A stretch of DNA of 25,387 nt from a virus (lineage: Duplodnaviria; Caudoviricetes): positions 1-25,387 of the IMG/VR virus record IMGVR_UViG_3300049164_000042; one strand, given 5' to 3'. This document shows positions 1-25,387 of the stretch, piece after piece. The notes under the pieces were generated by a model. That model was not told where the DNA came from, made no database searches, and saw nothing but the letters and a program-made list of their open reading frames with translations. Position numbers and translations under genes: made by a program. Every line of letters starts with the position of its first letter. The first letter of the stretch is position 1.

Positions 1-2
1 TC

Positions 3-395
3 ATGGCCCCCGCCGCCGTCGCCATCTGGGGCGGCTGGGTCGGCCTCGGTGAGATGGCCGGCTTCGGGCCCGTCCGGCTCCTCCCCGGCATCGCTGACCA
101 GGTCGTCATCAACACCGCGATCACGTTGCCGATCGGCATGGAGGTGTACGCCGCCTATGCCCTCTACGTGTGGCTCAGCGGCAAAGCACGCGGCAAGGCC
201 CGGAGGATGGCGCGGACGTCGGCGATTGCCGCGCTCATCGTCGGCGCTGCCGGGCAGATCGCCTACCACGTGATGGCCGCCGCCGGAGTCGGTGACGCGC
301 CGTGGTGGATCACCGCCGGTGTCGCTTGCTTGCCGGTGGCAGTCCTCGGCATGGGCGCGGCACTCGCCCACATGGTCCGCGCCGACGACGAGTAG
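3..395 (+). CDS. Multi-pass membrane protein, possibly 5'-truncated by the window edge
   Basis: 130-aa ORF with about four hydrophobic segments and G/C-rich third codon positions, ending at a hairpin. Loosely resembles DUF2637-like membrane proteins of actinomycete mobile elements (unverified). Confidence 0.7.
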   Translation: MAPAAVAIWGGWVGLGEMAGFGPVRLLPGIADQVVINTAITLPIGMEVYAAYALYVWLSGKARGKARRMARTSAIAALIVGAAGQIAYHVMAAAGVGDAPWWITAGVACLPVAVLGMGAALAHMVRADDE

Positions 396-396
396 G

Positions 397-437
397 CACG
401 ACGAAGGCCCCCGCTCCACTCGGAGCGGGGGCGTTCT
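397..437. terminator. Probable bidirectional intrinsic terminator between convergent genes
   Basis: Perfect 11-bp stem GCCCCCGCTCC (407-417) / GGAGCGGGGGC (422-432) with a 4-nt loop, lying between stop codons at 395 (+) and 446 (-). Minus-strand tail is CUUCGUCGUG. Confidence 0.8.
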
Positions 438-445
438 GCTGCTTG

Positions 446-2026
446 CTAGAACGGCCAGTCGGCGTCCCTGCCGCGCTCGAGCAACGGGATCATCTTGAAT
501 CCCGCATCGGTGAGGCCGCCGAAGGTGTGGCGGGTACCTGAACCCGAGGGCGTGTGGCCGTGCTCGTAGCCCGCGAGGTTCCAGGTGTAGACCATCCGGT
601 CCTTCGGAACGGCCGCCGTGACGTCCGAGTGCCCGTGGTAGCTCGCCTGCTCGTCGGTGAGGATCACGACCCGGTCGTGGCCCGCGTAGTAGCGTCGCAC
701 CGCCCCTTCGGTGTCGGTGCCGCCGCCGATGAAGTACCCGTCGGCCTTCCACCTCTCGACCGCCCGCAGCAGCGACTCGCCGCGCTTGAGCCCGAACACC
801 TTCGACGGGTCCTGATGTCCCCAAGAGCTGGAGAACGAGACCACGTCAGCGGCTACGCACCGTCGCGCCAAGGCGAGACCGAACACCGTTGCTGCGTCCC
901 ATCGCATCAGCGAACCGTCTCGGGAGAACCCCGAGTTCATCGAACCCGACGTGTCCACCAGGACGAGCGTGCGGCCGGGAAGCTCGGGAATGTTCGCCAG
1001 GCAGGCGTCCAGCGCCCGCTCCAGCGGGTACGACCATCGCAGGGACGGCGCGGCACGGTACGCCGACAGGAACCGCATCGGGAACTGCCGCGACCGCGCA
1101 ACCTCGTCCGGGTGAGACAGCTTCGCCGCCACTGCCGCCGCGGCCTCGTCGGAGACGCCCGCCTCGTCGAAGTTGCGGAGGTTCCGCAGGAGCGCCATGT
1201 ACCCCATGGACGGGATGACGGCCTCCCACAGGCGCGCCTTGTCGACCTTGCTGCCCGCGAGGGACAGCACGTCTTCCCACGTCATGCCCGCGTCACCCAA
1301 CGGTGCGTCGAGGAGGATCGCAGGGTCCTTCGCGGCGCGAACTCGGAGGATGGCGTTCGCGCCGATCATCCGCAATGAGCCGGGGATCATGGGGTCCCGG
1401 CCATAGCGGCGGTCGAGAATGTACTTGTACAGGTCGGCCTGCCAGTCCGCCTTCGCGGAAGCGTGCACGAGGTTGAGGACATCGCCGAACCGGTACCCCT
1501 TCGAAGCGGTGTCCCACTTCAGGACAGCGCGTTCGGTGTAGAGGCGTGCAGCGGCGTCGGCGATCCCTCGCTTGACGGCCTTAGGGATCGCGCGCCCGTA
1601 CGTGGAGGTCCAGTAGGCCAGGGCTTCGCCGGGCTCGTCGGGGCGCTGAAGGACCGAGTCGACGACCTGGCGGCCACCGGGGATGCCCGCAGCGATCATG
1701 GCCTTGGCGGCTTCGAGCCCGCCGACGAGCGACGCGGAACGCATGTTCGCGCCCGCGCGGAGCCACGCGAGGAAGCGGCCAGTCCAGTCAGGATCGGCGA
1801 CAGCGACCGCGTGAACGAGCTCGGCGTACCGGTTGTCGCGGCTGTCCGCCGTCTCGTAGAACGTCTGCTCGCCGACCATGTTGGTGACCGCGAGGAGGAA
1901 CAGCTCGGACTTGGCGTCACGCGAGAATCCCGGCGCCCCTTCGAAAGTGGCGCCCGTGGCGAGACGATTCGAGGCGATGGGAGAGGACACCGCCGCGCGA
2001 GTGGTGGACCGGTTGAACTTCGACAT
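446..2026 (-). CDS. rsr: Ro60/Rsr-family TROVE-domain RNA-binding protein with C-terminal vWA domain (526 aa)
   Basis: TROVE-type motifs (ELFLLAV..FYE, RPDEPGE, MGYMALLRNLRN, SRQFPMRFLSAY) and vWA MIDAS residues (LVDTSGSM, GGGTD, ILTDEQ). ATG at 2026 follows AAGGAG; Y-RNA-like genes lie directly upstream. Confidence 0.93.
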   Translation of the reverse strand: MSKFNRSTTRAAVSSPIASNRLATGATFEGAPGFSRDAKSELFLLAVTNMVGEQTFYETADSRDNRYAELVHAVAVADPDWTGRFLAWLRAGANMRSASLVGGLEAAKAMIAAGIPGGRQVVDSVLQRPDEPGEALAYWTSTYGRAIPKAVKRGIADAAARLYTERAVLKWDTASKGYRFGDVLNLVHASAKADWQADLYKYILDRRYGRDPMIPGSLRMIGANAILRVRAAKDPAILLDAPLGDAGMTWEDVLSLAGSKVDKARLWEAVIPSMGYMALLRNLRNFDEAGVSDEAAAAVAAKLSHPDEVARSRQFPMRFLSAYRAAPSLRWSYPLERALDACLANIPELPGRTLVLVDTSGSMNSGFSRDGSLMRWDAATVFGLALARRCVAADVVSFSSSWGHQDPSKVFGLKRGESLLRAVERWKADGYFIGGGTDTEGAVRRYYAGHDRVVILTDEQASYHGHSDVTAAVPKDRMVYTWNLAGYEHGHTPSGSGTRHTFGGLTDAGFKMIPLLERGRDADWPF

Positions 2027-2060
2027 GAAAGAAGGCTCCTTCCGCACCGGGAGGAGCCTT
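2027..2060 (-). promoter_or_regulatory. Leader hairpin sequestering the rsr Shine-Dalgarno, possibly also an attenuator
   Basis: Minus strand AAGGCUCCU-CCCGGUGCGGA-AGGAGCCUU-CUUUC-AUG: a 9-bp perfect stem contains AGGAG and is followed by a pyrimidine run. Confidence 0.6.
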
Positions 2061-2062
2061 GG

Positions 2063-2213
2063 ATAGTGAAGCGCCCGAGATCAAGTCGACTGCGGAACGT
2101 AGGTGCTCTGCCAATTGAGCTACCAGACCCTAAGGACCGGACGGGATTTGAACCCGCAACCACCCGCTTAAGAGGCGAAGTAGCCGCTGTCTGCGCACCG
2201 GGCGCTTCACTAT
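2063..2213 (-). ncRNA. yrlA: YrlA-type bacterial Y RNA (circularly permuted tRNA mimic)
   Basis: 15-bp terminal inverted repeat (2063-2077 / 2199-2213) and Y-like motifs GGUGCG and UUGAUC. Inside, 5' to 3': T arm GCGGG-UUCAAAU-CCCGU (2141-2157), closed acceptor-like hairpin (2123-2140), D arm GCUC-AAUUGGCA-GAGC (2105-2120). Adjacent to the Ro60 gene. Confidence 0.88.
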
Positions 2214-2223
2214 GAAGGTCTGA

Positions 2224-2300
2224 ACCTCCCGAGATCAATGGCGTTCGCGGATATCTAAAGCCAAAGAAGTAGCCGCGAACTTCGCACCGGGAGGTGCTAT
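2224..2300 (-). ncRNA. Second, short Y-RNA-like gene without a tRNA domain (YrlB-like)
   Basis: Terminal stem ACCUCCCG/CGGGAGGU (2288-2295 / 2224-2231) and inner 8-bp stem (2273-2280 / 2243-2250). Shares CCCGGUGCG, GCGGCUACUUC and UUGAUCUCGGG exactly with the neighbouring YrlA. Confidence 0.78.
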
Positions 2301-2306
2301 AAGGCC

Positions 2307-2312
2307 ACAGTA
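2307..2312 (-). promoter_or_regulatory. Candidate -10 element (TACTGT) for the Y RNA-rsr unit
   Basis: TANNNT hexamer 6 nt upstream of the AUAG that begins the short Y RNA; YrlA also begins AUAG. No convincing -35 element. Confidence 0.35.
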
Positions 2313-2357
2313 CACGGTGTCACCGGCACTCGCGACCAGGTAATGTGCCAACCTCGG

Positions 2358-2402
2358 ACACGACGAAAGCCCGGCCGCCGCCGTGAGGCAGCGACCGGGC
2401 TT
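2358..2402 (-). terminator. Intrinsic terminator of the late/lysis operon
   Basis: 16-bp stem AAGCCCGGUCGCUGCC/GGCGGCGGCCGGGCUU that is complete only on the minus strand (two G-U pairs), with a 4-nt loop and a UUUCGUCGUG tail, 15 nt after the putative holin stop. Confidence 0.82.
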
Positions 2403-2417
2403 CGGTTCGGGTGCGGT

Positions 2418-2633
2418 CTACTCGTCGGCGAAGCCGTTCGTCCGCCGGTCGGTCTTGTCGCGCTGCTTCCAGGTCTTGACGGCGGCCATGAGGGTCGCTA
2501 GCGCGGCGAGGCCCTGAGCCCCGGCTTCCGCGTAGGCGGTCTGCTCGTCGGCGTTGACGACGCCGAACACGCCGAGAGCGGCAAGTACGGCGGTGACCAC
2601 CGCGTAGATGGCGGTGCGCTGTTCGTTGGACAT
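2418..2633 (-). CDS. Putative holin (71 aa)
   Basis: Two hydrophobic helices, charged C-terminus, last gene of the lysis region; AAGGAG lies 6 nt before the ATG at 2633. Confidence 0.7.
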   Translation of the reverse strand: MSNEQRTAIYAVVTAVLAALGVFGVVNADEQTAYAEAGAQGLAALATLMAAVKTWKQRDKTDRRTNGFADE

Positions 2634-2659
2634 GGGCATCTCCTTGTAAATTCGTACAC

Positions 2660-2953
2660 GTGTCGGAAAACGTTGCGCTGTTGATCTGCGACCACGAAGC
2701 GCCGGGCACCCGAAGAACATGGCGCGCCCGGGAGCACGGCTACTTCGGCCGGTGGCGGGACTGCACCGTCGAGGCCGGTCAGCTCGACGACGGACGCTGG
2801 TGGGTCAGGCGGATCGCTCACCCGGTAGGCGGTGAGTTCCGGGCCGAGCTGTACGACAGCGAGCGTGCCGCGATCACGGTGGCGCGGGCGGTCATGGCCG
2901 AGATCGAACCGGCACTCGTGAAGGCCGGGTGGCGGCCGTTCCAGGAGAGTTAG
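2660..2953 (+). CDS. Hypothetical protein (97 aa) inserted against the lysis cassette
   Basis: Strong G/C third-position bias in this frame, fills the gap exactly, Trp/Arg-rich. TAAATT lies 7 nt before the GTG, suggesting a leaderless transcript. Exact start is uncertain. Confidence 0.65.
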   Translation: MSENVALLICDHEAPGTRRTWRAREHGYFGRWRDCTVEAGQLDDGRWWVRRIAHPVGGEFRAELYDSERAAITVARAVMAEIEPALVKAGWRPFQES

Positions 2954-3741
2954 TCCGGCGGTGTCTCGCCCTGGTCGGTGGGGATGCACGCGATGATGTT
3001 GACCGGGCCGCTCGGAGTGACTACCGTGAGCGGCCCCGCGGGGGCCTCCGGGGGGCAGGGCAGCCCGTGCTCATCGATGTACGCCTCGATCTCCGCGCGG
3101 ATCTCCTCCTTGGTCGGCGGCCGCCCCGGTTCGCCCTGTGCGCCGTCCTGGCCGTCGGTGCCATCGGCCCCGTCTTCGCCGTTCTCGCCAGCAGGGCCAG
3201 GCGGCCCCGGCGGCGGGGGGTTCTCGGCGAGGTACGCCGCCATCGCGGCGTACAGCTGGTCGTTGAGCAGGTCTGGATGCTCGGTCAGGACCGAAGCGAA
3301 CGCGGCCGTCAGCTGCGCGGCGCTGGGCTCGAACTCGTAAGGATGCGCCGCGAAATAGTCCGCGAAGGCCGCTTCGATCTCGGCTTCGGTTAGGGCCGGC
3401 CCAGGAGGACCAGGGGGACCCGACGGACCGGGCTGCGGCGAGTACGACGGGTCCTCGAGCAGTTCCTCAGGGGCTGGGGCGACCGGATCGCCGCCGAGGT
3501 CTTCGATTTGCGACTGCGAGTCACCGAGGGCGGCATAGAGCGCGTCGATCTGGGCGGACTGGTGGTCGTCTTGGGCGTAGGTCCAGCCGAGCAGGATCGC
3601 CGCGACGAGGATTGCCGCAATCGAGATGACGACGCGGCGGAGCGGAAGACGACGGGCGTCCCGGCCGCGTTCCTCTTCGGCGCGCTGCTCGTCGCCTTCG
3701 CCCTGAGGCACGCCGTCTACTGAAAGTGGCTCAGTGCTCAT
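2950..3741 (-). CDS. Membrane-anchored collagen-like protein in the lysis region
   Basis: One TM segment (VVISIAAILVAAILLGW), a short coiled coil, two Gly-X-Y tracts and two C-terminal Cys; ATGA overlap with the upstream gene. Confidence 0.8.
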   Translation of the reverse strand: MSTEPLSVDGVPQGEGDEQRAEEERGRDARRLPLRRVVISIAAILVAAILLGWTYAQDDHQSAQIDALYAALGDSQSQIEDLGGDPVAPAPEELLEDPSYSPQPGPSGPPGPPGPALTEAEIEAAFADYFAAHPYEFEPSAAQLTAAFASVLTEHPDLLNDQLYAAMAAYLAENPPPPGPPGPAGENGEDGADGTDGQDGAQGEPGRPPTKEEIRAEIEAYIDEHGLPCPPEAPAGPLTVVTPSGPVNIIACIPTDQGETPPD

Positions 3742-4070
3742 GGCGGCTGCTCCCGCAGCTGTGCCAGTTCGGCGGCCTGCCGGTCGACTTTCTCCCGCTC
3801 CCTCGCGACCTCCTCCGCGCGCGCCGCGGCGGCTCGCGCCTGCTCGGCAGCGACGTCCAGAGCCTTGCGACGCTCCTCGTTCGCCGCGTCCAGCAGGCCC
3901 TGAAGCCGCTCGGCCCGAGCCTCCGCCTTGTCAGCGCGCGCCTCGGCGTCGTCGATCTCCTTGCCGAGCTGGATCCGGTCATCGCGGTTGAACTTGAGGA
4001 GGTATCCGATGACGAACGCGAGCACACCGAACACGCCGGTCCCACCGAGCAGAGGCGCGAGTGCGTCCAC
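3738..4070 (-). CDS. Small TM plus coiled-coil lysis-region protein
   Basis: N-terminal hydrophobic helix followed by a long Ala/Glu/Arg coiled coil, immediately after the endolysin. Confidence 0.75.
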   Translation of the reverse strand: MDALAPLLGGTGVFGVLAFVIGYLLKFNRDDRIQLGKEIDDAEARADKAEARAERLQGLLDAANEERRKALDVAAEQARAAAARAEEVAREREKVDRQAAELAQLREQPP

Positions 4071-4074
4071 ACGA

Positions 4075-5220
4075 CTACGCGCCAGCCCCGGTTAGCAGCT
4101 CACCGATCCGGGTGACGACCTCGTCGGCGGCGAGCTGGCCGGAGCCGACCTGCTGGACGAGAGCCAGAATCTCGGCGTCACGCTGCGCCGCTGCCGTATC
4201 GCGGGCGGCATCCTCGGTGGCGCGCTGGTCGATCCGCGCGATGATGGTCTTCGCGTCGATGCCCTTGACGGCGGCGAGGATCGCTTCCTCTCGCAGTCGC
4301 GATGCGTTGAGTTCGGTCTGGACCGCCAGGACGCCGTTCGACGCGATCAGGTGCGCGTACGCGTCTCGGTTCGTGATGCTCGCGTTCTTGTACGCCCAGA
4401 CCTTGCGTACGTCGTCGTCGGACAGTGGCATGTCGTCCTCCAGAAGTCGTCTCAGGGCAGCCGCGGAGTCGTCCCCGTAGATGCCGTCGATGGTGATGTC
4501 GGCGCGGCGCTGCAGCTCTCGCACCGCGGCGGTCGTGGCAGGCCCGTACCGGCCGTCCTCGACCAGGCCAGCGTCGATGACGCCGTTGAGGTAGACCTGC
4601 AGCGCGAGGACTTCGGGGCCGGAGTCGTTCTCGCGGAGGGTCTGGGTGGGGATGCCGGAGACCGGCAGGCCCGGGGTGGAGCCGCCGTACTTGCGGGCCA
4701 TCCACGCGTCCCACGTCTCGCCGGACAGGACCGACACGATCCCCTCGAGTGCGACCCAGTCGTTCGCGAAGGCCCGCAGGATCGAAAGGTGGATGTGCCA
4801 CAGATGCGAACTGTCCCGGGTCCAGTCGTCCGAGCCCCGGGCCTGGCCGAGTCCCGCGTTGCCGTCAGTGCGGCAGTACACCTTGGAGCCGTCCAGGGTG
4901 CCGATGAACTCGCGGAGTGCCCGAAGTCGCGTGTCGCGAGGGTCCAGCGCAGCTCTGCGTAGGTAGCCGGTGCGCTTCTTCATCTCCGTAGTGGACATGG
5001 TCAGGTCGATCGCGGAGGCGAGGAGCGAGGAGCCCTTCAGGTCCATGTCGAGCCGGATCGAGTAGTTGCCCGGCCATCGCTCCTGGTTGCGCTTCCGCGT
5101 GTTGTGGTATCCGGGTTTGTCGGCGAGCACGCCGCCGAGGCGGACGCCCGGGATTGAGGCCTGCGCGTTGGTCCAGATCTTCGCGATCGGGTCGGAGATC
5201 GCGGTGCTGCCGAGCGCCAT
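4075..5220 (-). CDS. Endolysin: putative Zn-peptidase domain plus peptidoglycan-binding domain
   Basis: N-terminal GYH..AID..HLWHIH motifs (M15-like HxH, inferred). Clear PG_binding_1 pattern LRENDSGPEVLALQ..DGRYGPATTAAVRELQ..DGIYG. Confidence 0.85.
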   Translation of the reverse strand: MALGSTAISDPIAKIWTNAQASIPGVRLGGVLADKPGYHNTRKRNQERWPGNYSIRLDMDLKGSSLLASAIDLTMSTTEMKKRTGYLRRAALDPRDTRLRALREFIGTLDGSKVYCRTDGNAGLGQARGSDDWTRDSSHLWHIHLSILRAFANDWVALEGIVSVLSGETWDAWMARKYGGSTPGLPVSGIPTQTLRENDSGPEVLALQVYLNGVIDAGLVEDGRYGPATTAAVRELQRRADITIDGIYGDDSAAALRRLLEDDMPLSDDDVRKVWAYKNASITNRDAYAHLIASNGVLAVQTELNASRLREEAILAAVKGIDAKTIIARIDQRATEDAARDTAAAQRDAEILALVQQVGSGQLAADEVVTRIGELLTGAGA

Positions 5221-5411
5221 CAGTCCAGGCCCTTCGGGTTCGGGCCGTCCTCGCGCAGCGCCTCGAACTCGTCATCATCGAGGACGACGACGCGGTCCGA
5301 TCCGCGGCGGCGGACTTCCCAGCGGTTGCCCTCGCTGTCCGGTGTGGTCTGCCGGACCTCGAAGCCCCGTTCGGCGTCGAACAGGTGCCAGTCGTGGGGG
5401 TCGGCCATCAC
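5220..5411 (-). CDS. Small hypothetical protein (about 63 aa)
   Basis: Overlaps both neighbours (4 nt upstream, 1 nt downstream), fills the gap and has coding-like codon use. Confidence 0.7.
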   Translation of the reverse strand: MMADPHDWHLFDAERGFEVRQTTPDSEGNRWEVRRRGSDRVVVLDDDEFEALREDGPNPKGLD

Positions 5412-6445
5412 TGCCTCCTGGTGGTGTTGGGGTCGGGTGCGTGCTCTTGCGCGGCAACGCGGGCGGTGAGCTGTTCGACTTTCGCGGCGAGGTCGTCGAT
5501 CTGCTGCTGCTGGCGCTGGATCAGCGGGACGAGCGCGGCCGACACCCGGTCGTAGCGGATCGAGATCGGCAGACCCTCCGCGTCGTACTCGACGAAATCC
5601 CCGAGGCCGAGCACGTCGAGTTCTTCAGCAACGAACCCGACCTCGCGCGGTGCATCCTCGGGCGGGTCCACGAGCTCGCCCGCGTGGCACTCATCCGCGG
5701 CGTGTTGCGCGTGCGCCCATGCAGGGCACTGCCTCGGGACAGCCCCGGGAAGCCACGTGCGAGGCCGCAACTGCAGCACCACAGCAGGGTCAACATCGAG
5801 GTCGCGGATGTCGGTCTTGACCCGCTCGGTCGACGACACCCACGTGATCTGACCGGTTGTCGTGTCCATGCGGACGTTCGCCGTCCCCGAACCGGACTGC
5901 GGCCGAATGAACGTGCCGGTGACACCGCCGATCGCGGCTTGCCCGCCCAGCGACAGGATCTGCGCGTAATCCGTTCCCTCAGCGAAAATGTTGACGGTCC
6001 CGGTGCCGCGGATGTCGACAGATTTCGACCGGAAGTCGAGGTCGTCGGCGTATGCCTGGAACGAGGCGGCGGGCGTGAGACCGCCGATGATGACCTGGGA
6101 GCCGTTGGTGGCATGGTCCTGGACCCGGAACAGGTTCCGGCCGTTCTGGTCGTTGACGAGCATCCCGTAGGCGATGATCTCGGTACCGTTGCCGATGTAC
6201 CCGAAATAGGCGGCGTCCCCACCAGAGGGGTACCGGACCGAGACCCGTGAGCCACCCTGAATAGCCAGGAGACCGCCGCCGTCCAATGTGATGCCAGCGC
6301 CGTTCTCTACGATGACACCACCAGTGCCGATCGTGGTGGCCTCGGCAGTGCGGGCGGTCTGCAACTGCCGGATCGCCGCCCATATCTCGGCTATCAGCGC
6401 CGCAGTGGGTTTCTCGCTGGAGGCGTCCGAGAACAATCTGGTCAC
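5408..6445 (-). CDS. Minor tail/fibre protein with C-terminal S74-type intramolecular chaperone domain
   Basis: Gly-rich beta-type body followed by SSTERVKTDIRDL..GFVAEEL..IRYDRV..coiled coil, the autocleaving chaperone pattern. Confidence 0.82.
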   Translation of the reverse strand: MTRLFSDASSEKPTAALIAEIWAAIRQLQTARTAEATTIGTGGVIVENGAGITLDGGGLLAIQGGSRVSVRYPSGGDAAYFGYIGNGTEIIAYGMLVNDQNGRNLFRVQDHATNGSQVIIGGLTPAASFQAYADDLDFRSKSVDIRGTGTVNIFAEGTDYAQILSLGGQAAIGGVTGTFIRPQSGSGTANVRMDTTTGQITWVSSTERVKTDIRDLDVDPAVVLQLRPRTWLPGAVPRQCPAWAHAQHAADECHAGELVDPPEDAPREVGFVAEELDVLGLGDFVEYDAEGLPISIRYDRVSAALVPLIQRQQQQIDDLAAKVEQLTARVAAQEHAPDPNTTRRQ

Positions 6446-8913
6446 AGCGCCTCCAATGTCGGGTCATCGACGAGTCCAGGGACCCAGGTGCCCTTGACCG
6501 GGTCGATGAGCATCCCGGTGAGACGTCCTGACCCCACAAGGGCGTAATCGGTCGGATCCTCGATCGTCGGCTTCGGGTGGCCGGGGCCGTTGCACCGGTA
6601 GCCGACCATGTCTCCGATACGGGCGTGGATGCTCGGGCGGGGCCCTTCGTACAGGCTCGCCTCGATCTCGATCGACTGGACACCGTTGCGGCGGCGCACC
6701 AGGTCGGCGTCCGCGAACGCCTGCAGGTTGGTGTTGTCGTTGACGTTGTTGCCGGGGGAGATCACCGACTCCACGATCGGGTAGCCACCGGACAGCGCCG
6801 CCGCGTCGATCGCGGGGCTGCTCGCGGGTTGGCTGTCGCCTTGTCCTGGCCCAATCGCGGTGATGTGGTTGGCGTAGTCGTCGTCCGCCCACGACTCGTT
6901 GTGCTTGTAGGAGACGACGGAGACGTCCGTGTCCAACACCGGGGGATTGGGGGCGTCGAGGACACCGATCCTGCGCGCGATCCGCAGGATTTTCACGATC
7001 CTGGTTTGGGAGGCGTCCGCCCAGTCCAAACCCACAGTGAACTCCAGGCCCGCAGCGCACAGGTCCCGGATCGCGTTATAGATTTTCATGCGGTCGGTGG
7101 TCGTGTAGCCGATGGTGATGAGGTCGCCGGTGTCGGTGACGTCGTACTCGAAACCCAACCCTTGGCCGAGGCCGTTCAATGCTTCTGCCTGCTGCGCCAA
7201 AGCGAGTGCGACACGGGACCGGTCCGCGTTCACGAACTCCGCATCCCGCGCGAGACGTTTCAGCAGGTAGGACTCGGGTGTGTTCGCTGAGGGGACATGG
7301 AGTTTCCCGTCCGATCCCCTATGGCGGTTCGCGGGTAGCCCCATCCAGATGGGGATGTCGTTCACTACCGCGACAATGGATCCCAGGCGGCCGTCCGTGG
7401 CGGCCAGGATCGACTGGATCGGTAGGTGACCCTTGTCGGAGGCCAACGGGATCGCGACCGACGAGGACGCATACGCGGACAACTGGATCCGAGGAGAGCA
7501 CTCCACATCAGGCAGCTCGCACAGAATCTGCCCCGTGACCCGGTGCACGCCCAGCCACTGGACCTCTCGGCGTGCCGAGGCCTGCGCGTACACGGGGGGA
7601 GCGACCGGCAGCGGCGGCACCGCGCCGGGCGTCTCGACGGTCAGCGACTGGGAGCCCCACGGGCTGGACTGGTACCAGCCAGTGAGGGTGATCGTGATCT
7701 GGGTGCCGTCGTCCGCGACACCGACGGTGCCCCACTGCTCCCGGCCGCCCTGGTATCCCAGGTTGTATTGGGCGTCGTTGCCGTGGTGGGGCGTCGCGTC
7801 GATCCCCGCGGTGAGCATGACCGGGAAGTTCCCGTAGGGGTTGTGCTGAGGGGAGCACAGGCCGAGGGCGTGGATGTCAGCAGACACCTGCACCATCGAC
7901 TGCGACCACATGCGGGCCCCGCCCGAGGCGGGCACCGGTGTCGTGGTCAGGAAGTTGACGATCGCGGCGCGTTCGTACGAGAACGCGCCCCACGTGTGCT
8001 GGCCGCCGTCGTGCAGCCACGGGGTGGGCATCAACCACACCAGGGCCTCAGCGGTCGTGGTCTGGAGCAGGTTGAACATCCAGTCCAGCTGCTGCTCGCC
8101 GAGCATGGTCTTCGTCGGCGAGTCGGGATCCAATGTGAACGACCGGTTGTACCGGGTGTCGTTGAGGATGTAGAGGACCCGGCCCATCTGCCACGACTGG
8201 TACGGCGAACCCGTCGCTTCAGGAGTCGGGTAGTGCGGGATCCGCTCCCGGTAGACCTGCGCAGCGATGCCTTTGCCGGGGACCGTCCCGTCCGGGTAGC
8301 CCGGTGAAGGCGTGTACCCGTAGTCGTGGTTGTCCCACATGTACTGGAACGGGACCTCGCGGTACAGGCGGTGCTGCCGGGACTGGGCGAACACATCCGT
8401 GAACATGCGCCGGTAATTGTCGACCGACCCGCCGCCGACCACGCCGTGGTCACCCGAACCCAGGTCGTAGTAGGTCAGGTCGCCCAGGTGCGCAACCATG
8501 TCCGGGTTCGCCAGGCGGACCGTGTCGAACGTCGGCGCGTTTGAAATCCGGGAAGGCAGGAGCTCGGTACCGGACCCGGGGTAGACCGGGGACAGGCCAG
8601 CGTCGCCAATCGTCGCGACCGTGTGCGACCACGGCAACCCGACCGGCGCGTGCGTCCGGAACCGGCCGGTAGTAACGGTGTCGAGGACCCCGTCGTCCTC
8701 CACCCCGTAGAAGTATTCGGAGGAAGGAGACAGCCCCTCGGCGGTGAACCGGTGGGCGCCATCCGAGGAGACCCCATCGGGCGTGAACCACGCCGGCGTG
8801 GACAGGTCCGGCGAGTCCGAGACGGCCAGCCGCGCCGTCGACCCGGCGATGTCGGCGATAACCCTGGCGGTGGACGAGGTGACCGCGCCGACCGTCAGCG
8901 AGACAACAGCCAC
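6442..8913 (-). CDS. Minor tail protein fused to an N-terminal PhoD-like metallophosphoesterase (823 aa)
   Basis: PhoD-like motifs HLGDLTYYD, WDNHDY, NDTRYNR, TMLGEQQLDW and SADIH, then a Pro-rich linker and a siphovirus tail-type domain (NESWADDDYANHITAIG). GTG at 8913 follows GGAGG. Confidence 0.8.
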   Translation of the reverse strand: MAVVSLTVGAVTSSTARVIADIAGSTARLAVSDSPDLSTPAWFTPDGVSSDGAHRFTAEGLSPSSEYFYGVEDDGVLDTVTTGRFRTHAPVGLPWSHTVATIGDAGLSPVYPGSGTELLPSRISNAPTFDTVRLANPDMVAHLGDLTYYDLGSGDHGVVGGGSVDNYRRMFTDVFAQSRQHRLYREVPFQYMWDNHDYGYTPSPGYPDGTVPGKGIAAQVYRERIPHYPTPEATGSPYQSWQMGRVLYILNDTRYNRSFTLDPDSPTKTMLGEQQLDWMFNLLQTTTAEALVWLMPTPWLHDGGQHTWGAFSYERAAIVNFLTTTPVPASGGARMWSQSMVQVSADIHALGLCSPQHNPYGNFPVMLTAGIDATPHHGNDAQYNLGYQGGREQWGTVGVADDGTQITITLTGWYQSSPWGSQSLTVETPGAVPPLPVAPPVYAQASARREVQWLGVHRVTGQILCELPDVECSPRIQLSAYASSSVAIPLASDKGHLPIQSILAATDGRLGSIVAVVNDIPIWMGLPANRHRGSDGKLHVPSANTPESYLLKRLARDAEFVNADRSRVALALAQQAEALNGLGQGLGFEYDVTDTGDLITIGYTTTDRMKIYNAIRDLCAAGLEFTVGLDWADASQTRIVKILRIARRIGVLDAPNPPVLDTDVSVVSYKHNESWADDDYANHITAIGPGQGDSQPASSPAIDAAALSGGYPIVESVISPGNNVNDNTNLQAFADADLVRRRNGVQSIEIEASLYEGPRPSIHARIGDMVGYRCNGPGHPKPTIEDPTDYALVGSGRLTGMLIDPVKGTWVPGLVDDPTLEAL

Positions 8914-8914
8914 G

Positions 8915-10249
8915 TCACGCCTCCATGTAGACGCCCTGGACGACAATCGTCATGTTGACCGCCAGATCGCTACCGCCCATGTTGACCAGTGCGTTGGAGG
9001 TGGAGCCGGTGTCCCACCGCAGCCGGTCCCACGTGGCGCTCGTCCCCGAGGGGAACAAATAGACTTTGCCGCCTCGGATCGAGGGGGTCGTCGCGCCCTC
9101 CACTGCGAGGTCCACGACCTGGCGGACCGTCCGGTCCGGGTTCGTCGGGGAGTTCACCTGCAGCACATCAGTACCCGAACCGGCACCCGAGACGAGTAGG
9201 TACACGATCCACGCCACCGTCTTCGGGGCGATGCGGATCCACCTACCTGTACGCGTGGAGAACGTCGCCGACCCTGCACCGGTCACCGTCGGGGTGTACG
9301 TCGTCCACCCGGTGACGGCCGATCCTGCAGTCAAACCCTGCACGTAGTCGTAGTTGACCTTCGACGCAATCGGCTGCCACCCTCCGGCGTAGCGCAGGAG
9401 CGAGTCGGTGTCGGCCTGGTCGGCGTACATCCCCTCTCGCACTACCGAATCGGGTAGCTCGGCGGCGGTTCGGACGGGTAGGATCCCGCCCGCGGTAACG
9501 GTGTACGGGGCGATCACTGTGGGAGTCGCGGTCCCCGAACCCGGAGGGATCGAGAACGTCGCAATCGGCAGCGTCCCGACAGGAGCATCCGGTGCAGGGC
9601 TACCCGGCGTTCCGGGAATGATCCTGGTCCGGCCCGGGATCAAATCACCAGACGCGTCCGCGGCATTGTCCAGAACCTCGGCGATCAGCAGATCGATACG
9701 GGTCAGTGAAGCGTGAGCGGTCGCCAAGGTGTGCTGCGATGACGGGATCGCCACCACATACGGGCCTCGAGAGGAGGACCCCGACGTCTGCACGACGCCG
9801 TTGATGTCCTGCACGGTCACGGTCAGACCCGACACTGACAGCTCCGCGCTGCCAGAGTTGTGGAACAACCCCCACCTGGCGTTAAAACGGCCCGTAGCGA
9901 ACGCGGCCGTACGGCCCTTGTACAGCAGGCCGCCCATGGCCCGCCGCAGCGACTGCGCGTCGTAGACCGCTTCCGCGGCATCCACCGAGCATCCCCCGGC
10001 CGAACCGAACACCATGACCGGCCCACCAGGTGAAGGCCTGACTTGGAACGTGTCTGTCGTGGCATTCGCGACGAAATACGGGGCGCCAGGAACCAGCACC
10101 CCAACCGCGCCGCCCGTCGGAGCAGACGTCACCACCTGCTGCCCGTCCACCAGTCCATGCCCAGCGATCGTCAACGTGGACGGCGCGGCAATCGTCGCTG
10201 TGCCGACAGCGGCACCGCTAGCGGCAGTAGTCGCCCAGAGAGCAGGCAC
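8915..10249 (-). CDS. Minor tail protein (444 aa)
   Basis: Lies after Dit; contains the actinophage minor-tail-like motif TAHASLTRIDLLIAEV.D and a C-terminal WTTYTPT fibre-tip-like region. Confidence 0.75.
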   Translation of the reverse strand: MPALWATTAASGAAVGTATIAAPSTLTIAGHGLVDGQQVVTSAPTGGAVGVLVPGAPYFVANATTDTFQVRPSPGGPVMVFGSAGGCSVDAAEAVYDAQSLRRAMGGLLYKGRTAAFATGRFNARWGLFHNSGSAELSVSGLTVTVQDINGVVQTSGSSSRGPYVVAIPSSQHTLATAHASLTRIDLLIAEVLDNAADASGDLIPGRTRIIPGTPGSPAPDAPVGTLPIATFSIPPGSGTATPTVIAPYTVTAGGILPVRTAAELPDSVVREGMYADQADTDSLLRYAGGWQPIASKVNYDYVQGLTAGSAVTGWTTYTPTVTGAGSATFSTRTGRWIRIAPKTVAWIVYLLVSGAGSGTDVLQVNSPTNPDRTVRQVVDLAVEGATTPSIRGGKVYLFPSGTSATWDRLRWDTGSTSNALVNMGGSDLAVNMTIVVQGVYMEA

Positions 10250-10297
10250 AATAAACCCCCTATGGAGTTGGTGAAGAGGAAAACGCGGAAGGGGCAG

Positions 10298-11182
10298 CTA
10301 CCACCAGGCAGAGCGGTACGACGCCGTCACCTGCGCGGTGTTCGTGTCATCCGAGCCGAGGAACCGCAGCGACGTCATCCCCGGGAGCAACGGGTGCGTG
10401 TCCCAGCCCCACTGGGAGGCGCCGCGGTAATCGGCATCCACCGCACCGTTCAGCAGCGCGGTTTTCCGGGTCGAATCGATCAGCAAGAACTGGCCGGCCT
10501 GAAGGTCGAGGTTGACGCTGAGGGACTGCACTGACCCGTCCGGGCGCTGCAACACGATCTGCGGGCCCGCAATAGGGCCATCGATGCGGACCGTCACACC
10601 GCTGTCGGCAATCCCCGAGTTCGTGAGCTCCAGCAGGCCCGAGACGAGCACCGTGTAGATCGAGAACGGCACCGAGAACGGGACACTCAACCCGCTGACG
10701 TACTCAGTCAAGCCAGTAGAGACCGACGTGAGAGTCGAGGAGTACCGGCGGGGATCTTGCGCGACGAAGGCGACCTGATTGATCGATTTCCCCACTGACA
10801 GGTTGTCGCCGGTGACCCGCGGCATGCGCGGCGTCCCGAACATGACGAACTCGCTGCCGCCGTGCTCGAAATGCAGCTCGCACGTCTCGCCCGTCGCCCC
10901 CACGGCCGTGAACGCCGCCGCCAGTTCATCGTGCGCCGACAGCCACTCCGCTTTCGTGGAACCCATCCGGTTGATGGACAAGGGGATCAGGACGACCGCC
11001 TCATCGACCCACTCCGCGCCCCGCACCGAACCGTGCCCGTACGGGCGGTCCATGGACTGCGGTGAACGGGTCGAACGCGACCACGGATCCCAACCCGGGA
11101 GCACCGTGTACGGCGTCCCAGGGCCCATCAATATTGAACGCGAAGCGCGAACCAACTGCACTTGATCGGCGGCGAGAGGCAT
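10298..11182 (-). CDS. Distal tail protein (Dit)-like
   Basis: Immediately follows the tape measure gene; motifs FVAQDPRRY, IDGPI..P, LLPG...LRF and terminal YRSAWW. Confidence 0.8.
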   Translation of the reverse strand: MPLAADQVQLVRASRSILMGPGTPYTVLPGWDPWSRSTRSPQSMDRPYGHGSVRGAEWVDEAVVLIPLSINRMGSTKAEWLSAHDELAAAFTAVGATGETCELHFEHGGSEFVMFGTPRMPRVTGDNLSVGKSINQVAFVAQDPRRYSSTLTSVSTGLTEYVSGLSVPFSVPFSIYTVLVSGLLELTNSGIADSGVTVRIDGPIAGPQIVLQRPDGSVQSLSVNLDLQAGQFLLIDSTRKTALLNGAVDADYRGASQWGWDTHPLLPGMTSLRFLGSDDTNTAQVTASYRSAWW

Positions 11183-14100
11183 CTACACCGCCCCAATCGA
11201 ATTCAGCTCGTTCGAGACCTGGCGCATGTCGAGGCGCTCATTGATGGCCTCGATGTTGAGGTTGTTGACCGTCCACCCCGGTCGGGATGTCGGCGCCGAG
11301 TACGACATGCCCACAGAACTGGACTGCGCGAACCGCGTCTGGCCGGCCAGGACCGCCGACCGCAAAGCCTGCATCGCGTCGTGCCCGCCAGCCGCATCCA
11401 CCTCAGCGCGGGTCCACACATGCTCGCCAGGAGTCAGTACCGCCGGAACCACATCCCCAGCCCCGAGGGGCCCACCCACGGGGCCACCAGTGGAATACGG
11501 GATGGACGCTCCTCCGCGGGGCAGGAAGGCCCTCCAGTCGCCATTCGCGGTGTAGTTGAACGAGATCGTCACCGTCCGCTGGATGCTCTCCATCCACCGC
11601 TGCACCGCTTTGGCCCTCTGGATAACCTCGTCGTCACCCGACAGGCTGACCTCTGCCGGGTACTCGTCAGAGAACTCCAAGCCAGCTGCACGAGCTTGCT
11701 TGAACTGGTCCTGGATAATTCCCATGGGAATGTTTGACTGCTCAGCAACTATGTCCATTGCTTCGGTGTACGAGTATCCGGCCGCAATAAGCTCGTCAAC
11801 CTTGGCCTTCATTTGCACAATTCCCCGAGCCTGGCTTTCAGCCATACCGGAGTAGATGAGGGCGTTCTCAACCTGCATCCGACCGCTCGAGGTCGTGATG
11901 TCGGCGTTCATATTCTGGACGGTGCTGCTGAATTCCTCGCCAGACGCCTGAGCGTTCTCGAACTGCTCTTGCAACCAAGCGATACCTTCAGTGCTGATAC
12001 CCATCGCTTCCGCCATGGCAATCATTTCCGGAGGTAGGCTACTGGTCACTTCGGCCAGTTCACCAGCTGCAGAAGCCGCCTCAAATTGCGCTTCTAGGTA
12101 GGCCAGCATTGCTTCGCGGGCCTCATCAGAGGTGGCGCCGTGCTCGCTGACGGCATCCTGATACGACCGCTCGGCTTCCTCGAGGTCACGGGTCGCTTTG
12201 ATAGCCGCGAACGTTGGGTCAGTCCGTGCCCGGATTTCGTCAGCCAGCTCTTTCAGCGAAAGTCGGGCACGGTCGGTAGATTCCGCAAGGCCGTCCTGGG
12301 CTGACGTCAGTTCCTCGGTCGCTCCAACAGCGCCCTGGATGCCGGCTTCCTGCCGTTCCGCCTCTGCCCGGTACTGCGGCATCAACTGCAGCAGGGCCTC
12401 AAGCTCCTGCCCTTCGACGTTGTACGCGTCAGCCAGATCCGCCAGCAACGTGTCAGCGTCATGACCGGATGCCACCAACTGCGCCATCGCCGCGTCAAGG
12501 TTCCGGAATGAAGTCTCTGCGGCCTCATTCTCCGCGATCGTTACATTCAGGCCGTTTTCCCAGTCATACCAGGCTGCAGTAGCAATCATCAGGGACCGGT
12601 TGAACTGGTCGGCCGCGTCAGCGCCGGACCCGAACATCTGCTCCAGACCCGCAGTCATCTCACCCGACTCGGTAAGGAACTGCAGGTCTTTCGCCAGGCC
12701 AGATACGTCTATCGAGTTGATCTCCTCGAGCTTCTCCACGGTGTCATCGACACCATCGAGGAGCGCGTTGATACCCAACAGGACCGCGCCGGTAACCAGC
12801 CCGGCGATCGCGAACTTTGCCTTCCCTGCGGCATCAGCGAGCCCGACGAGGCTCGCCGCAAGCGACAGGACCCCGAAGGTTTTCACTTGCACTGCAAGGG
12901 CTTTCACTGCGAGAGAAACAGCGACGATGGTCGCGGCCGCAGCCAGCGCCGGGGTGGGGATTTCACTGATCATGCTGGCCAGGACCCCGACGAACTCTGC
13001 CGCTGGCTGCACCACGTTCAGAATCAAGGTGACCGCGGGCATGAGCGCCGACAGGAGGCTGCCAGCGGCGCTGATCCCCGAGGATCCGACGGCTGCAACC
13101 TGAACGACAAGGTCTGCGAGGACCGGCAGCAGCGGCGCAGCGGTGACCACGAGATCGATGAGTGCATCACGGAGTTCGGGACTGGCCGCTGCTGCAGCGA
13201 TCAGGCCGATCGTCAAGGGGCTCACAGCCCCAGCCAGACCGCCCATGCCGACAGCGGACAGGGCTGAGGCAGATCCTGCGGCAAGTGCTGCGGCACCGAA
13301 GCCCGCGAGGGCGGCGCCACCATCCGATAGGTTGTCCAGGAGCTGAACCAGGTCCACGTTGCCTAGCGCCGCTTCGAGTGACTGGATGGACTCGGTAACG
13401 GCGTCGAACGCGGGGTCGGCGCGGCCTTCCAGGAAGTCAACCGCGGGGCCGAGCGCGGATTCGAACGCGCGGAGTGCATCCGCCACCTCATTGGCCCATT
13501 CCACTGCGGCACCGCCGCCAGCAGGGTCAATGAACGGTGCAGCAAGGATCGAGCCGACGTCGCGGGTCGCGCCCTTGATACGGTCGAACGCGCCAACCCA
13601 TGTTTCACGCAGGCCCTCCGCGGCACCCGCGTAGTTGGTCTGCATCTGGCCCATGAGCGCATCGAGGAACTGCGTTGCGTCTACTGTCCCGGAGGAGATC
13701 GAGTCGCGCACCTCGGCGGCGGTCATGCCCCACGCCTCGCCAACGAGACCGGCGGCATTAATACCGCGGACACCCAACTCGTTGAGATCCTCAGCCGTGA
13801 CCTTCCCGACCGAGGACATCTTCGCGAGGATCTGCACGACCTCTTCGATTGACTGTGCCGAACCGCCCACCGCTACGACGCCGTCCTGCAGCGCCGAGAA
13901 GATGGGGACAATCTTCTCAGCCTCGACACCGAACCCGATCAGCTGCTGCTGCGCCTGGATCCACATTTGCCGCGGAAACGGTGAGGACCGAGCGAACTCG
14001 GTCAGCTCCTCCATCTGAGCAGCGGCAGCCTCGGCGGACCCCATGAGGGTCTCCAACGCGGACCCCGCAGTCTGCTGCAGGACGTTGTAGGCGGCGCCCG

Positions 14101-14332
14101 TCGCAAACGCAGAGGCACCCCACGATGCGAGCGCCGCAGTACCGATGCCAGCAGTCGCGGTGAGGGTCTGACCCAAGTCTCGGCTGACCCCAGTAAGCGC
14201 CTGCATCGTTGTGATGGGTTGCGCTGCTGACGCTGCGATTCCGTTGACGCTCTGACCAGCACGACGGGCGTTCTGGATGAAATCGCCAACGATCAGGCTC
14301 AACCTGACTGACATCGAACGGTCGGCGGCCAT
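11183..14332 (-). CDS. Tape measure protein (1049 aa)
   Basis: Longest ORF, Ala/Gly-rich and helical, with a TMP core (FARSSPF..GKVTAEDLNEL..GI), a hydrophobic middle and C-terminal VPAVLTPGEHV. Confidence 0.93.
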   Translation of the reverse strand: MAADRSMSVRLSLIVGDFIQNARRAGQSVNGIAASAAQPITTMQALTGVSRDLGQTLTATAGIGTAALASWGASAFATGAAYNVLQQTAGSALETLMGSAEAAAAQMEELTEFARSSPFPRQMWIQAQQQLIGFGVEAEKIVPIFSALQDGVVAVGGSAQSIEEVVQILAKMSSVGKVTAEDLNELGVRGINAAGLVGEAWGMTAAEVRDSISSGTVDATQFLDALMGQMQTNYAGAAEGLRETWVGAFDRIKGATRDVGSILAAPFIDPAGGGAAVEWANEVADALRAFESALGPAVDFLEGRADPAFDAVTESIQSLEAALGNVDLVQLLDNLSDGGAALAGFGAAALAAGSASALSAVGMGGLAGAVSPLTIGLIAAAAASPELRDALIDLVVTAAPLLPVLADLVVQVAAVGSSGISAAGSLLSALMPAVTLILNVVQPAAEFVGVLASMISEIPTPALAAAATIVAVSLAVKALAVQVKTFGVLSLAASLVGLADAAGKAKFAIAGLVTGAVLLGINALLDGVDDTVEKLEEINSIDVSGLAKDLQFLTESGEMTAGLEQMFGSGADAADQFNRSLMIATAAWYDWENGLNVTIAENEAAETSFRNLDAAMAQLVASGHDADTLLADLADAYNVEGQELEALLQLMPQYRAEAERQEAGIQGAVGATEELTSAQDGLAESTDRARLSLKELADEIRARTDPTFAAIKATRDLEEAERSYQDAVSEHGATSDEAREAMLAYLEAQFEAASAAGELAEVTSSLPPEMIAMAEAMGISTEGIAWLQEQFENAQASGEEFSSTVQNMNADITTSSGRMQVENALIYSGMAESQARGIVQMKAKVDELIAAGYSYTEAMDIVAEQSNIPMGIIQDQFKQARAAGLEFSDEYPAEVSLSGDDEVIQRAKAVQRWMESIQRTVTISFNYTANGDWRAFLPRGGASIPYSTGGPVGGPLGAGDVVPAVLTPGEHVWTRAEVDAAGGHDAMQALRSAVLAGQTRFAQSSSVGMSYSAPTSRPGWTVNNLNIEAINERLDMRQVSNELNSIGAV

Positions 14333-14399
14333 CCGTTACCTCCAGACTGCTCGCTGTGATGCACACTGGAGGCGAAGCCCCTCGATGTATGGAGATGTC

Positions 14400-14693
14400 A
14401 TGAGCGATCAGCGGGACGCCACGGCCACCCGATCAACCCTGGTAGTGCTGCGAACCGTGGCCGCGGTTCTCGCTGTATCCGCGCTACTCATCGGTTTGGT
14501 GATGTCGAACTCGGACCCGAACTCCGGCGCCAGCAACGGAATGCTTGCCGCTGGTCTGGTGCTCGGAGTTGTGGCCGCCGGCTTGGCAGCCTCCACTGGG
14601 GCGTTCAAGAAGCTCAGTGTCGGGAGCGCCATCGTCCTAGCCGTCGGTGTGCTGCTCGTTGGTTTGGTGCTCATTGACCTGACCAACGGGTGA
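14400..14693 (+). CDS. Small three-TM membrane protein (97 aa), moron-like insertion
   Basis: GGAG 5 nt before the ATG at 14400; three hydrophobic helices; opposite strand, between the tail chaperone and TMP genes. Confidence 0.75.
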   Translation: MSDQRDATATRSTLVVLRTVAAVLAVSALLIGLVMSNSDPNSGASNGMLAAGLVLGVVAAGLAASTGAFKKLSVGSAIVLAVGVLLVGLVLIDLTNG

Positions 14694-15065
14694 CGCCAGC
14701 GGGTCCCATGGCCTGAGCGGATGGTCCTTCGGGCGCGTGTCCAGAATGAAGACCTTCCGTTCCGGCCGGTGCTCTCGTTCGCCCTCGTTGGCGCGGTGAA
14801 GCTCCGCGCATCCCTGGCAGATGGCCTCATGGAATTCGTAGTAACCCTCGGAGTCTGGATTCCAGCTCTCGTGTTTCGGCTGCCCGCAACCGGGGCATCG
14901 CATGTCCTCCGAGAGGACGTACGCCACCGTCAACACCCGGTCGACGAACGTCCAATTCGGGTCGCTTCCCCTCAGCAGCACTAGTGGGGGGACCCCCCAT
15001 GAACGTGCCGCTTTCAGAGACGTGGCTATATGGCTCCACCTCGGGTCGAGGAGGAGCTGCGCGAC
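14637..15065 (-). CDS. Tail assembly chaperone, frameshifted C-terminal part (gpT-equivalent)
   Basis: The -1 frame from CCCTTTG reads FVAQLLLDPRWSHIATSLKAARSWGVPPLVLLRGSDPNW without a stop into the 14637-14981 ORF, which has CPGC and CQGC motifs. Confidence 0.75.
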   Translation of the reverse strand, partial: VAQLLLDPRWSHIATSLKAARSWGVPPLVLLRGSDPNWTFVDRVLTVAYVLSEDMRCPGCGQPKHESWNPDSEGYYEFHEAICQGCAELHRANEGEREHRPERKVFILDTRPKDHPLRPWDPLASPVGQVNEHQTNEQHTDG

Positions 15066-15619
15066 AAAGGGGCCTGTACCGCCGGCGCCGAGCTCGTCAT
15101 CTCCCGGTACCGGTCGGCGAGTTCCATGAGCGAGGATTCCCCGCAGCGCTCACGGATTTTCTCCAGGCGTTCCCACCCGAACCCTTCAGGGCCGAGCGGG
15201 ATCTCTCTGCCGTCGGCAGTCTCCACTTTGATGATGGAATCAGCGATCTCCACGAGTGTGAGTGTCATGTGGTACCGGCCGGGATCTGCCTTGGCGTCCA
15301 GTCCGAGTTCCTTCGCGACCGCATCCCGGATCGCACGACGGTGGTCCGCGGTCCTGTCCTGCATCGTTACGACCAGCATCGAGTCGTAGAACTGCCGGTT
15401 GATGTTGTCGATCTCGGCCTGGATCTGCTCAGTGCCGCGGTAGTCGATCCCTCGATCCTCAGCCCGAACCTTCTTCGCCAGCCGCAGTTCGTCTTCGAGA
15501 CGTTGCCGTTCTTCCAGCAGGTCGCCTCTCTGGGCAATGCGGGCAACCGCAGTGATGCCGGTGGTGCCATCGATCCAAGCGTCCAAATCCAGGTCGCTCA
15601 ATGCAGGCTGGTCAGCCAT
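15026..15619 (-). CDS. Tail assembly chaperone (gpG-equivalent, 197 aa)
   Basis: Lies between the major tail and TMP genes; GGGAG precedes the ATG at 15619; slippery site near the 3' end. Confidence 0.8.
   Translation of the reverse strand: MADQPALSDLDLDAWIDGTTGITAVARIAQRGDLLEERQRLEDELRLAKKVRAEDRGIDYRGTEQIQAEIDNINRQFYDSMLVVTMQDRTADHRRAIRDAVAKELGLDAKADPGRYHMTLTLVEIADSIIKVETADGREIPLGPEGFGWERLEKIRERCGESSLMELADRYREMTSSAPAVQAPLSRSSSSTRGGAI
15065..15071 (-). other. Programmed -1 frameshift slippery heptamer C CCT TTG
   Basis: X XXY YYZ pattern in the correct phase, 13 codons before the stop, with an open -1 frame. Confidence 0.75.
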
Positions 15620-15692
15620 GTCTACTCCCAGGTTCCCCAGGTAGGACGAGGCCCGCCGCGCGGCACCTGGGATGGCCACGCGGCGGGAGCAA

Positions 15693-16010
15693 CTAGATGG
15701 TGACCTCGAGCTCGACGTTCGTGGTCGCCGAGCACAGGATGTCGACGTACCCGTCGGTCGGGTTCCGGTACCTGCCGTCGGCCAGGAACACGCGCGTAGC
15801 GGACGCCGGCACGCTCACCACCCGGTCAGGGATCGTGAGGTTGCCGTCGTAGTCCTGGTGCACGGTCATCGTGAAGGTGACCGCGCCTGCAGTGTTGTTG
15901 CGCATGCGGACACGCGAACCCACAGGGACCTTGTCGCCGGCGACAGCAGGAGTGATGACGGCCGGCGTCATCCCGGAGGTGGTCGGAGTCTGAGCAGTCA
16001 GAACGGCCAT
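15693..16010 (-). CDS. Small beta-rich virion-region protein (105 aa)
   Basis: Follows the major tail gene with a GGGG SD; Thr/Val-rich. Confidence 0.75.
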   Translation of the reverse strand: MAVLTAQTPTTSGMTPAVITPAVAGDKVPVGSRVRMRNNTAGAVTFTMTVHQDYDGNLTIPDRVVSVPASATRVFLADGRYRNPTDGYVDILCSATTNVELEVTI

Positions 16011-16019
16011 GACAACCCC

Positions 16020-16526
16020 CTACGCCGCGACGACGGCGTTGGTCGTAGCCGAGCCCTGCTTGAGCATCGGGACGGTCGACTTCAGGTAGCCCTGGCCCGT
16101 TCCGCCCTGGACCTGGGCGCGGTCGGCCATGAGCTTGTACACCTCGACCTTCTGGCCCGCGGCGTACGCGGTGTCTTTCGGGAACCCGAGGCGTCGCACG
16201 AAGTAGCCGACACTCTTGTAGGTCAGCCATTCGAGCGGGTCGGAGGTCTCCCAAGCGAGCAGGTCGGGGTCCCACTGACGGAACAGCTCGAACCGCGCCA
16301 TGTAGTTCTCCATGGTGGGCGCGTCCACGTTCGCGGTCTCGCATACGGCCCGCTCCGACGTCGTGTCGGAAGCGTCGAACCGGACCTCGTAGGTCGACAC
16401 CATGAGACAAGTCAGGTCCCTGGCAGTGGCGAGCTCAGCGAGCGTGGGGGCCTCGATGTCGTCGATTCCGTCTTCACCCGGCACCCAATCGAGCCGGGTG
16501 ACGCCCTGGTCCACAAGTCGTGGCAC
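16020..16526 (-). CDS. Major tail (tube) protein (168 aa)
   Basis: Actinophage tube-like motifs APTLAEL...DLTC and GYFVRRLG....AYAAGQKVEVY; GAGGAG precedes the GTG at 16526. Confidence 0.85.
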   Translation of the reverse strand: MPRLVDQGVTRLDWVPGEDGIDDIEAPTLAELATARDLTCLMVSTYEVRFDASDTTSERAVCETANVDAPTMENYMARFELFRQWDPDLLAWETSDPLEWLTYKSVGYFVRRLGFPKDTAYAAGQKVEVYKLMADRAQVQGGTGQGYLKSTVPMLKQGSATTNAVVAA

Positions 16527-16566
16527 AGTAGTCTCCTCTGGTTGTGCCCGGAGTGCGGGCGAATGG

Positions 16567-16971
16567 TTATCGCTGCTCGGCGAGCAGCTCATACCGGTCG
16601 ATCACGACGACAACTCTCCGAGAGAGCACCTGTTCATCGCGTCGAGCGGGGAGAGAAATGGGCAACTGCACCTGCCCACACACAAAGCCAGGAATGAACG
16701 GCCGCACACCGACAACCGATCGGACCTTGTTGGCCATCCACTCGGCCATGCCCCGGTCAGGCGCCACGTAGGTCATCTGCCAGCGGTACATGCCACCGGT
16801 GAAGTCGCCTGCGACATTGCCGCCCTCAGGAGTTCCGATGTCGGGCCAGTAGATTGCGTATCGCTCGGGTACCTGGGGGTCGTTGTTCTCGTCCGGGGCG
16901 CCGGAGTCGTACACGGTCACCGTGGGGATCGGGGCCCGCATCATCTTGAGAATGTCGTCGACGATGGTCAC
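16567..16971 (-). CDS. Tail terminator / tail completion protein
   Basis: Directly upstream of the major tail gene; GTGA overlap; TVYDSGAP..RYAIYW pattern. Confidence 0.7.
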   Translation of the reverse strand: MTIVDDILKMMRAPIPTVTVYDSGAPDENNDPQVPERYAIYWPDIGTPEGGNVAGDFTGGMYRWQMTYVAPDRGMAEWMANKVRSVVGVRPFIPGFVCGQVQLPISLPARRDEQVLSRRVVVVIDRYELLAEQR

Positions 16972-17372
16972 GTTCGGCCGCCCGCCGGCCATCGAGCGAT
17001 GTTGTTCGTAGCCCTGTCGATGATCGAGTCGACGCGGTCCTCGAAAGCGGGGTTCAGGTGCGGAAACGGCGGGGCATTTGACGAGCCGTATTCGACGCCC
17101 AACCCCATCCCGCCCTGCGGTTTACTGGTCTCAGGCCCGACGATCATGCTGTACTCGCCGCCCCCGGACTCGACCTCATGCGTGATCGACCGCGGATAGT
17201 GCGGCAGGTACGTGCCGGAAGTCTGACCGCGGAGAATGTCTCTAGCCTGGAACGTCACCCATTTGCCGCCGCGGTCCAGGGCGTCCCCTACCGCTTCGTC
17301 AAGGTTGTTGCCGATCCTGGCGATTGCCGCCGCAGTCTCCGACACGTTGACCAACTGGACGCGCATCTGCAT
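16968..17372 (-). CDS. HK97 gp10-like tail completion protein
   Basis: YPRSIT.E..IVGP..VEYGS....P.PHLNPAF motif; synteny. Confidence 0.75.
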   Translation of the reverse strand: MQMRVQLVNVSETAAAIARIGNNLDEAVGDALDRGGKWVTFQARDILRGQTSGTYLPHYPRSITHEVESGGGEYSMIVGPETSKPQGGMGLGVEYGSSNAPPFPHLNPAFEDRVDSIIDRATNNIARWPAGGRT

Positions 17373-17382
17373 GACGCACCCC

Positions 17383-17787
17383 CTAATCGGTGATCTCGTC
17401 GACCAGCAGACGCTGTGCCGTAGCAAGGCTCTTGTGGTGCAGGCCCGCGATCCGGTACGACCGGCCGACCAGTCCCGTATCCGCAGATGCCGCCGTCACG
17501 GTCGCGATGTCGTTCACCGCGACAGGTCCCGCACCGATCGGCAAGTGCAGGTGGTACCGCTGCTCCGTGAACACATGGTCACCAGACTCTTTCGCGGACT
17601 CGTGCGGCTCATACGTCTGCACCTTGCATTTACCGGAGTAGACCGTGTCGGTCGGTGCCGGATCCCTCAACCCGGTCTCCGGGTCCAGCGCCCCTTCGGC
17701 GCCAGTCACTCGGGTGATCGTGCAGGCGTCCAACATGATCGCCTCAGCCGCGGCACGGCCCTCAGCAAGCAGGTCGAGGACACTCAT
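17383..17787 (-). CDS. Head closure / head-tail adaptor (DUF6093-like)
   Basis: MLDACTITR..DPETG..VYSGKCKVQ..HLP motif; synteny. Confidence 0.78.
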   Translation of the reverse strand: MSVLDLLAEGRAAAEAIMLDACTITRVTGAEGALDPETGLRDPAPTDTVYSGKCKVQTYEPHESAKESGDHVFTEQRYHLHLPIGAGPVAVNDIATVTAASADTGLVGRSYRIAGLHHKSLATAQRLLVDEITD

Positions 17788-18148
17788 CGAACACCGCCAC
17801 CGAGAACGCACTGCCCAGGCCCGCAGCGCGGCGAATCCGCCGACGATCATCCGCAGTCGTCTCGAACGGCGCCACCGTCTCTGACGCGTACGTCAACGTC
17901 CGGGTGTAGTCGTCGATCGTCGCCTGCTCCGACCGGAGCCCCGAAGCGTTCTGGTACATGCGTTTCGCCATATCCAGTGCCACCGAGAAGAACACAGCCT
18001 CACCGGCAGCGTCGAACTTGTCCTGCCCGATGACGTTGACAATCTCGACACGGATCTTCCGCTCCAAAAGCAGGTACGTGCCTTCAGCGACGTCGGACGG
18101 GTCGACTTGGAGGAAGGCGGCCAAGTCGTCCTTGGTGAACAGCGCCAT
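17762..18148 (-). CDS. Head-tail connector (adaptor) protein
   Basis: LFTKDDLAAFL..VALDMAKRMYQNASGLRSEQ.TIDDYT pattern; synteny. Confidence 0.75.
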   Translation of the reverse strand: MALFTKDDLAAFLQVDPSDVAEGTYLLLERKIRVEIVNVIGQDKFDAAGEAVFFSVALDMAKRMYQNASGLRSEQATIDDYTRTLTYASETVAPFETTADDRRRIRRAAGLGSAFSVAVFDECPRPAC

Positions 18149-18160
18149 GACCGCCTCCCC

Positions 18161-18505
18161 CTATTCGTTCTTCTCGGCGTCGACCGCGGCGATGATGTCG
18201 TCGCGGGTGTCGTCGTCGCCCACGTCAACGCCCTGCTGCGCCGCGAACGACACCCAGGCGTCCCTCCCGGAGCCAGCACCCGAACGGGGCGGTTCCACCA
18301 AGGCCTCCACCGGCTCCTCGCCGTCGCTGGCTTGGGCGTTCTCGAACTCGGATCGGGCCCGGTCGGCCTCCTCCGGGTCCGCCCACACGCCAGGGTTCGA
18401 GATCAGCAGCAGCAGCCGACCCTGCACGTCGGTGCCGCGGTTGAGGACCACCGTTCGGCCCGTCTCCGGGTCGTGGACATGCGTGGTCAGTGCGAGTTTC
18501 GGCAT
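18161..18505 (-). CDS. Small acidic head-region protein (paralog 2)
   Basis: AGGAG SD; shares motifs with the adjacent 18515-18832 gene. Confidence 0.75.
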   Translation of the reverse strand: MPKLALTTHVHDPETGRTVVLNRGTDVQGRLLLLISNPGVWADPEEADRARSEFENAQASDGEEPVEALVEPPRSGAGSGRDAWVSFAAQQGVDVGDDDTRDDIIAAVDAEKNE

Positions 18506-18514
18506 CGTCTGCTC

Positions 18515-18832
18515 CTACTCTTCGACGACGCCGGCCTCGACGAGAGCGGCGATGATGTCGTCCCGAGAGTCACCGTCTTCCACCTGGACGCCATGGGTCT
18601 GAGCGAACTCCGCCCACGCCTCCTTGGACGAGCCCTTTCCCGAGCGCGGCGGTTCCTCGTCACCCTGTGCGCTGGAGGGTTCCTCGCTCTTGGTGGACGG
18701 CGCTTCGCCGCCCTCCCACGCCTTCGGGTTGGTGATGAGGGCCGCGTGCTCCGCGGGCACCTCATCGTCCGGCCCGTAGACCACCCAGTCGTTGTCGACC
18801 GGGACATGCACGTAACTGTTCAGCTTGGCCAT
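18515..18832 (-). CDS. Small acidic head-region protein (paralog 1, 105 aa)
   Basis: TAATG coupling to the capsid gene stop; VYGPDDEVP...AALITNPKAW motif. Confidence 0.78.
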   Translation of the reverse strand: MAKLNSYVHVPVDNDWVVYGPDDEVPAEHAALITNPKAWEGGEAPSTKSEEPSSAQGDEEPPRSGKGSSKEAWAEFAQTHGVQVEDGDSRDDIIAALVEAGVVEE

Positions 18833-19845
18833 TACGGGATCACATCCGCAGCGAAGGACAGATCCGGGTTGGCGAGGATCGGCATCGCGATAGCTGCCGC
18901 CTTCGTCCACACCGCCACCGGGTCTTTGGTCGAGTAGGCGCCGGCGACGATCCCGGCTTCCGAACCGGAGAGACCGAACTCGGGCTCGAGGGATTCGGCG
19001 GTGGTGCCGTACAGGGTCGCGCCCATCTCACCCGAACCGACGGCCGGGAGCAGAAGCACCTTGTCGTCGGCGATGACCCGCGTCGCGGACCCGTTGACGC
19101 GGACCTGCGCGTCGTAGGTGATGACGGGAGGCAGGCCGTGCGAGGCCAGCATGTTGTCGACCGCGTTGTTGTTCACCAGGGTCGGCGTGCCCGCCATGGT
19201 CGCCACGAGCTGACGGAACGCCTCGTTGCGGAGCATGTAGCCCATGACCTTGCGGGAGGTGACGATCGACCCGGGCTCCTGCCCAGTGTTCGCCACGTAC
19301 GTGTCCCGCCAGGTGTTCAGGTCGCCGATGATGTCGGTCGCAGCCAGCGCCCACGAGGCGGCAGCGGTCACGGTGTGACCTGCGGCGCGACCGAAGTCGG
19401 CTTCCGCGATGACGCCGTTCTCCGAGATCGTGACCTTGCCGGTGACGAGCGCCTGGCCTCGAGCCAGCTCGAGACGGGCAGCGACGGACTGCACCATCCG
19501 CTCAGCGTCCGACATGATCGCGTCGCCAACGGCTTCCTGCAGCTTGCGCTGGCGGAGGCGGTCGTACTCGCTCAGACGGATCTTCCGCGAGATGGGCGGC
19601 AGTTCGCCGGTGACCCGGGAGATACCCGGACGGGAACCGATCGGGGACTCGGCGTCGTAGGCGCGGAACGTCGCCGCGTCGGCGAGCCCGTCACCGCCGC
19701 GGGCAAACCGGTACTCGAGGTCGTCCACGAGACGGTTCGGCAGCCAGCGGGAGAGCGTGAAGCGGTTGATCTCCAGATCACCCGCGGCGGCCCGAGCGAA
19801 CCCGGTCAGTTCGGCAGGTTCGATGTAGTCAGTGTTCAGCAGCAT
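18832..19845 (-). CDS. Major capsid protein (lambda gpE-like family)
   Basis: 337 aa, follows the decoration gene; FRAYDAES, GELPPISRK and ARLELARGQALVTGK motifs. Confidence 0.9.
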   Translation of the reverse strand: MLLNTDYIEPAELTGFARAAAGDLEINRFTLSRWLPNRLVDDLEYRFARGGDGLADAATFRAYDAESPIGSRPGISRVTGELPPISRKIRLSEYDRLRQRKLQEAVGDAIMSDAERMVQSVAARLELARGQALVTGKVTISENGVIAEADFGRAAGHTVTAAASWALAATDIIGDLNTWRDTYVANTGQEPGSIVTSRKVMGYMLRNEAFRQLVATMAGTPTLVNNNAVDNMLASHGLPPVITYDAQVRVNGSATRVIADDKVLLLPAVGSGEMGATLYGTTAESLEPEFGLSGSEAGIVAGAYSTKDPVAVWTKAAAIAMPILANPDLSFAADVIP

Positions 19846-19858
19846 GTCTCAAACCCCC

Positions 19859-20248
19859 CTAGACGAACGTGATTCGGCCGGCGACATCGGTCTTGCCGGC
19901 GGCGTCGACGGCCACGGGGAGCTTCGCCTCGACGACGATCCCGTGGATGAGCAGTGCACCGACAACGTCGGTGGTGGTGGCAGCGGGAGCCTTCACCGGG
20001 GTCAGGAGGAACCCGACCAGGGTCTCGGTGCCGTCCGCGGCGGCGTTGGAGTACGGCGCGTACTTCCCGGTCGCGGTGATCTTCCCCAGCGGCAGACCGC
20101 TCTTGAAGAACCCGTTCGGGTAGTGCGTCCCCGACGTGAACGCCGAGGTGTCGAGCGTGATCGACCGGGCAGACGACGTCCCGTGGGCAGAGCCCAGCCA
20201 GGTCTGGTCATCAGCGGCGAACGTCTCGGACCTGACAGACAGATCCAT
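19859..20248 (-). CDS. Head decoration protein
   Basis: KSGLPLGKITATGKYAPY..DGTETLVGFL..ALLIHG pattern; lies between scaffold and capsid genes. Confidence 0.82.
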   Translation of the reverse strand: MDLSVRSETFAADDQTWLGSAHGTSSARSITLDTSAFTSGTHYPNGFFKSGLPLGKITATGKYAPYSNAAADGTETLVGFLLTPVKAPAATTTDVVGALLIHGIVVEAKLPVAVDAAGKTDVAGRITFV

Positions 20249-20277
20249 GGTGTTCTCCTTCCACCCGGTAGACCGGG

Positions 20278-20835
20278 CTAATAGGTGGGACCCTGCTTCT
20301 TGCGGGCCTCGTATTTGGCGGCTCCGGACTGGATGCCGCCTGAAGTCCCGCCGGGCCTTGCGCCCTGAGCGGGGTCACCCCGCGGCCCTTTCGGGGCGTC
20401 GGGAGTGGTTTGTGGGAACAGCACCAGCAGCGCCTCGGCGTCGGCCTGCAGTTCTTCGGCGGTCTCGCCTTGGAGGCGGGCCGCCTGAGCAGGTGTCAGC
20501 CCCTTCGCGGTAGCGACTTCGAGACGGAGCCGCCCCAGGCGTTCCTGAGCGGCCTCGGCTTTGATCTGCTCGAGTTCCGCGGCGAGTTTCTCCGTGTCGG
20601 AGGGCTCCACGCCCGGAACCGCGCCGCGGAGGCCCTTCACGAGCTCCAGCAGCGGCGCCATCTCTTTGAGCTGAGACTCCAGCGCCTTGCGTGCTTCTCG
20701 TTCCTGCCGGAGGGCTTTCTCGCCTGCGGCTCCGAGAGGCTTGTCCTCGTCCTGCTTGGGCTCCGAAGCCTGCTCGACAGAAGCGGGTTCCGGGCTTCCC
20801 TCAGGGATCGACTCGGTTTCGATGATGTCGGGCAT
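20278..20835 (-). CDS. Capsid scaffolding protein
   Basis: Acidic N-terminus, LG.AGEKAL..ER coiled coil and RLQGET.EEL.ADAE.L; GAGGAG precedes the ATG at 20835. Confidence 0.85.
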   Translation of the reverse strand: MPDIIETESIPEGSPEPASVEQASEPKQDEDKPLGAAGEKALRQEREARKALESQLKEMAPLLELVKGLRGAVPGVEPSDTEKLAAELEQIKAEAAQERLGRLRLEVATAKGLTPAQAARLQGETAEELQADAEALLVLFPQTTPDAPKGPRGDPAQGARPGGTSGGIQSGAAKYEARKKQGPTY

Positions 20836-20921
20836 CGCGCCAGACTCCTCATGAGATTCGCTCGGCATCGCACCGAGCGGGCCAGTAGCGCTGGCCATCG
20901 CCATCCCCGAGACGGGGGAAG

Positions 20922-21872
20922 TCAGTAGATGTAGCCGTGGAGCTTCAACAGGCGCAGTGCGTCTGCCAGGTCCTTCGCGACCTCGTAGATGCTCTCGGGC
21001 ATCAAACGCATGACCTGCTGCCCTCGTGAACCGGTAGCGCGAAGCTCCGCGGTCGTGAACAGGTCCTGCCCGAACACGTCCCGGTGTGCCAGGCGCCTGC
21101 GCTGCCCCTCCGCTGCGCCCGACATGCCCGCGGCTTTCCTACGAGCATTCACGACACGGGCCATGTCGGCCCCGTCCCTGATGGCCTGCGCGCCGGCCTT
21201 CGTGAAGATCCGGTCCTGCTCAGCCGTGGAGAGGTTGTCGAAGTACGCCTTCGGATCCGTAATCAAGTCTTCCCGCGGATCGCCAACGATGGGGACCGAG
21301 ATGCAATTGCACCGCGGGTGCCGTTTGAAGTCCGTCCGCCAGGCTCGGTCCGAACCGGCCAGGATCACGCTCGAGCACGACGGCGGCGTGATCGCCCGCG
21401 CGTACCGAGTCACCTGGCGTGTCGTGGACACGATTGCCCCCGCGACGCGGAAGGCGTCACCCACCTGCGTCCCGGCGATCATCTGCGCGTGCGAACCACC
21501 GAAGGCCATTGCTCTCGGGACTGTCGCGCCACGTTTCAACGCCTCGATCGCCGTGAACGCCGGCGACAGCAACAGGGTGTCAAGTGGCCGACCATCGGAA
21601 GCCCAACCGGCCAACCCGAACGGCAGGATCTCCCCGACAGCATCGTTGCCGCCGCCCTGCACCCGCAGCGCCTCATCCACATACGGTGTGGCCGCGACCG
21701 CGGCCTGCGCCTGCATCGCGACGAGTGTCTGCACGAACGCCGGCACCAACAACTTCCACGAATCGAGAATCCGACCCGAGTCCACCTGCGACCACAAGGA
21801 CCTCGCGGTCCGTTCAGCCGCTTGCGAGGTCTGGCTAGTTCGCTTCTTGAAGCTCAGCGCGGCCTGCAGCAC
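20922..21872 (-). CDS. Minor head / capsid maturation (MuF-like) protein
   Basis: Follows the portal gene; FKRHPRCNC and RLMPESIY motifs; GGAGG precedes the GTG. Confidence 0.75.
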   Translation of the reverse strand: MLQAALSFKKRTSQTSQAAERTARSLWSQVDSGRILDSWKLLVPAFVQTLVAMQAQAAVAATPYVDEALRVQGGGNDAVGEILPFGLAGWASDGRPLDTLLLSPAFTAIEALKRGATVPRAMAFGGSHAQMIAGTQVGDAFRVAGAIVSTTRQVTRYARAITPPSCSSVILAGSDRAWRTDFKRHPRCNCISVPIVGDPREDLITDPKAYFDNLSTAEQDRIFTKAGAQAIRDGADMARVVNARRKAAGMSGAAEGQRRRLAHRDVFGQDLFTTAELRATGSRGQQVMRLMPESIYEVAKDLADALRLLKLHGYIY

Positions 21873-23217
21873 TCACGGCCTCCTGCTGGCGGGCGAACAC
21901 CGTCATCGGGTCCGACTCGAGCGCTTTCGCGTCCTCGTCTTCCATGAGCGTGATCTGCGTGTCCGTGTAGCCCATGTCCTCGCGGGTCTGCCGCAGGGGA
22001 ACAATCCCTGCGGTGAACAGCTTCACCGCGGCGTCCGCTTTCTGCGCGACCGTGGGGGTGGCCGCGTTGCGCCAGATCGTCTCCAGCTGCCGCATGTCAG
22101 GGTCGTCCTTGCCGGTGGCGATCCGCTTCGCGATCCGCATGACCTGCTCCCAGCCGCCGCCGAAAGTCCGCTGCTTGCGCTCGGCCCGCTTCACCAGCTG
22201 CGACTCCGAGGAACGGATCGCGTCCGCTGAAGCAGGATTGTCGCCGGTGAACTGCATGTAATGCGGGGGCAGTGCCAGCATCTGCGCGGCCAGCTGCGAC
22301 AGGAGCTTGATCGAGCTGTGGAAGTTCGCCAGATCCGCTTCCTGGAACTGGCCCATCTGCACTTCTGACGGGTTCCGGTCAGCGGCCCAGATACGGCCCG
22401 CGACCTTCGACCAGTTCGAGACCGGGTTACCGTCCTGGTCGGCCCAGTCTTCCTCGCTCATGCCGACAACCCACCGGCGCGGCATGGCGTGGAACTCGGC
22501 GCTGACCATCATGTCGGTCGCCATCTTGTTGGCCGCGTTCGCGACCGGGATGATGCTCTTGAATTCGCTCTTACCGAGCGAGTCCAGCATCCGTTTCCGG
22601 TTCATCAGCGGCACCACCGAGCACACACCCCGGTTGTGGGCGACGACATCGGCATCTTCCCACTTGCCGTCTCGCATGACGTAGTAGTACGTCTCGTTCA
22701 GGCCATAGAGGGCCGCGTTCTCAACCGGATAGGTAGGGTCTTCGTCGTCAGTCCAGCGCTTCAAGCCCCACATGACTCGGCGCGTACGCGGGTCCTGATA
22801 GGTCACCACCTGGGTCGGATGCTCGACCGTGATCAGCGGAGTCTTAGGGTCTTCCTCGTTTTCCCCGACGATCGCGAACGCCCGGCCGTTGATCAGCGCT
22901 TCGAGATGCGTCTGGGACGACTCTTCGTCGAGGTCGTTCACCTGCCAGATCCGCCACAAGTCCTTGTCGGCCTTGCCTTTACCCGGCAGACGGAACCCTT
23001 CGACGTCAAGTCTGGTCTCGTACGCCTCGACACCCAGTTCAGGCCAGTTGATGACCAGCTGGGTCATCCGCTCCCCGAACTCCGCCTCCAAGGCTGCGGC
23101 CATGTACTTGATCGGCTGCTCGCCCTCGAAATACAGCGACAGCTCTTTCAGCGGCTTCAGCTGCCTCAGACGCTGCGCCTCGAGCAGGCCCAGCCAGTCC
23201 AGGGGTTCACGAGCCAC
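21835..23217 (-). CDS. Portal protein (SPP1 gp6-like)
   Basis: YFEGEQ, INWPELGV...ETRL.VEGF, WQVNDLD and NPASADAIR..E..LVKRAERKQ..FG motifs. Confidence 0.92.
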   Translation of the reverse strand: MAREPLDWLGLLEAQRLRQLKPLKELSLYFEGEQPIKYMAAALEAEFGERMTQLVINWPELGVEAYETRLDVEGFRLPGKGKADKDLWRIWQVNDLDEESSQTHLEALINGRAFAIVGENEEDPKTPLITVEHPTQVVTYQDPRTRRVMWGLKRWTDDEDPTYPVENAALYGLNETYYYVMRDGKWEDADVVAHNRGVCSVVPLMNRKRMLDSLGKSEFKSIIPVANAANKMATDMMVSAEFHAMPRRWVVGMSEEDWADQDGNPVSNWSKVAGRIWAADRNPSEVQMGQFQEADLANFHSSIKLLSQLAAQMLALPPHYMQFTGDNPASADAIRSSESQLVKRAERKQRTFGGGWEQVMRIAKRIATGKDDPDMRQLETIWRNAATPTVAQKADAAVKLFTAGIVPLRQTREDMGYTDTQITLMEDEDAKALESDPMTVFARQQEAVSAAGRAELQEAN

Positions 23218-23226
23218 GGCAACCCC

Positions 23227-24864
23227 CTACCTGTAGACGACCATGCCGCCCTTGCGGATACGCGGCCACAGATTCGCGGCAGTGACATCGCAGGCGGCTT
23301 CATGGCAGATGATTGACGTGACGGCGAGGTCGATCTTCTGCCCCCTGGAGGGCTTTTCAAGGACGTACCGTCCCTGGTTCCGGGCTGCGCGGCGGGCATT
23401 GCGGATGTGGTGCTCTGTGGTCTCGCAGCCGTCGTGCGTGAACGACGAATCGGATTTCGACACGTCGATGACGAGGCGTTCCGCAGCGGCGTGCATCTGC
23501 ACGATCCGCCATGTGGCCCAGCGCATCACAACCCGTTCGCCGTACTGCTCCGACCACTGGTCAAGCTCGGTGGTCCAGTACGGCGGGTCGCCGTAGAACC
23601 GGATCACCTTGTACCGCTGCATGATCTCGTCCACGGCGGCCGCGACTTCCAGGCGCGGCACCTGGCCGTCGAAGTCAGCCGGGTTCCAGATCGCGGGCCG
23701 TTGATTCGGGCCGTACGTCGGCGTGAACTGGTAGCCGTCGCGGGTCTCCAGGCGGATCCCGGTCCAGTCGTCCTGGTCCGAACCGTCGAAACCACCGACT
23801 ACCGCTTCACCGTCGGGGACCTCGCGCGGTGCCTTCCGTTTCTCCCACTCAGCGACTTCGATCCAAGCGCCGGCGCCGTACACGATCCGATTGCCGTAGA
23901 AGCGTTCCGCCTGAGCGGGGTCCTTCTCCATCAGCTCGGCTGCTTCGGCTTCGATGCCGTCGATGTTGACGTGCTTCGAACCCGCGTACACGTACCGGAA
24001 GATCTTGCGTCGCTCGGCCTTGTTCGTGAACGACAGGTTCTTCGGCGGCGGCTCGTAGAACTTGAACACGTCGGTCACGGCGGACTCGAACGTCCGCTGC
24101 GCCACCGAGTCCTCAGCCGGGTCCCACGGGTTCGTCGTCTCGATCGACCGGCCGCCCATACCGGCCAGGCCGCGGCGCATCGTCTCCGCCACTTTCCGGA
24201 GCTTGTTCGTGCTGTTGTACAGGCCGGTCTCGTCCTGCATGGCGAACGTGATGGGGTTGCCCAAGCGGGCCTGCGCCGAGGCCGTGACCGTGTCGATCCG
24301 GCCGCCGTTCGTCGTGCGAACGAACTCCTCGCCGGCGCGCATCTGGTCCCCGAGCGGGCCCGATCGGATCATCTCCTGCAACGGCCCATACACGTTGTCG
24401 ACCTGATCCTCAGCGGTCGCCAGCAACTGGATCAAGGGTTTCGGCCACGGCATGCCCATCGGCTCGCCCGGCCCGTACTCGTACACCCACCCGCATCCGC
24501 AACCATGGTCGCGGCAGTCGTAGAGCTCCCCGCCCACCGCCCAACCGGCGAACACCACCGGTCCGACAGCCTCGGCCGCGACGATCGTCGCCGACCACGG
24601 CCCTTTGCCAGTCTTCTGCGGCGCGACGATCAAACTGCGGCGGTTGTGGAACGCTGGCGCCAGGATCGGCCGCTCCGGGCGCCACACCGTTCCCGGCTTG
24701 ACCCGGTAGTGGTTGACCGTCGCCCACAACTGCCAGTCGTACAAGTCGAACGGTTTACCGCGCTCGAACCCGTCAGGGACCAGGCAATGCGCCTCTATCC
24801 AATCAGGAACGATCCACAACGTAGGGAAGTCGACGACATACTCAGGCCGCGCCAGCGCCGCCAT
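23227..24864 (-). CDS. terL: Terminase large subunit
   Basis: Walker A-like PQKTGKG, Walker B FAMQDE, nuclease motifs GFDGS and KIDLAV; upstream of the portal gene. Confidence 0.92.
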   Translation of the reverse strand: MAALARPEYVVDFPTLWIVPDWIEAHCLVPDGFERGKPFDLYDWQLWATVNHYRVKPGTVWRPERPILAPAFHNRRSLIVAPQKTGKGPWSATIVAAEAVGPVVFAGWAVGGELYDCRDHGCGCGWVYEYGPGEPMGMPWPKPLIQLLATAEDQVDNVYGPLQEMIRSGPLGDQMRAGEEFVRTTNGGRIDTVTASAQARLGNPITFAMQDETGLYNSTNKLRKVAETMRRGLAGMGGRSIETTNPWDPAEDSVAQRTFESAVTDVFKFYEPPPKNLSFTNKAERRKIFRYVYAGSKHVNIDGIEAEAAELMEKDPAQAERFYGNRIVYGAGAWIEVAEWEKRKAPREVPDGEAVVGGFDGSDQDDWTGIRLETRDGYQFTPTYGPNQRPAIWNPADFDGQVPRLEVAAAVDEIMQRYKVIRFYGDPPYWTTELDQWSEQYGERVVMRWATWRIVQMHAAAERLVIDVSKSDSSFTHDGCETTEHHIRNARRAARNQGRYVLEKPSRGQKIDLAVTSIICHEAACDVTAANLWPRIRKGGMVVYR

Positions 24865-25309
24865 CGATCACCTTGAAGCGATCCTTGGACGACGGACGCT
24901 TCGGCGCCGCCTTCGAGGCGGCGGGCGAAGCCGCCGGCGCCGTCCCGATGCTCCAACCGTTCTCCTTCAGCCCCGCCGGCGTCATCCCGATCTGGTCCGC
25001 CAAGCGGATCACCGCGTTGATGTCCGACGCGTTCGCGTCCCGCGACTCCGCCAGAGCAGTCCGGCGAACCCACAACGCGACCGTCTGCCAGCGCCACGGC
25101 TCGTCAATCCACGCGTGCGCCTGCGGAGTCCGCCACGCCCGATCCCATAGCGCCACTTCACGGGAGCTCGGGTCGGGCAACGGGATCTCCGGGGCCTCCC
25201 GGTCGAGAGGCTCCAGCGGCAGTACCCGAAGCGTCAGCCGCTTCTCACTCCGCAGCGAGCTCGGATCCGGCTGAGGCCCGGATCGGTTCCTGCTTCCTCC
25301 GCTTGCCAT
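24842..25309 (-). CDS. terS: Terminase small subunit (putative)
   Basis: MASGG.RNRSGP.PDP, LW..AW.TPQA..W and IGMTPAGL motifs; AAGGAG precedes the ATG at 25309; overlaps terL. Confidence 0.78.
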   Translation of the reverse strand: MASGGSRNRSGPQPDPSSLRSEKRLTLRVLPLEPLDREAPEIPLPDPSSREVALWDRAWRTPQAHAWIDEPWRWQTVALWVRRTALAESRDANASDINAVIRLADQIGMTPAGLKENGWSIGTAPAASPAASKAAPKRPSSKDRFKVIDGGAGAA

Positions 25310-25387
25310 TGTGGACTCCTTCGGCCGCATCGCGCGGCGTCTGGTGCACAGGGCATCGCGCCCCGAGCTTGATTACAGTGAGTGACC

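Follow-up and report, generated by a model that had tools for sequence, protein, structure and literature searches.

A candidate riboregulator built on Y RNA strands in the rsr leader of an actinobacterial phage

The ribosomal-protein operators, which mimic rRNA, the thrS operator and the PyrR, TRAP and BglG-LicT attenuators are all protein-sensing autoregulatory leaders, in which the RNA-binding protein recognises, in its own leader, a copy of the RNA that it naturally binds and thereby selects between mutually exclusive helices. Y RNAs are described as trans-acting tethers, gates and tRNA mimics. Regulation in cis would be a new role for this class. YrlA was defined by Chen et al. 2014 (PMC4201824), who present Y RNAs as trans-acting tethers and tRNA mimics and whose Table S1 has YrlA upstream of rsr, at 49-81 nt, in Amycolatopsis and in several species of Streptomyces; the parts of that paper drawn on here describe no cis role for YrlA. 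A phage-encoded Ro60 binding two upstream Y-like RNAs, Yrl1 and Yrl2, is known from the Thermus phage phiLo (PMC12135203) and offers a likeness to the present locus; in the portion of the text considered, leader regulation is not mentioned and the word 'translation' has 0 occurrences. As far as the consulted sections go, bioRxiv 10.1101/312249, PMC12135203 and PMC7790460 deal with structure, binding and RtcR control only. A record-level literature search found neither autoregulation of Rsr/Ro60 nor a leader of the kind reported below.

The window, that is, the whole stretch of 25,387 nucleotides analysed in this work, is a contig of an actinobacterial siphovirus with capsid, portal, tape measure and lysis genes, and its capsid is 45-47% identical to those of Streptomyces and Gordonia phages. 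It carries a self-contained Y RNA-rsr cassette on the minus strand (Table 1), located after a holin gene whose Pfam match lies under the cut-off. The rsr product matches the TROVE domain (PF05731, E 3.9e-20), phage Ro-like proteins and the phiLo Ro60 structure 9KOP (E 1.9e-24), with a match to vWA (PF13519) that remains under the cut-off of that family. A strict sigma-70 scan of the window found no full promoter. The predicted -10 element belongs to a recurrent pattern: TANNNT stands upstream of the Y array in 53 of the 66 representative leaders, compared with 65 of 2178 control windows. As judged from its sequence, the inverted repeat following the holin gene is likely to be a terminator insulating the cassette from the late operon, but it is absent from the output of our terminator scan. 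The strong hairpin between rsr and the converging gene is likely a bidirectional terminator.

Table 1. Position of the cassette features in the window
Feature	Position	Strand	Basis
Strong hairpin between rsr and converging gene	395..445	.	-33.3 kcal/mol, z -5.4
rsr (Ro60 orthologue, TROVE + vWA), 526 aa	446..2026	-	ATG 2026-2024; domain matches
Strand 4: SD AAGGAG and hairpin 3' arm	2032..2041	-	sequence, fold
Third copy, CCUCCCGGUGCG, its GGUGCG ending 1 nt before SD	2043..2054	-	sequence match
Strand 3: anti-SD, 5' arm of SD hairpin, partner of strand 2	2048..2060	-	fold, covariation
YrlA-like tRNA-mimic Y RNA, 15-bp closing stem	2063..2213	-	Rfam 38.3 bits; fold z -3.55
Linker lengthening 2:3 (AG/CU, CCUU/AAGG)	2214..2224	-	fold
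Strand 2, CGGGAGG; partner strand 1 (OFF) or strand 3 (ON)	2225..2231	-	covariation, folds
Short Y RNA (YrlB-like), proposed Rsr sensor	2225..2297	-	fold
Strand 1, CCUCCC, and putative Rsr-binding motif GGUGCG	2283..2294	-	sequence; likeness to the motif of Chen 2014
Mini-hairpin GCACC-UCCC-GGUGC (0:1'), alternative 5' fold masking the Ro motif	2284..2297	-	fold
TACTGT, predicted -10 element for the joint transcript of Y RNAs and rsr	2307..2312	-	sequence; about 10 nt upstream of sensor
GC-rich inverted repeat after holin gene	2366..2400	-	sequence read; probable terminator

As with the YrlA and YrlB of PMC4201824, two Y-like RNAs precede rsr and share its strand, tRNA-like T and D arms being present in one of the two, and the YrlA-rsr distances are similar to those given there; the order, in contrast, is short Y-YrlA-rsr here and YrlA-YrlB-rsr in M. 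smegmatis. The YrlA-like RNA shows the expected layout, with tRNA-like T, acceptor-like and D stem-loops on the same strand and less than 4 kb from rsr. Its match to RF02553 (E 9.7e-7) spans 2164-2102, covers only model positions 24-84 and does not reach the gathering score of 69. No Rfam cis-regulatory family reached its gathering score in the window, and in 12 homologous loci the Rfam matches were two tRNAs only. In the predicted folds both Y units bring their 5' and 3' ends together in a long stem whose helix is interrupted. Their sequences, GGUGCGAAG and GGUGCGCAG, exceed the published Ro motif GNCGAAN0-1G of PMC4201824 by one base, and the 3' strand here is UUGAUCUC. Because this variant, GGUGCG(A/C)AG, is not exactly the published motif, its recognition by Rsr is presumed.

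The original prediction was that a third copy of the Y RNA 5' motif, in the hairpin hiding the SD of rsr, allows a Y RNA 3' strand to open that hairpin. Its coordinates are all correct: CCTCCCGGTGCG occurs exactly twice in the 25,387 nt (2054-2043 and 2294-2283), the 9-nt identity with YrlA at 2202-2194 holds, and the SD (AAGGAG, 2041-2036) is buried by a 9-bp stem with arms at 2060-2052 and 2040-2032, although the part described as the loop can form a further 3 bp. The third copy has no 3' strand of its own, and completes a long stem only with that of the short Y RNA. This latter strand pairs with it at -15.7 kcal/mol (-17.8 with its own 5' strand), and the alternative helix covaries in homologues. 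YrlA, also proposed as a partner, is ruled out by pairing energy, its 3' strand giving -8.4 kcal/mol with the third copy against -17.7 with its own strand.

Homologous rsr loci were taken from viral contigs (38 loci), named genomes (best 80 of 439), metagenomes (best 80 of 162) and sampled actinobacterial genomes. This gave 269 sequences including the window, with L208 left out of all counts, of which 246 have a recognisable start. The leader parses as ending in two adjacent Y units in 172 of them; among the other 74, the last unit is far from the start in 27 (many of these being parser misses), 32 have one unit and 15 none. Tests were run on 66 actinobacterial and phage representatives dereplicated at 75% Rsr identity, with further sets of 34 at 65% and, for the tree, 156 at 95%. 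The comparison divides the third copy in two: the CCUCCC half is general, and the GGUGCG half is found in the hairpin loop of only 7 of the 246 leaders, which rejects it as a universal element.

The general part is one element of a wider feature than that originally noted, a conserved four-strand alternative pairing across the whole rsr leader. In 52 of 66 leaders the penultimate Y unit has a 3' strand (strand 2) that begins with GGGAG, compared with 2 of 66 for the terminal unit (among the most frequent classes listed), and strand 3, the 5' arm of the SD hairpin, is its complement. In 56 of 66 leaders the partner of strand 2 lies at most 3 nt from the mirror position across YrlA, so that the 2:3 helix lengthens the YrlA closing stem, to about 28 bp in the window. 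The 6-nt core duplex is more stable with the leader's own partner than with shuffled partners (-10.2 versus -9.2 kcal/mol, z -7.5; 59 better and 7 worse, n = 66), as it also is at 65% identity (z -6.3, n = 34) and among the 56 G-rich sensors alone (z -4.9 to -6.5). When positions 1-5 are used to set the register, pairing is seen at position 6 in 52 of 66 leaders (null 40.6) and at position 7 in 40 of 66 (null 26.6), the latter by C-G (15), A-U (12), G-U (7), G-C (3) and U-G (3); position 8 shows no covariation in the 66 leaders (18 versus 20.8 expected). Strand 1 pairs position 7 in just 13 of 66, indicating that strand 3 tracks strand 2 and is not a duplicate of strand 1. Among phylogenetically independent pairs the 7-nt comparison is significant (17 better, 4 worse, 5 ties, p = 0.004), and those at 6 nt (7, 2 and 4) and 8 nt (18, 10 and 10) are weak (both p = 0.09). 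We are highly confident that the 2:3 helix is under selection, and consider the rsr leader a real, conserved candidate riboregulator.

The strands, their geometry and their covariation are read from sequence; the exclusivity of the helices, the folding order and the effect on the SD are folding predictions. In these, 2:3 excludes both the short Y RNA helix (1:2) and the SD hairpin (3:4), thus giving mutually exclusive helices that have covariation on their side. The two states are near balance in the 66 leaders (median 0.7 kcal/mol, with a wide spread), with OFF favoured by 3.8 kcal/mol at full-length equilibrium in the window, even when Rsr is absent. Fixing 1:2 gives a mean SD exposure of 0.13, and fixing 2:3 raises it to 0.31 (up in 44 of 66, down in 9); in a few loci the 3:4 hairpin is so stable that its opening would cost 24-30 kcal/mol. 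Given this OFF bias, the modest gain in exposure and the stable hairpins, an ON state would have to be kinetic. As a nascent RNA the sensor takes the 1:2 form in 57 of 66; when the transcript extends to just past strand 3, with strand 4 absent by construction, it folds as 2:3 in 48 and as 1:2 in 7. Locking 1:2 raises the cost of opening the SD-to-AUG region from a median of 8.7 to 12.3 kcal/mol (median rise 3.5; above 1.4 kcal/mol in 52 of 66), and from 10.6 to 14.4 kcal/mol in the window; a block on strand 2 is costlier than control 6-mer blocks in 56 cases against 4, of 64. Access to the SD thus depends in silico on the upstream helix, with a modest effect at equilibrium.

The hairpin had been called an SD sequester and a terminator at once. 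The former designation stands, the SD being paired in 63 of 66 leaders. The latter does not, at least 5 U following the SD in only 13 of 66 and a consensus terminator scan not calling the hairpin; the output would be mainly translational. The AT-rich Streptomyces-phage leaders L023, L029, L195 and BRock (L297) have a hairpin U tract about 30 nt before the SD, as a possible terminator-output version would; they show no opening effect at the SD, and P(2:3) is 0.25 in BRock.

The reading that we favour, with moderate confidence and on sequence and modelling grounds, is that the leader is a negative-feedback switch by which free Rsr shuts off its own translation. The short Y RNA, transcribed first, is predicted to fold into the Ro-binding helix 1:2, which spare Rsr would bind and clamp while the 150-nt YrlA is transcribed; the YrlA-like RNA would be a spacer, and possibly a time delay, between strands 2 and 3. 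With 1:2 clamped, strand 3 is predicted to pair with strand 4, hiding the SD and turning rsr OFF. With 1:2 unclamped, branch migration starting at the YrlA stem should let strand 3 capture strand 2, and in this ON fold strand 1 is predicted to fold back on its own Ro motif, leaving the SD free for ribosomes that would have to load co-transcriptionally. The fold-back uses an invariant GCACC at the 5' end of the sensor, which covers the Ro motif by pairing with GGUGC; the resulting 0:1' mini-hairpin appears in the 2:3 fold of the window and forms in 57 of 66 sensor units, compared with 42 of 99 other Y units (Fisher p = 8e-9). We infer both the binding of Rsr to the variant motif and the repression that would result. 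The supply of Rsr would thereby match Y RNA and the other Rsr ligands. The original prediction had the hairpin opened, with Ro occupancy among the events that might be coupled to Rsr synthesis; occupancy most likely represses rsr instead.

The GGUGCG copy would be an optional add-on to this switch, as a second repressive operator or a toehold. Near-copies at 2 mismatches (11 versus 9.0 expected) are by themselves non-significant. Of the 246 rsr leaders, 12 have C[CT]GGTGCG no more than 45 nt from the start, compared with 47 of 7117 control windows drawn from coding regions (0.66%), and because the motif recurs in rsr leaders, a chance origin of the third copy is excluded. The leaders with the exact hairpin-loop copy (the window, L119, L241, L242, L244, L247 and L256) fall at five places in the Rsr tree, most pairs being 54-66% identical, and pattern scans gave four further loci with the copy (L273, L274, L283 and L290); a match in L275 was rejected, lying inside the end of an unrelated ORF. 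In 301 genomes of the order Streptosporangiales, the hairpin pattern is matched exactly 20 times, 8 of these being directly upstream of rsr, and matches lacking rsr in the examined flank make up 12 of 20 genomic and 3 of 4 viral ones; a reversed-pattern control gave 6 matches. The copy is absent from the next relatives, L015 and L183. Four other leaders (L005, L161, L162 and L180) have the motif in a circularly permuted Ro-type hairpin just before the SD, and L198 has it there in another setting. In the ON fold, the copy of the window would restore a Ro-type helix, circularly permuted, whose end lies 1 nt ahead of the SD; the geometry is that of L161 and L180, where the competing hairpin is absent. 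The copy is thus real, retained in a minority and, given its rarity, dispensable to the circuit. The chances that it is functional, rather than a relic or a mere toehold, are about even, and a second repressive Rsr operator would be its likeliest function.

Several other scenarios would account for part of these data. The most serious, which we regard as unlikely and yet worth keeping in mind, is a processing timer independent of Rsr, in which 2:3 is the default of the primary transcript, leaving rsr translatable and forming a processing stem around YrlA, until excision of the Y RNAs lets 3:4 close the leftover mRNA, thus fixing a Y RNA:Rsr ratio without any sensing. Such a timer would explain all of the covariation and the long YrlA stem. 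It would also fit the possible RNase E site (RR-CNU) in the linker of the window, a spacer motif found in 47 of 100 linkers and read from the RNase E preference given in the relevant part of PMC10641625, as well as the account in PMC4201824 of the M. smegmatis Y RNAs being cut from one precursor. Two leaders, L041 and L215, keep 2:3 without a Ro motif, which counts against Rsr sensing. The timer fails, however, to explain why 12 of 246 leaders have cut the short Y RNA to barely more than its Ro helix, keeping this minimal helix and losing the remainder, why the motif-masking 0:1' hairpin is specific to the sensor, or why other lineages place a Ro motif directly before the SD. In another scenario Rsr would simply block the ribosome by binding the GGUGCG next to the SD, whether in its hairpin or in its permuted form, the four-strand pairing being secondary. 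The enrichment of the motif near the start, its exact retention among such divergent Rsr proteins and its end 1 nt before the SD all speak for this direct operator, but the motif is missing from most switch-type leaders, L015 and L183 included, the 2:3 covariation is general, and the hairpin form lacks a Y RNA 3' strand; as the sole mechanism it is improbable.

Two further possibilities seem to us very improbable. Control might be positive, 2:3 being stabilised and rsr turned ON either when Rsr binds the rebuilt permuted helix or when the short Y RNA is cleaved; the strong pairing of the short Y RNA 3' strand with the third copy is in keeping with this, and loss of strand 1 does favour 2:3 in some loci. 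Yet the copy abuts the SD, where a bound Rsr would probably obstruct the 30S subunit, it is missing from most leaders, and the strand 1 block alone did not open the SD of the window at equilibrium. To about the same small degree we credit a decayed third Y RNA copy or a plain terminator, the complementarity being a by-product of two anti-SD-like sequences. The near-copies in the sister loci L250, L251, L252 and L112 do look decayed, and shuffled partners also pair fairly well, but the advantage of cognate partners, the mirror geometry and the compensations at positions 6 and 7, which are not common to strand 1, speak against this explanation, as does the weakness of the U-tracts. It is largely refuted for the 2:3 helix, and possible for the GGUGCG part alone.

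The negative-feedback switch that we favour, opposing 1:2 plus 3:4 to 2:3, resembles in its logic the ribosomal-protein and PyrR/TRAP-type leaders. It differs from the protein-sensing leaders in that the aptamer would be the Y RNA gene itself and not a mimic, that a second functional RNA, YrlA, is nested inside 2:3, and that the regulator would be the Ro60 protein. In S. Typhimurium (rsr-yrlBA-rtcBA), the expression of Rsr with Y RNAs is likewise regulated, but that control is transcriptional, through the CARF activator RtcR, which senses tRNA fragments, and rsr there precedes the Y RNAs (PMC7790460, in the sections considered). One might speculate further, with less than even confidence, that the Y RNA gene also serves as sensor in a four-strand riboregulator under kinetic control, timed by the tRNA-mimic Y RNA nested in it, by which Ro60/Rsr counts its own free pool across Actinobacteria and their phages; that in this phage the ON fold adds a permuted Ro site at the SD, so that Rsr represses both folds; and that stress RNAs titrating Rsr would induce it without a transcription factor. 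If true, this would give a reason for a second, short Y RNA at a fixed position in bacteria, and would provide an in vivo reporter of free Rsr, making testable which stress and which ligands occupy Rsr. The switch would also balance a phage-borne, potentially disruptive RNA-decay factor without recourse to host regulators.

The architecture varies among the leaders. It is missing in L016 and L020, and in L223 and L224, which have the order YrlA-short Y-rsr, the same as reported for M. smegmatis. By eye, and in keeping with the favoured switch, the sensor and strand 3 are both lost in L067, L097 and L105, and YrlA is lost with 2:3 kept in L042, L050, L061, L101, L131 and L181.

Among related loci, 47 of 100 linkers joining Y units, the individual Y RNAs of the arrays that precede rsr, carry a ACAACUUCA-like motif, as does the linker of the window (see the table below). 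This motif matches RR-CNU, the preference described for mycobacterial RNase E (PMC10641625), and judged from sequence it is likely to be a processing signal. The acceptor-like stem of the window YrlA (2120-2140, minus strand) has a length of about 7-8 bp, which has been linked to RNase P cleavage of the M. smegmatis YrlA (PMC4201824). An RNase P-type cut at this stem would nick the leader within the enclosure formed around YrlA by the helix of the short Y RNA 3' strand with the 5' arm of the SD hairpin.

The collected rsr loci also include variants of the leader architecture and of the Y RNA motif. Within the 60 nt that lead up to rsr in L005, L161, L162 and L180, the Ro-site hairpin is circularly permuted, with the 3' strand first and GGUGCGA second, and abuts the SD; on sequence grounds this is a separate operator-type architecture of one clade. 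In L245, L246 and L233, GAAGUGC replaces GGUGCG as the 5' motif of all Y units, and the 5' fold-back of the sensor, the short Y RNA, is retained, which makes an Rsr specificity variant possible. The AT-rich phage leaders (L297, L023, L029 and L195) retain the two-Y layout, and their hairpin bears a U tract about 30 nt upstream of the SD. This tract suggests a transcription-attenuation variant, to which folding lends weak support.

Features of the window and of AT-rich phage leaders
Feature	Location	Strand	Basis or remark
Linker with ACAACUUCA-like motif	window 2214-2224	-	motif count over linkers
AT-rich phage leader	L297 (Streptomyces phage BRock) 480-900; L023, L029, L195		
834-aa gene, PhoD-like phosphatase domain	window 6442-8946	-	domain match, E 2e-9
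Collagen-like repeat protein, predicted membrane segment	window 2950-3741	-	between lysin and holin genes
130-aa membrane-protein-like ORF	window 3-395	+	converges on rsr

In the 360-905 region of Gordonia phage Neville (L295), an array of Y-like RNAs is overlapped by several tiny annotated CDSs and by the TTG codon at which the Ro gene is annotated to begin. The ATG at 901 has its own SD, and is more likely to be the true start.

Elsewhere in the window, the PhoD-like gene lies among tail genes and may encode a virion-associated phosphatase. The 130-aa ORF had no Pfam match. The collagen-like repeat gene is flanked by lysin and holin genes, and a similar gene precedes the holin in L119.
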